From Chloroflexota bacterium (lineage in GTDB: Bacteria > Chloroflexota > Dormibacteria > Aeolococcales > Aeolococcaceae), in the NCBI GenBank assembly GCA_005880985.1, contig VBIQ01000009.1, forward strand, positions 29,025 to 93,024: a stretch of 64,000 bases of DNA, read 5' to 3'. The notes under the pieces are model-generated. The model was not told the origin of the DNA, searched no databases, and saw nothing but the letters and a program-made list of their open reading frames with translations. Made by a program: the position numbers and the translations under genes. Positions 1 through 64,000 of the stretch are shown here, piece by piece (within the stretch, counting starts at the first letter, position 1; every line of letters starts with the position of its first letter).

Positions 1-103
1 ACCCTCCACATCCGCCTCGCCACCCTCGGCGCCGGAGCCGCCGCCACCTCCGGCGGATGCCGCCGGGCCGCAGCCGTCGCCGTTCGACCCCACCCGCGAA
101 CTG

Positions 104-1105
104 GTGATGGGCCGGCTCGTCGCGCTCGAGAATGCGACCGCTGGTTACGAAGCCGAGCTCGCCGAGACCGAAGCTGTGCGTTTTCAGTTACGGGACCGTG
201 CCGACGAGGCCGACGTCATCCGCCGCCATGCGATCAACAACCTCTGGCGCTTCACTCCGGATGACATCAACGAAGCGCTGGAGACGGTCATCGGCCTGCG
301 TGGCGACCTCTCGGTGCTGGAGGAGCGGATCCGCCATGCCACCGAGCGGCTGGCGGAGATGCGTGAGGAGCGGGAGTTCCTGACCCGACTGCTGCGAGCC
401 GTCGACGAGCTGCCGGCGTTGGACGGCGCCACCGTCGATGAGGAGGCCGCCCGCTTCCGCAGCGCCTCGCGACAGGTCTTCCAGATCATCGAAGAGGAGC
501 GGATGCGGATCGCCCGCGACATGCACGACGGGCCGGCCCAGTCGCTGGCCAACCTGGTGCTCCAGGCGGAGGTCCTCGAGCGGCTGCTCAGCCGCGATCC
601 CAAGCTGGTGGTCGACGAGCTCGCCGATTTCAAGGTCGGGGTCCGCGACGCCCTGGAGGAGACCCGCGACCTGATCTTCGACCTCCGTCCCATGACCCTC
701 GACGATCTCGGCCTGGTTCCCACCCTGCGCAAGTTCGTCAAGGAGTTCGGAGACAAGAGCGCCCTGACCGCCCGCTTCCACGTGGTCGGCGAGGAGCGCC
801 GGCTGCCGGGGAACTACGAGGCGGTGCTCTTCCGGATCATCCAGGAGGCGCTCACCAACGTGCGCAAGCACGCCCACGCCCGGACCGCGGAGGTCACCCT
901 CACCCTGCAGGCGAACCGGGTGGTCGCGGTGGTCAAGGATGACGGGGAGGGCTTCGACGTCGCCGCCACCGAGGCGCGCCTGGGACGCACCCGCAACCTG
1001 GGGCTGATCTCCATGCGCGAGCGCGCCGATCTCGAGAAGGGCTCCCTGGAGATCCGCTCCCAGGTGGGCAAGGGCACCGAGGTTCGGGTCACCTTCGACT
1101 ATTAG
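104..1105 (+). CDS. Cytoplasmic NarL/DegS-type sensor histidine kinase (HisKA_3 + HATPase_c)
   Basis: 333-aa ORF. H-box 'IARDMHDGPAQSLANL'; ATPase boxes 'EALTNVRKHA', 'DDGEGF', 'GLISMRERA', 'GKGTEV'. The N-terminal half is coiled-coil-like with no TM segment. The frame stays open to nt 2, so the true start may lie upstream of the window. Confidence 0.85.
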   Translation: MMGRLVALENATAGYEAELAETEAVRFQLRDRADEADVIRRHAINNLWRFTPDDINEALETVIGLRGDLSVLEERIRHATERLAEMREEREFLTRLLRAVDELPALDGATVDEEAARFRSASRQVFQIIEEERMRIARDMHDGPAQSLANLVLQAEVLERLLSRDPKLVVDELADFKVGVRDALEETRDLIFDLRPMTLDDLGLVPTLRKFVKEFGDKSALTARFHVVGEERRLPGNYEAVLFRIIQEALTNVRKHAHARTAEVTLTLQANRVVAVVKDDGEGFDVAATEARLGRTRNLGLISMRERADLEKGSLEIRSQVGKGTEVRVTFDY

Positions 1106-1107
1106 AC

Positions 1108-1129
1108 AGGAGGGCGGAACTGCCCTCCT
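1108..1129 (+). terminator. Possible terminator hairpin after the kinase gene
   Basis: aggagggc-ggaact-gccctcct, an 8-bp perfect stem directly after the stop codon. The U-tract is only weak (attgat). Confidence 0.35.
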
Positions 1130-1148
1130 ATTGATCTGGGGTCCCCCG

Positions 1149-1166
1149 CGAATCGCTCGCGATTCG
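1149..1166. promoter_or_regulatory. Perfect 8-bp inverted repeat with 2-nt spacer (cgaatcgc-tc-gcgattcg), candidate operator upstream of flp
   Basis: Read directly. The 2-nt spacer is too short for an RNA hairpin loop, so a dimeric DNA-binding-protein site is more likely. It lies ~170 nt upstream of the flp ATG. Confidence 0.3.
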
Positions 1167-1333
1167 TGGGGCATGTAAAGGACCGTCACAGGTTGTTACT
1201 GCTGCTTGCCACGTCGGCGACAGGTGCTGCAGACAGCCGCCTCCATACTCCGCAGCGTTGCTCCCAGAGTGGGGAACACCAGCGGGTGGTCCACAACCCC
1301 CCGACTACGGCAAGAAAGGAGGTGACACTGAAA

Positions 1334-1525
1334 ATGCTGAGCAGCCTGTATCTTCGGCTTCGTGAGCTTATGGCTCGTGCCCAGGAGCGCGAGGAGGGGC
1401 AGGGTATGGTCGAGTACGCCCTCATCCTGGTCCTGATCGCGGTTGTCGTCATCGTCATTCTGCAGATCGTTGGAAAGCAGGTCAACAACGTGTTCTCCAA
1501 CATCAGCAACGGCCTGAACCAGTAG
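1334..1525 (+). CDS. flp: Flp/Fap family type IVb pilin precursor
   Basis: 63 aa starting at the internal ATG, preceded by the SD aaggaggtg. Charged leader, then the Flp processing motif 'G|MVEYALILVLIAVVV' (G/xxxEY plus hydrophobic helix). The longer 1166 start of the track ORF lacks an SD. Confidence 0.9.
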   Translation: MLSSLYLRLRELMARAQEREEGQGMVEYALILVLIAVVVIVILQIVGKQVNNVFSNISNGLNQ

Positions 1526-1557
1526 TTCGACCGCTGCGCAACACGTGCAACTGAGAG

Positions 1558-1580
1558 GGGGGCCGCAACGGCCCCCTTTT
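1558..1580 (+). terminator. Rho-independent terminator/attenuator after flp
   Basis: gggggccg-caa-cggccccc followed by tttt. Typical of a highly expressed pilin gene ahead of assembly genes. Confidence 0.65.
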
Positions 1581-1789
1581 CTCGGGTGCTGCATAGGATC
1601 GACCGTCCGGAGACGGTCAAGGCACATCTCACGTAACGCTCAGAGAGTCTGAGCACTTCGGCCGAGGCGCTTCCCGGACCTCCCAAGGGTGCCGGGCTTG
1701 GTCAAAGAGTTAGGCGGGGAAACCCGATTCAAGCCGGCATGTCGACCACAACCAAGAACAGCGGTCGCACCGGAAGGAGGACTTAGGTA

Positions 1790-2629
1790 GTGGCCACGGA
1801 GGTCAAGCAACGTAACCCCCGCGTCCTGGTGGTCGTAGGCGCGGTTCTCGCGCTTGCCACCTTCGCGCTGGTCTTCTATATCTCGCGGAACAACACTTCC
1901 AGCGGGACCGGCAGCGTCAGCGGTGCAACCGTCTCGGTTGTCGTCGCCAAGAACGATCTCACCCAGGGCACTCAGCTCAACGCCGATGTGCTCAAGGTCG
2001 TCGCCCTTCCCTCGGATCGGGTGCCGGGCGGCACGTACAGCAGCGTCCAGTCGGTCAACGGCAAGTTCCTGGCCGTGGGCGCCACCGCCAACACCCCCAT
2101 CACCCAGAGCCTGCTGGTGGTCAGCAAGGATGCGGTCGCGAACGCGGCCCTCACCGAGCAGCCTCTGGATATCGCGGCGGGCAATGTCGCCGTCGCCATC
2201 CCCACCAACCAGGGCGGTATCAGCCATGACACCAGCCCTGATCTCACCACGGTGGGCAACAACATCCATGCCGAGGATCGGATCGACATCCTCATGACGA
2301 GCAACGGCAGCGTCCACCTTGCCTTCCAGGACCTCCGGGTCCTCCAGGTGGGTGTCCGCGGCGGTGCCGCGGCCGCCACGTCCCCGACCCTGCTGGTGGT
2401 CGAGGTCAACCGGGCGCAGGCCGAGCAGCTCACCTACCTGTTCGCCAAGAAGTTCAAGGCGGACGGTACCACCGAGGACAAGACGGCAGCCAACGCGATG
2501 ACCTTCGTCCTTCGCTCTCACAACGACTACAAGAAGGGTCCGCTGGACGCCGGCAATCCCAGTTCGAAGCAGGTCCAGGACACGCCGGTCAACGGCGCGG
2601 TCTTCGACTCCCTCTTCCCGGGCCGGTGA
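1790..2629 (+). CDS. cpaB: Flp pilus assembly protein CpaB/RcpC (N-terminal TM + SAF domain)
   Basis: 279 aa. Single N-terminal TM 'VLVVVGAVLALATFALVFYI', then a SAF-like 'VSVVVAKNDLTQGTQLNADVL...'. Positioned between flp and tadZ. Confidence 0.8.
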   Translation: MATEVKQRNPRVLVVVGAVLALATFALVFYISRNNTSSGTGSVSGATVSVVVAKNDLTQGTQLNADVLKVVALPSDRVPGGTYSSVQSVNGKFLAVGATANTPITQSLLVVSKDAVANAALTEQPLDIAAGNVAVAIPTNQGGISHDTSPDLTTVGNNIHAEDRIDILMTSNGSVHLAFQDLRVLQVGVRGGAAAATSPTLLVVEVNRAQAEQLTYLFAKKFKADGTTEDKTAANAMTFVLRSHNDYKKGPLDAGNPSSKQVQDTPVNGAVFDSLFPGR

Positions 2630-2690
2630 GAGGGGAGTAACTTCCCCTCCATCGGACGTCCCAAAGCAGCAGCTGGAGAGAGTTGACGAC

Positions 2691-3935
2691 ATGATCCGGG
2701 TCCTCATCGTCGACGACATCACGAGTACCCTCGACAACCTTCAGAAGTTGCTGGGTTTCGAGGACGACATCGAGGTCTGTGGTACCGCCTCCGACGGGAG
2801 GAGTGCCATTGAAGAGGCCAAGCGGCTTCGTCCCGATGTCGTCCTCATGGACGTCAACATGCCGCTGATGGACGGCATCCAGGCGACCGAACAGCTCGCC
2901 CAGGAAGTCCCGACATCACCGGTGATCATCATGTCGGTGCAGGGCGAGCGGGACTACCTGCGCCGCGCCATGCAGGCCGGTGCCCGCGAGTTCCTGATCA
3001 AGCCGTTCAGCGGCGATGAGCTGATCGCCTCCATCCGCCGCGTTCACCACCTCGAGCAGAAGAAGGAATCCTTCCTCACCGCCCAGGCGCCGGCTGCGGC
3101 GGCCGGCCCGGAGACGGGACGGCGCGGCGAGAAGGGGGAGGTCTTCCTGGTCTTCTCGGGGAAGGGGGGCATCGGCAAGAGCCTGGTCGCCTCCAACCTG
3201 GCGGTCGCCCTGGCCACCGAGACCGGCGCCAAGGTGGCGCTGGTCGACCTCGACCTGCAGTTCGGCGATGTCGGCGTGCTCCTCAACCTGGACCACGCCC
3301 GCAGCATCACCGACCTGGTCGAGGCCGGCGGCCCGGTCGACGGCGAGCTGCTCGACCAGGTGCTGGCCACCGGCCCCGAGGGGATCCGGGTGCTGCTGGC
3401 ACCGATCAGCCCCGAGCTGGCCGACCTGGTCACCGCCGACCATGTGCGCGCCGTGATGGAGGAGCTGCGGCGCAGCTTCGACTTCATCGTCGTCGACACC
3501 GCCTCGCACCTCGGCGAGCTCAACCTCGAGGTGATCGAGTCGGCCACCAAGGTGATCGTCATCACGGCGCTCACCATCCCCGCCGTGAAAGACACCAAGC
3601 TGACGCTCAAGGTGCTCGACTCGCTCAACGTCGACCACGGGCGGATCGTGCTGCTGCTCAACCGCAGCGACGCCCACGCCGACTTCAACAAGGATGCGGT
3701 CGAGCAGAACGTCCGCTTCAGCATCGCGCTACAGATGGCCCACGACCCTCGGGTGGTCGGCAATGCCGTCAATCGGGGAACGCCGTTCGTCACCCTCGCG
3801 CCCGAGGCCGAGATCAGCCGCAGCGTTCGCGAGCTGGTCAGCCGCCTGGTGCCGCTCGAGCAGTCGCTGACGGTGGTCGGAGCGGGAACCAGCGAGCGCA
3901 AGAAGTCTCGACTCTTCGGGTTCGGGCGGGGGTAA
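2691..3935 (+). CDS. cpaE: Response-regulator receiver domain fused to CpaE/TadZ ParA/MinD-type ATPase
   Basis: 414 aa. REC signature is complete (DD at 8-9, 'VVLMDVNMP' acceptor Asp, 'IIMS', 'LIKPF'). Deviant Walker A 'SGKGGIGKS'. Sits in the tad context. Confidence 0.9.
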   Translation: MIRVLIVDDITSTLDNLQKLLGFEDDIEVCGTASDGRSAIEEAKRLRPDVVLMDVNMPLMDGIQATEQLAQEVPTSPVIIMSVQGERDYLRRAMQAGAREFLIKPFSGDELIASIRRVHHLEQKKESFLTAQAPAAAAGPETGRRGEKGEVFLVFSGKGGIGKSLVASNLAVALATETGAKVALVDLDLQFGDVGVLLNLDHARSITDLVEAGGPVDGELLDQVLATGPEGIRVLLAPISPELADLVTADHVRAVMEELRRSFDFIVVDTASHLGELNLEVIESATKVIVITALTIPAVKDTKLTLKVLDSLNVDHGRIVLLLNRSDAHADFNKDAVEQNVRFSIALQMAHDPRVVGNAVNRGTPFVTLAPEAEISRSVRELVSRLVPLEQSLTVVGAGTSERKKSRLFGFGRG

Positions 3936-3938
3936 CCG

Positions 3939-5507
3939 ATGTCGCTTCTCGACCGCGTTCAACGCCACGCCCTCGACGGCAGCGGCACGCTGACCAGCGA
4001 GCCGGCGGTGCCCAGCAACGCCGAGACGCCGGCGCCACCTGTCGCGGCGCCACCGGCACCGCCGGCTGAGCCGAACCCCGCCACGACGGCGGCTCCGGCC
4101 GCTGCGGCCAGCTCGACGTCGAGCCGGCTGACGCCCGCCGCCGTCGGCCCCGGGGCGCATCGCCCCGGCGGGTCGGCGCTGCTGGCACGCACCGGACTGC
4201 AGCGGGCAGGGTCACGTCCCGCGCTGCAGGCGCAGTACGTCACCCTGCGGGCTCGGGTCCACACCATGCTGGTCGAGGAGCTGGTCGAGGTCGAGAACGC
4301 CTCCGAGGAGGTCGTCGTCGCCAAGATCGCCGAGCTGGTCAACCAGGTGGCGGCCGAGATGACCCTGACCCTGACGCGGCAGGACAAGCAGCGCATCGTC
4401 GAGGCCCTGGTCAACGACGTGCTCGGGCTTGGTCCGCTCGAGGCGCTGCTCAGCGACCCGGAGATCACCGAGGTGATGATCAACGGGCCCAAGCAGATCT
4501 ACGTCGAGCAGCACGGCAAGATCACTCGGAGCAACACCGAGTTCGAGAACAACGAGCAGCTGCTGCAGGTCATCGACCGGATCGTCAGCACCGTCGGTCG
4601 CCGGGTCGACGAGTCGTCGCCCATGGTCGACTGCCGCCTCAAGGACGGGTCGCGCGTCAACGTGATCATCCCGCCGCTCTCGCTGAAGGGCCCGGTGATC
4701 ACCATCCGCAAGTTCGCCAAGGACCCCCTGCAGGTCTCCGATCTGATCAAGCTCGGGTCGGTCACCCAGCCGATGATCGACTTCCTCCGCTCCTGCGTCC
4801 GCGCCCGGATGAACATCATCGTCAGCGGCGGAACCGGTTCGGGAAAGACGACCACCCTCAACGTGCTCAGCGGCTTCATCCCGCCAGACGAGCGCATCGT
4901 CACCGTCGAGGATGCCGCCGAGCTGCAGCTCCGCCAGGAGCACGTCGTCACCCTCGAGACCCGTCCCGCCAACGTCGAGGGGCGCGGTGCCGTCCACATC
5001 CGTGAGCTGGTGATCAACTCCCTGCGCATGCGTCCCGACCGGATCGTCGTCGGCGAGTGCCGCGGCGGTGAGGCCCTGGACATGCTGCAGGCGATGAACA
5101 CCGGTCACGACGGATCGCTGACCACCGTCCACGCCAACTCCCCGGTCGACGCCCTCTCGCGCCTCGAGACGATGGTGCTCATGGCCGGCGCCGACCTGCC
5201 CTCGCGGGCGATCCGCGAGCAGATCGGCTCCGCCATCAACCTCATCGTCCAGCAGGCCCGGATGCGCGACGGCAGCCGCAAGGTCACCCACATCGCCGAG
5301 GTGCTGGGCTGCCAGGGCGACCACGTGGTCGTGCAGGGCGTCTTCGCTTTCCGGCAGTCCGGCGTCGACGAGGACGGACGTGTTCTCGGCGAGCTGATGC
5401 CCACCGGCGTTGTGCCCAAGTGTCTCGAGTTTCTCCACGCCAGCGGGGAGGGACTCGACGAGGCCATCTTCCACCCGACGCCCGCTGTCGCTGTTGTCGA
5501 GGGGTAG
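3939..5507 (+). CDS. cpaF: CpaF/TadA secretion ATPase (type II/IV secretion NTPase) with Pro/Ala-rich N-terminal extension
   Basis: 522 aa. Walker A 'SGGTGSGKTT', 'VGECRGGEALDMLQAMNTGHDGSLTTVHAN'. The first ~100 aa are low-complexity P/A-rich. Confidence 0.95.
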   Translation: MSLLDRVQRHALDGSGTLTSEPAVPSNAETPAPPVAAPPAPPAEPNPATTAAPAAAASSTSSRLTPAAVGPGAHRPGGSALLARTGLQRAGSRPALQAQYVTLRARVHTMLVEELVEVENASEEVVVAKIAELVNQVAAEMTLTLTRQDKQRIVEALVNDVLGLGPLEALLSDPEITEVMINGPKQIYVEQHGKITRSNTEFENNEQLLQVIDRIVSTVGRRVDESSPMVDCRLKDGSRVNVIIPPLSLKGPVITIRKFAKDPLQVSDLIKLGSVTQPMIDFLRSCVRARMNIIVSGGTGSGKTTTLNVLSGFIPPDERIVTVEDAAELQLRQEHVVTLETRPANVEGRGAVHIRELVINSLRMRPDRIVVGECRGGEALDMLQAMNTGHDGSLTTVHANSPVDALSRLETMVLMAGADLPSRAIREQIGSAINLIVQQARMRDGSRKVTHIAEVLGCQGDHVVVQGVFAFRQSGVDEDGRVLGELMPTGVVPKCLEFLHASGEGLDEAIFHPTPAVAVVEG

Positions 5508-5510
5508 GAG

Positions 5511-6485
5511 ATGAACCTGACGATGCTGATCCTCGGGTTGATGGGGGCCGGTGGCATCCTGCTGGTCTTCGTCGGCCTTTCGCAGCCGCGCACCGCCGGT
5601 GACGAGATGCAGCGCCGGTTGGAGCGCTATTCGGATCTCGGGGGCGGCGACAGCGCCCGGGACGTGACCGCCGGATACGACGTCAAGGACACCTACGAGC
5701 GGTTCTCCGAGGGCCTCAACCGGCTGCTCTCGCGCTTCTCCAGCACCGGCAAGCTCGCCGACGACCTCGCTCGCGCCGACCTGAAGATGAAGCCGTCGGA
5801 ATGGCTGATGGCGGTGATCGGCGGTGGCGCCCTGCTCGGCTTCCTGCTGGCCTGGCGATTCGCCACTCCGATTGCCTTCCTCCCCGCCGTCCCGGGCGCC
5901 TACTTCGGCAGCGGCTTCGCCCTCAAGTTCCTGCAGCGCCGCCGGGCGCGCGCCTTCGACAAGCAGCTGGGCGACACCATCATCCTGCTCAGCAACGCCC
6001 TCAAGGCGGGCTACTCCTTCGCCCAGGCGATGAGCACGGTCAGCAAGACCGCCAGTCCGCCCATCGCCGACGAGTTCGCCCGCGGCACGCGGGAGATCGC
6101 CCTCGGCATCAACGTCGACGACGCCCTCAACCACATGGTCAAGCGCAACCAGTCGGAGGACTTCGACCTGATGGTGACCGCGGTGCAGATCCACCGCGTG
6201 GTCGGCGGCAACCTGGCCGAGATCCTCGACACCATCGCCTTCACCATCCGTGAGCGGGTGCGCATCAAGGGCGAGATCCGCACCTTGACCGCGCAGGCGC
6301 GTGCCTCGGGCTGGATCATCACCTGCCTGCCCATCGGCCTCGCCGCCGTCCTCTCGGTGATCTCGCCCGCGTACTTCACCCCGATGTTCCACGAGACCAT
6401 CGGCATCATCATGCTGGCGATCGGCGGCTTCTCCATGGCCGTTGGATTCGCCATCATCCAGAAAATCGTCAAGATCGAGGTCTGA
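5511..6485 (+). CDS. tadB: TadB (type II secretion system F-family platform protein)
   Basis: 324 aa, polytopic, T2SSF-like core. 3-nt gap to cpaF. Confidence 0.85.
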   Translation: MNLTMLILGLMGAGGILLVFVGLSQPRTAGDEMQRRLERYSDLGGGDSARDVTAGYDVKDTYERFSEGLNRLLSRFSSTGKLADDLARADLKMKPSEWLMAVIGGGALLGFLLAWRFATPIAFLPAVPGAYFGSGFALKFLQRRRARAFDKQLGDTIILLSNALKAGYSFAQAMSTVSKTASPPIADEFARGTREIALGINVDDALNHMVKRNQSEDFDLMVTAVQIHRVVGGNLAEILDTIAFTIRERVRIKGEIRTLTAQARASGWIITCLPIGLAAVLSVISPAYFTPMFHETIGIIMLAIGGFSMAVGFAIIQKIVKIEV

Positions 6486-6488
6486 GAG

Positions 6489-7412
6489 ATGGTCCTGAGC
6501 ATCGCCCTCGCGATCCTCGCCGCATCGAGCGTTCTGCTGATCATGCGCGGACTGTCCAGCCAGCCGGTGGACCTCCTCGAAGCCCGCCTCGCGCAGTTCG
6601 GCGATCACGAGCTGACGCTGGACGAGATGGAGCTGTCGCTGCCGTTCGTGGACCGCGTCATCCGGCCCTTCGTCGATCGCATCGGCAACGCGGCGGTGCG
6701 GCGCACCCCCGCCAACCAGCTGACCGAGCTGCAGGAGAGGATCGCCCTCGCCGGACGGCCCTACGGGCTCTCGGTGGGCAGCTTCCTCGCTCTGCGCTTC
6801 TTCATCCTGCCGCCCGCCCTCGGTCTTCTCTTCTACGCCCTGGCGAACGCCGCCGGCTACAGCGGCGGCATCGCCGGACTGGCGGTGCTGCTGGGAGCGG
6901 TGGTCGGCTTCTACCTGCCCAAGACCGTGGTCGATCGCAAGATCAAGGCACGGCGCAAGGAGATCCTGCTCGGACTTCCCAACGCGCTCGACCTGCTGAC
7001 CATCAGCGTGGAGGCCGGTCTCGGCTTCGACGCGGCCATGGCCCGGGTCTGCGAGAAGTACAAGAACGCGCTGTCGATGGAGTTCGCCCAGGTCCTCAGC
7101 GAGATCCGGCTCGGCCGTCCCCGCCTCGAGGCGCTCGAGGACATGGGCCGGCGCAGCGGGGTCGAGGAGCTCAACAACTTCGTGCAGGCGATCGTGCAGT
7201 CGGAGCAGCTGGGCGTCGGCATCGCCAACGTACTGCGCATCCAGTCAGAGGAGATGCGCCGCCGCCGCCGTCAGCGTGCCGAGGAACAGGGACAGAAGGC
7301 GCCGCTGAAGATGCTCTTCCCGATGGTGGGATGCATCTTCCCGACCCTCTTCATCGTCCTCCTCGGGCCGGCCGTCATCTCCGTCTCGCACAGCATCCTC
7401 AGCCCGAAGTAG
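6489..7412 (+). CDS. tadC: TadC (type II secretion system F-family platform protein)
   Basis: 307 aa, polytopic, T2SSF-like ('LPNALDLLTISVEAGLGFDAAM'). 3-nt gap to tadB. Confidence 0.85.
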   Translation: MVLSIALAILAASSVLLIMRGLSSQPVDLLEARLAQFGDHELTLDEMELSLPFVDRVIRPFVDRIGNAAVRRTPANQLTELQERIALAGRPYGLSVGSFLALRFFILPPALGLLFYALANAAGYSGGIAGLAVLLGAVVGFYLPKTVVDRKIKARRKEILLGLPNALDLLTISVEAGLGFDAAMARVCEKYKNALSMEFAQVLSEIRLGRPRLEALEDMGRRSGVEELNNFVQAIVQSEQLGVGIANVLRIQSEEMRRRRRQRAEEQGQKAPLKMLFPMVGCIFPTLFIVLLGPAVISVSHSILSPK

Positions 7413-7433
7413 CCGCCGGCGGAGCGGCGCTCG

Positions 7434-8087
7434 TCAGCCGCGAGCGGCCCCCGCCAGCCGGTGGCGTCCCACCTGGGCGCCGCCGGGGCGCCCCCGCTTG
7501 ATCTCGAACAGCGGCTGCTGAGCCAGCAACCAGGCGAGGTGGTCCCACAGCTGCGCGGCCGCCTCCTGCTCCATGCGCCGGTCGATGATCGGACCGAAGA
7601 AGGCGGGACCCCCCTCGACGCGCACCGTCGGCACGCCGAAGGCACCGGCATCGACCGCGGTCCGGTGCGCCTCGGCGAGGGCGATGAGCGTGGCGGGGTC
7701 GGCCAGCGCCCGTCCGGCCAGCTCTGGGTCGAGGCCCGCGGCAGCGGCGCAGGCGCGCAGCACGGCCTCGTCTCCGAGCGGCTCGGCGCGTTCCTGGTAC
7801 GCCTCACCGATCTCGCGGTAGAGGGCGGTGAGGGCCGGGCTGCCACCCTCGCGCTCCGCCGCCACCAGGCAGCGCAGCGCCTGCTCGCCGGCCTGGTGCG
7901 CGGCGCGCGAGCGCTCGTCCTTCTCGCGGTCGCGGTTGATCTCCGCCAGCGAGAAGACGCGGGTGGTGAGCGCAAGCGGCCGGACCGCCGCGACCTGCTG
8001 CAGCCAGTTCCATGTCAGCCACGCCCACGGACAGCTGGGATCGACGTGGATGTCGACCGCGACCGGATCATCGCTGCGCCGCGCCAT
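7434..8087 (-). CDS. DsbA-like thioredoxin-fold protein, single-Cys 'CPWA' variant
   Basis: Start placed at 'MARRSDDPVAVDIHVDPSCPWAWLTWNWL', with GGAGG upstream. This N-terminal motif is typical of actinobacterial DsbA-family proteins. The longer track start at 8171 was rejected. Confidence 0.65.
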   Translation of the reverse strand: MARRSDDPVAVDIHVDPSCPWAWLTWNWLQQVAAVRPLALTTRVFSLAEINRDREKDERSRAAHQAGEQALRCLVAAEREGGSPALTALYREIGEAYQERAEPLGDEAVLRACAAAAGLDPELAGRALADPATLIALAEAHRTAVDAGAFGVPTVRVEGGPAFFGPIIDRRMEQEAAAQLWDHLAWLLAQQPLFEIKRGRPGGAQVGRHRLAGAARG

Positions 8088-8206
8088 CGTGCCCTCCTCG
8101 ATGAAGCGCTCCGAGCCTACGCCACTCGACGTCGATGGGGTGAGGCGGCCGGACCCGCCGCCGGCCGACAATGGCAGCCGGCCGGCGGCGAGGTGGAGGT
8201 GTGGTG

Positions 8207-8554
8207 ATGGAGGTGCGGCGCCTGCAGACGGCGGAGGGCGTCGAGGTGGCGGATCACGTCGAGCTCGCGCGCTCGCTCTGGCACCGCACCGTCGGGCTGA
8301 TGGGACGCAGCGAGCTTCCCGCCGGGCACGGCCTGGCGATCACCCCCTGCAACTCGATCCACATGTTCTTCATGCGCTTCCCCCTCGACGTCGCCTTCCT
8401 CGATCGCGACGGGCAGGTGCTGCGCGCCTATCACGGCATCCGGCCATGGCGGGTCAGCCGGGTGGTGCGCCGCGCCCGATCCGCCATCGAGCTGCCCGCG
8501 GGCACCCTGGCCGCCGCCGGGGTGGGGGAGGGGAGCGCGCTGCGGCTGGTGTGA
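8207..8554 (+). CDS. DUF192 (COG1430) domain protein
   Basis: 'GLMGR..LP...GL.I.PCNSIHMFFMRFPLDVAFLD..G.V' is the DUF192 core. The start (8171 vs 8207) is uncertain. Confidence 0.7.
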   Translation: MEVRRLQTAEGVEVADHVELARSLWHRTVGLMGRSELPAGHGLAITPCNSIHMFFMRFPLDVAFLDRDGQVLRAYHGIRPWRVSRVVRRARSAIELPAGTLAAAGVGEGSALRLV

Positions 8555-8581
8555 TCCTCTAGCCGCAACTACACTACAAAT

Positions 8582-9241
8582 GTGTGGTGGGCGCGGCTGG
8601 TGGAGCCGGCGCGGTTGCTGCTCGACGCCCTGGCGCCGCGCCAGTGCGCCGGGTGCCGGGTGGCGTCTCCGGACGTCCTCTGCGAGCCCTGTCTGGAGCT
8701 GGCCCTGGCGCTGCCGCTGCCGCCTGCCGAGCGCTGGCGCTGGGGCCAGACGTGGTCGGCCTTCCCCTTCCAGACGCCCATCCGCGGCCTGGTCCACGCC
8801 GCCAAGTACCAGGGCCGCCGGCCGGCGGCGCGCGTGCTCGCCGCTCTCACCGCCGAGCGCCTGGTGACGCAGGGGCTTCCGCCGCCGGCGGCGGTGGTCC
8901 CGGTGGCCCTGGCGCGGCGGCGCCGGCGGGCCCGCGGCTACAACCAGGTCGAGCCCGGCGCCCGCGCCCTCGCCGCCCTGGCCGCCGCGCCGCTGCTGGA
9001 CGGCCTGCGGCGCGTCCGCGAGACCGCTCCCCAGGTCGGCCGCTCGCTGCCGGACCGCCGCCGCAATGTGGCGGGCGCCTTCGCCTGGTCGGGTCCGCCG
9101 CTGACCGGGACGGTGTGGCTGGTGGACGACGTGGTCACCACCGGGGCCACCCTGGAGGCCGCCGCCACCGTTCTGCAACGGGCCGGTGCCGGTCGTATCG
9201 ATGCCGTCGCGACGGCGCGGGCTTGGCGCGGCCGGGGCTGA
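8582..9241 (+). CDS. comF: ComF-family phosphoribosyltransferase-fold protein (ComFC-like)
   Basis: 219 aa. N-terminal Cys pairs 'CAGCRV...LCEPC'; C-terminal PRTase motif 'VWLVDDVVTTGATL'. GTG start. Confidence 0.8.
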   Translation: MWWARLVEPARLLLDALAPRQCAGCRVASPDVLCEPCLELALALPLPPAERWRWGQTWSAFPFQTPIRGLVHAAKYQGRRPAARVLAALTAERLVTQGLPPPAAVVPVALARRRRRARGYNQVEPGARALAALAAAPLLDGLRRVRETAPQVGRSLPDRRRNVAGAFAWSGPPLTGTVWLVDDVVTTGATLEAAATVLQRAGAGRIDAVATARAWRGRG

Positions 9242-9304
9242 GAATCGCGGGTACCAAGCAGGCAGTCCGCCGTCGCGCGCGCTTGGCGGCGAGGAGTTGA
9301 CATC

Positions 9305-10459
9305 GTGAGCGTGGTCACCAGCACCAAGTCAGCCGAGGAGATGTCCCGGTATCTCGACGCCCTCGGACCGCTTCGCCCCCTGGTGGAGGACGACAGCCTG
9401 ACCGAGATCATGGTCAACGGCCCCGACATGGTGTACGTCGAGCGGGCCGGCAAGATCCTCCTCACCGACGTGCGGTTCGATGACGAGAACCACCTGCTCC
9501 GGGTGATCGACCTGATCGTCGCCGCCGTCGGCCGGCGCATCGACCACCGCACTCCGCTGTGCGATGCTCGCCTGCTCGACGGATCGCGCGTCAATGCGGT
9601 GATCCCGCCGATCTCCCTCGACGGCCCCACCCTCACCGTCCGCAAGTTCTCCAAGGATCCCTATCAGGTGTCCGACCTGATCGCCTTCGGTACCCTCACC
9701 GAGGAGGCGGCGGCCTTCGTCCGCGCCTGCGTCCTCGCCCGCGCCAACATCCTGATCAGCGGCGGCACCGGTACCGGCAAGACGACGCTGCTCAACGTGT
9801 GCTCGAGCTTCATCCCCGTCGACGAACGGATCGTGACCATCGAGGACGCCGCCGAGCTGCAGCTCCACCAGGAGCATGTCTGCCGCCTGGAGGCGCGCCC
9901 CCCCGACCTCAACGGGGATGGGCGCATCGCCATCCGCGACCTGGTGATCAACTCGCTCCGCATGCGCCCCGACCGGATCGTCGTCGGCGAGTGCCGCGGC
10001 GGTGAGGCGCTCGACATGTTGCAGGCGATGAACACCGGTCACGACGGCTCGCTGACCACCATCCACGCCAACAACCCGCGTGACTGCCTCTCGCGACTGG
10101 AGACGCTGGTGCTGATGGCGGGGATGGACCTGCCCGCCAAGGCGATCCGTCAGCAGGTCTCCTCGGCCCTCGACCTCATCGTGCAGCTGTCGCGCATGAA
10201 GGACGGCTCGCGCAAGATCACCTCCGTCACCGAGATCATCGGCATGGAGGGCGACACGATCACCATGCAGGACATCTTCGTCTACAAGCCCAAGGGCGCC
10301 GATCCGGTGACCGGAAAGATCGTCGGCGACTTCGAACCCACCGGCATCCGTCCCCAGATCATCAGCCGGCTGTTCGACATGGGCATCCCCTTGCCCGAGA
10401 AGCTGGCCCAACTCTTCCCCGACCGGCGCACCACGCCGATGGCGCTGCCGCGGCGCTGA
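9305..10459 (+). CDS. Second, shorter CpaF/TadA-family ATPase (orphan paralog)
   Basis: 384 aa. Walker A 'SGGTGTGKTT', 'VGECRGGEALDMLQAMNTGHDGSLTTIHAN'. Lacks the ~130-aa N-terminal extension of cpaF. No adjacent tadB/tadC. Confidence 0.9.
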   Translation: MSVVTSTKSAEEMSRYLDALGPLRPLVEDDSLTEIMVNGPDMVYVERAGKILLTDVRFDDENHLLRVIDLIVAAVGRRIDHRTPLCDARLLDGSRVNAVIPPISLDGPTLTVRKFSKDPYQVSDLIAFGTLTEEAAAFVRACVLARANILISGGTGTGKTTLLNVCSSFIPVDERIVTIEDAAELQLHQEHVCRLEARPPDLNGDGRIAIRDLVINSLRMRPDRIVVGECRGGEALDMLQAMNTGHDGSLTTIHANNPRDCLSRLETLVLMAGMDLPAKAIRQQVSSALDLIVQLSRMKDGSRKITSVTEIIGMEGDTITMQDIFVYKPKGADPVTGKIVGDFEPTGIRPQIISRLFDMGIPLPEKLAQLFPDRRTTPMALPRR

Positions 10460-10534
10460 GACGGCCCGGCAGCACCCACGCGCTGAGGTGAGCCGGCGAA
10501 CCGGGGGGCGCAGACCCGGTCGCGACCGGCGGCG

Positions 10535-11950
10535 ATGAGCACCGCCGCGCTGCCCGCCGCCCCGGCATCGCAGCGGCGGGCGGCGCTGCCGCCGCGGCGG
10601 TTGACGCTGCTGCTGATGGTCGGAGCCATCGCCGGCTTCGCCGCCTTCGCGCTGCCGCACTTCCTGCCGGCACAGCCCTACGGACTCGCCGACGACTACC
10701 GCGTCTTCTACGCGGCGTCGCGGGTGCTCGCCCACGGTGGCAATCCCTTCGACCCCGCCACCATCCATGCCGCCGAGCAGTCGGCCGACTTCTACCCGCA
10801 GGTGCAGCCCAGCCTCGACGACTACGTCAACCTGCCGGTGGTGGCGTGGGCGATGCGACCACTGACGGCGCTCCCCTTCTGGGCCAGCTACGCGGTCTTC
10901 ACCGCCGCCGGCGTGGCCGCACTGCTGGGCGCCATCGCGATGCTCGCCCGCGACCTCGGGTGGCGGCGTCGCGCGCCGCTGCTGCTGCTGCTGGTGCCGC
11001 TCAGCTGGGTCTCGCTGCTCGGCTTTCTCAGCGGGCAGTTCGACGCCCTGCTGCTCGCCGGGCTGGTGCTGTCGCTCCGCCTGGCGATCCGCCACCGCCC
11101 CGCCGCCGCCGGCGCGCTGAGCGCTCTGGTCTGGGTCAAGCCCGACCTGACCTGGCCGGTGGTACCGCTGCTGGCGCTGGCGCTGTGGCCGGATGTCCGC
11201 GCCGCCCTCCGCCTGCTGACCGGCTTCGCCGCCGCCTCGGCGGGCTTGCTGCTGCTGCAACTCGCCACCACCGCCTCCCTGCTGCCCGCCTGGTGGCACC
11301 ACCTGACCCTGTTCGCCGGGCGCGTCGACCGGGTCCAGCCCGATCTCGCCGGCCTTACCAGCCTGCTGCGGGCGCTGCCGGGGGGCGCCGGGGGTGGGCT
11401 GACCGGCGGGCGCACCCTCGCGCTGGTCGCGGCCGGGCTGGCGCTGGCCACCGCCATCGCCCTGCGGTCGGCGCGCGCGGCGGCACGCGGCGCGGCGCCG
11501 GAGCCTCGCCACCTGGTCGCCGCCGTCTGCGTTCCCCTGGCACTGTGGCTGCTGGTCGCCCCGTACGCCCATCCCAACGACGACCTCCTGCTGCTGCCGG
11601 TGGTGCTGCTGGTGCTGGGTCCCGATGCCGCCCGCCTCGACGGCGCCGGCCTGCGCTGGGCCGTGCTTCTCACCTGCGCCGCGGCGCTGGTCTGGCCGAT
11701 CGGCCTACTCCCGGTCGCGGTCGCCCCGTTGCTGCTCGCTGTTGCCGTCGCCGGTGTGGTGGCGGGCCGGCGCTCGCCGGGCCTGGCCGGGTTCGGGACC
11801 GCGGTCGCGGTACTGGCGATGGTGCTGCTTCCCGCGGTGTGGCCCTTCCACGTTCTCGCCTACAGCCTCACGCCGGCGGCGGTTCTGCTGCTGTGCGCCG
11901 AGGCGGTGATCCGTCCAACCGCCGGTGGGTCCGCAGCCGCGCTCCTATAA
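10535..11950 (+). CDS. Polytopic membrane protein, GT-C fold / DUF2029 (GT87-like) glycosyltransferase candidate
   Basis: 471 aa with >10 predicted TM helices. First-loop motif 'LADDYRVFYAASRVLAHGGNPFD' resembles the Dx(D)xY loop of polyprenyl-phosphate-sugar-dependent GT-C enzymes. Confidence 0.6.
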   Translation: MSTAALPAAPASQRRAALPPRRLTLLLMVGAIAGFAAFALPHFLPAQPYGLADDYRVFYAASRVLAHGGNPFDPATIHAAEQSADFYPQVQPSLDDYVNLPVVAWAMRPLTALPFWASYAVFTAAGVAALLGAIAMLARDLGWRRRAPLLLLLVPLSWVSLLGFLSGQFDALLLAGLVLSLRLAIRHRPAAAGALSALVWVKPDLTWPVVPLLALALWPDVRAALRLLTGFAAASAGLLLLQLATTASLLPAWWHHLTLFAGRVDRVQPDLAGLTSLLRALPGGAGGGLTGGRTLALVAAGLALATAIALRSARAAARGAAPEPRHLVAAVCVPLALWLLVAPYAHPNDDLLLLPVVLLVLGPDAARLDGAGLRWAVLLTCAAALVWPIGLLPVAVAPLLLAVAVAGVVAGRRSPGLAGFGTAVAVLAMVLLPAVWPFHVLAYSLTPAAVLLLCAEAVIRPTAGGSAAALL

Positions 11951-11987
11951 TCGCGGTACGGCGTACCCCCATCAGGAGGGAGATGCC

Positions 11988-12548
11988 ATGCGCGTCGCCG
12001 TCAGCTCTCGCGGGCGGATCGATCAGCAGCTGCGCAGCTATGCGGAGACCAAACTGGCCCGCATCGAACGCCACGCCATCGCTCTCCACGAGGTGCGGCT
12101 GCAGCTCGAGGAGGACGCGGGGTGCAGCCCGCCGTTCAGCGCCGAGGCGGTCGCTCACCTGCAGCACACACGGCTGGCGGCGCGGTCGCAGGCGGCCAGC
12201 ATGCGCGAGGCGATCGACCGCGTCGTCGACAAGCTCTCGCGGCAGATCGAGCGCCGCAAGGAGCGGGTCGTCGAGCACAAGGGCCACGCCGCCGCCCACT
12301 CCACGCCGGAGGAGCCGGGTCCGCGCCGCGCCGAGGGCGGCAACGGGGCCAGGACCCCGAGCCGGGCCAGCCACTCGGCGCTGAGCCGCCGCCACCTCCG
12401 CCTGCGGCCGATGCCGGTGGAGGAGGCGGTCGCCGAGATGGAGACTCGCGCCGAGCCCTGGTTCCTGTTCCTCGACGACGAGGGCGCGGTCAGCCTGCTC
12501 GTCCGCCGCGCGGGCGAGCTCGAACTGGTGGTCGCCGACTTCCGCTGA
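11988..12548 (+). CDS. hpf: Ribosome hibernation promoting factor, long form
   Basis: SD aggaggga lies 8 nt before the ATG. '[29 protein letters not shown]' is a sigma54-modulation/RaiA fold, with a C-terminal dimerisation-type tail '[12 protein letters not shown]...WFLFLDDEG'. Confidence 0.85.
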
Positions 12549-12607
12549 GGCCCTCGACGGCGGCGATCCCACCCACCGCTGCGGCCGGTTTGCGGGATCA
12601 TGGACCC

Positions 12608-15544
<2,937 letters not shown>

Positions 15545-15858
15545 GGCGACGGGACTGCTTGGCACCGGGGCCGGGCGCGGCACACCCTTGCGCTCAACCC
15601 GCGGTTCTGACGCCTGTGGCGTCGGCCCGCTGCGCTCGGCTCGCTCGCTCGCCTGCGCGTCCGGTTCGCTCCGGAGCATGCCCCCGCCGCCGGTGCGATG
15701 CGCGGTGTGTCCCTTGTCGCTCATCCGCGGGTCGCCCCGTGCTTCGCAAGGCCAAGGGTGATTGCGCCCGAGCAGCCCTGCTCCCTTCGCAAACGCGCGC
15801 CACGGGGCTCCGGCGGCGATGCTTTTAGCCGCCTGGTGGACGCGGTAGCATCATTGGT

Positions 15859-16969
15859 ATGAGCGAGCTCAGTGCCCGGACCGAGGACGTGTATCTCAAG
15901 GTGACGCAGCTCCGGGAGCATCTTTGACCTCCCTGGACGGCGTGCCCGGCTCGAGGCGCTCGACAAGGAGATCGCCGATCCCTCGCTCTGGGACGACCCC
16001 CGCCGCGCCGGGCGGCTGACCCAGGAGGCGTCGCGGATCCGCGACGAGCTGGCCACCTGGGAGGGGCTCGGGCGGCGCGCCGGCGACGCCCGCGACCTCG
16101 CCGAGCTGCTCGACGCCGAGCCCGATCCGGCGGTGGAGGCGGAGGTGTCGGCGGAGCTCGATGCGCTCGCGGCCGAGCTCGAGCGCCGCGAGCTCGACCT
16201 CCTGTATACCGACCCCTACTCCGACAATCCCGCCCTGCTCAGCGTCCACGCCGGTGCCGGCGGCACCGATTCGCAGGACTGGGCGGAGATGCTGCTGCGG
16301 ATGTACCTGCGGTGGGCCGAGCAGAACCGCATGCCGGTCGACTTCATCGAGGAGTCGGCGGGAGAGGAGGCGGGCATCAAGTCGGCCACCATCCGCATCG
16401 CCGGCGACCGCGCCTTCGGCCGGCTTCGTTCCGAGCGCGGTGTCCACCGGCTGGTGCGACTGAGCCCCTTCGACAGCGCCCATCGCCGTCACACCTCGTT
16501 CGCCCTGGTCGAGGTGAGCCCCGAGGTCGAAGATGAGGTCGATCTCGACATCAACCCCGATGACGTGCGGGTCGACGTCTTCCGCAGCAGCGGGGCCGGC
16601 GGTCAGCACGTCAACAAGACCAGCTCCGCGGTGCGCCTCACCCACATTCCCACCGGGATCGTGGTCACCTGTCAGAACGAGCGCAGCCAGCAGCAGAACC
16701 GCGACGTCGCCTGGCGGGTGCTGCGCTCGCGGTTGCTGGCGCTCAAGCAGGCGGCTCACGCCGAACACCTGGCCGAGCTCAAGGGCGATTCGATGCCGGC
16801 CGAGTGGGGGAGCCAGATCCGCTCCTACGTGCTCCATCCATACACCATGGTCAAGGACCACCGCACCGGGGTCGAGGTGGGCAATGCCCAAGCCGTCCTC
16901 GACGGTGCCATCGACCCCTTCATCGACGGCTACCTGCGCTGGGCGGCTCGCGAGGAAGCCGCCGCCTGA
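15859..16969 (+). CDS. prfB: Peptide chain release factor 2, requires programmed +1 frameshift at CTT TGA C (15922-15928)
   Basis: Frame 0 reads ATG 15859 ...'LREHL' then TGA at 15925-15927, with the internal SD-like gggag just upstream. The +1 frame from 15926 continues 'DLPGRRARLEALDKEIADPSLWDD...' into the 16133 ORF, which carries the 'SPF' and 'GGQHVN' motifs. Confidence 0.92.
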
Positions 16970-16981
16970 CGGCGATCCGCG

Positions 16982-17341
16982 ATGCACGTCACCATCGTCC
17001 TCGACTGCAGCGACCCCGAGCGGCTGGCCCATTTCTGGACCTCGGCGATCGGCTACCGGCGCGAGGCGTACAAGCCGCCGTATCTGAGCCTGCTGCCGCC
17101 GAAGCAGGATGGGTCCCCCGAGCTGATCCTGCAGCGCGTGGCCGAACCGAAGGCCGGCAAGAACCGCATGCACATCGACCTCCACACCATCGATGTCGAC
17201 GCCGAGTGCGACCGGCTGATGGCGCTGGGGGCGATCCGGGTCGGCGACGAGATCGTCGAGGGCGGCTTCCGCTGGTACGTGCTGGCGGATCCGGAGGGCA
17301 ACGAGTTCTGCGTCATCGGCCGCGCCAGCGAGGGCGCGTAG
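16982..17341 (+). CDS. VOC/glyoxalase-fold family protein
   Basis: 119 aa; 'FW..A.GY....' and 'HIDL...D.D....L.ALGA' ... 'W.VLADPEGNEFCV'. Confidence 0.7.
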   Translation: MHVTIVLDCSDPERLAHFWTSAIGYRREAYKPPYLSLLPPKQDGSPELILQRVAEPKAGKNRMHIDLHTIDVDAECDRLMALGAIRVGDEIVEGGFRWYVLADPEGNEFCVIGRASEGA

Positions 17342-17370
17342 CCGGTGCAGCAAATCCAGGGAGGAGAGCG

Positions 17371-18909
17371 ATGAGTGTCGGTACCGTGGTCAAGGCAGGC
17401 AGGGCCGCTCGCATCCAGCCCTTCGACATGGCCGGGGTCGAGCGCCATCGCGACGGCATCCTCCGCTACGCGAACCGCCCGGCGTCGCTCGTCGCCATGT
17501 TGCGGCGCAGTGTCGAGAGCGTTCCCGGCGAGGAGGCGATCGTCGAGCTCGGTGGCGAGCGGATCACCTACCAGCAGCTCTGGGATCGTGCCACCAGGGT
17601 CGCCGGAGGACTTCGCGACCAGGGAATCCGCCGCGGTGACCGCGTCGCCCTCGAGCTCGGCAACGGCCTCGACTGGTGCGTCGCCTTCTTCGCCATCCTG
17701 ATGGCGGGCGGGGTGGTCGTTCCGGTCAACACCCGCTTCGCTCCGCCCGAGATCGAGTACGTCCTCGGCGACTCCGGTGCCGCCTACTCGTTCCGTCCCG
17801 GGATCCCGCTCCCCGACGGTGATCCGCTCGCGGTCGATGCGAGCCCGAGTGACCTCGCCGCCATCTTCTACACCAGCGGCACCACCGGCTTTCCCAAGGG
17901 AGCGATGCTCACCCACGCGTGCTTCCTCTCCAACACCGAGACCTGCCGCCGGGTCGCCGAGCTGCCCGACGAGGGTGGCCTGCGCAACCTCGTGTCCGTG
18001 CCCCTCTTCCACGTCACCGGCTGCAACAGCCAGCTGCTGCCGACTCTGGAGCTGCGCGGCACCACCGTGATCATGCCCGCCTTCGAGGTGCAGGCCTTCA
18101 TCCGCGCCGCTCAGGACGAGCACATCGACATCCTCACCTCGGTGCCGGCGGTGTTCTGGCTGGCGACGACCCAGCCGAACTTCAAGGACCACGACTGGCG
18201 CGGGGTGCGCTGGGTGACCTACGGCGGCGCGCCCTGCCCGCCCGAGCTCATCCGCCGCATGCGCGAAGGCTTTCCCAACGCCATGCTCGGCAACGGGTTC
18301 GGTCTCACCGAGACCTCGTCGGTGGCGACCTTCCTCCCCGATCGCTACTGTGAGGTGCGACCCGAGACGGTCGGCTTCGGCGCCCCGGTGGTGGAGCTCG
18401 ACCTCGCGGCCGAGGATCCCGGCAGCCGTGTCGGCGAGCTGCTGGTGCGCGCCCCCAACGTGGTGGCCGGGTACTGGAACAAGCCGGAGGCGACGGCCGA
18501 GACCTTCGTCGGTGGCTGGCTGCACACGGGCGACCTCGCCCGCCTCGACGAGGACGGCTTCTGCCAGATCGTCGACCGCATCAAGGACATGATCAACCGC
18601 GGCGGCGAGAACGTGTACAGCGTCGAGGTCGAGAACGCGCTGATGGAGCACCCGGCGGTGTTCGAGGTCGCCGTTCTCGCGGTACCGGACGCGATGATGG
18701 GGGAGAAGGTCGGTGCGGTGGTGGTCCCGACCCCGGGGGCTCAGCTCGATCCCGGCGAGCTGGCCGGCTTCGCGCGCGAACGGCTGGCCGATTTCAAAGT
18801 TCCGCAGTTCGTCAGCGTGCGCACCGCGCCGCTGCCGCGCAACCCGGGGGGCAAGGTGCTGAAGCCCGCGCTGCGTCAGGAGACCGACTGGGGCCGCCCG
18901 GTCTGGTAG
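17371..18909 (+). CDS. AMP-dependent acyl-CoA synthetase/ligase
   Basis: Start at 'MSVGTVVKAG' after ggaggagag. AMP-binding motif 'IFYTSGTTGFPKGAML', 'GWLHTGDLARLDEDGF', 'KDMINRGGENV'. Confidence 0.9.
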   Translation: MSVGTVVKAGRAARIQPFDMAGVERHRDGILRYANRPASLVAMLRRSVESVPGEEAIVELGGERITYQQLWDRATRVAGGLRDQGIRRGDRVALELGNGLDWCVAFFAILMAGGVVVPVNTRFAPPEIEYVLGDSGAAYSFRPGIPLPDGDPLAVDASPSDLAAIFYTSGTTGFPKGAMLTHACFLSNTETCRRVAELPDEGGLRNLVSVPLFHVTGCNSQLLPTLELRGTTVIMPAFEVQAFIRAAQDEHIDILTSVPAVFWLATTQPNFKDHDWRGVRWVTYGGAPCPPELIRRMREGFPNAMLGNGFGLTETSSVATFLPDRYCEVRPETVGFGAPVVELDLAAEDPGSRVGELLVRAPNVVAGYWNKPEATAETFVGGWLHTGDLARLDEDGFCQIVDRIKDMINRGGENVYSVEVENALMEHPAVFEVAVLAVPDAMMGEKVGAVVVPTPGAQLDPGELAGFARERLADFKVPQFVSVRTAPLPRNPGGKVLKPALRQETDWGRPVW

Positions 18910-18955
18910 GCGGGTGGGCTACCGTTAGGCACCCCACCGACGCGAGGTCACCGCC

Positions 18956-19747
18956 ATGCGGATCGACGGTTGCCGAACCCTGCTCACCGGAGCCACCGGC
19001 GGCCTCGGCCAGGCCATGGCCCGGGCGCTCGCCGCCCGGGGCGCCCGGCTGGTCCTCACCGGGCGCCGCGCCGAGGTGCTCGAGCCCCTGGCCCACGACC
19101 TCGGCGCCGAGGCGCTCAGCGTCGACCTGGCCGACCGCGCCGCCCTCGACCAGCTGCTGGCGCGGTGCGACGGCGTCGACATCCTGGTCGCCAATGCCGC
19201 CCTTCCCGGGACCGGACGGCTCGACGAGCTGACCGCCGCGCAGGTCGACCGCGTGCTCGACGTCAACCTGCGCGCCCCCATCAAGCTGGCCCACAGCCTC
19301 GCCGCGCCGATGCGGCGGCGCGGTAGCGGCCATCTCCTGTTCGTCTCGTCGGTGTCGGGGCTCACCGCATCACCGCAGGCGTCGATGTACTGCGCCACCA
19401 AGTTCGGTCTGCGCGGGTTTGCCCTGGCGCTCCGGGAGGAGCTGCGCGAGAGCGGTGTCGGCGTGTCGGTGATCTATCCCGGCCCGATCCGCGAGTCGGG
19501 GATGTTCGCCGACACCGGCATCCAGCTGCCGCCGATGGTGGGCACCAACTCGCCGCAGGAGGTCGCCGCCGCGGTGGTCTCCGCCATCGAGCGCAACCGT
19601 GGCGAGATCACCGTCGCCCCACCGCTGATGCGTGCCGGCATCCCGCTCGCCAAGCTGGCGCCCCGGGTCAGTGCCGGAGTGCAGCGGATGTTCGGAGGTG
19701 ATCGGATCTCCGCCGAGCTGGCGCGAGCGCAGCGCCACAAGAACTGA
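18956..19747 (+). CDS. SDR family oxidoreductase
   Basis: 'LLTGATGGLGQAMA', 'YCATK' catalytic motif. Confidence 0.85.
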   Translation: MRIDGCRTLLTGATGGLGQAMARALAARGARLVLTGRRAEVLEPLAHDLGAEALSVDLADRAALDQLLARCDGVDILVANAALPGTGRLDELTAAQVDRVLDVNLRAPIKLAHSLAAPMRRRGSGHLLFVSSVSGLTASPQASMYCATKFGLRGFALALREELRESGVGVSVIYPGPIRESGMFADTGIQLPPMVGTNSPQEVAAAVVSAIERNRGEITVAPPLMRAGIPLAKLAPRVSAGVQRMFGGDRISAELARAQRHKN

Positions 19748-19752
19748 CGCGC

Positions 19753-20541
19753 ATGGCCTCGACCTCGGTGAGCGGCGGTCTGCAGCAGGCGACGGCGGAG
19801 CTGGAGGAGAACGGGTACTGCCTGCTCCGCGACGCCCTCGACCGCGACCGCCTGGGCGCCGTCCGGCAACGGGTGGTCGAGGTCGCCGCCGCGGAGATCG
19901 CTGACGGCACCGACTACGTCTACGAGGGAGGCTCCAACCAACGCGTCTGGACTCTGCTCAACAAGGGTGACGTGTTCGTCGACCTCGCCCTGGAGCCGCG
20001 GATCCTCGAGGTGATGGAGCAGCTGCTCGGCAGCGGTTTCCTGCTCTCCAACATCGACGCCAACATCGCCGGCCCCGGCGGCAAGCCGATGTTCCTGCAC
20101 GCCGATCAGAGCTATGTCCCCGCCCCATGGCCGTGGCCGTTCCCGCTGGTCGCCAACGTCATGTGGATGCTCGACGACTTCACTCCCGAGAACGGCGCCA
20201 CCCGCATCGTCCCCGGCAGCCACAAGCTCGGCCACGGACCCGATCACGCGGCGGGCATGCCGGAGTCGGTTCCCGTCTGCGGTCCTGCCGGCACGGCGAT
20301 GATCTTCGACGGCCGCCTCTGGCATCAGACGGGCGCCAACGTGACCGAGGGCGAACGCCGCCACGGCATCCTCGCCTACTACTGCCGGCCCTTCATGCGC
20401 TCCCAGGAGAACTGGTCGTTGTCGCTGCGCCCCGAGGTGCTGGCATCGGCGCCGCCGCGGCTGCGCCGGCTGCTCGGCTACGAGATCTACCTCTCGCTCG
20501 GCATGATCGACGGCATGCCACGCAAGGGGCCGCGCTTCTGA
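19753..20541 (+). CDS. Phytanoyl-CoA dioxygenase (PhyH) family Fe(II)/2-oxoglutarate oxygenase
   Basis: 262 aa; 'LHADQ' (HxD), 'ENGATRIVPGSH', 'LWHQTGAN'. Confidence 0.8.
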   Translation: MASTSVSGGLQQATAELEENGYCLLRDALDRDRLGAVRQRVVEVAAAEIADGTDYVYEGGSNQRVWTLLNKGDVFVDLALEPRILEVMEQLLGSGFLLSNIDANIAGPGGKPMFLHADQSYVPAPWPWPFPLVANVMWMLDDFTPENGATRIVPGSHKLGHGPDHAAGMPESVPVCGPAGTAMIFDGRLWHQTGANVTEGERRHGILAYYCRPFMRSQENWSLSLRPEVLASAPPRLRRLLGYEIYLSLGMIDGMPRKGPRF

Positions 20542-20560
20542 CCGGCAGGGGAGAACCATC

Positions 20561-21436
20561 ATGGCCGACTGGACCGGCGTCGCGGGGAGACGGGTCGTGA
20601 TCACCGGCGCGACCAACGGCATCGGGCTGGCGGGGGCCAAGGCGCTGGCCGCTCGCGGGGCGCAGCTGACCATCGTCGCCCGCAGCCAGGCCAGGGCCGC
20701 CGGCGCCGCGGCGCAGATCACCGCGGCCGGGGCCGGGGCGCGAGTCGACACGCTGATCGCCGACCTCGCCTCGCAGGCGTCGATCCGCCGCCTCGCCGCC
20801 GAGATCCAGGACCGCTATCCGAGACTCGACGTGCTGGTCAACAACGCCGGAGCGATCAACTCGAGCCGACAGCTCACCGAGGACGGCATCGAGATGACCT
20901 GGGCGGTGAACCATCTGGCGCCATTCCTGCTCACCACCCTGCTGCTCGAGCGCCTGCGGCAGAGCGCGCCGGCGCGCGTCATCACCACCGCCTCCGACGC
21001 CCACAAGGGCGCCCACATCCCCTTCGACGACCTCAACGCCGAGCGCTCCTACCGCAACTTCGGGTTTGCCCGCTACGGCGAGACCAAGCTGGCGAACATC
21101 CTCTTCACCGCCGAGCTGGCCCGACGCCTGGCCGGCACCGGCGTCACCGCGAACTGCTTCCATCCCGGCTTCGTGGCGACCGGTTTCAACCGCAACAACG
21201 GCCCGCTGATGAATGTCGCGATGACCATCGCCAGGCCCTTCGCGCGCAGTGTGGAGAAGGGAGCCGAGACGCTGGTGTGGCTGGTCGACTCGCCGCAGGT
21301 TGCCAGTGAGAGTGGCGGCTACTTCGTCGACAAGAAGAGGGCGACGCCGACCGACACGGCGCAGGACGTGGAGGCGGCCCGCCGGCTGTGGGAGATCAGC
21401 GAGAAGCAGACGCAGGCGGTGGGTGTGCCAAGCTGA
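20561..21436 (+). CDS. SDR family oxidoreductase (retinol-dehydrogenase-like)
   Basis: 'VVITGATNGIGLAGA', 'NNAG', 'YGETKLANILF'. Confidence 0.85.
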   Translation: MADWTGVAGRRVVITGATNGIGLAGAKALAARGAQLTIVARSQARAAGAAAQITAAGAGARVDTLIADLASQASIRRLAAEIQDRYPRLDVLVNNAGAINSSRQLTEDGIEMTWAVNHLAPFLLTTLLLERLRQSAPARVITTASDAHKGAHIPFDDLNAERSYRNFGFARYGETKLANILFTAELARRLAGTGVTANCFHPGFVATGFNRNNGPLMNVAMTIARPFARSVEKGAETLVWLVDSPQVASESGGYFVDKKRATPTDTAQDVEAARRLWEISEKQTQAVGVPS

Positions 21437-21444
21437 GCCAGGCC

Positions 21445-22068
21445 ATGTCGCCGCCGATCGCGCACTGCACCGAAAGCCAGTGCGGCCAGACGATCGTGCA
21501 GCCGTGCAGCTACGTCGACGCCGGCGGCCGCTCCTGTGCCACGTCCTGGTGCGCGGTGCACGCCTGGACCATCGGTGGAGAGGCCTACTGCCGCCGGCAC
21601 GCCGGGACCAAGTGGGCGCTCGCCGCCGGTGAGGGTCCGGCGCTCGCCGCCCCCGACATCGACAACCGTGCTCCGGCATTGATCTACTGGGTCTCCGGCG
21701 ACCTCGACGCCGAGATGCGCGCGCTGCTGAGCGCTGTCAGCTCGGAGGCGGATGCGGTGGTGGTGTCGGGACCCATCACCCTGCAGCCAGCGCCGTCGAC
21801 CCAGGTCTGGGTGCGCTCCTGGTGGCTCGCCGGCCGCGCCGGCACCATCCTCACCTCGATGAGCCTGGAGGTCGACGAAGCGCGCTCCGAGCGCGTCGTG
21901 GTCAGGGTCAACCACCAGGAGCTGGTCACGGTGACACCGCCCTGGATCGAGCAGCGCCTCGCCGGCCTGTCGGTGGATGCGGAGGAGGACGCGGCCCGCC
22001 GCCGGCGCTTCTACCGCTTCATCGGCGACGTGATCGCCGCCGCGCTGGGCCTCGAGCCCTCGGCGTGA
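21445..22068 (+). CDS. Hypothetical protein with Cys/His-rich N-terminus
   Basis: Start moved to 'MSPPIAHC' to avoid overlap with the SDR gene. The first ~52 aa contain 7 Cys and 3 His (possible zinc ribbon). No family recognised. Confidence 0.45.
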   Translation: MSPPIAHCTESQCGQTIVQPCSYVDAGGRSCATSWCAVHAWTIGGEAYCRRHAGTKWALAAGEGPALAAPDIDNRAPALIYWVSGDLDAEMRALLSAVSSEADAVVVSGPITLQPAPSTQVWVRSWWLAGRAGTILTSMSLEVDEARSERVVVRVNHQELVTVTPPWIEQRLAGLSVDAEEDAARRRRFYRFIGDVIAAALGLEPSA

Positions 22069-22295
22069 TCGGCGATCACCGTGGTTCGGCGGCTCCCGCG
22101 GGTCGCCAGGCCGTCGAGCAGCCGTTCGGCGGCCTCTGACACCTGGTCGACGGCGGCGTCGAAGACGGCCTGGTTCGCCATCGAGGGGCTGCGATAGCCG
22201 CTGAGCTTGCGCACGAACTGCAGGGCGGCGGCACGGACGTCGGCGTCGGTGGCAGGCGGCTCCTGCCCGCGCAGGGTCTTGATGCTCCGGCACAC
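22011..22295 (-). CDS. DUF2277 family small protein
   Basis: GTG start at 'VCRSIKTLRGQEPPATDADVRAAALQFVRKLSGY', which matches the DUF2277 N-terminus (MCRNI.TL...PPAT.EE..AAALQ.VRK.SG). The longer track start at 22430 was rejected. Confidence 0.65.
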   Translation of the reverse strand: MCRSIKTLRGQEPPATDADVRAAALQFVRKLSGYRSPSMANQAVFDAAVDQVSEAAERLLDGLATRGSRRTTVIADHAEGSRPSAAAITSPMKR

Positions 22296-22410
22296 GGCTC
22301 GAGGGTAGCCGCTGTCGGGTCCAGGCCGCGTCGAAGGCGTGGGTGGTCGGCCGGGCACTCCCAAGCCGGGTCGAGGGGGAGCGCCCGCCAGGGGGCAGCC
22401 GCCCGGGCAC

Positions 22411-22440
22411 TTGACAAAGTGATAGGTCAATCAATAATAT
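22411..22440 (+). promoter_or_regulatory. Sigma70-like promoter (TTGACA-18 nt-TAATAT) for the TetR gene, in an AT-rich patch
   Basis: ttgacaaagtgataggtcaatcaataatat read directly. The predicted TSS is ~22447, implying a leaderless or near-leaderless transcript starting at ATG 22448. Contains TCAATCAATAA. Confidence 0.5.
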
Positions 22441-23017
22441 GCTCCCCATGACCCCGGCAGCCACCGCCACCCTGGGCCGCCAGACCGCCGACGAGCGCCG
22501 CGAGACCGTGCTTCGCGCCGCCGCCGTGGAGTTCGCCGAGCTCGGCTACCAGGCGGCCAGCACCGCCGCCATCGCCAAGCGCGCGGGCATCAGCCAGCCG
22601 TACATCTACGCCCTGTTTCCCAACAAGCAGGAGCTGTTCTTCGCGGTCTATGACCGCACCCTCGGTCGCATCCGCTCGACCTTCGCGGAGGCGGTCCGGG
22701 GCGCCACCGGCGTCGAGGACGCCCTGCACCGCATGGGCGCGACCTACCCGGCGCTGATCGAGGACCGCGTCGCCCTGCTCTGCCAGCTGCAGGCCCACGC
22801 GGCGTCCGGCGACGCCGCCGTCCGCGAGCACGTGGCCAAGGGATTCCAGGCCTTGGTCGACGACGTGGCCCGGTCCAGCGGGGCGTCGCCGCGCCAGGTC
22901 GCCGAGTTCTTCGCGGTGGGGATGCTCGCCAACGTCAGCACCATCCTCGGCCTGCCCGGCCTGTGTGCGCCCCTGTGGGACGAGAAGCAGTCGCCGTCCG
23001 GCGAGAAGCCGGCCTGA
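22439..23017 (+). CDS. TetR/AcrR family transcriptional regulator
   Basis: N-terminal HTH 'RETVLRAAAVEFAELGYQAASTAAIAKRAGISQPYIYALFPNKQELF'. The true start may be ATG 22448. Confidence 0.9.
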   Translation: MLPMTPAATATLGRQTADERRETVLRAAAVEFAELGYQAASTAAIAKRAGISQPYIYALFPNKQELFFAVYDRTLGRIRSTFAEAVRGATGVEDALHRMGATYPALIEDRVALLCQLQAHAASGDAAVREHVAKGFQALVDDVARSSGASPRQVAEFFAVGMLANVSTILGLPGLCAPLWDEKQSPSGEKPA

Positions 23018-23047
23018 TCACCCGGCAAATTTTTTTTGGTCCGTGAA

Positions 23048-23067
23048 GTTATCAATCCATCAATAAC
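23048..23067. promoter_or_regulatory. Candidate TetR operator upstream of the MFS gene (GTT-ATCAAT-CC-ATCAAT-AAC)
   Basis: Direct ATCAAT repeat with inverted GTT/AAC flanks in an AT-rich spacer. Shares TCAAT..CAATAA with the tetR promoter patch. Confidence 0.3.
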
Positions 23068-23091
23068 ACAGAGAAAGAGAAGGAGAAAGAG

Positions 23092-24516
23092 ATGACGACC
23101 CGCAGCCGCACCGGCTGGACCCTCGCCCTGGTGTCCGCCGCCCTGTTCATGGTCACCCTCGACAACCTGGTGGTGACCAACGCCCTGCCGCGCATCCGCG
23201 TCGACCTCGGTGCCGGCATCGACTCGCTGGAGTGGACGGTCAACGCCTACACCCTCAGCTTCGCGGTGCTCCTGCTCACCGGCGCTGCGCTGGGCGATCG
23301 CTTCGGCCGGCGCCGCATGTTCATCGCCGGTCTGGGCGTCTTCACCCTCGGCTCGGCCGCCGCGGCGCTGGCGCCCAGCACCACCGCGCTGATCGCGGCA
23401 CGCGCCATTCAGGGTTCGGGCGCCGCCATGGTCGCGCCCCTCACCCTGACGCTTCTCTCCGAGGCCTTCCCTGCCGGACGCCGCGGCGTGGCGCTCGGCA
23501 TCTGGTCGGGCATCAGCGGCCTGGGCGTCGCCCTCGGCCCGGTGATCGGCGGCGCGGTGATCGCCGGTTTCTCCTGGCACTGGATCTTCTGGCTCAACGT
23601 TCCCGTCGGCCTCGTCCTCATCCCGCTCGCCTGGTCCCGCCTGAGCGAGAGCCGCGGCCCCAATGCTCACCTCGATCTTCCCGGCGTCGCGCTCGCCAGC
23701 ATCGGCCTGCTCGGCATCGTCTACGGACTGGTCCGCGCCAACGCGCTGGGCTGGACCAGCGCCACCATCCTCGGCTCGCTGATCGGCGGTGCAGCGGTGC
23801 TGGGAGCGTTCGCGGCGTGGGAGCAGCGCACCTCCACCCCGATGCTGCCGCTGCGCTTCTTCCGCAGCCGCGCCTTCACCGCCACCAACGCCGTCTCGCT
23901 GACCATGTACTTCGGGATGTTCGGCTCGATCTTCCTGCTGGCCCAGTTCTTCCAGACCGCGCAGCACTTCTCGCCCTTCCAGGCGGGCCTGCGCACCCTG
24001 CCCTGGACCGGCATGCCGATGCTGGTCGCACCCCTGGCGGGCATCCTCTCCGACCGTCTCGGGAGCCGCCCCTTGATGTTCGCCGGGCTGGCCCTGCAGA
24101 CCGTCGCCCTCGGCTGGTTCGCGCTGGTGCTCGACGCCGGCATGCCGTACACCGCGGTGATCGGGCCGTTCATCATCGCCGGCACCGGCATGGCGCTGGT
24201 CTTCGCTCCCGCCGCCAACGCGGTGCTCGCCTCGGTTGCGCCCCACGAGGCCGGCCAGGCGTCCGGCGCCACCAACGCCATCCGCGAGGTCGGCGGAGTG
24301 CTCGGCGTCGCGGTGCTCGCCACCGTGTTCACCTCCGCCGGCGGCTACGCGACTCCCCACATCTTCGTGCAGGGACTGATCCCCGCGGTGATGGTCGGCG
24401 CCGGCGTGCTCGGCCTCGGTGCCGTCGCCGCGCTGTTCGTGCCGCGGCTGCGGCGGGCCCAGCCGGGCACAGCCCTGGTTGCAGCCGAGGCTGAGTCCGC
24501 GGCTCTGGCGGCCTGA
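23092..24516 (+). CDS. MFS transporter, DHA2 (EmrB/QacA-like, 14-TM) drug:H+ antiporter
   Basis: 474 aa; 'LDNLVVTNALPRI', 'GALGDRFGRRRMF'. Purine-rich SD gaaggagaaagag. Confidence 0.9.
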   Translation: MTTRSRTGWTLALVSAALFMVTLDNLVVTNALPRIRVDLGAGIDSLEWTVNAYTLSFAVLLLTGAALGDRFGRRRMFIAGLGVFTLGSAAAALAPSTTALIAARAIQGSGAAMVAPLTLTLLSEAFPAGRRGVALGIWSGISGLGVALGPVIGGAVIAGFSWHWIFWLNVPVGLVLIPLAWSRLSESRGPNAHLDLPGVALASIGLLGIVYGLVRANALGWTSATILGSLIGGAAVLGAFAAWEQRTSTPMLPLRFFRSRAFTATNAVSLTMYFGMFGSIFLLAQFFQTAQHFSPFQAGLRTLPWTGMPMLVAPLAGILSDRLGSRPLMFAGLALQTVALGWFALVLDAGMPYTAVIGPFIIAGTGMALVFAPAANAVLASVAPHEAGQASGATNAIREVGGVLGVAVLATVFTSAGGYATPHIFVQGLIPAVMVGAGVLGLGAVAALFVPRLRRAQPGTALVAAEAESAALAA

Positions 24517-24522
24517 CCACCT

Positions 24523-25785
24523 TCAACCCGGCAGCGGCGCTCGGGAGACCTGACCGTCTCCCGGACGCCGTTCGCGTGGTCGCAGGCGCACCGCGACGGT
24601 CGACGCGGCGATGCTCAGGACGACCGCGCACAGGAGCGCGGTGTACAGCCGGGACGGGATGACGTTCCGGGAGACGCCGATCGAGCCGAGCACGAAGCTG
24701 AACTCGCCCACCTGTCCGAGCCCGAGCGCCAGCTGCCATGGCCGCACCGCCGGACGATGCAGCAACGGGACGAGCACGCGAATGACCGCGATCTTGGCGA
24801 CGACGATGAGGCCGATCACCAGGCCCAGCCACTCGAGCGAGTCGGGGATGGCGCGGGGATCGATGAGCGTGCCCAAGGCGACGAAGAACATCACCGCGAA
24901 GATGTCGCGGAAGGGAAGGAGCCGGCGCCGGGCCTCGTCCGCATCCGGGCTCTCGCCAACCGCCAGGCCGGCGACGAACGCGGCCAGTGCCAGCGGCACC
25001 TCGAAGACGCGGGCACCGACACCGGCGATCACCAGTCCGCCGGCGAGCGACAGCATGAGAAAGAGGTCCGGCTCGGCGCGCAGGCCGCGCAGGAGTTGAG
25101 GGAGAAGCCAGGCAGCGGCCACGGCGATGACCAGGAACAGGGCGATGCCTGCGGCCAGCAGTGGGATGGGGCGCGAGCTCACCTGGAGGGTCGAGAGCAA
25201 CCCCATCGAGACGGCGACGCCGGTCACGTCCTGCATCACGCTCCAGCCGAGGAGTGATGTCTCGGTCTCGGCGTTGGTCGTGCGCCGTCGACTCCGGGTG
25301 ATGTTGACGACCACCACGCTCGACGAGAGCGCGACCGCGAGGCCCAGCACCATGCCGCCGCGAAGTCCGAGCCCCATCCCCATGCCGACGCCGATGCCGC
25401 CGGCGAGGGTGACGAGCACCTGGAGGGGGGCAGACCACAGCAGCCCGCCGTGCTCTCGACGGAGACGCAGCGGATCGATCTCGATGCCGACCTCGAAGAG
25501 CAGGAACACCACCCCGAAGTCGGCCAGGGTCTGCAGCTGATGGCGGTCGGCGACATATCCCGGGGTGAACGGCGAGACGATCAGCCCGACCATCAGGTAG
25601 CCGGTGATGGCGGGTAGGCCGATGCGGCGCACCGCCCAGCCGGCGCCGGTCGCCAGCACCAGGACCAGGCCGATCTCGAGGACGTTGACCGCCGACGCCT
25701 CCACCGGCTCGAAGTGTGGACGGTCGTCATGCGGCGGCGCGCCGCAAGATCCGGGGTGGTCCGCCCGTCCGTTGTGGTGGGGCAA
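24523..25785 (-). CDS. Cation:proton antiporter (CPA2/Kef-type membrane domain)
   Basis: 420 aa ORF; 'LPAITGYLMVGLIVSPFTPGY', 'FLLFEVGIEID'. The start codon is uncertain and probably internal, near 'VNVLEIGLVL'. Confidence 0.85.
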   Translation of the reverse strand: MPHHNGRADHPGSCGAPPHDDRPHFEPVEASAVNVLEIGLVLVLATGAGWAVRRIGLPAITGYLMVGLIVSPFTPGYVADRHQLQTLADFGVVFLLFEVGIEIDPLRLRREHGGLLWSAPLQVLVTLAGGIGVGMGMGLGLRGGMVLGLAVALSSSVVVVNITRSRRRTTNAETETSLLGWSVMQDVTGVAVSMGLLSTLQVSSRPIPLLAAGIALFLVIAVAAAWLLPQLLRGLRAEPDLFLMLSLAGGLVIAGVGARVFEVPLALAAFVAGLAVGESPDADEARRRLLPFRDIFAVMFFVALGTLIDPRAIPDSLEWLGLVIGLIVVAKIAVIRVLVPLLHRPAVRPWQLALGLGQVGEFSFVLGSIGVSRNVIPSRLYTALLCAVVLSIAASTVAVRLRPRERRPGDGQVSRAPLPG

Positions 25786-25819
25786 CCCGGCTCGACCACC
25801 TCAGGAGGAGGACCTCTCC

Positions 25820-27427
25820 GTGAACCGGCACCTGCTCGCGATCGGGGCCGCCGTACTCGCGGCCGGCGCCACCATCCCTGCCATACCCCTGGCGACGAGG
25901 GCCAGCTACAACGACCAGGCCGGCCACGATGCCGCGGTGCAGAAGCTTCGCGATCGCGGCTACCTGGTCGGCGATGAGGCGCGCTACGCCGCCCTCAAGG
26001 AGGCCGCCATCGCCAAGGCGCCCGGCTGGCAGGGCGTCGCCGCGGCTCGCCCGTCGCGGCCTCCGGCGTCGACCGCAGCGCCGGCGCCGTCGCCGAGCTT
26101 CGGGGGCGTCCGCGAAAACGACCTGTCGCCATCGGACAGCACCGGTGCCATCGGCACAACCGAGTACGTCGAGGCCATCAACGTCCAGCTGGCGCTCTAC
26201 AGCCGCAGCGGCTCGAAGATCGCGTCGGGACCTGCCGAGAAGCTCACCGGGACCACGCACTTCGATCTCTCGGATCCGCAGGTCCTCTGGGACAAGAACA
26301 CCAACCGCTTCTACTACCTCTACCTCGACGTCACCGACAGCACCTTCCGCTGGGGTTTCAGCAAATCCGCCGGTCCGAAGTCGGTGACCGGGCGCGACTG
26401 GTGCAGCTACACAGCCGACTTCGGCTACGGCCTCGAGCTGCCCGACTACCCGAAGATGGGACAGACCACCCACAACCTCATCGTCTCGGCCAACGTTTAC
26501 GCAGGCCAGGCGTTCGTGGGCGCCGACCTCGACTTCATCCAGAAGCCGAGCGGTACGGCGACGATCACATCCTGTCCGAAGGGGCCCTTCGCGCAGAGCC
26601 AGACGAGGATGCTGACCAACCCCGATGGTGCGCCCGCTTCTGACCTCAGCCCGGGCGTTCAGGAAGATGCAGGGCTCAATGCCTGGGTCGCCGGGCTCCC
26701 CGATCCGACCAACTCGGGCACGTTCACAGGTAGCTACCTCGACCTCTACGAGGTCACCGAGACCGGCCCGGGCACCGCCACGGTGAGCCCCGCGACGGCG
26801 ATCACGGTTGCGTCATACGACCTGCCCGCTCCGGCGCCCCAGAAGGGCACCACCGCTGCCCTCGACACCCTGGACGGCCGGCTGACGCACGCCGTCACCG
26901 ACAGGGACCCGGCCATCGGCGGCCTTGCGCTCTGGACCTCGCACACCGTCTTCGGTGGCGCCGGTGCCCAGGTGCGTTGGTACGAGATCAACGTGACCAG
27001 TCAAACGCTGGCGCAGCCGGAAGGCTACATCACCGATCCGAGTCTCTCCGTGCTCGACGGCGGCGTGTCTGACGACCGTGCTGTCAACGCCGGACTGTTC
27101 GGCAGCGACATGGTGGCCGGCGTGACCACCTCGTCCTCGACCACCTATCCCGCCGATCAGGAGGTCGTCAAGGTTGGCCACGCGGGGGCGCAGTCTCCGC
27201 TGGCGATGGTCCACCAGTCTCCCGCCGCGGACCAGGGCTTTGACTGCTTCGTCGATCCGGGCCGGTTCGTCTGCCGCTGGGGCGACTACTCCGGTGCAGT
27301 TCCCGATCCGGCTCCTCCCTCCGCGACCGTCGGCCGCGTATGGCTGGCGCAGATGGACTCCGTCGGGGGCGGTCCCAACCCACTCGCAGCCGAGTGGGGA
27401 ACGTGGAACTGGGCAGCAGCCCCGTAA
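25820..27427 (+). CDS. Secreted hypothetical protein
   Basis: GTG start after aggaggagg. Signal peptide 'VNRHLLAIGAAVLAAGATIPAIPLATRA'. No family recognised. Confidence 0.6.
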   Translation: MNRHLLAIGAAVLAAGATIPAIPLATRASYNDQAGHDAAVQKLRDRGYLVGDEARYAALKEAAIAKAPGWQGVAAARPSRPPASTAAPAPSPSFGGVRENDLSPSDSTGAIGTTEYVEAINVQLALYSRSGSKIASGPAEKLTGTTHFDLSDPQVLWDKNTNRFYYLYLDVTDSTFRWGFSKSAGPKSVTGRDWCSYTADFGYGLELPDYPKMGQTTHNLIVSANVYAGQAFVGADLDFIQKPSGTATITSCPKGPFAQSQTRMLTNPDGAPASDLSPGVQEDAGLNAWVAGLPDPTNSGTFTGSYLDLYEVTETGPGTATVSPATAITVASYDLPAPAPQKGTTAALDTLDGRLTHAVTDRDPAIGGLALWTSHTVFGGAGAQVRWYEINVTSQTLAQPEGYITDPSLSVLDGGVSDDRAVNAGLFGSDMVAGVTTSSSTTYPADQEVVKVGHAGAQSPLAMVHQSPAADQGFDCFVDPGRFVCRWGDYSGAVPDPAPPSATVGRVWLAQMDSVGGGPNPLAAEWGTWNWAAAP

Positions 27428-27438
27428 GCCCGATCGCT

Positions 27439-27550
27439 TCACCTCGGCAGCGACGCCCGGGAGGCCTCACCGTCTCCCGGGCGTCGGCCGCCTGGTCGCA
27501 GCCGCACCGCCACGGTCGACGCGGCGATGCTGAGAACGAAAGCGCGCGTC
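27439..27550 (-). pseudogene. Remnant of the 3' end (last ~35 codons plus stop) of a CPA2 antiporter paralog
   Basis: 27458-27547 aligns by eye with 24542-24631 at ~76/90 nt. It translates 'FVLSIAASTVAVRLRPGGRRPGDGEASRASLPR*', against the intact gene's '...VVLSIAASTVAVRLRPRERRPGDGQVSRAPLPG*'. Confidence 0.8.
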
Positions 27551-27617
27551 AGCCTCCCGACTCGATGAGTCAGGCATCCATGCGCGACACTCACGACATG
27601 GCGGACACCGCCGCGCG

Positions 27618-28706
27618 ATGACGGCCCGAGCCCTCGTCCTGGTCGCGCCGACGCGGCTCGAGGAGCGGGAGTTTCCGCTGCCCGCGATCGGCGACGCCGA
27701 CGGGCTGTTGCGGGTGGAGGCCGCCGGTATCTGCGGCACCGATGTGCAGCAGTACCGTGGCCGGCTCGGTGGGGTTCCCTGCGTCACCCCCGTGATCCCC
27801 GGCCACGAGATCGTCGGCCGCGTGGAGCGTGCGGGGGCCGATGCGCTTCTCCGCTGGGGCGTGGCGATCGGCGACCGCGTCCTGGTGGAGGAGGTGCTGC
27901 GCTGCGGCGACTGCTCCGCCTGTGCCACCGGTGCACGCGGCTGCGAGCGCATGCGCGTCTACGGCCTCACGGTGACGATCGATGAGCCGCCGGGATTGTG
28001 GGGCGGCTACTCGACCCACCTGTATCTCGCGCCGACCGTCGACCTGCATCGAGTCCCCGATGGGGTCGAACCGGCGGTGGCGGTGCTCGCCATGCCCGTC
28101 GCCAACGGCCTGCGATGGGCGGGCGCATTGCCGGGAACCCCCCCGGGAGCCAGCGTGGTGATCCTTGGCCCCGGACAGCAGGGTCTCGGCTGCGCGGTCG
28201 GCGCCCTGGTGGCGGGAGCCGGGACGGTGATCGTCGTCGGCCGCGCGATCGATCACCGCCGGCTGGAGATGGCCCGCGAGCTCGGCGCCCACCACACCGT
28301 CGACGCCGACGCGACCGATCCAGTTGCAGCGGTCCGCGAGCTCTGTCACGGGAGTGGTGCCGACGTCGTCATCGACGCCACGGCGGAAGCGGTGAAGGCG
28401 GTGACTCAGGCGATCGACATGTGCGCGACCGGCGGCACCGTGGTGCTGGCGGGGCTGAAGGGCTCCGCGCCGATTCCCGGGCTGGTCAGCGACACCATCG
28501 TCCTCAAGGGACTGCGCATCCTCGGCGCCGGCGGCCACGACCACGCATCGGTCGATGCGGCCCTGCGCCTGCTCGCCTCCGGCCGCTTCCCGCTGGAGCG
28601 GATGGCGACGCACGCATACCCGCTGGCCGAGGCCGAGCACGCGCTGCGGGTGGTCGCGCGCGAGGTGAAGGGGGAGAAGCCGATCCACGTCAGCCTGATT
28701 CCGTGA
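27618..28706 (+). CDS. Zinc-dependent medium-chain alcohol dehydrogenase family protein
   Basis: 'GICGTDV', 'GHEIVGRV', structural-zinc 'CGDCSACATGARGC', 'ILGPGQQGLG'. Confidence 0.9.
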   Translation: MTARALVLVAPTRLEEREFPLPAIGDADGLLRVEAAGICGTDVQQYRGRLGGVPCVTPVIPGHEIVGRVERAGADALLRWGVAIGDRVLVEEVLRCGDCSACATGARGCERMRVYGLTVTIDEPPGLWGGYSTHLYLAPTVDLHRVPDGVEPAVAVLAMPVANGLRWAGALPGTPPGASVVILGPGQQGLGCAVGALVAGAGTVIVVGRAIDHRRLEMARELGAHHTVDADATDPVAAVRELCHGSGADVVIDATAEAVKAVTQAIDMCATGGTVVLAGLKGSAPIPGLVSDTIVLKGLRILGAGGHDHASVDAALRLLASGRFPLERMATHAYPLAEAEHALRVVAREVKGEKPIHVSLIP

Positions 28707-28754
28707 CCAGAGTGCTCACGCGCTGACGGGTTCCTCCGCCGCGACGCGATCCGC

Positions 28755-29201
28755 TCAGATCGGCTCGATACGGAACACCGGATGGCCGGGAGCGATGCGA
28801 TGCAACTCCTCGTCGGGTGCATCCGGACCGACGCCTCCGAAGAACGCGCCGACCTCGACCTTCCACTTCTTCAGATAGGCGCGCAGGATCGGCGGCTTCT
28901 CGTCGTCGGCGAGCTCGGTCGCCTTGAAGCGCTCGACCTGCCGGCCGACGCGCAGCTCGCCCTCGCCGGCGACACGGAGATTGCGCACCCACTGGGTGTG
29001 TCCGCGCGGCGCGACGAGGTACCGCGTACCGTCGCGGACTAGCAGATTGACCGGGGTGGTTCGCCACTCGCCGGTCTTGCGGCCGCGGACGGCGAGGACC
29101 CGGCTGCCGCGGACGCTCAGGCCGGCGCGGGTGAGGGCGGCGACGATCCGGTTGGAGACGTGGACGGTGAACCATCCGGGCTGCTGGAATCGCGCGCTCA
29201 T
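28755..29201 (-). CDS. Deazaflavin (F420)-dependent nitroreductase family protein (Ddn/DUF385-like)
   Basis: 148 aa; 'LAVRGRKTGEWRTTPVNLL..DG.RYLVAPRG.TQWVRNLRVAG'. Confidence 0.8.
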   Translation of the reverse strand: MSARFQQPGWFTVHVSNRIVAALTRAGLSVRGSRVLAVRGRKTGEWRTTPVNLLVRDGTRYLVAPRGHTQWVRNLRVAGEGELRVGRQVERFKATELADDEKPPILRAYLKKWKVEVGAFFGGVGPDAPDEELHRIAPGHPVFRIEPI

Positions 29202-29239
29202 CCCCCCACCCGCGCAGGGGCCGCCGCGGCGAGCCGCAC

Positions 29240-29557
29240 CTAGTACACGGTCGGGACGTCGACGGTCTTCTGGATCAGCTCCTCGATGGGCGTGACCAGG
29301 TAGAACTCCATCTCGGTGAAATGCATGAACCCGGCGTCGAAGAGCAGGTCACGGGCCACCTCTGCGCTCGGTGCGTCGAGGAGCAGCATCGCCTTGTGGG
29401 CGGGGTCGAGGTGGATGTTGAGGAGGACCTTCACCCCCGCCTTCTCCGCCTTGGCCGGCAGCTCCGGCAGGTTCTTCAGGGCGAACTCCCTGACCGCCCT
29501 GTTGGTCATCGGGCAATTGTCCGGCGGATGGCTCTGCAGGATCGCGTACTGAGGCAT
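29240..29557 (-). CDS. Hypothetical small protein
   Basis: Start at 'MPQYAILQSHPPDNCP'. GC3-rich frame. No family recognised. Confidence 0.45.
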   Translation of the reverse strand: MPQYAILQSHPPDNCPMTNRAVREFALKNLPELPAKAEKAGVKVLLNIHLDPAHKAMLLLDAPSAEVARDLLFDAGFMHFTEMEFYLVTPIEELIQKTVDVPTVY

Positions 29558-29748
29558 GTGACTGACCCTCTCCTGGTTCGGCTGCCAACTTCCCGACAGC
29601 CTAGTCACAACCAACCGGGTCTCTCAAGTACCTCCGGCGCCACCCGGTCAGCCGCTTCGGGAACCTTGCCGGGCCCGCACGCGTCGTGGACACAGAACCA
29701 CGGCTCGCTCCCCGCGGCGGAGGGCGCGCGTCCCACGGAGAGACCACG

Positions 29749-30708
29749 ATGGACCTGGCACCCATACAGCATGCGGGGGCTGGGAGCCGCCGCCGCCGCC
29801 GGACCGCCGCCGTTGCCGCCTCCCTTGTCGCGTTGGCGGTGGCCACCGGCACCGCCGGCGCGGTCGTGGCCCGCCACGGCAGCCCCGGATCGCCCGACGG
29901 CACCTTCTTCGTCCCTGGTGCGGCGCTAGGCATCACGCCGGGAGGCACCGCGGCGGGGAACGGCGGAGCCGGCTTCTCCGCCCCGAGCGTCGCCGCGCCG
30001 GGAGCGCCAGCGGCCCCACCGGTTGCTGCCGCCGCGTCGAGCGCGGGCAGCGCGGTCGGCTTCCCCTGGTGGGGTGCGCCCTGCGCCGCCTCCGGACCGA
30101 CCCAGCTGAGCGGTTCGCTGCTCGTGGCGACCGGGACGGCCCCGCTGGCCCCGGGCACCGGTCAGGCTCACTACGCGCTCAACGCCGGAATCAACGAGCA
30201 GGCGACCAGCGGCGACGTGGCCAAGGCCGTGGCCCAGGCACGAACCACCGTCGACGCCGTGGTCGCCGCCCTGGCAAACGCTGGCGTGCCGTCCTCGGCG
30301 ATCCATCCGTCCTTTATCAGCGTGTGGGCCAGCGGCGGCAAGCCGGTGGCCCCGGCCACTCCCGAACCGGTGCGCCAGGTCAACGTCAACGCCACCGTCG
30401 AGGCCGACATCGGCGACGCCGCCGCCATCCAGCCGGCGCTCGATGCGGCGATCGGGGCCGGGGCGCAGAACGTCAACGTCGGCCCGTCCGGGGCGGCACT
30501 GGCGCAGCCCAGCCAGAGCGCGGTCGACACGGCGGTGTCCCAGGCGACCGGCCAGGCGCACACGCTCGCGGCGGCGGCGGCCAAGGCGGCCGGGGTTGGG
30601 CTCGGCAGCGTCAAGTCGCTGACGGTGTCTCCGCCGGCCGCCTGCGGTTGGGGTCAGGGTGGCCCCCAGCTCGTGGTCGCGGCGACCGTCGGCTACGAGG
30701 TGAAGTAG
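29749..30708 (+). CDS. SIMPL/DUF541-like secreted protein
   Basis: Signal/TM 'TAAVAASLVALAVATGTAGAVVA', Ala/Pro-rich linker, and a C-terminal half resembling DUF541 ('...VDAVVAALANAGVPSSAI...'). The start (29686 vs 29749) is uncertain. Confidence 0.5.
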   Translation: MDLAPIQHAGAGSRRRRRTAAVAASLVALAVATGTAGAVVARHGSPGSPDGTFFVPGAALGITPGGTAAGNGGAGFSAPSVAAPGAPAAPPVAAAASSAGSAVGFPWWGAPCAASGPTQLSGSLLVATGTAPLAPGTGQAHYALNAGINEQATSGDVAKAVAQARTTVDAVVAALANAGVPSSAIHPSFISVWASGGKPVAPATPEPVRQVNVNATVEADIGDAAAIQPALDAAIGAGAQNVNVGPSGAALAQPSQSAVDTAVSQATGQAHTLAAAAAKAAGVGLGSVKSLTVSPPAACGWGQGGPQLVVAATVGYEVK

Positions 30709-30717
30709 CGCCTTCGA

Positions 30718-31302
30718 TCAGCCCGGGGTGCGTCCGAAGAATCCGGCGAGCCGGTCGTAGACGGGCGCGTCATCGGGCACCGCCACCACGGGAGCGAACG
30801 ACTGCCCATCCTCCTCGCTGCCGCGAAACTGCGGCTTGAGGTTCTCGGTGCCGAAGTCGAGCGCCTGCCGCGCCAGCTCGGGGTCGAGGTCGGTGGTCGA
30901 CTGTCCCGTCGCCGCGGCGATGTCCCAGGAATGGATGGTGAACTCGACCATCTGCTGCTTCACCTGCCAGGAGATGGGAAGCTCGGCTGAGCCGAACTGC
31001 ACGGTCCTGTTGAGCGCACCCTCGCGGTTCCAGGCCGCCACCAGCTCGGCTGCCGGGTGGCGGAAGCTGTCCAGCCAGTCGTCGCCGAGGACGTCGTCCT
31101 GCCGCGCCTCCCAGGCGCCGCCGCGCGCGATCACCACGAACTTCTGAGCATCGTTGACGACGTGGTTGACCAGGGTCCGCAGGTCCCACGACCGGCATGG
31201 GGTCGGCAGCCGCGCCTGCTCGGGGCGGACCCGAGCGATCACGGTGGTCACCTGCTCGAGGGCGCGCGACAGCAGGGCCAGGGGCTCGGTGGACACGGTC
31301 AT
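30718..31302 (-). CDS. DinB-like / TIGR03086-family (mycothiol maleylpyruvate-isomerase N-terminal domain) protein
   Basis: 'LPTPCRSWDLRTLVNHVV', 'HSWDIAAATG'. Start at 'MTVSTEPL'. See the uORF finding. Confidence 0.75.
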   Translation of the reverse strand: MTVSTEPLALLSRALEQVTTVIARVRPEQARLPTPCRSWDLRTLVNHVVNDAQKFVVIARGGAWEARQDDVLGDDWLDSFRHPAAELVAAWNREGALNRTVQFGSAELPISWQVKQQMVEFTIHSWDIAAATGQSTTDLDPELARQALDFGTENLKPQFRGSEEDGQSFAPVVAVPDDAPVYDRLAGFFGRTPG

Positions 31303-31724
31303 GTGGCTGCCTCGGCGGATACGGTCATGCGGCTGCCCTCCTTCAATGAAGGGTCCAGGGTAGCCAGCCGGTCGGGGGGCCTCGCGCCCGCTTCCCCCGA
31401 CTAACCCGGCCTTGATCGCCTCAAAACCGTCAATCACTTCGGCGTGGCCACGTCGAGGTGACAACCTGGGACGCCGGTTTCACACGGGTCGACCCTGCGG
31501 AAGGCCGCGGCTATACTGGCCCGCATCCCGGGACGGGTCCCCAATTCGCACTACGTCCCGACGCGAACCCTCCGGGATCCCCGTTCGGCCGGCCGGCCGG
31601 CCGCCTTCGGGGGGTGACGCCGCCGGCAGCCTCGGAAGTCTCGCGTGCCCCAACCGACGTCGCCGCCGGCCCTCCGTCGGGCCCGCGGACCCCGCGACGA
31701 CGCCAGCGCAGGAGCCTCTCGATC

Positions 31725-32498
31725 GTGAGCCTTGCCGCTGCCGCCCGCCCCGCCCTGGCCGCCGACCCGGCGCTCCGCCCGGTGATCAGCTTCCACGGCG
31801 TCGGCAAGACCTACCCCAACGGCACCGAGGCCCTGCACGACATCAACCTCTCGATCTTCCAGCAGGACTTCGTCTTTCTCGTCGGCGCCAGCGGGGCCGG
31901 CAAGTCGTCGCTGGTGCGCCTGCTGATCCGCGAGGAGGTGTCCACCAGCGGGCGCATCTTCGTCGACGGCCAGGAGCTCTCCCGGATGGCGCGCCGGCGG
32001 CTGCCGCGTCTGCGCCGCAAGTTCGGCATCGTCTTCCAGGACTACAAGCTGCTGCCGCGGTCGACGGTGGCCCAGAACGTCGCCTTCGCGCTGCAGGTGA
32101 CCAAGCCCGGTCAGCGTCATCTGCGCGAGAAGGTCGAGGAGTCCCTCTGGATCGTCGGCCTCGAGGACAAGGTCCACAAGTTCCCCGACGAGCTGAGCGG
32201 CGGTGAGCAGCAGCGGGTGGCCATCGCCCGGGCCCTGGTCCACCGGCCGCCGATCTTCGTCGCCGACGAGCCCACCGGCAACCTCGATCCCGACACCTCG
32301 TGGGGCATCGTCCAGCTGCTCCTGCAGATCAACCACCGCGGCACCACCGTGGTCATGGCCACCCACAACCGCGAGGTGGTCGACCTGGTGCGCCGCCGCG
32401 TGGTCGCCATCGAGGGCGGCCGCATCGTGCGCGACGAGGCCCAGGGCCAGTACCTGCGCGAGGGCGACGCCACCCTGGTCAGCGGGGGCAACCGGTGA
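31725..32498 (+). CDS. ftsE: Cell division ABC transporter ATP-binding protein FtsE
   Basis: GTG start after aggag. 'GASGAGKSSL', 'LSGGEQQRVAIARAL', 'FVADEPTGNLD'. The track extension from 31458 was rejected. Confidence 0.93.
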   Translation: MSLAAAARPALAADPALRPVISFHGVGKTYPNGTEALHDINLSIFQQDFVFLVGASGAGKSSLVRLLIREEVSTSGRIFVDGQELSRMARRRLPRLRRKFGIVFQDYKLLPRSTVAQNVAFALQVTKPGQRHLREKVEESLWIVGLEDKVHKFPDELSGGEQQRVAIARALVHRPPIFVADEPTGNLDPDTSWGIVQLLLQINHRGTTVVMATHNREVVDLVRRRVVAIEGGRIVRDEAQGQYLREGDATLVSGGNR

Positions 32499-33400
32499 TC
32501 ACCCTGCTGGCGACCCTCCGCTTCACCCTGGTCAGCGCGGTGCAGAACTTCTGGCGCAACCTCGCGGTGTCGCTGGCGGCGACCTGCACCATGGGCGCCA
32601 TCCTGCTGTTCATCGGCGGCATCCTGCTCGGCACCCACATGCTCAACCAGATGCTCACCGCCGAGCAGGCCAAGGCGAGCAACATCAAGATCTACCTCGA
32701 GGACGGTGTGTCGCTGGGGTCGATCGCCAACCTCCAGAGCGAGCTGCGCGCCGACCCGCGCGTCAGCGCGGTTCATTTTGAGAACAAGGACGACGCCGCC
32801 AAGGAGGCCAGCAGCCAGGTCGAGAACTTCTCCGAGTCGCTGAAGGTGCTGGGCAGCAACCCGCTTCCCGCGTCGCTCAACCTCGACCTGCACCGGCTCG
32901 CCGATCTGCCGGCGATCGACACCATGGCCCGGCGCAACGCCATCGTGCAGCGCGGCAATCTCGCCACCGACTACAACCCCGCGATCATCGATAAGCTGCA
33001 GACCCTGATCACCTGGGCCTGGCGCTTCGCGGTCGGCTTCCTGATCGTCTTCGGAACCCTGAGCGTGGTCATCATCATGATCTCTATCCGCACCGCCGTC
33101 CTGGTACGCCGAAGAGAGGTGGAGATCATGAAACTGGTCGGCGCCACCGACTGGTTCGTGCGCGGCCCGTTCATCCTCGAGGGGGTGATCGGGGGGGTCA
33201 TCGCCGCCGCCATCTCGGGAACGGTGATCGCCGCCGCCTACAAGCCCGCCGTCGATCACCTGCGTTCGACGCTCTTCTTCTTCCCGCTCAGTTACGACGG
33301 CTCCTACCTCGCCGTCGTCGCCTTGCTGCTGTTCGCCGCCGGTATCGGACTGGGAGCGTTCGGCAGCTACCTCGGAGTACGCCGCTTCCTGACCGTCTAA
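32495..33400 (+). CDS. ftsX: Cell division ABC transporter permease FtsX
   Basis: GTGA start/stop overlap with ftsE. 'RNLAVSLAATCTM', extracytoplasmic domain, C-terminal 3 TM with 'EIMKLVGATDWFVRGPF'. Confidence 0.9.
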   Translation: MITLLATLRFTLVSAVQNFWRNLAVSLAATCTMGAILLFIGGILLGTHMLNQMLTAEQAKASNIKIYLEDGVSLGSIANLQSELRADPRVSAVHFENKDDAAKEASSQVENFSESLKVLGSNPLPASLNLDLHRLADLPAIDTMARRNAIVQRGNLATDYNPAIIDKLQTLITWAWRFAVGFLIVFGTLSVVIIMISIRTAVLVRRREVEIMKLVGATDWFVRGPFILEGVIGGVIAAAISGTVIAAAYKPAVDHLRSTLFFFPLSYDGSYLAVVALLLFAAGIGLGAFGSYLGVRRFLTV

Positions 33401-33464
33401 CTCGCACCCGTCTCAGCCAACGTCACACCACACCTCACCGCCAGCGGGCGGGCCAGGAGACCCG

Positions 33465-34658
33465 ATGTCCGATCACCTTCCGTTCTCGGGCAGTGTTCGC
33501 CGCGCCATCGCTGCCATGGTGATCACCGTGGTGCTGCTGGGCGCCATCACCGGGTTCCGGCACACCCAGGCAGACCAGTTCACCGATCAGATCGGCCAGA
33601 AGCAGCAGCAGCAGGGCCAGCTCAACGGCCTGATGGGCCAGCTCAGTCAGGAGATCCAGAGCTCCCAGGTCCGCGAGGCGCTGCTGCAGGGGATGATCGC
33701 CACCCTCGACGGCCAGATCGCCGTCACCCAGCGTCACATCGCCGACGGACAGGTCCTCCTGCAGCAGATCTCGGACAACCTGGTGCGCGAGCAGCAGCAC
33801 CTCGACCAGGTGCGGGCCCAGCTGGCGCTAGACAAGCACGCCCTCGCCGAGGAGCTGGTGATGATCTACAAGATGGGGACCAACACCCCGGTCAACAACC
33901 TGCTCGCCTCCGACAACTTCAACGACTTCTGGCGCCGCCTCATCGACCTCCGCCGGGTCTCGGGAACCCAGCAGAGCGTGCTCGACCGGGTGCAGCGCGA
34001 GGAGGCCGAGGTCATCGCCGCCGTCAACGACATCACCGCCCAGAAGCAGCGTCAGCAGCAGTTGCTCAAGGATCTCGAGCAGCAGCAGCAGCAGTTGCAG
34101 GACCAGCGCTCACAACGGCAGACGCTGGTCGGCCAGCTCGCCGCGCTGGTGGCCCAGGATCAGCAGCGTCTCGCCGACGCCGAGCGCGCCGTCAAGGAGC
34201 TGCAGGCGGAGATCACCAAGCTCCAGGCCGAGGAGGCCAGCCTGCATGCCGGCAGTGGCCATTTCGTCTGGCCCGAGTCCGGTCCCATCAGCCAGGGCTT
34301 CGGCTGCACCAGCTATCCCTTCGAGCCCTACGACCCCAACTGCCGCACCCGCCACTTCCATACCGGCATCGACATCGCTGCCGATTTCGGCACCGAGGTC
34401 CACGCCGGCGACGCCGGGATCGCTCACACCTACGCCAGCGTCTACGGTTACGGCAACCACATCATCATCCTGCACGGCAACGGCTGGGTGACGGTGTACG
34501 GCCACCTCGCCTGGTTCGCGGTCGGCGACGGCCAGTCGGTGGGGCGCGGCCAGGTGATCGGCTACGAGGGCAGCACCGGCAACAGCAGCGGCCCGCACCT
34601 GCACTTCGAGGTGCGTCTCAACGACACACCGGTGGATCCTCTACGCTACCTTCCGTGA
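33465..34658 (+). CDS. Coiled-coil M23/LytM peptidoglycan endopeptidase (EnvC/PcsB/RipC-type FtsEX partner)
   Basis: Long Q/L-rich coiled coil, then an M23 domain with an intact active site ('HFHTGIDIAA', 'GNSSGPHLHFEV'). Confidence 0.88.
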   Translation: MSDHLPFSGSVRRAIAAMVITVVLLGAITGFRHTQADQFTDQIGQKQQQQGQLNGLMGQLSQEIQSSQVREALLQGMIATLDGQIAVTQRHIADGQVLLQQISDNLVREQQHLDQVRAQLALDKHALAEELVMIYKMGTNTPVNNLLASDNFNDFWRRLIDLRRVSGTQQSVLDRVQREEAEVIAAVNDITAQKQRQQQLLKDLEQQQQQLQDQRSQRQTLVGQLAALVAQDQQRLADAERAVKELQAEITKLQAEEASLHAGSGHFVWPESGPISQGFGCTSYPFEPYDPNCRTRHFHTGIDIAADFGTEVHAGDAGIAHTYASVYGYGNHIIILHGNGWVTVYGHLAWFAVGDGQSVGRGQVIGYEGSTGNSSGPHLHFEVRLNDTPVDPLRYLP

Positions 34659-36022
34659 TCTGGAGTCGCGACAGCTCGCACCGCCCTCGCGCGGCGCGGT
34701 TCATGCCGCTGGCGGTGGTGGTGCTGGCGTGTTACCTCACCGGCCTGCTGGTCAACAACCTGTCGGGGAGCGTGCTGAGCGTGTTCGGCCGCCCCGTCAG
34801 CTCGATCGTGGACTCCGTGTTTCCCCACATCGGTCAGTCGCAGCGTCTCAACACCGGCAGCGTCAACGAGGCATGGACCGACGTCCAGAACGAGTACGTG
34901 CTGCGCGGCCTGAGCGGGACCGTCGGCACCCAGGGCGCGGAGAGCGGCATCATCGACGCGATCAAGGGCAAATACGGTGACCGCTTCACCAGCTTCCTGA
35001 CCAGCGACGAGTACGCAAGTCTTCAGAACGGCCTGGCGGGCCGGCGGAGCGGCAGCATCGGCATCGCGCTGGAGGCGCGGTGCGCCGGGGTGACGCCCTG
35101 CCCGTCGGGGGCGACGCCCACCGTCGTCGCCATCGAGGACGTGCTCCGCGACCAGCCCGCCGAACGCGCCGGGATTCGCAACGGGGACATCCTCGTCGCC
35201 GTCGGCAGCCAGAGTCTCGCCGGCCTCGGCGGCGACGCGACCGCGCGTCTCAATGCGGCGGTACCCAAGATCCGCGGAGCCTCCGGCACCCCCGTGACCC
35301 TCACCGTGCAGCGCGGCGCCGGCAGCCTCACCTTCACCGTGCGCCGTGCCGACCTCAACCTTCCCTCGGTGTTCTCGACCCGTCTGGGAGCGACGCTCTA
35401 CGTCCAGGTGACCGGGTTCGACCAGGACACCGGCTCACTGGCGCACAAGAAGCTCAGCGACGGGCTGTCGGCGGGAGCGACCTCGGTGGTGCTCGACCTG
35501 CGTGCCAACCCCGGTGGTCTGGTCAGCGAGGCGCGCTCGCTTGCCAGTCAGTTTCTCCACACCACCACGGCGCACCAGAACGCGGTGGTGGTGCGCCGCG
35601 GCCGGCTGACCTCGACCGCCGCCCCGCAGAGCGCCGAGAAGGTGGAGGTCGACACCATCCAGTCCGGCGGGGTCGCGCTCACCCCCCGGCTGGCGGTGCT
35701 GGTCGACGGCGACACCGCCAGCGCCGCGGAGATCGTCACCGCCGCGCTCCACGACTACCAGCGCGGCCCCGTCGTCGGCCAGAAGACCTTCGGCAAGGGC
35801 TCGGTGCAGGAGGACTTTCCCCTGCCCGACGGCAGCGACCTCCACCTCACCGTGGAGCGGTGGTACGGACCCAACGGGGAGAGCATCGACGTCAGCGGCA
35901 TCACCCCGGACCGGGTCGTGGCCCTCACCTCTCGCGACAACCGCTTCCGACTCGACGCCGAGGGTCCCGATGCTGCGGTCGACTCTCAGCTGCAGGCGGC
36001 GCTGGTGGCAGTCCGGCCGTAG
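34655..36022 (+). CDS. ctp: S41 family carboxy-terminal processing peptidase (Ctp) with PDZ domain
   Basis: GTGA overlap with the M23 gene. PDZ 'AGIRNGDILVAVG', 'DLRANPGGLV', 'VLVDGDTASAAEI', 'GQKTFGKGSVQ'. Confidence 0.88.
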   Translation: MIWSRDSSHRPRAARFMPLAVVVLACYLTGLLVNNLSGSVLSVFGRPVSSIVDSVFPHIGQSQRLNTGSVNEAWTDVQNEYVLRGLSGTVGTQGAESGIIDAIKGKYGDRFTSFLTSDEYASLQNGLAGRRSGSIGIALEARCAGVTPCPSGATPTVVAIEDVLRDQPAERAGIRNGDILVAVGSQSLAGLGGDATARLNAAVPKIRGASGTPVTLTVQRGAGSLTFTVRRADLNLPSVFSTRLGATLYVQVTGFDQDTGSLAHKKLSDGLSAGATSVVLDLRANPGGLVSEARSLASQFLHTTTAHQNAVVVRRGRLTSTAAPQSAEKVEVDTIQSGGVALTPRLAVLVDGDTASAAEIVTAALHDYQRGPVVGQKTFGKGSVQEDFPLPDGSDLHLTVERWYGPNGESIDVSGITPDRVVALTSRDNRFRLDAEGPDAAVDSQLQAALVAVRP

Positions 36023-36034
36023 ATCGAGGGCGAC

Positions 36035-36973
36035 CTACGGAGTCGCCGAGCTAGAGCCTCCTCCGAACGTCTGGAAGATCTGTGACAGCGTCGGCGCGTT
36101 GGGGTCGACCGTCGGCTTGGTCAGGGTGATCTTGGCGCCGAAGTCGCGGTAGTCGACGGTGGCCTGGATGGTCATGGCGTAGGTGCCGCTGGGCAACGTC
36201 TGACCCGGTGGAAGCGACTGACCGAGCTGCTGCTCGATCGCCGCGAAGAGCTTGCCGAGGTCGATCGAGATTCGCGCGTCCGACGCCTGCCGGCGGATAT
36301 GGGCGTCGGCGTCGACCCACTCATCGACGGAGCCGCGGTCGAGATGGACGGCCGGCAGTGCGGCGCGCAGCAGTGACCCGTACTGCGTCGTGGTGCTGCC
36401 AAAGACCTTGTCGAGTGCTTTGCTGAGATACGATTGGTCGAGGTTGGCGTGCAGGTGCTCGGTCTGGACGCCGTCGACGGTGGCGGGCCCGAGGTCGGTG
36501 ATGTCGGAGGACTGGCCGACGAGGTTGCGGATGTCGCTGCTCGAGAGGTCGAAGGAAGCGAAGAGCTGCTTGAACTGATCGTTGCTCGCCCAGTGGGTGG
36601 CGTCCAGGGAGCTGAAGAACGTTCCGTCGTAGATGGTCACGTAGACCTGGCGTCCGCCGATGCTTCCCTTCTCGCTGATCCGGTGTGACGATTCGGCCTC
36701 TCCGGAGCCGCTGAAGTCCCGCACCTTCGACAGGGCGGACTGGAGGGCTTGCAGTGTCGCGGCCGGGATGCCGTTGAGCCCGCTGGTGTCGACGCCGAAC
36801 TTGCCTGTCCCGGTGAAGCGGAACGAGCTCTGGGCGAGCCCGTCGCTCCCCAGCGAGGCGACCTGAGCGGCACTCTTGCCGCTGATCAGGCTCTGCCGCT
36901 GCACGCCGCCGCAGGCGGTGGCGATGCCGCCCACCATCAGTGCGGCGGTGGCGAGGGTGACGGCTCGGCGCAT
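36035..36973 (-). CDS. Putative lipoprotein, function unknown
   Basis: Start at 'MRRAVTLATAALMVGGIATAC|GG' (lipobox). The remainder of the 529-aa track ORF is antisense to lpdA and was rejected. Confidence 0.65.
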   Translation of the reverse strand: MRRAVTLATAALMVGGIATACGGVQRQSLISGKSAAQVASLGSDGLAQSSFRFTGTGKFGVDTSGLNGIPAATLQALQSALSKVRDFSGSGEAESSHRISEKGSIGGRQVYVTIYDGTFFSSLDATHWASNDQFKQLFASFDLSSSDIRNLVGQSSDITDLGPATVDGVQTEHLHANLDQSYLSKALDKVFGSTTTQYGSLLRAALPAVHLDRGSVDEWVDADAHIRRQASDARISIDLGKLFAAIEQQLGQSLPPGQTLPSGTYAMTIQATVDYRDFGAKITLTKPTVDPNAPTLSQIFQTFGGGSSSATP

Positions 36974-37100
36974 GGGGTCCCTCCCCTGGCGCCCCTGCGG
37001 GAGGCGCGAACTCGGGCCGCTACCGTAGCGCACTCGGGCCGCTCCGAGCGGTATCGACAGGGGGTCGGCGCCGACCCCCGGTCCTATACTTCTCGGTGCA

Positions 37101-38498
37101 GTGCCGGAACGCTTCGACGTCGCCATCATCGGCGCGGGATCGGGCGGATACGTGGCGGCGATCCGCGCCGCCCAACTGGGACTGCGCACCGCCGTGGTCG
37201 AGCAGGACAAGGTCGGCGGCGTCTGCCTCCACTGCGGCTGCATCCCCACCAAGGCGCTGCTCCAGACCGCCTCCCTGCTTGACGCGCTGCACCACGCTGA
37301 CGCCATGGGCGTCCGCGTCGCCCCGCCGGAGCTCGACTGGGCGGTCGCCAACCGCCGCAAGCAGCAGGTGGTCGACCGTCTCACCAAGGGCATCCAGTTC
37401 CTGCTCCGCAAGAACAAGGTGACGACCATCAAAGGCCGCGCCCGTCTCGCCGGCCGCGGCACGGTTGCGGTCACCGGTGGTGACGGCGATCGCGAGCTCA
37501 GCGCCGACAACGTCATACTCGCCACCGGATCGCACCCCCGCCGGCTGCCTGGTCTCGAGGTCGACGACCGCACCGTCCTCAGCAGCGACGAGATGCTGCT
37601 CATCGACCACGTGCCGCGGAGCATCGTGGTCCTCGGCGCCGGCGCCGTCGGCGTGGAGTTCGCCTCGCTCTACCGCAGCTGCGGATCCGAGGTGACCCTG
37701 GTCGAGATGCTGCCGCGCCTGGTGCCGCTCGAGGACCACGAGGTCGGCGCCGAGCTGCAGCGCCAGTTCGAGAAGCGCGGCGTGCGCTGCCTGCCTGGCA
37801 CCAGCCTGGATGCGTCATCACTGGAGCGCAACGAGGGCGGCATCGCCGTCACCGTCGCCACCGACGGCAAGGAGCAGCGCCTGCAGGCGGAGATCCTGCT
37901 GGTCGCCGTCGGCCGCACCTCCAACCTCGACGACCTTGGCATCGAGGGCACCCGGATGAAGGTCGAGCGCGGCATGGTCGACGTCGACGCGCGCATGGCC
38001 ACCGCCGAGCCCGGCGTGCACGCGGTCGGCGACATCGCCGGCGGCTTCCAGCTGGCCCACAAGGCGATGCACCAGGGGGTGATCGCCGTGGAGGCGATCG
38101 CCGGCCGCGATCCCAGCCCGCTCGACGCCGGCCTGGTGCCGCGCACCACCTACTGCACCCCGCAGATCGGCTCGCTCGGTCTCTCCGAGGAGGAGGCGCG
38201 CGAGGCGGGACGGGAGGTCAGCTGCGGCGTCTTCCCGCTGCGCGCCAACAGCCGCGCCGCCATCTGGGGCGAGGACGCCGGCTTCTGCAAGGTGGTCGCC
38301 GACCGCGCTACCGACGATGTCCTCGGCGTTCACATCGTCGGGCACGAGGTGACCGAGCTGATCGCCGGTCCCGCCCTCGGCGCCCTGCTCGAGGCGACCC
38401 CGTTCGAGATGGGGCGCGCGGTCGCACCGCACCCGACCCTGAGCGAGATCCTCGGCGAAGCCGCCCTCGCCGTCAGCGGCGAGGCCATCCACATCTGA
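37101..38498 (+). CDS. lpdA: Dihydrolipoyl dehydrogenase (E3)
   Basis: 'IIGAGSGGY', redox-active 'GGVCLHCGCIPTK', 'GAGAVGVEFA', C-terminal 'HPTLSE'. Confidence 0.95.
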   Translation: MPERFDVAIIGAGSGGYVAAIRAAQLGLRTAVVEQDKVGGVCLHCGCIPTKALLQTASLLDALHHADAMGVRVAPPELDWAVANRRKQQVVDRLTKGIQFLLRKNKVTTIKGRARLAGRGTVAVTGGDGDRELSADNVILATGSHPRRLPGLEVDDRTVLSSDEMLLIDHVPRSIVVLGAGAVGVEFASLYRSCGSEVTLVEMLPRLVPLEDHEVGAELQRQFEKRGVRCLPGTSLDASSLERNEGGIAVTVATDGKEQRLQAEILLVAVGRTSNLDDLGIEGTRMKVERGMVDVDARMATAEPGVHAVGDIAGGFQLAHKAMHQGVIAVEAIAGRDPSPLDAGLVPRTTYCTPQIGSLGLSEEEAREAGREVSCGVFPLRANSRAAIWGEDAGFCKVVADRATDDVLGVHIVGHEVTELIAGPALGALLEATPFEMGRAVAPHPTLSEILGEAALAVSGEAIHI

Positions 38499-38506
38499 GT
38501 GAGCTG

Positions 38507-39511
38507 ATGGCAGTAGCGAAGACGAGCCGCGCGCCGGAGACCGGACTAGACGCCGACGCGATGCGCGCCATGTACCGGCACATGGTGCGGGCGCGAGTCC
38601 TCGACGAACGGCTGTGGGTTCTCAACCGTCAGGGTCGGGCACCCTTCGTCATCTCCTGCCAGGGGCACGAGGCGGCCCAGGTCGGCATCGCCATGGCGCT
38701 GCGTCCGGGCTACGACTGGGTTGCTCCCTACTACCGCGACCTCGCGGTCACCCTGGTGCTGGGCATGACGCCTCTCGACCACCTGCTGGCGACGCTGGCT
38801 CGCGCCGGTGATCCCAACTCCGGTTCCCGCCAGATGCCCGCTCACTACGGATGCCGGCGGCTCAACATCATCACCGGCGGCTCCGCGGTCGCCACCCAGG
38901 TGCTGCACGCGTGCGGCGCCGCCCTGGCAGCCAAGGTGCGGGGCGAGGACGCGGTGGCGCTCACCGCGCTCGGCGAAGGCAGCACCAGCGAGGGCGACTT
39001 CCACGAGGGCCTCAACTTCGCCGCGGTGCACAGCCTGCCGCTGATCTGCGTGGTCGAGAACAACGGCTTCGCCATCAGCGTGCCGTGGGCCAAGCAGTCG
39101 CACACCAAGGACGCCGCCGACCGCGCCAAGGGATACGGCATGCCCGGCGTGGTCGTCGACGGCGGCGATCCGATCGCCTGCTACGCCGCCGCCCGCGACG
39201 CGGTGGAGCGGGCTCGTCGCGGCAAGGGACCCACCCTGATCGAGGCAAAGGTCGCCCGTCTCACCCCGCACAGCTCCGACGACGATGACCGCCTCTACAA
39301 GCGCCGCGAGGTGCTCGCCGACGAGAAGGCGCACGACTGCCTGCTCCGCTTCCGCACCGCGCTCGAGGAGCGCAGCGTGCTCGCTCCCGGCGACGCCGAG
39401 GAGATCCGCGCCGAGGCGATGCGCGAGGTCGACAAGGCGCTGGACGAGGCCGAGGCGGCCCCCCTGCCGGCACCCGAGTCGGCTCTGCTGAACGTCTACG
39501 CGGAGGACTGA
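38507..39511 (+). CDS. 2-oxoacid (branched-chain/pyruvate type) dehydrogenase E1 alpha subunit, TPP-binding
   Basis: 334 aa; 'GEGSTSEGDFHEGLNFAA', 'VENNGFAIS'. Confidence 0.9.
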   Translation: MAVAKTSRAPETGLDADAMRAMYRHMVRARVLDERLWVLNRQGRAPFVISCQGHEAAQVGIAMALRPGYDWVAPYYRDLAVTLVLGMTPLDHLLATLARAGDPNSGSRQMPAHYGCRRLNIITGGSAVATQVLHACGAALAAKVRGEDAVALTALGEGSTSEGDFHEGLNFAAVHSLPLICVVENNGFAISVPWAKQSHTKDAADRAKGYGMPGVVVDGGDPIACYAAARDAVERARRGKGPTLIEAKVARLTPHSSDDDDRLYKRREVLADEKAHDCLLRFRTALEERSVLAPGDAEEIRAEAMREVDKALDEAEAAPLPAPESALLNVYAED

Positions 39512-39513
39512 CG

Positions 39514-40497
39514 GTGCCGGTCAAGAGCTACATCGAGGCCATCCGCGAGGGCATGCGCGACGAGATGCGCCGCGACGAGCGGGTGATCGTCATGGGCGAG
39601 GACGTCGGCGTCAAGGGCGGCGTCTTCAAGGCGACCGACGGGCTGTTCACCGAGTTCGGTGAGATGCGCGTGATCGACACCCCGCTGGCGGAGTCGGCGA
39701 TCGTCGGCGTCGCCATCGGCGCCGCCATCAACGGCCTGCGTCCCATCGCCGAGATCCAGTTCCAGGACTTCATCATGCCCGCCGTCGACCAGATCGTCAG
39801 CGAGGCGGCGAAGATCCGCTATCGCAGCAACGGCGACTTCGGCGTCCCCATGGTAGTGCGCGCGCCGTACGGTGGCGGCGTGCACGGTGCCCTCTATCAC
39901 TCGCAGTCGATGGAAGCGATGTTCTGTCACATCCCCGGCCTCAAGGTGGTCGTGCCCAGCACGCCCTACGACGCCAAGGGACTGCTCCGCTCCGCCATCC
40001 GCGATCCCGACCCGGTGCTCTACTTCGAGCACAAGCGCGCCTATCGCCTGATCAAGGGAGAGGTTCCGGAGGAGGAGTTCACCGTCCCCCTCGGCCGGGC
40101 CGCCACGGTGCGTGAGGGCGACGACATCGCCATCTTCAGCTACGGCCTGATGACCCGCTTCTGCGTCGAAGCCGCCGACGCGATCGCCGCCGACGGATTC
40201 GACTGCGCGGTGGTCGACCTGCGCACGCTGCGCCCGCTCGACCTCGAGGCGATCGTGGGCGCCGCCCGCCGCTGCGGCAAGGTGCTGGTGGTGCAGGAGG
40301 CCAACCTGGCGGTCAGCGTCGCCTCCGAGGTCGCCGCCATCGTCGCCGAGGAGTGTTTCGAGTATCTGGACGCACCGGTGATGCGGCTCGGCGGCCCGGA
40401 GATCCCCGCTGTTCCCTTCTCGCCGCCGCTCGAGGAGTTCTACATGCTCAACCCGGCAAAGATCGAGACCCGGCTGCGCGAGCTGGCGGCCTACTGA
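39514..40497 (+). CDS. 2-oxoacid dehydrogenase E1 beta subunit
   Basis: 327 aa; 'VIVMGEDVG..GGVFK.T', 'DTPLAESAIVG'. Confidence 0.92.
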   Translation: MPVKSYIEAIREGMRDEMRRDERVIVMGEDVGVKGGVFKATDGLFTEFGEMRVIDTPLAESAIVGVAIGAAINGLRPIAEIQFQDFIMPAVDQIVSEAAKIRYRSNGDFGVPMVVRAPYGGGVHGALYHSQSMEAMFCHIPGLKVVVPSTPYDAKGLLRSAIRDPDPVLYFEHKRAYRLIKGEVPEEEFTVPLGRAATVREGDDIAIFSYGLMTRFCVEAADAIAADGFDCAVVDLRTLRPLDLEAIVGAARRCGKVLVVQEANLAVSVASEVAAIVAEECFEYLDAPVMRLGGPEIPAVPFSPPLEEFYMLNPAKIETRLRELAAY

Positions 40498-40498
40498 G

Positions 40499-41950
40499 AT
40501 GGCACTGACCGTCACCATGCCGCAGCTGGGGGAGAGCGTGACCGAGGGCACCCTCTCCCAGTGGCTGAAGCAACCGGGCGAGCCGGTCGACCGCTACGAG
40601 GCGATCGCCGAGGTGGTCACCGACAAGGTCAACGCCGAGATCCCCTCGCCGTCGGCGGGCCGGATGGGTGAGCACATGGTGGAGGAGGGCGCGGTCGTCG
40701 CCGTCGGCCAGCCGATCTGCACCATCGAGAGCGCGGACGGCGGCAACGGCACCGCCCAGCCCGAGGCGCGGGTCGAGGAGCCGGCGGCGGCCCAGGGCGC
40801 CCAGGGTGCGCAGGGTGCGCAGGGCACCCAAGGTGCGATCGACACCGGGGCCGGCGCCCCACCCTCGCAGCGCGCCGGGGCCGCTGCTCCGGGATCCGCG
40901 CCGCCACCACCGGAGGCGACACCTCCCGCCCCGCCGCGCGAGCCGGCCGCACCGGCACCGGCCGCGGCTGCTCCCGCGCCACCGGCACCCGCGCCACCGG
41001 CGCCCGCGGCACCGTCCCCCGGCGACGGCACGCACCTCACCCCGGCGGTGCGGATGCTGGCCCGCGAGCACGGCGTCGACCTCAGCCAGATCAGCGGCAG
41101 CGGTGTGGGGGGCCGGATCACCAAGAAGGACGTGCTCGAATACGTGCAGCGCCGCGAATCGGGCGCGGCACCAGCGCCGACAACCGCGGCGCCGGCGCCT
41201 CCTGCCACCAAGCCGTCCGCGGCCGCACCGGCACCCATCGAAGTGCTGACCGAGGACCGGCTGGTGCCGCTCAGCGGGGCTCGCCGCGCCATCGCCGAGC
41301 ACATGGTGCGCAGCCGCCACACCTCGCCACACGCCTGGGTGATGGTCGAGGTCGACATGACCCGCGTCGCCCGGGTGCGGGCAGCGCAGCGCGAGTCCTT
41401 CCGCGCTCGCACCGGTGCCGACCTCACCTTCTTGCCGTTCGTCGCCCAGGCGGTGGTCGCCGCTCTGCGCCGGCATCCGACGCTCAACGCGAGCTTCGGC
41501 GACGACGGCATCGTCCTCCGCCACGACGTCAACCTCGGCATCGCCACCGCCCTCGAGGACAACCTCATCGTCCCCGTCATCCACCAGGCCGACCGTCTCA
41601 GCCTCAGTGGGCTGGCGGTGGCCCTGCGCGACCTCACCGACCGCGCCCGCGCCGGCAGGCTGCGCATCGACGAGCTCCAGGGCGGCACCTTCACCCTCAA
41701 CAACGCCGGCGCCCTGGGCACGGTGCTCTCCCAGGCGATCATCAACCAGCCGCAGGCGGCCATCTGCGTCATGGACGCGATCGTCAAGCGCCCGATCGTC
41801 CTCGAGGGCGACGCCATCGCGGTGCGCTCGATGATGAATCTCTCGCTGTCCTTCGACCATCGCATCAACGACGGTCTGGGCGCCGCCCGCTTCCTGCGGA
41901 CGGTCAAAGAGCTCCTCGAGGGGATCGACGAGGCGGCCATCGCGCTCTGA
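40499..41950 (+). CDS. Dihydrolipoamide acyltransferase (E2) with one lipoyl domain, long P/A linker, PSBD and catalytic domain
   Basis: 'MPQLGESVTEGTL', 'VTDKVNAEIPS' (lipoyl-Lys), 'SLSFDHRINDG'. Confidence 0.93.
   Translation: MALTVTMPQLGESVTEGTLSQWLKQPGEPVDRYEAIAEVVTDKVNAEIPSPSAGRMGEHMVEEGAVVAVGQPICTIESADGGNGTAQPEARVEEPAAAQGAQGAQGAQGTQGAIDTGAGAPPSQRAGAAAPGSAPPPPEATPPAPPREPAAPAPAAAAPAPPAPAPPAPAAPSPGDGTHLTPAVRMLAREHGVDLSQISGSGVGGRITKKDVLEYVQRRESGAAPAPTTAAPAPPATKPSAAAPAPIEVLTEDRLVPLSGARRAIAEHMVRSRHTSPHAWVMVEVDMTRVARVRAAQRESFRARTGADLTFLPFVAQAVVAALRRHPTLNASFGDDGIVLRHDVNLGIATALEDNLIVPVIHQADRLSLSGLAVALRDLTDRARAGRLRIDELQGGTFTLNNAGALGTVLSQAIINQPQAAICVMDAIVKRPIVLEGDAIAVRSMMNLSLSFDHRINDGLGAARFLRTVKELLEGIDEAAIAL
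40790..40834 (+). repeat. In-frame 9-nt tandem repeat x5 encoding (AQG)4-TQG in the E2 linker
   Basis: gcccagggc gcccagggt gcgcagggt gcgcagggc acccaaggt, read directly. Confidence 0.8.
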
Positions 41951-41984
41951 CGCCGCCCGGCCCCATGCGCGCTCTGACGCCGCC
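41941..41984 (+). repeat. Tandem duplication of the E2 stop-codon region (17-nt perfect repeat cgcgctctgacgccgcc, period 27 nt)
   Basis: Copies at 41941-41957 and 41968-41984. A third, degenerate copy lies around 41991-42007. Confidence 0.7.
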
Positions 41985-42245
41985 GCCTCTGGCGTTCTGA
42001 CCGGCCCGCCGCCGCCCACCAGCCCGCGCCGCTACCCCGGCGTGACCAGCTTGTCAGACGGTCGTACGCCCGAGCCCCCGCGAGCACGCCACCCTAGGCG
42101 GCATGGCGCATCCCAAGTCCCCGGACGCGGCCACCTGGCATCCGGTGCGCGGCCTTCCCGACGACTGGCAGCCGGTGTGGCCGGATGAACCGCCGACCGT
42201 GTGGCAGCGACTCGCCGTCCTGCTGCGGCTGGCCCGCCGTCCCGC

Positions 42246-42851
42246 CTAGCCCCGACTGAGAGGCATCCGCCGCAGCGCGTCCCAGGAGTCGGTGGCCTCG
42301 ACCGCCGCGGTCCAGGCGATGCCGAGCCGCACCGGGATCGACGCTCCCTCGAGCTGCACCGGTTCCGAGCCGCTGCGCGACAGCTGATCGACCAGCGCGG
42401 CCGCAGCCGTCTCGTCCATCTCGCTGCTGATCACCGCCAGGACGGTCCCGCTGGCGCGCGCCACCAGGTCGCCAAGGCTGGTCGCGGCGCGCACCCGCGC
42501 GGCGACATCCTCGATCACCGCGTCGCCGGCGGCGAGCCCGTGGTCCTGGTTGATCCGGGCCAGGTCGCGGATCTCGATCACCACGGCGGTCAGCGGTTCG
42601 CGCCGGCGGCTGCGGGCGGCGAGCACCTGGTCGAGCGCCCGCCGGTTGGGGAGACCGGTCAGCGGATCGCTGAGCGCCTGCACCCGGTAGGTCTCGACCG
42701 CCTCCGCCAGGCGCCCGCGCAGCTCCAGGGTCGCCTCGCCACCCTGCATGCGCGCCACGATCGCCTCAAGAACCTCATCACGGAGGTCGATGAGCACCTC
42801 CGCCGGCAGACCCAGCCAGGCCGCGACCGCCGCATGGCGCGCGCTCGCCAT
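42246..42851 (-). CDS. Stand-alone degenerate GGDEF-domain protein (GGDEF replaced by 'SGTVL')
   Basis: 'DPLTGLPNRRAL', 'INQDHGLAAGDAVI', then 'VARASGTVLAV' where 'R.GGDEF.V' is expected. No RxxD I-site. Short C-terminus. Confidence 0.75.
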   Translation of the reverse strand: MASARHAAVAAWLGLPAEVLIDLRDEVLEAIVARMQGGEATLELRGRLAEAVETYRVQALSDPLTGLPNRRALDQVLAARSRRREPLTAVVIEIRDLARINQDHGLAAGDAVIEDVAARVRAATSLGDLVARASGTVLAVISSEMDETAAAALVDQLSRSGSEPVQLEGASIPVRLGIAWTAAVEATDSWDALRRMPLSRG

Positions 42852-42908
42852 CTGTCTCCCCTAGTCGATTGGGAAGACGATTGCACATCGGTACCGCGCG
42901 CCGGTGGC

Positions 42909-44549
42909 TCAGTCGGGAAGCATGTGCGGGTAGCGCCAGTCGACGGCCGGCACGAAGGTCTCCTTGATCACCCGCGCCGACGTCCAGCGCATCAGGTTCA
43001 GCGCCGACCCCGCCTTGTCGTTCGTGCCGCTGGCCCGGCCTCCGCCGAAGGGCTGCTGGCCCACCACCGCACCCGTCGGCTTGTCGTTGACGTAGATGTT
43101 GCCCGCAGCCTGGCGCAGCACCGACAGCGCCTGCGCTGTCGCGCCGCGATCGCGGGCGAACACCGCTCCCGTCAGCGCGTACGGTGAGGTGCTGTCCACC
43201 AGGTGGAGCGTCTGCTCCCACTCGCCATCCGGGTAGGGATACACCGTCAGGATGGGACCGAAGAGCTCGCGCTCCAGCAGCTCGTGGTGGGGGTCGTCGG
43301 TCTCGTACACCGTGGGACGCACGAACCACCCCTCGGTGGCATCGCATTCACCGCCGGCGACGAGGCGCAGCCGGGAATCGTCGCGCGCCGTGCCCAGCAC
43401 GCCCTCCAGGCGACGGTAGCTGCGCTCGTCGATCACCGCGCCCATGAAGGTGCCGAAATCGGCAGGATCTCCCACGCTCAGCGCCTCGGTCTCGGTGGCC
43501 AGCTGCTCGCGCAGGTCGCTCCACATCGAGCGCGGCACGTAGGCCCGCGAGGCGGCCGAGCACTTCTGCCCCTGGTATTCGAAGGCGCCGCGAAGCAAGC
43601 CGACCAGCAGCGCCTGCGGCTCCGCTGACGGGTGGGCGACGACGAAGTCCTTGCCGCCGGTCTCCCCGACCAGCCGCGGATAGGTCCGGTAGCGGTCGAT
43701 GTTGCCGGCGACGGTGCGCCAGAGATGGTGGAAGGTCGCGGTCGAGCCGGTGAAATGCAGCCCCGCCAGCGACGGATGGGTGAGCGCCACCTCCGAGAGC
43801 GCAGCACCGTCGCCGGTCACCAGGTTGATGACCCCCGGCGGCAGCCCGGCCTCCTCCAGCAGCTCGATCGTCAGCGCGGCCGCCAGCTGCTGGGTGGGCG
43901 ACGGCTTCCACACCACGGTGTTGCCCATCAGCGCCGGTGCGGTCGGCAGGTTGCCGGCGATGGCGGTGAAGTTGAACGGGGTGATGGCGACCACGAAGCC
44001 CTCGAGCGGTCGCAGGTCGCTGCGGTTCCACGCGCCGGCGGGGGAGACCGGTTGCTCCTCGAGCAGCCGCTGCGCGAAGTGGACGTTCCACCGCCAGTAG
44101 TCGATGAGTTCGCAGGCCGAGTCGATCTCGGCCTGGTGCACGCTTTTGCTCTGTCCGAGGATGGTGGCGGCGTTGAGTCGCTGCCGCCGGGGGCCGCTGA
44201 GCAGGTCCGCGGCGCGCAGCAGCACCGCCGCCCGCTCCTCGAAGGGCAGCGCTCCCCACGCCGGCGCCGCCGCCAGTGCGGCTCGCACCGCCGCCTCGAC
44301 GTCGGACGGCGTCGCCTGGCGCGCCTCGCCGAGCAGCAGGTCGTGCCGGTGGGGTGCGCGCACCGCGATCGCCTCGCCGGTGCCGTCGAGCACCTCGCCC
44401 CCGACCCGCATCGGCAGCGGTCGAGGCGCCGCCGACAGCTCGCGCAGTGCCGACCGCAGAGCGGCGCGTTCGGAGCTGTCCGGCGCATAGCTCTGCACCG
44501 GCTCGTTGCGCGGCGGCGGCAGGACGGTGGCGGTCACCGAGTCCACCAT
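42909..44549 (-). CDS. pruA: L-glutamate gamma-semialdehyde (1-pyrroline-5-carboxylate) dehydrogenase
   Basis: Start at 'MVDSVTATVLPPPRNEPV'. 'VVWKPS', 'FTGST', 'EYQGQKCSAASR', 'ELFGPIL'. The track extension to 45167 is antisense to lipA and was rejected. Confidence 0.9.
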   Translation of the reverse strand: MVDSVTATVLPPPRNEPVQSYAPDSSERAALRSALRELSAAPRPLPMRVGGEVLDGTGEAIAVRAPHRHDLLLGEARQATPSDVEAAVRAALAAAPAWGALPFEERAAVLLRAADLLSGPRRQRLNAATILGQSKSVHQAEIDSACELIDYWRWNVHFAQRLLEEQPVSPAGAWNRSDLRPLEGFVVAITPFNFTAIAGNLPTAPALMGNTVVWKPSPTQQLAAALTIELLEEAGLPPGVINLVTGDGAALSEVALTHPSLAGLHFTGSTATFHHLWRTVAGNIDRYRTYPRLVGETGGKDFVVAHPSAEPQALLVGLLRGAFEYQGQKCSAASRAYVPRSMWSDLREQLATETEALSVGDPADFGTFMGAVIDERSYRRLEGVLGTARDDSRLRLVAGGECDATEGWFVRPTVYETDDPHHELLERELFGPILTVYPYPDGEWEQTLHLVDSTSPYALTGAVFARDRGATAQALSVLRQAAGNIYVNDKPTGAVVGQQPFGGGRASGTNDKAGSALNLMRWTSARVIKETFVPAVDWRYPHMLPD

Positions 44550-44597
44550 ACTCGTGCACCAGCCTTCCGCCACCCCGGTGTAGAGTGGAATCGGTCC

Positions 44598-45554
44598 ATG
44601 CAGCCGATCCCGCTGACCCCCAGCCCATCCCCGCGGGCGCCGCGTGCACCCGACACCCGGCCGCTGCATCAGCGGCTGCTCCCCGATGGTGTCGAGCGTC
44701 GGCCGCCCTGGCTGACCGTCAAGCTCCCCGCCGGCGACGGCTACCAGCGGCTCCACGGCATCATGCGCGGCCTCCAGCTCAACACCGTGTGCGAGGAGGC
44801 GCGCTGCCCCAACATCGGTGAGTGCTGGGGTCGCGGCACCGCCACCTTCATGATCCTCGGCGACGTGTGCACCCGCGCCTGCGCCTTCTGCGCCGTCACC
44901 AGCGGCAAGCGCGGTGGCGACGTCGACTGGGACGAGCCCCGTCGTGTCGCCGAAGCGGTGCAGCGCATGGGCCTTCGCCATGCGGTGGTCACCTCCGTCG
45001 ATCGAGACGACCTCCCCGATTTCGGCGCCGGCATCTTCGCCGCCACCATCCGGGCGATCCGCGAGGCGCTGCCGGGATGCACGATCGAGGTGCTGACCCC
45101 CGACTTCAACGGCAGCGAGGACAGCCTGCAAACGGTGATCGCCGAGGTGCCGGACATCTTCAACCACAACGTCGAGACGGTGGGGCGTCTCTACCGCCGG
45201 GTGCGCCCCAAGGCCGATCTGCGACAGAGCTTGCGCCTGCTGCAGCGGGCCAAGCAGCTAGAGCCGCGCAGCCGGACCAAGTCGGGACTGATGCTCGGCC
45301 TGGGCGAAACGCTCGACGAGGTGCGCGAGCTGCTGCGCCTGATGCGCGAGCACGACGTCGAAGTTGTCACCATCGGCCAGTACCTGCGCCCCTCGCTCAA
45401 GCATCATCCGATCATTCGCTTTGTGAGTCCCGAGGAGTTCGCCGAGCTCGGCGACTACGGCCGCGCCCTCGGCTTCCAGCACGTCGAGTCGGGACCGCTG
45501 GTGCGCAGCAGCTACCACGCCGCCGAGCAGGCGGTGGCGGCGGTGGCGGGCTGA
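44598..45554 (+). CDS. lipA: Lipoyl synthase (radical SAM)
   Basis: 'CEEARCPNIGEC', radical-SAM 'CTRACAFC', 'VTSVDRDDL'. Confidence 0.95.
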   Translation: MQPIPLTPSPSPRAPRAPDTRPLHQRLLPDGVERRPPWLTVKLPAGDGYQRLHGIMRGLQLNTVCEEARCPNIGECWGRGTATFMILGDVCTRACAFCAVTSGKRGGDVDWDEPRRVAEAVQRMGLRHAVVTSVDRDDLPDFGAGIFAATIRAIREALPGCTIEVLTPDFNGSEDSLQTVIAEVPDIFNHNVETVGRLYRRVRPKADLRQSLRLLQRAKQLEPRSRTKSGLMLGLGETLDEVRELLRLMREHDVEVVTIGQYLRPSLKHHPIIRFVSPEEFAELGDYGRALGFQHVESGPLVRSSYHAAEQAVAAVAG

Positions 45555-45577
45555 TCCGCGTGCGCGCGCTGTCTCCG

Positions 45578-46480
45578 ATGCGGGCCGCGCCGGCGATGCC
45601 GCCTCTGCGTGTTGTTCCCCCGTTACCGCTGCTGGAGGCGCTCTGGCTGGGCACGGTCTCCTACCGGTCCGCCTGGGAGCTGCAGCGAAGCCTAGCTACT
45701 GCCCGCTGCCGCGGCGAGCTCGCTGACGACTGCGTTGTCCTGTTGGAGCATCCGCCGGTCTACACAGTGGGACGCACCGGCCTCGCCGAGCATGTTCCTG
45801 GCGGTCCCGACTCGCTGCGCGCCCTGGGGGCGGAGTACGTCGAGGTCGACCGCGGCGGCTCGGTCACCTTCCACGGGCCCGGCCAGCTCGTCGCCTACCC
45901 GGTGATCCGGCTTGCCGGCGCCTTCCCGGTCGCCGGCGCGCCGCAGCACGGCGACGTCGTCCGCTACCTGCGCGCCCTCGAGGCCGCCCTCTGCGCCCTG
46001 GCGGCCGACCTCGGGGTGGCCGCGGCGCCTCGCCCGCCCTACACCGGCGCCTGGGTGGGACGCGACAAGCTCGCCGCGATCGGCGTCAAGCTGAGCCACG
46101 GGGTGACCACCCACGGCCTGGCCCTCAACGTCACCACCGACCTGGCATGGTTCGACCCGATCGTGCCCTGCGGCATCAGCGACGGCGGGGTCACCTCGCT
46201 GGCGGCCCTGGGCGTCACCGGCGTCAGCCCGGAGAGCCTGGCTTCGGCGCTCACCGGGCACCTGGCAGCAGCGCTGGGGAGATCGGTTTCCCCGGCCGGC
46301 CAGGCCCTGCTCGATCTCGCGGCTGCCCTGCCGGAGCCGTCCCGGGTGGCGGCGCCTCTGGTGAACCCGCCGCAGCCACCCGGGACGGCTCTCGCAACCG
46401 GCTCGCCCGCCCCCGCGGCGGCCGTCGGACCGGCCTTCCTGGCCCCGTCGACCGGGTCTTCTGGCCCCAGTTCGACCTGA
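45578..46480 (+). CDS. lipB: Octanoyltransferase LipB with a ~70-aa Pro/Ala-rich C-terminal tail
   Basis: 'LLEHPPVYTVGR', 'RGGSVTFHGPGQLVAYP', 'KLAAIGVK', 'PCGI'. The start is ambiguous (GTG 45560 / ATG 45578 / ATG 45596). Confidence 0.88.
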   Translation: MRAAPAMPPLRVVPPLPLLEALWLGTVSYRSAWELQRSLATARCRGELADDCVVLLEHPPVYTVGRTGLAEHVPGGPDSLRALGAEYVEVDRGGSVTFHGPGQLVAYPVIRLAGAFPVAGAPQHGDVVRYLRALEAALCALAADLGVAAAPRPPYTGAWVGRDKLAAIGVKLSHGVTTHGLALNVTTDLAWFDPIVPCGISDGGVTSLAALGVTGVSPESLASALTGHLAAALGRSVSPAGQALLDLAAALPEPSRVAAPLVNPPQPPGTALATGSPAPAAAVGPAFLAPSTGSSGPSST

Positions 46481-46629
46481 CTGGAGGGATCGAGGAAAAT
46501 TTCCTAACCCTCTAGCCAGGAGCTTCTGATGTCTTTACCATCCTTGCTTGAAACCGTGCATACGTTCGATGCAACCTAGCACGCAACGGTCGGGGCACTG
46601 GCAAAGGGCCGCCCCCAAGGGAGCCATCG

Positions 46630-46956
46630 ATGGGAAAGATCGTCGGATATCGTTCGCTGAACCAGCTTTCCTGGGCCCCTGAGGAGGGTGGCGTCAGGAG
46701 CACGCGGAGGGCGCCGCTCTGCGAGCTCGACGGCCTCCTCAATCAGCTCGAGGACATCAACGTCCGCGGCTTCGCGGTCCCGGGTAGGGTGCGGGTCGCC
46801 CTGCAGCGGCATGGGATCACCATGAGCCCGCGGGACGGCGCCGCCGAGATGATCGAGGCGATCTTCGTGCTCCAGGAGCGCTACATGCTCCGGCCGGAGC
46901 AGAGCGCGCCAACCGGCCGCTCGGGCGACGACCTCCGCCGCCGCCTCGCCGTCTGA
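46630..46956 (+). CDS. Hypothetical protein
   Basis: 108 aa. SD-like gggag before the ATG. No family recognised. Confidence 0.4.
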   Translation: MGKIVGYRSLNQLSWAPEEGGVRSTRRAPLCELDGLLNQLEDINVRGFAVPGRVRVALQRHGITMSPRDGAAEMIEAIFVLQERYMLRPEQSAPTGRSGDDLRRRLAV

Positions 46957-47092
46957 CGCCCGACGCACCCTCGCGGCCCCACCTCCGCCGCAGCCGCGCG
47001 GCCTCGTCTGCGCCGCGACCTCGCGGCTACATCTGCGCGGCGGCCACGCGGCCCCATCTCTGGCGCCGTGGAGCGGCGCTAGGCTGACCTCC

Positions 47093-47782
47093 GTGGACGC
47101 CGTCGCCGCCAAGCGTGCCGCCGGAGAGGCAGCCGCGCGCTTGGTCGAGGACGGCATGACCGTCGGACTCGGCACCGGATCCACCGCGACCTGGTTTGTC
47201 GCCGCCGTCGGCGCCCGGGTTGCGGCGGGGCTGCGGGTGCGTGGCGTCGCCACCTCGGTCGCCACCGAGAAGCTCGCCGCCGAGCTCGGCATCGAGCTGA
47301 TCGTCCTCGGCGCCGAGGGACTCGACCTCGCGATCGACGGCGCCGACGCCGTCGATCCCGACCTGCGCCTGATCAAGGGAGCCGGAGGCGCGATGGTGCG
47401 CGAGAAGATCGTCGCCGCGGCTGCGCGCCGCTTCGTGGTGGTCGTCGACGACAGCAAGTTGTGCAGTCGCCTCGGTGGCATCGTCCCGGTGGAGATCATT
47501 CCCTTCGGCGCCGGCGCAACCCTGGCCGCTCTCGAGACACTGGGCACGCGTTTTGCCGTTCGTCATGGGATCGACGGCATTCCGCTGCTCAGCGACAACG
47601 GCCACCTGCTCGCCGACGGCGAGCTTCCGGTGATCGACGATCCGGAGGGCATGGCCGAGCGCCTCGCCGCGATCCCCGGCGTCGTCGGCCACGGGTTGTT
47701 CCTCGGCATGGCGGACCTGGTGATCGCCGGAGCCGCCGACGGCTCGGTCCGCGAGTTGCGAGCAACGCCGGCGCTCAGTTAG
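47093..47782 (+). CDS. rpiA: Ribose-5-phosphate isomerase A
   Basis: 'VGLGTGSTA', 'IDGADAVD', 'KGAGGAMVREK'. Confidence 0.92.
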   Translation: MDAVAAKRAAGEAAARLVEDGMTVGLGTGSTATWFVAAVGARVAAGLRVRGVATSVATEKLAAELGIELIVLGAEGLDLAIDGADAVDPDLRLIKGAGGAMVREKIVAAAARRFVVVVDDSKLCSRLGGIVPVEIIPFGAGATLAALETLGTRFAVRHGIDGIPLLSDNGHLLADGELPVIDDPEGMAERLAAIPGVVGHGLFLGMADLVIAGAADGSVRELRATPALS

Positions 47783-47877
47783 GGTCCCGACGCTCATTCC
47801 GCGGGCCGGCCTGGGACTTTCGCGTCGCGGCGCTGGGTGTCCCGCGGAGTGACCGGCCACCGAGGGAAACATCCGGC

Positions 47878-48912
47878 ATGAAGCTCGGCCTGATCAGCGG
47901 CTACTGGGGCGCCGGCCCGCCAAGCGGGGCCGAGGAGGAGATCGCGGAGGCCGAACGCCTCGGCTTCGACTCCATGTGGACCTCGGAGGCATACGGCTCC
48001 GATGCGTTCACGCCGCTGGCCTGGTGGGGATCGCGGACCAGCCGTCTGCGACTCGGAACCGCCATCGCCCAGATGTCGGCGCGCACCCCGGCGGCGACGG
48101 CGATGGCGGCGATCACCCTCGACCACCTCTCCGGCGGCCGCTTCATCCTCGGCCTCGGCGTGTCGGGACCGCAGGTGGTGGAGGGGTGGTACGGCCAACC
48201 GTTCCCCAAGCCCCTCGCGCGCACCCGCGAGTTCATCGCCATCGTGCGTGCCATCGTCGCGCGTGAGGGTCCGGTCAGCTTCGAGGGCGAGCACTACCGA
48301 CTGCCCTTCGCCGGCGGCGCCGGCCTGGGTAAGGCGCTGAAGTCGACGGTGCATCCGATCCGCGATCTCCCCATCTTTCTCGCCGCCGAGGGACCGAAGA
48401 ACGTGGCGCTCGCCGCCGAGATCGCCGACGGCTGGCTGCCCTTCTGGTTCTCGCCCAAGAGCGACGGCTACTACCGCGCCGCCCTCGCCGAGGGCTTCGG
48501 AAGGCCCGGTGCGCGCTGCGCCGCCAAAGAGTTCGAGGTGGTCTGCAGCGTCCCGGTGGTCATCGACGACGACGTCGAGCATGCGGCGGACCAGGTGCGT
48601 CCGCAGCTGGCGCTCTACGTCGGCGGCATGGGAGCGCGTGGCGCGAACTTCCATTACGACGTGATCGCGCGCCTCGGCTACGAGGCGGAGTGCGCGCGCA
48701 TCCAGGAGCTGTACCTGGCCGGCGATCGCGCCGGCGCCATGGCCGCGGTGCCGACCCAGCTGGTCGAGGACGTGGCGCTTATCGGGCCGCCGGCGAAGAT
48801 CCGCGACGAGCTGCCGGCGTGGCGCGACACGCTGATCGATGTGATGCTGATCCGCGGCTCGCCGCCGGTTCTGCGCACTATGGCGGAGCTGGTGCTGGGC
48901 AATCCACACTGA
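47878..48912 (+). CDS. LLM-class (luciferase-like) F420-dependent oxidoreductase
   Basis: Start at 'MKLGLISGYWG'. 'GFDSMWTSEAYGSDAF', 'LSGGRFILGLGVSGPQV'. The track extension from 47461 was rejected. Confidence 0.85.
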   Translation: MKLGLISGYWGAGPPSGAEEEIAEAERLGFDSMWTSEAYGSDAFTPLAWWGSRTSRLRLGTAIAQMSARTPAATAMAAITLDHLSGGRFILGLGVSGPQVVEGWYGQPFPKPLARTREFIAIVRAIVAREGPVSFEGEHYRLPFAGGAGLGKALKSTVHPIRDLPIFLAAEGPKNVALAAEIADGWLPFWFSPKSDGYYRAALAEGFGRPGARCAAKEFEVVCSVPVVIDDDVEHAADQVRPQLALYVGGMGARGANFHYDVIARLGYEAECARIQELYLAGDRAGAMAAVPTQLVEDVALIGPPAKIRDELPAWRDTLIDVMLIRGSPPVLRTMAELVLGNPH

Positions 48913-49224
48913 ATCCACAGGCTTTTCCATCTTCCTTTCCACATAGGACATCGGCCACACTGTCCTGGATGGAAGCCTCCCGTCCGACCGTCACGTCGGC
49001 GGCGATCTCAATCTTTGTGGGCAGGGATCACCTGCAGGGTGTGCTGCCCACCCCCGCACTTGGCGCCGTGCCTCCGCTTCGCGCCGCTCCCAGTCGATCG
49101 AAGGGCGTGACCCCCGGCCCGAAGTAGACCGCTCCATCTTCGGGGCACCGCGCGTCCTTCGATTACCCCCACTGTCTCCGACGGGGCTTCCAACTGAGAG
49201 CCAGTAGAGGTCTCGGCACGGCTT

Positions 49225-50400
49225 CTACGGCGGCACCGACTCGACAGTGCCGTCGTCTCCGCGGCGCAGCGGCCGGCCCCCCTCGTGCACCTGTCGATGA
49301 TGACGACGGCAGAGCAGTACAAGATTTCCAAGTTTGGTCGCTCCACCGTCGGCCCAGTGCTTGATGTGGTGCGCGTCGGTCCAGTCGGCAGGACGGTCGC
49401 ACCCCACGAACTGGCATCCCCGATCGCGGAGGATGAGAGCTCGCCGGATCGCAGGCGGGACGCTGCGAGTGGAGCGGCCAGCATCGAGCGGGTTCCCCGC
49501 GGCGTCGACCGAGATGCGAGTAACCGACGCGTCGCAGGCGAGGCGACGTGCCGTCTCGGCGGGAATGACGCCCGCCCACGCGAGCTCGGCACCAGGCGAT
49601 CCCGGTTGCCGTTGCAAGGTTGCCATTGGCGCCGTCACGGTGAGATGGGGGCGGACACCGTGCGCCGTGGGCAGCTCGCCGGAGTTCAGCGACCGCCTTG
49701 CCAGCTCGACAAGGGCGTCGGCACGGCGTCGGGCCGGGGTGAGCTCGGAGTCGCGACGCGGTGGCATGAGAGCCTCGAGCGCGGTCCGCAAGCAGGCGCC
49801 ACCCTCGGCATCGAGCACACCGTCGAGGACGAACAGGCCGTCCATCGTTTGGCTGAGGTGCAGCCGCCAGCGCTCATGGTTTGCGTTGGCATCAGACAGA
49901 GAGCCATCGGGATCCACGCAGTGGCGCGCATGTGCTGCGACGATGCGCATCTGCTCCGGTCGAAGCCGGGTGGCACTGTCGGCGAGGATGTTGTCAACTC
50001 GCTGGATGGCCTCGATTCCGGCGGAACCGGCGGTGCGAGCGACCACGGCGGCGTTCTGAAAGCCGATGTCGCCGCGACGGAATCCAGCCCATGTGGCGGG
50101 TAGGCTCGGCAACTGGCGCGCGATCTCTTCTCGCTGTACCGCTGCGGCTCCCGACAACCCGCATTCGCGTCGGAGCCAACCTACGGTCGACAGCGCGTTG
50201 TCGGCTAGGTACTCCTGCGCCACGGCGAACCGCGAGAGCGTGTCGGCGAATTCAGCCTCCAGGCGATCGATGGACCGCCGAATATGGCGACGACGGTCGC
50301 CCAAGCCGGCGGTTTGCCCGCCGAGGCGGTCGCGGGCGAGCTCGTCGATGGCGGCCTCGAGCGCCTCGAACTTCGGGTCCCGGATCGGCGGCTCCAGCAT
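49225..50400 (-). CDS. DUF222 + HNH endonuclease protein (REP13E12-like selfish-element family)
   Basis: C-terminal 'CQFVGCDRPADWTDAHHIKHWADGGATKLGNLVLLCRRHHRQVH'. Start set at 'MLEPPIRD' so that the SOS box lies upstream. Confidence 0.85.
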   Translation of the reverse strand: MLEPPIRDPKFEALEAAIDELARDRLGGQTAGLGDRRRHIRRSIDRLEAEFADTLSRFAVAQEYLADNALSTVGWLRRECGLSGAAAVQREEIARQLPSLPATWAGFRRGDIGFQNAAVVARTAGSAGIEAIQRVDNILADSATRLRPEQMRIVAAHARHCVDPDGSLSDANANHERWRLHLSQTMDGLFVLDGVLDAEGGACLRTALEALMPPRRDSELTPARRRADALVELARRSLNSGELPTAHGVRPHLTVTAPMATLQRQPGSPGAELAWAGVIPAETARRLACDASVTRISVDAAGNPLDAGRSTRSVPPAIRRALILRDRGCQFVGCDRPADWTDAHHIKHWADGGATKLGNLVLLCRRHHRQVHEGGRPLRRGDDGTVESVPP

Positions 50401-50422
50401 GGCGACCACCACAGAATTGTAG

Positions 50423-50438
50423 CAGAACACTTGTTCGT
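50423..50438. promoter_or_regulatory. LexA/SOS (Cheo-type) box caGAACacttGTTCgt upstream of the HNH gene
   Basis: GAAC-N4-GTTC palindrome read directly, starting 23 nt upstream of the proposed ATG at 50400. Confidence 0.55.
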
Positions 50439-50542
50439 AGGGCAAGTCCCCAGAGGGGCCGGGCCGGGGCCCGAACCCTTGGTGCGCTCGCCGCCTGCCG
50501 CCGGCACGGCGTCGTGAGACGCTACGGCCACACTCGCCCCAG

Positions 50543-50616
50543 GGGCGGATAGCTCAGCTGGTCAGAGCGTCTCGCTTACACCGAGAAGGCCGCAGGTTCG
50601 AGTCCTGCTCCGCCCA
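50543..50616 (+). tRNA. tRNA-Val (anticodon TAC)
   Basis: 74 nt. Acceptor GGGCGGA/TCCGCCC plus discriminator A; D-arm AGCTCAGCTGGTCAGAGC; anticodon stem TCTCG/CGAGA with loop CT-TAC-AC; T-arm GCAGG-TTCGAGT-CCTGC. No encoded CCA. Confidence 0.93.
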
Positions 50617-50660
50617 GGGTGCGCGCTCCCCGGATCGAAGATCAACGGCCTGCTAGGCGC

Positions 50661-50697
50661 GGGTCGGTCACGCTAGCTGCGCTCACGTGACCGACCC
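50661..50697. terminator. 12-bp perfect inverted repeat, bidirectional terminator candidate between tRNA-Val and the convergent repeat-protein gene
   Basis: gggtcggtcacg-(13 nt)-cgtgaccgaccc, read directly. Confidence 0.5.
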
Positions 50698-50710
50698 ACG
50701 CCCCGAGCGC

Positions 50711-53287
50711 CTACCCCCTGCAGACGACCGCCACTACGGTGCCGGTACCCGGGTGGCCCGGGTCGGGCGCATAGCCGGGATTGTTCTTCACGATCACGAT
50801 CTCTTTGATGTCTCCGCTGACGACGGATCCGGATTGTGTGATCTTGCTGGAGACGATCACGCCCATAAACTCGGGAACGCTCGGCGGTGGCGGTGTCGCG
50901 TTGCCGGTGTCCGTGGTCCAGCTTCCACCACAAGCAGGCGGAAGCCCCAGTGGATTGTCTTCGAATCCAGAGAAACCCTTCATCGTGGTGGGCGCCGGTC
51001 CCCCGCTCATGGGGTTCAGCTGCGCCCACTGATTGCTCCACCAGCTGACGGAGTTCAGTAGCGTAGCCTCAAGGTCACCGATGACGAAGGTAGCTTGGTT
51101 GCTCGTTGGAAAGGCGAAGACGATCACAGTGCACGTGGCGGTGGTCGAACTGCCGCCGACGTCCTTGATCGTCGTCGCGATCGTGAAGCTGCCAGTCGAT
51201 GTGTAGGTATGCCTGCCGCTCACGGTGTACGGCGCGGTGCCAGGTCCGCCGGTGATCGTGCCAGACGAGCTTGGACCGTCGCCCCAGCTGATCGTTGCTG
51301 AGAAGTCGTTCAGCGCCCCGGTCGAACTCGCGTCGGTGAACGTCGCGGTCGGTCCAGTGTAGGATTGCTGCGTGAACTGTGGCATGGCGCAGTTCGAAGA
51401 AAGGGCGGCGTCGCCAACGTTGGCAGTCGAGTGGGCCGTGGCGGAGTTGCTCGAGTTGTCAACGTCGGTGATGGTGACCGTGACCGGGTATGTCGACTCT
51501 TCGGCATAGGTGTGGGTTCCGCTCACCGAGAAGGTTCCGCTCGCACCGGAGACCGTTCCGGTCGTGGTACCCGTTGCGTCCCCCCAATCGATGGTGGCGG
51601 AGTACTCGCTCGACATCGCCGCGGTATCCGGATCGGTGAAGGTCGCGACCTTGCCGGAGAACGACTGGCCCTCGGTGGGCGCAAAGGTGGTCCCCGACGC
51701 CCTGATTGCAGGGTCGCTCGGCCGCGGGGCGACCAGGGTTACGCCATTCGGCGGGTAGAGGACCGTGTAGTTGGTCCCACCGAAGTTGAAGGTCGCGAAG
51801 GTCCCGCTGCGACCGCCCGCACAGGAGATGATCGGCCAGGTGCTCCCGAACGTTGGCGTGCCTAGGGTGGTGACCTGCAAGGTTCCATCGACGCTCACTG
51901 CCTCACCGCAGAAAATGCCTGTGAACGTGTTGTGGACGGCGTCCACGGTGACGCCTAGCGTTGCCGGTGACCCCTGGGCGTAAGACCCGGGGCCGCCCAG
52001 GGTTGAGCCGGGCTCGACGATCACCGTGTCGTTGGTGTTGGTGAGCGTCCTGCTGCCCTGGATCGTGACGGTGCCCTGGTTGTCGAACAGCCCGGCCCCA
52101 TCCAGGTGTAGGACGAGGTTGCTGCCGTTGTGGTTGACGTTGATCGTCCCCTTGTTGGTGACCGAACCCGTGAGCTCGCGGTCCCCTCGACAGCAGCCGG
52201 TGGTGGCTATGGTGCCGGTATTGGTCAGCGTCGAGCCCGACGGGATGACGAGCTGTGCCGTACCGCCGCAACCGTCGTCCGCATTGCCCAGGTTGATTGT
52301 CCCGGCATTGGTCATGCTCCCAGCCAGGTTGGCCACTGAGCTGACCACCCCGCAGCCGTGGATGTTGATCGTCATCGTCTGAGCGGCGGCGATGGTCGAA
52401 CCGCTGATCGTGTTCGGCCCGCCGTCGCCCCGAAGGTCGAAGGTACTGGCGCCGCTGCCAGTGAAGCGCAGTGTGGCACCGCCGTTGACCAGAACCGGGT
52501 TACCAGTCGTCGTACCGGCGCTCTGGGTGAAGGTGTTGCCGTTGTTCAGGATCAGCTGGCCGGTGATGCCATTGCCAGCGATCGAGCCCCCTGAATCGTT
52601 GCGGAACTCGAGGCCGGTGCCTCCGGAGACTACGAGCGTTCTGCTGTCCCCGATTGTGACGGTGCCCTGGTTGTCGAACAGCCCGGCCCCATCCAGGTGT
52701 AGGAAGAGGTTGCTGCCGTTGTGGTTGACGTTGACCGTCCCCTTGTTGGTGACCGAACCCGTGAGCTCGCGGTCCCCTCGACAGCAGCCGGTGGTGGCGA
52801 TGGTGCCGGTGTTGGTCAGTGTGAAAGGGGAGATGATGGTGAGCTGGGCGGTGCCGCCACAAGCATCGTTGATATTGGCGAGGTTGATCGTGCCGGCGTT
52901 GCTGGAGTCGCCGTAGAGGGTGAGGAAGGCGCTGATGGCGCCGCAGTTGAGTTCATCGATGCTGAGAGTGGGCCCAGCTTCGATCGTGAGCGACTTGGCC
53001 TGCACGCTTTCGCCGATGATCGAAACGGTGTACGAGCCCAGGGGAAGGCACGCGTTGGAGCTCGATGTCGGAACGCCCGCGGACCAGTTGCCGGGGGTAG
53101 TCCAACGGCCGTCGCCGGCGACGCCGGTCCACGCGGTGTCGCAGACAGCCGCGCGTACCTGTGGGGCGCTCGCCACGGCCAGCGTAGCTGCCAGCGTGGC
53201 AGCAGCGGTGAGGAGCGCAGCCCAACGGCGGCTCCGGGTGGCGGATCGGGGTAGCCGTACGCGGTGGAAGAATCGGTTCCCATCCAT
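50711..53287 (-). CDS. Large secreted repeat protein: duplicated Cys-containing beta-helix-like modules + two PKD-like domains + unknown C-terminal domain
   Basis: Start at 'MDGNRFF...' with signal peptide '...AATLAATLAVASAPQVRA'. Gly/Thr/Asn-rich beta-solenoid-like repeats. 'ATIDWGD...GTHTY...VTVTITD' and 'ATISWGDG...GRHTY...TTIKD' are PKD-like. No LPXTG motif or TM anchor seen. Confidence 0.8.
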   Translation of the reverse strand: MDGNRFFHRVRLPRSATRSRRWAALLTAAATLAATLAVASAPQVRAAVCDTAWTGVAGDGRWTTPGNWSAGVPTSSSNACLPLGSYTVSIIGESVQAKSLTIEAGPTLSIDELNCGAISAFLTLYGDSSNAGTINLANINDACGGTAQLTIISPFTLTNTGTIATTGCCRGDRELTGSVTNKGTVNVNHNGSNLFLHLDGAGLFDNQGTVTIGDSRTLVVSGGTGLEFRNDSGGSIAGNGITGQLILNNGNTFTQSAGTTTGNPVLVNGGATLRFTGSGASTFDLRGDGGPNTISGSTIAAAQTMTINIHGCGVVSSVANLAGSMTNAGTINLGNADDGCGGTAQLVIPSGSTLTNTGTIATTGCCRGDRELTGSVTNKGTINVNHNGSNLVLHLDGAGLFDNQGTVTIQGSRTLTNTNDTVIVEPGSTLGGPGSYAQGSPATLGVTVDAVHNTFTGIFCGEAVSVDGTLQVTTLGTPTFGSTWPIISCAGGRSGTFATFNFGGTNYTVLYPPNGVTLVAPRPSDPAIRASGTTFAPTEGQSFSGKVATFTDPDTAAMSSEYSATIDWGDATGTTTGTVSGASGTFSVSGTHTYAEESTYPVTVTITDVDNSSNSATAHSTANVGDAALSSNCAMPQFTQQSYTGPTATFTDASSTGALNDFSATISWGDGPSSSGTITGGPGTAPYTVSGRHTYTSTGSFTIATTIKDVGGSSTTATCTVIVFAFPTSNQATFVIGDLEATLLNSVSWWSNQWAQLNPMSGGPAPTTMKGFSGFEDNPLGLPPACGGSWTTDTGNATPPPPSVPEFMGVIVSSKITQSGSVVSGDIKEIVIVKNNPGYAPDPGHPGTGTVVAVVCRG
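52065..52228 (-). repeat. Internal near-identical repeat, copy 1 (pairs with 52656-52819)
   Basis: 164 nt with 4 mismatches to copy 2 by eye. Encodes 'LTNTGTIATTGCCRGDRELTGSVTNKGT[VI]NVNHNGSNL[FV]LHLDGAGLFDNQGTVT'. Confidence 0.9.
52656..52819 (-). repeat. Internal near-identical repeat, copy 2 (period 591 nt = 197 codons)
   Basis: See copy 1. Flanking module sequence is only loosely similar. Confidence 0.9.
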
Positions 53288-53850
53288 CCGGAAGCTCCCT
53301 CCCGTCCTCGGCGGCTTGGGTGGTGTTCGGCTAGCAAGAAACCCACCATCCGCGCTATTCACGTCGATCGCGGCAATCGAGGCAATCGCTTGTTCAACGC
53401 CTGGGCCTCGGTTTTCTTGCGCTGCTTTCCGTGCGGAGGAGCTTCGCTGCTGAGCCGGAGGTCGAAGGGCGAGCTGCTAACTCGGTCACCGCCTCCGGCG
53501 GTGGGACTCCTTGCGGCTCCAGGACCAGTCGGGCTCGGCGTCGACGTAGATCCGCTCCGCCATCGGTCCTGCGAGGTCAATGGTCATCGCCTCGCTAGCC
53601 AAGGCGCCGCGGGGGTGAGGGTGTGCCTGCCCTCCGTCTGGCCCCTTGGCCGTTGTTGAGAGGCTCATACCCGTCGCTCAGTCCCAGCCCGCCGCCCTGG
53701 CGAGCCCGACCAGCAGCTCCTTCACTCCTGCGAAGTTTGAATAAGACACCGCTCCGCCCACCCGCAGCAATCCGTCCGTCCCGTGTGATCCAAACACGAC
53801 GCGGCCGTCCGGTCGGGAGGCTGCGGCACACGGCAGGCGTCGCGCGATGC

Positions 53851-54660
53851 CTACAGGGTGACGACCTCGACGCTGTGCTTAGTGGCGCTCTCCACCATCT
53901 CCGGCGGAAAGGCATCGGGGTAGTGCAGGTCCGGAAGCTCCGCGTACCGCGGGGAGTACTGGGTAGCGCCCTTCTTCAGTTGGTAGCGGTGTCCAACCAT
54001 GTCCGCGAGGAACTGATTTGTGGCAAAGCGGTCGCGCTGACCGGTCGAGAAGAAGAGTGCGTACTTCGCTTCCCTCGTCTGTCGCCTCATGGGGGTGCTG
54101 CGATGAACCGCGCGCCCGTGCCATATCACCAGGTCTCCCGCTCGGATGCGTAGGGTGTGCTTCGCGCGCGGCATGAGAAGGCGACGAGCGAACTGCACGC
54201 CATAGTAGCCAAAGGGCGATCGGCCGCTGATGAATCGAAGCACCGGCCTGTGCGACCCGCTGATCACATCCAGTCCACCACCGAGCTCTCGGTCGTTGTC
54301 CTGCAGATAGATCACGCATTGGAAGTGCAGGAAACCCGGCTTCCATACGTACCTCTTGTCAGGGCCGGCAAAGGCTGGGTCGATGTGCCATCCGACATAG
54401 AGGTTCTTCCTGACGATAAAGTTTGGGTAGAGGACGTACGACTCGCCGTAGACTGTTTTCAAAAGCGCGACCACGTCCTCGCGCAGAGGAATACGGGCGA
54501 GCTCCGGAGTGCGAAGGAACACCGACGCTGGCATCTCGTCTGTGTCCGCCGCCCCAAACCACTCGTCACAGAAATCCCGCAGGCGCCCGATCTCGTCTGG
54601 AGTGAGCACGCCAGACACAACGGAATAGCCGCGGCTTCGGAGTTCGTGAGCTGCCGACAA
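53851..54660 (-). CDS. PhyH-family Fe(II)/2-oxoglutarate dioxygenase
   Basis: 269 aa; 'WHIDPAF' (HxD), 'GGLDVISGSH', 'WHGRAVHRS'. More A/T-ending codons than in flanking core genes. Confidence 0.75.
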   Translation of the reverse strand: MSAAHELRSRGYSVVSGVLTPDEIGRLRDFCDEWFGAADTDEMPASVFLRTPELARIPLREDVVALLKTVYGESYVLYPNFIVRKNLYVGWHIDPAFAGPDKRYVWKPGFLHFQCVIYLQDNDRELGGGLDVISGSHRPVLRFISGRSPFGYYGVQFARRLLMPRAKHTLRIRAGDLVIWHGRAVHRSTPMRRQTREAKYALFFSTGQRDRFATNQFLADMVGHRYQLKKGATQYSPRYAELPDLHYPDAFPPEMVESATKHSVEVVTL

Positions 54661-54823
54661 CTCGAAGGCCTCCCAAGTGGGCTACCCTAGCGCCTCCACG
54701 AGTCTAGCCGAACTCATTACCACCCTCAGCAACCCAGACACCTCGAGCGTACCTGGCATACGGCACCCTTTCGGCCGGAGTGCGCAGTGGAATACTCTGA
54801 CTGGTAGTGGACGCGAGGCCAGC

Positions 54824-55564
54824 ATGAACGAGCGGGACAATCTCTTCACCACCACCGAGCCGAGCGTGGGCGACTTCCACTTTGGCGAAGACGTTGCTCG
54901 GGTCTTCGATGACATGGTCAGTCGGAGCGTGCCGTTCTATCGGGAGCTCCAGCGGATGGTTGTGGAGCTGGCTCGGATGTTTGCGAGGAGTGGGACGCGG
55001 GTGTACGATCTCGGCTGCTCCACCGGGACCACTCTAATTCAGCTGGCGCAGGCCTGCCGCAGCCTCGATGTCCAGCTCGTGGGCGTGGATAACTCCGAGC
55101 CCATGCTGGTACGAGCGCGGGAGAAGCTTGCGGGGGCTAAATGCCTCGACCGCTGCGTCCTCACGAACGCTGACCTCGACGACCTGCGTGTCGAAAACGC
55201 CAGCGTGATTCTCATGATCCTGACCCTCCAGTTCATTCGGCCGGCTCGGCGGGAGACGCTGATCCGGCGGCTCGCCGAGGGACTGGTGGGCGACGGCGCG
55301 CTGATCCTGGTCGAGAAGACTGTCTCTGCCGATCCGATGGTCAACAAGATGTTCATCGACTACTACCACGACTTCAAAAGACGCCAAGGCTATTCTCAGC
55401 TCGAGGTTGCCCGGAAGCGGGATGCCCTCGAGGATGTCCTCATCCCGTACCGGCTCGATGAGACCGTGGAGCTGTTGATGCACAACGGGTTCGCGACTGT
55501 CGAGGTGTTCTTTCGTTGGTACAACTTCGCAGGAATCCTTGCCGTCAGCAGAACGCCGGCCTAG
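54824..55564 (+). CDS. cmoA: Carboxy-S-adenosyl-L-methionine (Cx-SAM) synthase CmoA homolog
   Basis: 246 aa, collinear by eye with E. coli CmoA: 'F..DVARVFDDMVSRSVPFY', 'VYDLGCSTG', 'VDNSEPM', 'ENASVILMILTLQF', 'HDFKRRQGYSQLEVARKRDALEDV', 'WYNFAGILA'. Confidence 0.85.
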   Translation: MNERDNLFTTTEPSVGDFHFGEDVARVFDDMVSRSVPFYRELQRMVVELARMFARSGTRVYDLGCSTGTTLIQLAQACRSLDVQLVGVDNSEPMLVRAREKLAGAKCLDRCVLTNADLDDLRVENASVILMILTLQFIRPARRETLIRRLAEGLVGDGALILVEKTVSADPMVNKMFIDYYHDFKRRQGYSQLEVARKRDALEDVLIPYRLDETVELLMHNGFATVEVFFRWYNFAGILAVSRTPA

Positions 55565-55569
55565 AGCAG

Positions 55570-56616
55570 ATGCGAGATCGCTGGCCTGGCGAGAGCACCC
55601 GCTTGCAGCGCAAGCCAGGCGCGCTCGCGCGTGCAGCGATCAAGGGCGCCTGGCTTCTCTACCGGCTGGTGCCGCCGTCTCTGCGGTCCCGACTAGGCGG
55701 CGTCGGGCGCGGCGCCGTTCACGCATTGGTAGAGGCTGACCTGTTCCCCGCCGCGTCCTTCTCGCTTCGGCACAACGGGACGAGCTTCAAGCTATATGTG
55801 GTCAAGGATCGGTTCTGGGCTTTCAGCGCCTACTCGAGGTGGGCTGATGGTACGGCAGTCTACGAACGCGTCATGCTGGAGTGCCTGACGCGTCTTCTTC
55901 GGGGGATGGCGCATCCGGGGTTCATTGACGTCGGGGCGTTCATGGGGCATTACGCCTGCTATGCGACCGCTCTCCTCGGTGACAAAGAAGAGACCTATGC
56001 GATCGAGAGCAATCCTCAGTACTACTCGGCGCTCCTGCGGTCGATCGAGCTCAACGGATTCTCAAAGCTCAAGGCGTTCAATGTCGTGCTCTCCGACAGA
56101 GTCGAAGCTGCCGGCATCGACAAGCAGACCGTCCTGCTCTTCGAGCCGCAGGAGACGCGGACCCACAGCATGACGCTGGACGAGCTGTGCCGGCGCGAGG
56201 GCATCCGGCCCAAGATCGTCAAGATCGACGTGCATGGGAGCGAGGGGAAGGTGCTCCTGGGGATGGGGGACATCATGAGCGAGTGTCTCGAGTACATCTT
56301 GCTCGAACTCTCTCCGCTGGACGTACTGCGGCAATACTCCGGAGCCATGGGTAGGTCGGATATCCTGACGCACCTCGAGCAGCACGGCTTCCACGTATTC
56401 CACATGGCGGGGCATCGATACCCGGGTTCCGAGGGGCTGCGGCAGGCACTCGAGGCGGGCTTCGCCTACCGACGCTTGAATGCCAAGAGCAGTGACCTCC
56501 TGCTGTTTGATAGGCCACAGGACGTATTCGTGCTGTGCAGCAAGAGGGCCGACCTGGAGACGATTCTGGGACCGAGCGTCGCGGATCCAGGGCTCGAACT
56601 GGATAGCCTAGTCTGA
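55570..56616 (+). CDS. FkbM-family (Methyltransf_21) SAM-dependent methyltransferase
   Basis: 'FIDVGAFMGHYACYA', 'YAIESNPQYY..L..SIELNG', 'VKIDVHGSEGKVLLG'. The ATG lies 5 nt after the cmoA stop. Confidence 0.75.
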   Translation: MRDRWPGESTRLQRKPGALARAAIKGAWLLYRLVPPSLRSRLGGVGRGAVHALVEADLFPAASFSLRHNGTSFKLYVVKDRFWAFSAYSRWADGTAVYERVMLECLTRLLRGMAHPGFIDVGAFMGHYACYATALLGDKEETYAIESNPQYYSALLRSIELNGFSKLKAFNVVLSDRVEAAGIDKQTVLLFEPQETRTHSMTLDELCRREGIRPKIVKIDVHGSEGKVLLGMGDIMSECLEYILLELSPLDVLRQYSGAMGRSDILTHLEQHGFHVFHMAGHRYPGSEGLRQALEAGFAYRRLNAKSSDLLLFDRPQDVFVLCSKRADLETILGPSVADPGLELDSLV

Positions 56617-56896
56617 GCTACCCCGCTTTTTGCCAGCAGTTCCATCCCCGTTCTGGTGACGCGCTCGCGCACGCGCTGTGGAGAACGCCGCCATCTCGGC
56701 ACTGTCCAGGACACCGGCGAGCACAATGTGATCGCGGTAGTGGTGGACCATCGGCTGAAGACGTTTGAAGTAGCCATCACATCCGATGACGACTGAACGG
56801 GGGCGGTGCCCGTAGCGCCGTCCCCGTTCTCTACCTGCAGGCCGCCCCACCGTGGGTGACGCGGCCGCCGCAGTGGCCCCTATGCTGGGGACCGCG

Positions 56897-57457
56897 ATGA
56901 GAAAGATCATCCTGATGATGTCGGTGTCTCTTGACGGCTTCTTCGAGGGACCGAACCGTGAGCTCGATTGGCACATGGTCGACGACGAGCTGCACCGCCA
57001 CTTCAACGAGGAGCTCTGCGCGATGGGCGCGTTCCTGAACGGACGCGTCACCTACGAGCTGATGGCCGGATTCTGGCCGACGGCCGACTCGGACCCCTCG
57101 AGCACCGAGCCCATGGTCGAGTTCGCCCGCATCTGGCGCGACATGCCAAAGATCGTGTACTCCCGGACCCTGGAGCGGGCCGACTGGAACACCACCGTGG
57201 TCCGAGAGCTGGTCGTCGAGGAGGTCATCGAGCTCAAGGCACAGCCCGGGGGAGACCTGGTGCTCGGCGGGGCCGACCTCGCCGCATCCTTCACGCGACA
57301 CGACCTGATCGACGAGTACCGGCTCTACCTCCACCCGGTCGTCATCGGGCAGGGCAGGCCTCTGTTCCAGCGATCAGACGCGAAAATCGACCTCCGGCTC
57401 GCCGAGACCCGGAGCTTTGGCAACGGGGTGGTTCTGCTCCGCTACCAGCGCCCGTGA
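56897..57457 (+). CDS. Dihydrofolate-reductase-like (RibD C-terminal domain) family protein
   Basis: 'MRKIILMMSVSLDGFFEGPN', 'GGADLAASF..HDLIDEYRLYLHPVVIGQGRPLF'. Confidence 0.8.
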   Translation: MRKIILMMSVSLDGFFEGPNRELDWHMVDDELHRHFNEELCAMGAFLNGRVTYELMAGFWPTADSDPSSTEPMVEFARIWRDMPKIVYSRTLERADWNTTVVRELVVEEVIELKAQPGGDLVLGGADLAASFTRHDLIDEYRLYLHPVVIGQGRPLFQRSDAKIDLRLAETRSFGNGVVLLRYQRP

Positions 57458-58999
57458 TCAGGCGGCCACCGCCTCCCGGTCCCTGGCGCCGGCGTTCACC
57501 AGGTAGCTCTGGGGATCGAACCGGCGGGTGAGCTGACGGAACCGCCAGGTGAAGTTCGGCCACAGCGTGGTGTTGCGACCGGCGGCGTCCAGATACCAGC
57601 TGACGCACCCGCCGGTGACCCAGACGGTGCGTTGCATCCGTGCATGGACGTCGTCGCAGTACCGCGCCTGCACCTCCGGCTTCACCTCGACCGTTGCGAC
57701 CCTGCTCCGCCTCATATAGCGCAGGCAGTCCATGACGTAGGCGATCTGGCACTCGATCATGAAGACGAGCGAGGTGTGGGCCAGCCCGGTATTGGGCCCC
57801 ACCAGCATGAAAAGATTGGGAAAGCCGGCGATAGTGGTGCCACGGTAGGCGCCCATCCCATCGCGCCACGCGTCGGCGAGCAGCACCCCTCCGCGGCCCC
57901 GGAGGCGCTTCGCCGCCGGCATGTCGGTCACGTGGAAGCCGGTGCCGAAGATGATGGTGTCGATCTCGTGCTCGACGCTATCGGCGGTGACGATGGAGTG
58001 CTCCCGCACCTCTTGGATGCGATCGGTGATCACCTCGACGTTGGGTTGGGCGAGCGCGGGGTAGTAGTCGTTGGAGAGCAGGATGCGCTTGCACCCGATG
58101 GTGTAGTCGGGGGTGAGCTTTTTGCGGAGCGTGCGATCGGGCACCTGACGTCGAAGATGGCGTCGTGCCATGCGCTCGGGACCGCGCTGCAGCCGGGTGT
58201 CGATGCCGAAACCGACGAACATCGCCTCGCGTCCCCAGTAGATCCCCAGTCGCGCCAGGCGTTGCACCGCCGGCGCCACGCGGTACAGCCGCTGCTCGAA
58301 CGCTCTCAACCGCCGGTCCCGGCGAGGTACGACCCACGGTGGCGTCCGCTGGAAGAGCAGCAGACGGCCGACCCGCGGTTGGATCTCGGGGACGAACTGG
58401 ATCGCCGACGCCCCGGTGCCGATCACGGCGACGCGCTCGCCGGCGAGGTCGTGGTCATGGTTCCAGCTCGCCGAGTGGAACACCGTGCCCCGGAAGGTCT
58501 CGATCCCGGGGATGGACGGGACCGACGGCTCACTCAACGCGCCCACTCCCGTCACCAGCACTCGCGCTGTGAAATGTCCGCCGGTGGTCTCGATCCGCCA
58601 TCGATCGAGCTCGTCGTCCCAGGCGGCGGAGACCAACTCGTGGCCGAAGCGGATGTGCGGCATGACGCCGTGCCGCCGGGCGCAGGTGCGCAGGTACTCC
58701 CAGATCTCGCCCTGCCGCGAGAAGCTGTGGCTCCACCGTGGGTTGGGCTCGAAGGAGAAGGAATAGAGGTGTGAAGGAACGTCGCAGGTGCAGCCCGGAT
58801 AGGTGTTGTCGCGCCAGGTCCCGCCCACGTCGTGCGCGCGCTCGAGGACGACGAAGTCGTCGAACCCCTGCTGCTTGAGCCGGATGGCGGCGCCAATGCC
58901 AGAGAAGCCTGTGCCCACCACCACCACGTCGGGGTGCCGCACGGGCGCAGCACCGGCCTCCGACCTGCTGCGCGGTGGAGCAGGGCTGCTGACGGTCAC
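57458..58999 (-). CDS. Type I Baeyer-Villiger / flavin-containing monooxygenase (EthA-like)
   Basis: GTG start overlapping the upstream stop (GTGA). 'VVVGTGFSGIGAA', BVMO fingerprint 'FRGTVFHSASW', second 'VIGTGASA'. Confidence 0.88.
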   Translation of the reverse strand: MTVSSPAPPRSRSEAGAAPVRHPDVVVVGTGFSGIGAAIRLKQQGFDDFVVLERAHDVGGTWRDNTYPGCTCDVPSHLYSFSFEPNPRWSHSFSRQGEIWEYLRTCARRHGVMPHIRFGHELVSAAWDDELDRWRIETTGGHFTARVLVTGVGALSEPSVPSIPGIETFRGTVFHSASWNHDHDLAGERVAVIGTGASAIQFVPEIQPRVGRLLLFQRTPPWVVPRRDRRLRAFEQRLYRVAPAVQRLARLGIYWGREAMFVGFGIDTRLQRGPERMARRHLRRQVPDRTLRKKLTPDYTIGCKRILLSNDYYPALAQPNVEVITDRIQEVREHSIVTADSVEHEIDTIIFGTGFHVTDMPAAKRLRGRGGVLLADAWRDGMGAYRGTTIAGFPNLFMLVGPNTGLAHTSLVFMIECQIAYVMDCLRYMRRSRVATVEVKPEVQARYCDDVHARMQRTVWVTGGCVSWYLDAAGRNTTLWPNFTWRFRQLTRRFDPQSYLVNAGARDREAVAA

Positions 59000-59916
59000 G
59001 CCGTCGAAACCGGCGACCGCGTGGCAGCGGTACCGATCAGTTGTTGCGACTCTCCGGGGGCGAAGCCGACGGAGTCGAGCAGGCGCTTGCTCTCGTTCCA
59101 CAGCCGCTCGACGGCAGCGTCGTTGCGAGCAGCCCGACTCATGTGGCCCGGACGGCAGCGAACCCAGTAGCCGCCGGTCTTACCGTCGACCGAGGGATCG
59201 GAGGCGAGGAAGATCGAGGTCTTGGCACCCGCCTTGGCGCTGATCTCGAAGGGCCGGATGAACCGGTTTCCGATCCCGATGATCCCCTTCATGTCGCCGT
59301 CCATGCCGAAGCCGCTGCGCACCGCCCCGGGATGGATGGCGTTGACGGTCACCTGCCGTGGATCGAGGCGACGGGCCAGCCCGCGGGTGAAGAGGATGGC
59401 GGCCAGCTTTGACCGGGCGTAGACGGTGAAGCCCTCGTAGAACCCCTCCGACTGGAGGTCATTCCACCGCATTCCTCCCACCGCGGCGTGATGGCCGAAC
59501 GACGACAGGTTGATCACCCGCGCCGGCGCCGAGGCAACCAGCCGATCGAGCAGTAGGCTGGTCAGATAGAAGTGGCCCAGGTGGTTGACCCCGAAGGTCT
59601 GCTCGAAGCCCTGCCTGGTCGTGCTCCGCTCGGTCCACATGCCGCCGGCGTTGTTCACCAGGACGTCGAGACGTCCCCACGACTGCTCGATGGTCGCCGC
59701 GCAGCGGCGCACCGATTCCAGGTCGGCGAGGTCGAGCGGGACGACGTGGACGTCGTCGTTCCCCGACCGGCTCTGCACCTCCGCCGCTGCGGCGGATGCC
59801 TTCTCCTGGTTGCGGCAGGCGAGCACGGTGGTGGCACCCAGCGTGGCGAGACCCACCGCGGTCTCCTTGCCGATCCCCACATTGGCCCCGGTGATGACGA
59901 CGACCTTCCCGTTCAC
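58996..59916 (-). CDS. SDR family oxidoreductase
   Basis: 'VVVITGANVGIGKETA', 'NNAG', 'YARSKLAAILF'. Confidence 0.88.
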   Translation of the reverse strand: MNGKVVVITGANVGIGKETAVGLATLGATTVLACRNQEKASAAAAEVQSRSGNDDVHVVPLDLADLESVRRCAATIEQSWGRLDVLVNNAGGMWTERSTTRQGFEQTFGVNHLGHFYLTSLLLDRLVASAPARVINLSSFGHHAAVGGMRWNDLQSEGFYEGFTVYARSKLAAILFTRGLARRLDPRQVTVNAIHPGAVRSGFGMDGDMKGIIGIGNRFIRPFEISAKAGAKTSIFLASDPSVDGKTGGYWVRCRPGHMSRAARNDAAVERLWNESKRLLDSVGFAPGESQQLIGTAATRSPVSTA

Positions 59917-59959
59917 GTGACCTCCCTTCCTTCAACGGCGAACAGCATGGAAGCTGGCG

Positions 59960-60883
59960 TCAAACCGCATTGCCGTCGCGGTCGACACCGGCGACCCGCC
60001 GCCACGCCAGCGGCACCCGCCCGGGCTTGAACACGCCGGCGTCGGCGAGCCCCTTGAACACGGCGCGGGCACACTGCCGGCGCAGGGCGACACGCTTGGG
60101 TTGCCGGCGCACCCGACGCCAGGTGCGCAGCGCGGGCAGGCCGACGGTGGGATACACGTACGGCTGGACGATGGTGTCGAACATGAAGACGATCCCCAGC
60201 GGCACCACCCAGCGGACTCCGAACCTGTCGCTCCAGCTCGTGTGCCGGTAGTGCTCGCCGACGGTGGTGCGGGCGAAGGCGATGTGGCGGGCCTCCTCGA
60301 GGCGGTGGTAGCGGCTGATGTCGCGCACGTAGCCGTCGGTGTCGGGATGCTCCGCGGCGAGCTTCTGCAGCAGGTCGGGGATCTCCTCGCCCACGAGCAC
60401 GAAGGCGTCGAGGGTGGCGGGGCGCCGGAGGAGGATGGGGAGGGACCGCGAGCGGACAGCGGTGGCCAGACGGCTCTCGAACGGGTTGCGCTGCGTGGCC
60501 GCGAGTTCGGCGAGGAGTCGCACGAAGAGCCGCGAATGGCGGGTCTCCTCGCCGATCTCGTGCAGGGCGTAGGTGAAGCGTGGGTCGGTGACGTCTCGGC
60601 TGAGCGCCATCTGGTAGGCGAAGCCGGACATCAGGATGGCCTCGAAGACGACCCCGAAGCGCACGATGGAGGCCAGCTCCTCGCGAGCCAGAGTGGCCCG
60701 CTGGGCAGGCGTGAGCCGCAGGCCAAGCCCATCGATGGAGAGCAGGTCGTCGGGAAGGACCTGGTCCTTGGTCAGGCTGCCGGTGACCTCGACGTCGGGC
60801 TCGATCACCCGGCGCACCGAGACACGATTGAGGCGTTCGATTCGGTCGGTGTTGCGCTCGGGGGCCGTCTGGGTGGCGGTCAT
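59960..60883 (-). CDS. Ferritin-like diiron oxygenase (AurF / PF11583-type)
   Basis: 307 aa. Two ExxH motifs 'HEIGEETRHSRLF' and 'HRLEEARHIAF', plus 'GEEIPD'. Confidence 0.7.
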   Translation of the reverse strand: MTATQTAPERNTDRIERLNRVSVRRVIEPDVEVTGSLTKDQVLPDDLLSIDGLGLRLTPAQRATLAREELASIVRFGVVFEAILMSGFAYQMALSRDVTDPRFTYALHEIGEETRHSRLFVRLLAELAATQRNPFESRLATAVRSRSLPILLRRPATLDAFVLVGEEIPDLLQKLAAEHPDTDGYVRDISRYHRLEEARHIAFARTTVGEHYRHTSWSDRFGVRWVVPLGIVFMFDTIVQPYVYPTVGLPALRTWRRVRRQPKRVALRRQCARAVFKGLADAGVFKPGRVPLAWRRVAGVDRDGNAV

Positions 60884-60932
60884 GCGCTGTCCTCCGGGGG
60901 GTCGAGGGCGGCGGCTTCCTGGCCGGGACTCT

Positions 60933-60942
60933 AGAATATTCT
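60933..60942. promoter_or_regulatory. 10-bp perfect palindrome AGAATATTCT in the divergent promoter region, candidate TetR operator
   Basis: Read directly in the 125-nt spacer between the diiron oxygenase operon and the TetR gene. An adjacent GAGGG..CCCTC inverted repeat lies at 60943-60963. Confidence 0.35.
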
Positions 60943-61008
60943 GAGGGGTTGATGCAATCCCTCATTTCACGAGGTATCCTGTCACCCGTGGCCCTACCGG
61001 CGACCTCG

Positions 61009-61611
61009 ATGACCAAGGGCGAGCGAACTCGTCAGGCCCTGCTGGAGGCTGGAGTCGAGCGCTTCGCCCGCGACGGTTATCGACGGACCTCGGTCGCCGA
61101 GATCGCCCGGGACGCCGGCCTCAGCAGCACGGCGGCGTACGTCTACTTCCCCAACAAGGAGGCGCTGTTCCTCGCCGCGGTCGATGAGGACGCCGCCGCG
61201 GTCATCGAGGAGGGCCTCTCCAGCCTCACCGACGACCTGGACCTCGACCGCTGGCAGCAGACCCTGATCTACGCCCTACTCGCCGCCATCGGCCGCCACC
61301 CGCTGGCGCGGCGGGTTCTCGCGGGCCTCGAACCCGAGTTCACCGTGCGGCTGCTCACGATTCCTGCACTCGAGCAGCTGCGCCGGGTGTCCGCTGACCG
61401 TCTCCGACGGCAGCAGCGCGCCGGTCAGGTCCGCCTCGACATCGATCCCGTGCCGATGGCCAATGGCCTGGTCACCATCATCCTGTCGCTGCTGATGTCG
61501 TTGCTGCAGACCGGCACCGATGCGGCGGCCGTGCTTGGCCCCGACGTCGCCGCGGTCATGGAGGCGGCACTCAGTCCGCTTCCGGTCGGCTCGTCTCCCC
61601 GCATCCGTTGA
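61009..61611 (+). CDS. TetR/AcrR family transcriptional regulator
   Basis: 'TRQALLEAGVERFARDGYRRTSVAEIARDAGLSSTAAYVYFPNKEALF'. Confidence 0.9.
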   Translation: MTKGERTRQALLEAGVERFARDGYRRTSVAEIARDAGLSSTAAYVYFPNKEALFLAAVDEDAAAVIEEGLSSLTDDLDLDRWQQTLIYALLAAIGRHPLARRVLAGLEPEFTVRLLTIPALEQLRRVSADRLRRQQRAGQVRLDIDPVPMANGLVTIILSLLMSLLQTGTDAAAVLGPDVAAVMEAALSPLPVGSSPRIR

Positions 61612-61710
61612 TGCGCCGCGCGCCGTTCATCCTGCACCGCACCGACCAGGCAGAGTGAGCGGCGTCCGGGCTACGCTCAACGCTGGCAGCAAGACGAGAG
61701 GAGGTGGCAT

Positions 61711-61989
61711 ATGGCGTTCATCCTGACCCGCATCCAGGTGGGTGATTACAGCGCGTGGAAGCCGATGTTTGACGAGGACCGTCCCGGCGCGAGGCAATCG
61801 GCCAGGGGGTACCGGATCTTTCGAGGCATCGAAGATCCGAACGAGGTCTTCATCCAGGTTGAGTTCGGCTCGTCCGACGAGGCCGAGGCCGCTCGCGAGC
61901 GGCTGATCACCTCGGGCGTCCTCGACCGATTTCCCGACAAGACCGGGCCCACGGTCGTCGAGGAGGTGGAGCGCGTCGGCGGCGCCTGA
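61711..61989 (+). CDS. Small hypothetical protein, possibly a ferredoxin-like (ABM/Dabb-type) fold
   Basis: 92 aa. SD gagaggaggtgg before the ATG. 'VFIQVEFGSSDEAEAA'. Confidence 0.45.
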   Translation: MAFILTRIQVGDYSAWKPMFDEDRPGARQSARGYRIFRGIEDPNEVFIQVEFGSSDEAEAARERLITSGVLDRFPDKTGPTVVEEVERVGGA

Positions 61990-62038
61990 CCGTCGGCGCC
62001 AGGTCAACCGGTGGCCATCTGCGTCGTGATCAGCCCGT

Positions 62039-62773
62039 TCATGTTCCGCCTCTTCGTCGCTGCGTCCCGATGTTCAACGTTGGTACGTCAGGTTCCGTGA
62101 GACGGAGAACGCCGCCCAGCAGGCCGCCGAGATCCGGCACCTCCGGGGCGACGTGGTAGTCTTTGCCGCCCGTCATCCCCACCTGCACCAGGCCCGCGTT
62201 GCGCAGCAGCATCAGGTGGGTGTGCACCGTCGAGTTGGCGAGGCCCGCGTAGTCGGCGAGGGCGCGGTAGACGGTCGCGGCGACGGCCTCGGGACTGTCC
62301 GGACCGGCCTCGGCGGGCCGGTCGGTCGCCGGATAGCAGAAGACCATGGTGTCGTCGTGCTCGGCGCAGCAGACCCACGGCCGGCAGATCAGCGTGGGGA
62401 CCAGCACGACGGTGCGGATCTCCGGCACCGGGGTCCAGGCGATGCCATGGGTGACTCGCGGCACCAGGCGATCCAGGGGGAGGGTCGCGGCCAGGCGGCG
62501 GGTCGCGCCGGCGTCGTGGACCAGACCGGCCAGATGGGTGATGAGGGCGCCGTGGCCCCCGGTCAGGCGGCGGACTGTGGTGCGCAGGGCGGGGGACATG
62601 CGCGCCCGCGTCTGCTCGAACCACTCGGGGCCGACCAGATAGGAGCTCTCGTCCTCGTCGCCGACGATCATGGCGAGGCCCTTGAGGGCCTCGTAGGCCG
62701 CCCCCGCCTCGACCAGGACCTCGGGCGCCGCCTCGGGCGCCGCCTCGGGCGCCGGGCGGTATCTACGAGCCAT
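62039..62773 (-). CDS. ArsR-type winged-helix transcriptional regulator with extended N-terminal domain (DUF5937-like)
   Basis: C-terminal 'VYRALADYAGLANSTVHTHLMLLRNAGLV'. Confidence 0.6.
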   Translation of the reverse strand: MARRYRPAPEAAPEAAPEVLVEAGAAYEALKGLAMIVGDEDESSYLVGPEWFEQTRARMSPALRTTVRRLTGGHGALITHLAGLVHDAGATRRLAATLPLDRLVPRVTHGIAWTPVPEIRTVVLVPTLICRPWVCCAEHDDTMVFCYPATDRPAEAGPDSPEAVAATVYRALADYAGLANSTVHTHLMLLRNAGLVQVGMTGGKDYHVAPEVPDLGGLLGGVLRLTEPDVPTLNIGTQRRRGGT

Positions 62774-62911
62774 GGACGGCAGCCTCCGGGGACCGATCCG
62801 GACCGCCTCGGGGTGCCCAGACCGTCGGCTCCGTCAGGCGCAACCGCGCTCCGTATCCATTGAGTGGCGCCTCCTGCAGGGGGCGCCACCACCACCTATG
62901 GAGAACCACTC

Positions 62912-63514
62912 ATGCCTCGTCTAACTCTGGGAGGCGGGGTGCTGGGCACCGTCGCCGCCGCCGCTCTCGCCCTCGCTGCGTGCGGTGGCACCTCGTACTC
63001 GGGCAGTGCGGGCGCGTCCGGCGCAGGCGCACAGTCCTCATCCGACACCTCGACACCCAACTTGTCGACGCCGACCGCTGCACCCGCCACACCGCCGGCT
63101 CCCGCCGCCGCAACGGTGATGACGGCGTCGAACGCCCGCCTGGGCACCATCGTGGTGGACAACGGGGGCATGACCCTCTACACCCTGACCAGCAACGGTC
63201 GCGCTGTCGCCTGCACCGGCCAGTGCCTGAACTTCTGGCCGCCGCTGACGGTTCCCAGCGGGACCACCCCGACCGGTGGTCCCGGTACGGGAACGCTGGG
63301 CACCACGACCGCGGCCAATGGCAGCCGGCAGGTCACCATCAACGGGCTTCCCGTCCACCGCTTCTCCGGAGACTCCGGTGCGGGGATGACCAACGGTCAG
63401 GGCATCCACAGCTTCGGTGGGGTCTGGCAGGTGGTCAAGGCCGGAGCGAGCGCCGGCGCCGCCGCAGGAGGCGGCAACTCGGCTCCGACCAGTAGCAGCG
63501 CGTACGGCTACTAG
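62912..63514 (+). CDS. Lipoprotein with two COG4315/Lipoprotein_15 repeats
   Basis: Lipobox 'LALAAC|GG'. 'GMTLYTLTSNG...CTGQCLNFWPPL' and 'GLPVHRFSGDSG.G..NGQG....GGVWQVV'. Confidence 0.75.
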   Translation: MPRLTLGGGVLGTVAAAALALAACGGTSYSGSAGASGAGAQSSSDTSTPNLSTPTAAPATPPAPAAATVMTASNARLGTIVVDNGGMTLYTLTSNGRAVACTGQCLNFWPPLTVPSGTTPTGGPGTGTLGTTTAANGSRQVTINGLPVHRFSGDSGAGMTNGQGIHSFGGVWQVVKAGASAGAAAGGGNSAPTSSSAYGY

Positions 63515-63577
63515 CGCGGTGTCAACTCGCTAGGATGGCGAGGACGGCGCGAGACGCGGTGACCGGGGGAACGCACC

Positions 63578-64000
63578 ATGCGACAGACGCGACTGGCCAA
63601 CGAATCGGCTGAGTACCAGGCACGGCGCGAGGAGCTGCGCCTGGCAGAGATCGACCTGATGCGGCACCGCGAACGCGTTGCCGACGTCCGTCGCCGGCTT
63701 CCCGAGGGCGCGGCCATCGAGGATTACGCCTTTCAGGAAGGACCGACCGACCTTGCCGCCGGAGATACTCCGGTGCGGTCCGCGCGTATGAGCGAGCTGT
63801 TCCGGTCACCGGAGCGGCCACTCGTCGTCTACCACTTCATGTACGGCAAGAAGCAGACCAGTCCCTGCCCGATGTGCACGCTGTGGATCGATGGGTACAA
63901 CGGCGTAGCCCATCACATCGCCCAGAACGTCGACTTCGCCATCGCCGCCGCCGCCGACCTGCCGACGCTGCGAGCGCACGCGCGCAACCGGGGATGGTCG
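63578..64000 (+). CDS. DUF899 thioredoxin-like family protein, 3'-truncated by the window edge
   Basis: 'ESAEYQARREELRLAEIDLMRHRERVADVRRRLP', 'LVVYHFMYG......CPMCTLWIDG'. No stop before nt 64000, so it is absent from the ORF track. Confidence 0.75.
   Translation, partial: MRQTRLANESAEYQARREELRLAEIDLMRHRERVADVRRRLPEGAAIEDYAFQEGPTDLAAGDTPVRSARMSELFRSPERPLVVYHFMYGKKQTSPCPMCTLWIDGYNGVAHHIAQNVDFAIAAAADLPTLRAHARNRGWS

What the first reader, a model, noticed from the sequence alone, without database searches (positions are those of the whole stretch)
53851..56616. Orphan carboxy-SAM synthase (CmoA) in a 2-gene operon with an FkbM-family methyltransferase, divergent from a PhyH dioxygenase, with no CmoB
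**Seen in sequence:**
- A full-length CmoA homolog, collinear with E. coli CmoA by eye, including the 'KRDALEDV' region.
- It is followed 5 nt later by an FkbM/Methyltransf_21 gene.
- A PhyH-type Fe/2OG dioxygenase is transcribed divergently from a shared 163-nt spacer.
- No CmoB-like gene is in the window.

**Established:**
- CmoA converts SAM plus prephenate to carboxy-SAM.
- The only characterised consumer is CmoB, which carboxymethylates ho5U34 of tRNA.
- ho5U is made by TrhO or TrhP, not by a 2OG oxygenase.

**Inference:** the FkbM-like enzyme may be a new class of Cx-SAM-dependent carboxymethyltransferase, and the PhyH enzyme may install the acceptor hydroxyl. The target could be either of two things:
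- A non-canonical xo5U34 pathway. tRNA-Val(UAC), a classical cmo5U tRNA species, lies 4 kb away.
- A glycan, a small molecule, or the neighbouring giant surface protein.
Basis: partly seen in the sequence, partly recalled or inferred. Interest (0 to 1): 0.78.

Follow-up and report, generated by a model that had tools for sequence, protein, structure and literature searches.

The report
Carboxy-SAM cassette for glycan carboxymethylation
A horizontally acquired gene pair, a carboxy-SAM synthase (CmoA) plus an unusual FkbM-type transferase, recurs across many phyla, mostly inside sugar-polymer gene clusters, which points to an undescribed carboxymethyl decoration of cell-surface glycans and not to tRNA modification.

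Summary
Three intact genes sit at the stated coordinates:
- a PhyH-type dioxygenase (53851-54660, minus strand);
- a bona fide CmoA (54824-55564), which scores 238 bits on TIGR00740 against a cutoff of 193 and keeps Arg199;
- an FkbM-family gene (55570-56616) that starts 5 nt after the CmoA stop.

No CmoB-like gene was found in the window.

The premise that CmoB is the only known carboxy-SAM (Cx-SAM) user is outdated. TglF, the MccB C-terminal domain and phage CmoX are also characterised users.

**The pairing is conserved.**
- Among FkbM-like genes with His in the K-I-D-V-H-G-x-E motif, 60 of 75 non-redundant clusters have a CmoA-family gene immediately adjacent. These come from soil, marine and MAG contigs of many phyla.
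- None of 13 Glu-type FkbM loci do.

**The context is mostly glycan biosynthesis.**
- The neighbours are glycosyltransferases, ABC exporters and sugar epimerases.
- One locus fuses a glycosyltransferase domain to the FkbM-like domain.
- Another locus places a chorismate mutase fusion, which would supply prephenate, beside the cassette.
- The window itself keeps a dead GT4 fragment (56683-56787). It matches the intact GT4 that follows the same trio in the closest relative.

**The other ideas fare less well.**
- The tRNA-Val proximity is not conserved.
- The role of PhyH is unresolved.

**Verdict:** probably a new family of Cx-SAM-dependent carboxymethyltransferases that act on glycans. No biochemical test has been done.

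The parts
53851..54660 (-). PhyH-family Fe(II)/2-oxoglutarate dioxygenase, 269 aa, TTG start. An accessory tailoring oxygenase whose substrate is unknown.
   Evidence: PF05721 scores 32.3 bits against a cutoff of 22. H92-x-D94...H186 is invariant in all 6 homologs found. dN/dS against the L007 ortholog is 0.19. The best matches among solved structures are the sugar-modifying oxygenases SnoK, SnoN and EvdO2, but these are weak (E 2e-5 to 0.02).
54661..54823 (.). Divergent intergenic spacer between PhyH and CmoA, 163 nt.
   Evidence: Sequence read. No sigma-70 consensus match and no Rfam match or riboswitch. The divergent PhyH/CmoA arrangement recurs in L007 and L056.
54824..55564 (+). CmoA, carboxy-S-adenosyl-L-methionine synthase, 246 aa.
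   Evidence: TIGR00740 scores 239 bits against a cutoff of 193.3. Gapless alignment to 4GEK and 1IM8. It keeps Y39, D62, G64, S66, D89, N90, D117, F137 and the carboxylate-binding R199 defined in PMC3663124. N132 is Ile here, but other close CmoA-family homologs from MAGs (two annotated CmoA by NCBI) also have Ile or Val. dN/dS is 0.18.
55570..56616 (+). His-type, long-form FkbM-like transferase, 348 aa. Proposed Cx-SAM-dependent carboxymethyltransferase.
   Evidence: TIGR01444 scores 74.8 bits and PF05050 24.6 bits. The AF2 model has pLDDT 85.5 and a class I Rossmann methyltransferase core. It carries the K218-I-D-V-H222-G-S-E225 motif and a C-terminal module with Y300, D314 and R315. It starts 5 nt after the CmoA stop. 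A CmoA-family gene is adjacent in 60 of 75 His-type clusters. dN/dS is 0.24.
56634..56791 (-). Relic of a GT4 glycosyltransferase gene. About 50 of 381 codons remain, so the gene is dead.
   Evidence: tblastn with the L007 GT4 matches residues 243-277 to window 56787-56683 at 77% identity, E 1.5e-13. Residues 317-329 match 56672-56634 collinearly. At the nucleotide level, window 56684-56791 matches L007 11365-11472 at 82%, E 1e-25. In L007 the intact GT4 lies convergent, directly after the FkbM-like gene.
49225..56791 (.). Stretch with atypical codon usage, probably horizontally acquired. It holds DUF222-HNH, tRNA-Val(UAC), an 883-aa secreted Thr/Gly/Ser-rich PKD-domain protein, and the trio. 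This is context only; these neighbours are not conserved with the cassette.
   Evidence: Third-position GC content is 0.75-0.81 here against about 0.86-0.96 for most other genes in the window. Overall GC is 0.617 at 54-56 kb against about 0.70. No repeat of the tRNA 3' end was found. The surface protein is absent from all other loci. Nucleotide homology to L007 covers only 53885-56643 plus the GT4 relic.

Best explanation
The window carries a horizontally acquired two-gene carboxymethylation cassette plus an accessory oxygenase.

1. CmoA converts SAM and prephenate to carboxy-SAM. The family assignment and active-site residues are shown by sequence; the activity is inferred.
2. The translationally coupled His-type FkbM-like enzyme uses Cx-SAM in place of SAM and transfers the carboxymethyl group to an acceptor. 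This is inferred from conserved pairing.
3. The acceptor is most likely a hydroxyl of a sugar in a cell-envelope glycan or glycolipid, which would give an O-carboxymethyl (glycolate ether) substituent that adds negative charge. This is inferred from the neighbourhoods and from the O-methyltransferase ancestry of the family.
4. The PhyH-type Fe/2OG dioxygenase is an optional tailoring enzyme of this sub-lineage. It may oxidise the sugar or the new CH2 group. This step is speculative.
5. In this genome the trio was cut out of a glycan cluster like the one in its closest relative, and the adjoining GT4 gene has decayed. The glycan it decorates, if any, must be made elsewhere in the genome.
For: **CmoA is genuine**
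- It scores above the TIGR00740 cutoff, aligns without gaps to 4GEK, and keeps R199 and the SAM-binding residues.

**The pairing is tight and conserved**
- The gap between the two genes is 5 nt.
- The same PhyH-CmoA-FkbM trio occurs at 78-85% amino-acid identity in L007 and in the P0002 contig.
- CmoA plus FkbM-like pairs occur in Acidobacteriota, Spirochaetia, Dadabacteria, Cyanobacteria, Bacteroidota, Firmicutes, Proteobacteria and Bathyarchaeia MAGs, and in 80 metagenome loci.
- After de-duplication at 90% identity, 60 of 75 evaluable His222-type clusters have a CmoA-family gene within 600 nt. None of 13 Glu222-type loci do.

**His-type genes without a dedicated CmoA**
- Many of them are in Betaproteobacteria (L016, L017, L019, L023) and SAR11 (L020, L021, L029).
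- If those genomes carry a housekeeping CmoA, as is reported for gamma-proteobacteria and a few other proteobacterial classes (PMC6063277), it could supply Cx-SAM. This is my inference; those genomes were not checked.

**Glycan context**
- L007: GT4, ABC transporter, PMT_2 and several GT2 genes.
- L001: GT2, ABC exporter, DegT, formyltransferase, GT1.
- L011: PMT_2. L022: GT2. L024: epimerase and LPG_synthase_TM.
- L073: a single ORF fuses a DXD glycosyltransferase domain to the FkbM-like domain, between GT25 genes.
- L087: an Stf0 sugar sulfotransferase, and a DAHP synthase::chorismate mutase fusion that would supply prephenate.
- In 20 marine loci, the 100 neighbouring proteins are dominated by GT1 (11), epimerases/dehydratases (10), Polysacc_synt_2 (9), GT2 (8) and ABC transporters (8).

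**Evidence within the window**
- A GT4 relic lies directly downstream of the FkbM-like gene.
- All three genes show purifying selection, with dN/dS 0.18-0.24.
- CmoA and CmoB were not found in Actinobacteria in a published survey (PMC6063277). The trio also has atypical codon usage.
Against: - No biochemistry exists for any member of this FkbM-like subfamily.
- The cofactor pocket could not be inspected, because no coordinates were available. No carboxylate-binding residue is therefore established.
- His at position 222 is also common (47%) in the nearest generic FkbM proteins, so it is not diagnostic on its own.
- Many partner CmoA-like proteins lack R199 (49 of 72), so part of the statistic rests on proteins whose product is uncertain.
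- The counts are not corrected for phylogeny, and the loci were retrieved with patterns biased towards His-type motifs.
- In the window there is no intact glycosyltransferase within 10 kb, so the local target is unknown and the cassette could be on its way to decay.
- Some cassette contexts are not glycan-related: acyl-CoA dehydrogenase, periplasmic binding protein, or ATP-grasp/AurF small-molecule-like clusters.
- A natural O-carboxymethyl glycan has not been reported in the literature I could search. That is either novelty or a warning.
Confidence: 0.58

Rival explanations
1. Canonical tRNA role. This CmoA feeds a CmoB encoded elsewhere in the genome to make cmo5U34, for example on the nearby tRNA-Val(UAC). 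The FkbM-like and PhyH genes are unrelated neighbours.
For: The protein is a full CmoA equivalog. tRNA-Val(UAC) lies 4 kb away. The rest of the genome could not be searched.
Against: - The CmoA/FkbM-like adjacency is conserved across phyla, and the two genes are only 5 nt apart.
- No cmo5U-type tRNA lies near the cassette in 15 other loci.
- The trio has atypical codon usage and its homology block ends at a GT4 relic.
- A published survey found CmoA and CmoB mainly in proteobacteria and not in Actinobacteria.
- None of the four close CmoA relatives inspected was next to a CmoB. Their partners were FkbM-like or PEMT.
Confidence: 0.07
2. Non-canonical xo5U pathway. The FkbM-like enzyme replaces CmoB and carboxymethylates ho5U34, with PhyH making ho5U.
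For: The cassette has a CmoA without a CmoB. A dioxygenase could in principle hydroxylate uridine. A tRNA-Val gene is nearby.
Against: - The cassette lies in polysaccharide clusters, and one locus fuses a glycosyltransferase domain to the FkbM-like domain.
- The subfamily is rare: 37 word-indexed hits and 85 clusters at E<=1e-30. That is not the distribution of a housekeeping tRNA enzyme.
- PhyH is absent from most cassettes.
- No RNA-binding domain was detected.
Confidence: 0.04
3. The cassette acts on a small molecule or peptide natural product, not on a glycan. Alternatively, the FkbM-like enzyme is an ordinary SAM methyltransferase that works beside some other, unidentified Cx-SAM consumer.
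For: - The short-form cassettes sit beside ATP-grasp ligases, Asn synthase, AurF-like oxygenases, GNAT and MFS genes.
- A PhyH relative at 49% identity sits with radical SAM and halogenase-like genes.
- The known non-tRNA uses of Cx-SAM are in peptide or nucleotide natural products.
- The window itself has no intact GT nearby.
Against: - The long-form subfamily, to which the window gene belongs, is mostly found with glycan genes.
- The window keeps a GT4 relic.
- In minimal two-gene loci such as L009/L010, the FkbM-like protein is the only candidate consumer.
Confidence: 0.2
4. The cassette is a stranded remnant in this genome. The trio lost its glycan cluster on transfer and is no longer physiologically meaningful.
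For: The neighbouring GT4 is reduced to about 50 codons. There are no glycan genes within 10 kb. The region has island-like codon usage.
Against: All three ORFs are intact, with dN/dS 0.18-0.24 against L007. The same intact arrangement was assembled from several samples. Glycan genes can be encoded elsewhere in the genome.
Confidence: 0.11

Closest known systems
CmoA/CmoB (tRNA cmo5U34 pathway, E. coli)
   Same: The first enzyme is the same: CmoA, with R199 and the SAM-binding residues. The logic is also the same: a Cx-SAM synthase encoded next to the enzyme that consumes Cx-SAM.
   Different: The partner is not a CmoB (PF08003) homolog but an FkbM-family (PF05050) protein. The context is glycan biosynthesis, not translation. 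No conserved tRNA linkage exists.
TglE/TglF (3-thiaglutamate) and MccS/MccB C-terminal domain (carboxymethyl-McC)
   Same: These are CmoA homologs recruited outside tRNA metabolism and paired with a dedicated carboxymethyltransferase. MccB-CTD shows that a methyltransferase fold unrelated to CmoB can be specific for Cx-SAM (PMC10491745).
   Different: Their acceptors are a peptide thiol and a cytidine. Their transferases are CmoB-like or a distinct fold, not FkbM. No RiPP or microcin genes are present here.
Phage CmoA/CmoX/CmoY (5-carboxymethylcytosine DNA hypermodification; PMC12783734)
   Same: The cmoA is mobile and paired with a repurposed methyltransferase family. The carboxylate may serve as a handle: Asn-synthase or ATP-grasp ligases sit beside several cassettes, as CmoY does in phage.
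   Different: CmoX is a C5-cytosine DNA methyltransferase homolog with a defined Arg that contacts the carboxylate. Here the transferase is FkbM-like, the context is glycan, and no such residue is established.
FkbM-family O-methyltransferases (FK506 31-O-methyltransferase; sugar O-methyltransferases of glycan clusters)
   Same: The Pfam and TIGR family, the Rossmann core and the motifs (FxDxGAxxG, K-x-D-x-[E/H]-G-x-E) are shared, as is frequent residence in polysaccharide clusters.
   Different: This subfamily has His in place of Glu in motif IV, an ESNP motif, and an extra C-terminal module (Y300, D314, R315). It is nearly always encoded next to a CmoA-family gene.
Acidic non-carbohydrate glycan substituents: lactyl (1-carboxyethyl) ethers and pyruvate ketals
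   Same: The predicted outcome is the same: a carboxylate-bearing ether on a surface sugar.
   Different: Those derive from PEP through enolpyruvyl or pyruvyl transferases. Here the donor would be Cx-SAM and the product a carboxymethyl ether. A 2023 review of glycan side-chain groups does not list this substituent.

Membership tests
CmoA (carboxy-SAM synthase, TIGR00740) | Score above the curated equivalog cutoff, with a full-length match | tested here: met
   239 bits against a cutoff of 193.3, covering model positions 1-238 of 239.
CmoA (carboxy-SAM synthase, TIGR00740) | Arg199, which salt-bridges the Cx-SAM carboxylate, plus the SAM-contacting residues (Y39, D62, G64, S66, D89, N90, D117, N132, F137) | tested here: met
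   The gapless alignment to 4GEK gives identical numbering. All residues are conserved except N132, which is Ile; two other close CmoA-family homologs also have Ile or Val there.
CmoA (carboxy-SAM synthase, TIGR00740) | Prephenate-dependent carboxylation of SAM | not testable with these tools
   This needs an enzyme assay. Indirect hint: a chorismate mutase fusion lies beside one related cassette (L087).
Canonical cmo5U pathway (CmoA + CmoB + TrhO/TrhP) | A CmoB (PF08003) partner, usually adjacent to cmoA | tested here: not met
   No PF08003 hit on the FkbM-like protein. No other class I methyltransferase motif in the window's ORFs. None is listed for 45.6-64 kb. The whole genome was not searchable.
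FkbM family methyltransferase (PF05050 / TIGR01444) | HMM score above the cutoff and a class I Rossmann methyltransferase fold | tested here: met
   74.8 bits (cutoff 37.7) and 24.6 bits (cutoff 22.7). The AF2 model has pLDDT 85.5. Foldseek finds only class I methyltransferases, including 2PY6 (FkbM), at TM-score up to 0.40.
FkbM family methyltransferase (PF05050 / TIGR01444) | Methyl transfer from plain SAM | not testable with these tools
Conserved pairing with CmoA argues for Cx-SAM as the donor.
Cx-SAM-dependent carboxymethyltransferases (functional class: CmoB/TglF, MccB-CTD, CmoX) | Encoded with a dedicated CmoA | tested here: met
   60 of 75 His-type clusters have an adjacent CmoA-family gene, against 0 of 13 Glu-type loci.
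Cx-SAM-dependent carboxymethyltransferases (functional class: CmoB/TglF, MccB-CTD, CmoX) | A basic residue positioned to bind the cofactor carboxylate (K91/R315 in CmoB, a key Arg in CmoX) | tested here: inconclusive
   The candidates are K218, H222 and R315, which are conserved in 94-98% of the subfamily.
Cx-SAM-dependent carboxymethyltransferases (functional class: CmoB/TglF, MccB-CTD, CmoX) | Sequence homology to a characterised member | tested here: not met
   The A1 profile finds no CmoB, MccB or C5-methyltransferase structure. The best PDB sequence hits are COMT at E 0.02.
PhyH-type Fe(II)/2OG dioxygenase (PF05721) | HMM score above the cutoff and an H-x-D...H iron-binding triad | tested here: met
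   32.3 bits (cutoff 22). H92, D94 and H186 are invariant. The AF2 model was poor (pLDDT 58) and was not used.

The most novel reading that the evidence does not exclude
His-type FkbM-like proteins are a previously unrecognised, widely distributed family of Cx-SAM-dependent carboxymethyltransferases. They install carboxymethyl (glycolate) ethers on surface glycans, a natural modification missing from current glycan catalogues. In some lineages the new carboxylate or CH2 group is processed further, by PhyH-type oxygenases (for example oxidative cyclisation or hydroxylation) or by Asn-synthase or ATP-grasp amide ligases, in parallel with the phage CmoX/CmoY logic.
Probability: 0.45. Interest if true: 0.85.

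Novelty: new variant of a known kind. Interest (0 to 1): 0.74.

Why it matters
- Carboxy-SAM has only four characterised consumers, acting on tRNA, a RiPP thiol, a microcin nucleotide and phage DNA.
- A fifth, evolutionarily independent transferase family aimed at glycans would extend Cx-SAM chemistry to the cell envelope. It would also predict a new acidic glycan substitument class, relevant to charge, phage and immune recognition, and cell-wall anchoring.
- It would explain why many genomes that lack CmoB still carry CmoA-family genes annotated as tRNA enzymes.
- It would offer a natural O-carboxymethylating biocatalyst, an activity so far obtained by engineering methyltransferases (PMC7496830).
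- The cassette has only two genes, so the prediction can be tested directly by co-expression in E. coli, which already makes Cx-SAM.

Tried and rejected
- **Integration site.** I looked for an att-like repeat of the tRNA-Val 3' end to define an integrated element. None was found.
- **RNA elements.** An Rfam scan of 49-57.5 kb for a SAM-type riboswitch or other RNA found only the tRNA. The promoter and terminator scan was uninformative.
- **Structure of the FkbM-like protein.** Foldseek of the AF2 model against the PDB returned only generic class I methyltransferases (TM-score up to 0.40). There is therefore no template from which to place the cofactor carboxylate. A sequence-profile search of the PDB returned only COMT at E 0.02.
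- **Structure of PhyH.** The AF2 model was too poor (pLDDT 58) to use for fold search.
- **His222 as a marker.** I first took His222 to be a unique signature of the subfamily. It is not: 47% of the nearest generic FkbM proteins also have His. Only the His/Glu split against CmoA adjacency holds.
- **Surface protein as target.** The neighbouring PKD surface protein is not conserved with the cassette anywhere.
- **PhyH as an obligate member.** Rejected. It is adjacent only in the window, L007 with the P0002 contig, and L056. A different PhyH lineage occurs in L075. It is absent next to the 68% and 49% PhyH homologs.
- **Literature.** Searches for CmoA or Cx-SAM together with FkbM, glycan or O-antigen terms, and for natural O-carboxymethyl glycans, found nothing relevant.
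- **Not achieved.** The organism could not be named, because sources are masked for window proteins. A CmoB sequence for an explicit tblastn was not obtained. The CmoA relative chosen for that purpose turned out to be paired with a PEMT-family gene instead.

Full report
**1.

The window is high-GC (about 0.70) and dips to 0.617 at 54-56 kb. The three ORFs are present as described.

- **CmoA.** Its likely start is the ATG at 54824. It scores 238-239 bits on NCBIfam TIGR00740, the CmoA equivalog model, against a curated cutoff of 193.3. It aligns without gaps over its whole length to E. coli CmoA (4GEK) and H. influenzae YecO (1IM8). Because the alignment is gapless, E. coli numbering applies directly. 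Y39, D62, G64, S66, D89, N90, D117, F137 and R199 are all present. R199 is the residue that salt-bridges the carboxylate of carboxy-SAM (PMC3663124). N132 is Ile, but two other close CmoA-family homologs from MAGs (both annotated CmoA by NCBI) also have Ile or Val there.
- **FkbM-like gene.** It starts 5 nt after the CmoA stop codon. It passes both TIGR01444 and PF05050.
- **PhyH gene.** It is divergent from CmoA, passes PF05721, and has an invariant H92-x-D94...H186 triad.
- **No CmoB.** No other class I methyltransferase motif is found in the window's ORFs, and no PF08003 appears in the precomputed annotation of 45.6-64 kb. 'No CmoB in the window' therefore stands. The rest of the genome could not be searched.

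**2. One premise is outdated**

CmoB is not the only characterised Cx-SAM consumer. The others are:

- TglF, in 3-thiaglutamate biosynthesis;
- phage CmoX, which makes 5-carboxymethylcytosine in DNA.

All are documented (PMC10491745; PMC12783734). A CmoA recruited away from tRNA and paired with a new transferase is therefore a known kind of system. The question is whether this is another instance.

**3. The FkbM-like protein belongs to a small, distinct subfamily**

- A word-indexed search of 5.8 billion proteins found only 37 relatives.
- An exhaustive profile search of 1.84 billion representatives found 85 clusters at E<=1e-30, inside a generic FkbM family of more than 15,000 at 1e-10.
- The subfamily keeps the FkbM motifs, with His in K-I-D-V-H222-G-x-E, an ESNP motif, and a C-terminal module with Y300, D314 and R315 that generic FkbM proteins lack.
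- The AF2 model is confident (pLDDT 85.5). It resembles solved structures only as a generic class I methyltransferase (TM-score up to 0.40; 2PY6 ranks 31st). The cofactor pocket could not be examined.

**4. The pairing with CmoA is conserved far beyond chance neighbours**

- The closest relative on a long contig is L007. Its proteins are 78%, 85% and 81% identical to the window's, and it has the same PhyH(-)/CmoA(+)/FkbM(+) arrangement with the same 5-nt junction.
- Scans of GTDB representative genomes and of JGI metagenome contigs with the family profile returned 43 and 80 loci.
- tblastn shows a CmoA-family gene immediately beside the FkbM-like gene, usually upstream on the same strand. The hosts include Acidobacteriota, Spirochaetia, Dadabacteria, Cyanobacteria, Bacteroidota, Firmicutes, Alpha- and Betaproteobacteria, Bathyarchaeia and many low-GC marine contigs.
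- After clustering at 90% identity, 60 of 75 evaluable His222-type clusters have a CmoA-family gene within 600 nt. None of the 13 loci with Glu at position 222 do.
- His-type genes without a neighbouring CmoA are mostly in Betaproteobacteria and SAR11. I infer that a housekeeping CmoA, as reported for several proteobacterial classes (PMC6063277), could serve there. This was not checked in those genomes.

Caveats on these counts:

- They are not corrected for phylogeny.
- The search patterns favoured His-type motifs.
- His is also frequent (47%) in the nearest generic FkbM proteins.
- Only 23 of 72 adjacent partners keep R199. Another 19 have Lys there, and the rest have a conserved Lys/Arg one helix turn further on. 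All 25 partners aligned in A2 (including three reference homologs) still match TIGR00740 at E<1e-10.
- The window's own CmoA is of the unambiguous R199 type.

**5. What the cassette acts on**

For the long-form subfamily, to which the window gene belongs, the neighbours are mostly glycan genes:

- L007: GT4, an ABC transporter pair, a PMT_2 (GT-C) protein and several GT2 genes.
- L001: GT2, an ABC exporter, a DegT aminotransferase, a formyltransferase and GT1.
- L011: PMT_2.
- L022: GT2. L024: a sugar epimerase and LPG_synthase_TM.
- L023: a GT2-GT1 fusion.
- L073: one 687-aa ORF fuses a DXD glycosyltransferase domain to the FkbM-like domain. It lies between GT25 genes, with CmoA in the same gene string.
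- L087: the FkbM-like gene is flanked by an Stf0-type sugar sulfotransferase and a DAHP synthase::chorismate mutase fusion. The latter would be a local source of prephenate, the CmoA co-substrate.
- In 20 marine loci, the 100 proteins within 5 kb are dominated by GT1, sugar epimerases/dehydratases, Polysacc_synt_2, GT2 and ABC transporters.

Not every context is glycan-like:

- Some long-form loci sit beside acyl-CoA dehydrogenases or periplasmic binding proteins.
- Short-form cassettes sit beside ATP-grasp ligases, Asn synthase and AurF-like oxygenases.

**6. The window carries its own trace of that ancestry**

- Nucleotide homology to L007 runs from just inside the 3' end of PhyH to the end of the FkbM-like gene (53885-56643, 83.6% identity). 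It resumes at 56684-56791 (82%).
- That second segment encodes, on the minus strand, residues 243-277 of the L007 GT4 glycosyltransferase (77% identity, E 1.5e-13).
- In L007 that GT4 is intact and convergent, directly after the FkbM-like gene. Here about 50 of its 381 codons remain.
- The trio also has lower third-position GC content (0.75-0.78) than most other genes in the window (about 0.86-0.96). So do the adjoining surface-protein and DUF222-HNH genes.
- The trio was therefore carried in from a glycan cluster, and the adjacent glycosyltransferase has since decayed.
- The three genes themselves are intact and show dN/dS of 0.18-0.24 against L007.

**7. tRNA-Val and the surface protein are coincidental**

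- No tRNA-Val or other cmo5U-type tRNA lies near the cassette in 15 other loci.
- No repeat of the tRNA end marks an integration site.
- The 883-aa Thr/Gly/Ser-rich PKD-domain protein occurs only in assemblies of this same genome.

**8. PhyH**

- The family is rare, with six relatives.
- The divergent PhyH/CmoA arrangement recurs in L007 and in L056, where PhyH is 65% and CmoA 48% identical and an IS630-type transposase follows CmoA.
- It does not recur next to the 68% or the 49% PhyH homologs.
- An unrelated PhyH-domain protein follows FkbM-CmoA in L075. Another PhyH sits with a GT4 gene 5 kb from the FkbM-like gene in L008.
- The best solved relatives by profile are SnoK, SnoN and EvdO2, all Fe/2OG enzymes that act on sugar residues. 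These matches are weak (E 2e-5 to 0.02).
- PhyH is therefore a recurrent but optional companion. Whether it prepares the acceptor, oxidises the new CH2 group or does something else cannot be decided here.

**9. Most likely mechanism**

1. CmoA makes Cx-SAM from SAM and prephenate. The family and residues are shown; the activity is inferred.
2. The His-type FkbM-like enzyme transfers the carboxymethyl group to an acceptor. This is inferred from pairing.
3. The acceptor is most likely a sugar hydroxyl of an envelope glycan or glycolipid, giving a carboxymethyl ether. This is inferred from context and from the O-methyltransferase ancestry of the family.

I put about 0.75-0.8 on functional coupling of the two genes, about 0.6 on Cx-SAM as the donor, and about 0.45 on a glycan acceptor in this organism.

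**10. Novelty**

- Full-text searches found no paper that links CmoA or Cx-SAM with FkbM-family enzymes or with glycans.
- A 2023 review of glycan side-chain groups lists methyl and 1-carboxyethyl ethers but not carboxymethyl.
- The system is a new variant of a known kind. The CmoA-plus-transferase logic is established, while the transferase family and the acceptor class would be new.
- It can be tested directly with two recombinant proteins, or by expression in E. coli wild type against a cmoA deletion strain.

Noticed in passing
L002 1513-2981; L003; L054/L055 4001-7195: CmoA homologs 56-57% identical to the window's are followed directly by a PEMT-family membrane methyltransferase. In L054/L055 an EptA-type phosphoethanolamine transferase comes next. 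This is another CmoB-less pairing and may be directed at lipids.
   Followed up: no
L073 5717-7780: A single 687-aa ORF fuses a DXD glycosyltransferase domain (Gly_transf_sug) to a His-type FkbM-like domain. It is flanked by two GT25 genes and a GT-D-like gene, with CmoA 1.3 kb upstream on the same strand.
   Followed up: partly
L087 5718-10895: The gene order is Stf0 sulfotransferase, FkbM-like gene, DAHP synthase::chorismate mutase fusion (a prephenate source), then a 440-aa CmoA-like protein with an N-terminal extension.
   Followed up: partly
Alignment A2; loci L015, L018, L025-L028, L031, L034-L038 and most marine loci L088-L140: A large subgroup of CmoA-like partners lacks Arg199 (Lys, Thr or Ser instead) but keeps Lys/Arg at position 203, one helix turn on. 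Whether they still make Cx-SAM is unknown.
   Followed up: partly
L018 11844-13685; L027 11286-12560; 4 of 20 marine loci: Asn-synthase or ATP-grasp amide ligases lie beside cassettes. This recalls the phage CmoY ligase that extends the carboxymethyl handle.
   Followed up: no
window 55570-56616, residue 248 of the FkbM-like protein: The window, L007, P0123 and P0124 have Ser where 94% of the subfamily and 90% of generic FkbM proteins have His (LLELS against LLELH). The PhyH-linked loci with an FkbM-like gene (the window and L007) belong to this subclade. PhyH adjacency could not be checked for P0123 or P0124.
   Followed up: no
window 50711-53362 (-): An 883-aa secreted Thr/Gly/Ser-rich protein with PKD-like domains and an internal duplicated block of about 120 aa containing CCRGD. 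It is found only in assemblies of this genome.
   Followed up: partly
window 59960-60883 (-); L034 8837-9844; L035 8292-9149: An AurF-like diiron oxygenase gene lies 3.3 kb from the window cassette, with normal codon usage. The same family lies directly upstream of short-form cassettes in two marine or alphaproteobacterial loci. This is probably coincidence.
   Followed up: no
window 49225-50445 (-) and 50543-50616 (+): A DUF222-HNH endonuclease gene abuts tRNA-Val(UAC) at the edge of the stretch with low third-position GC content. This suggests a hotspot for gene gain, but no att repeat was found.
   Followed up: partly
L056 2069-5656: A PhyH (65% identical) is divergent from a CmoA (48% identical), as in the window. 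An IS630-type DDE transposase occupies the position of the FkbM-like gene.
   Followed up: partly
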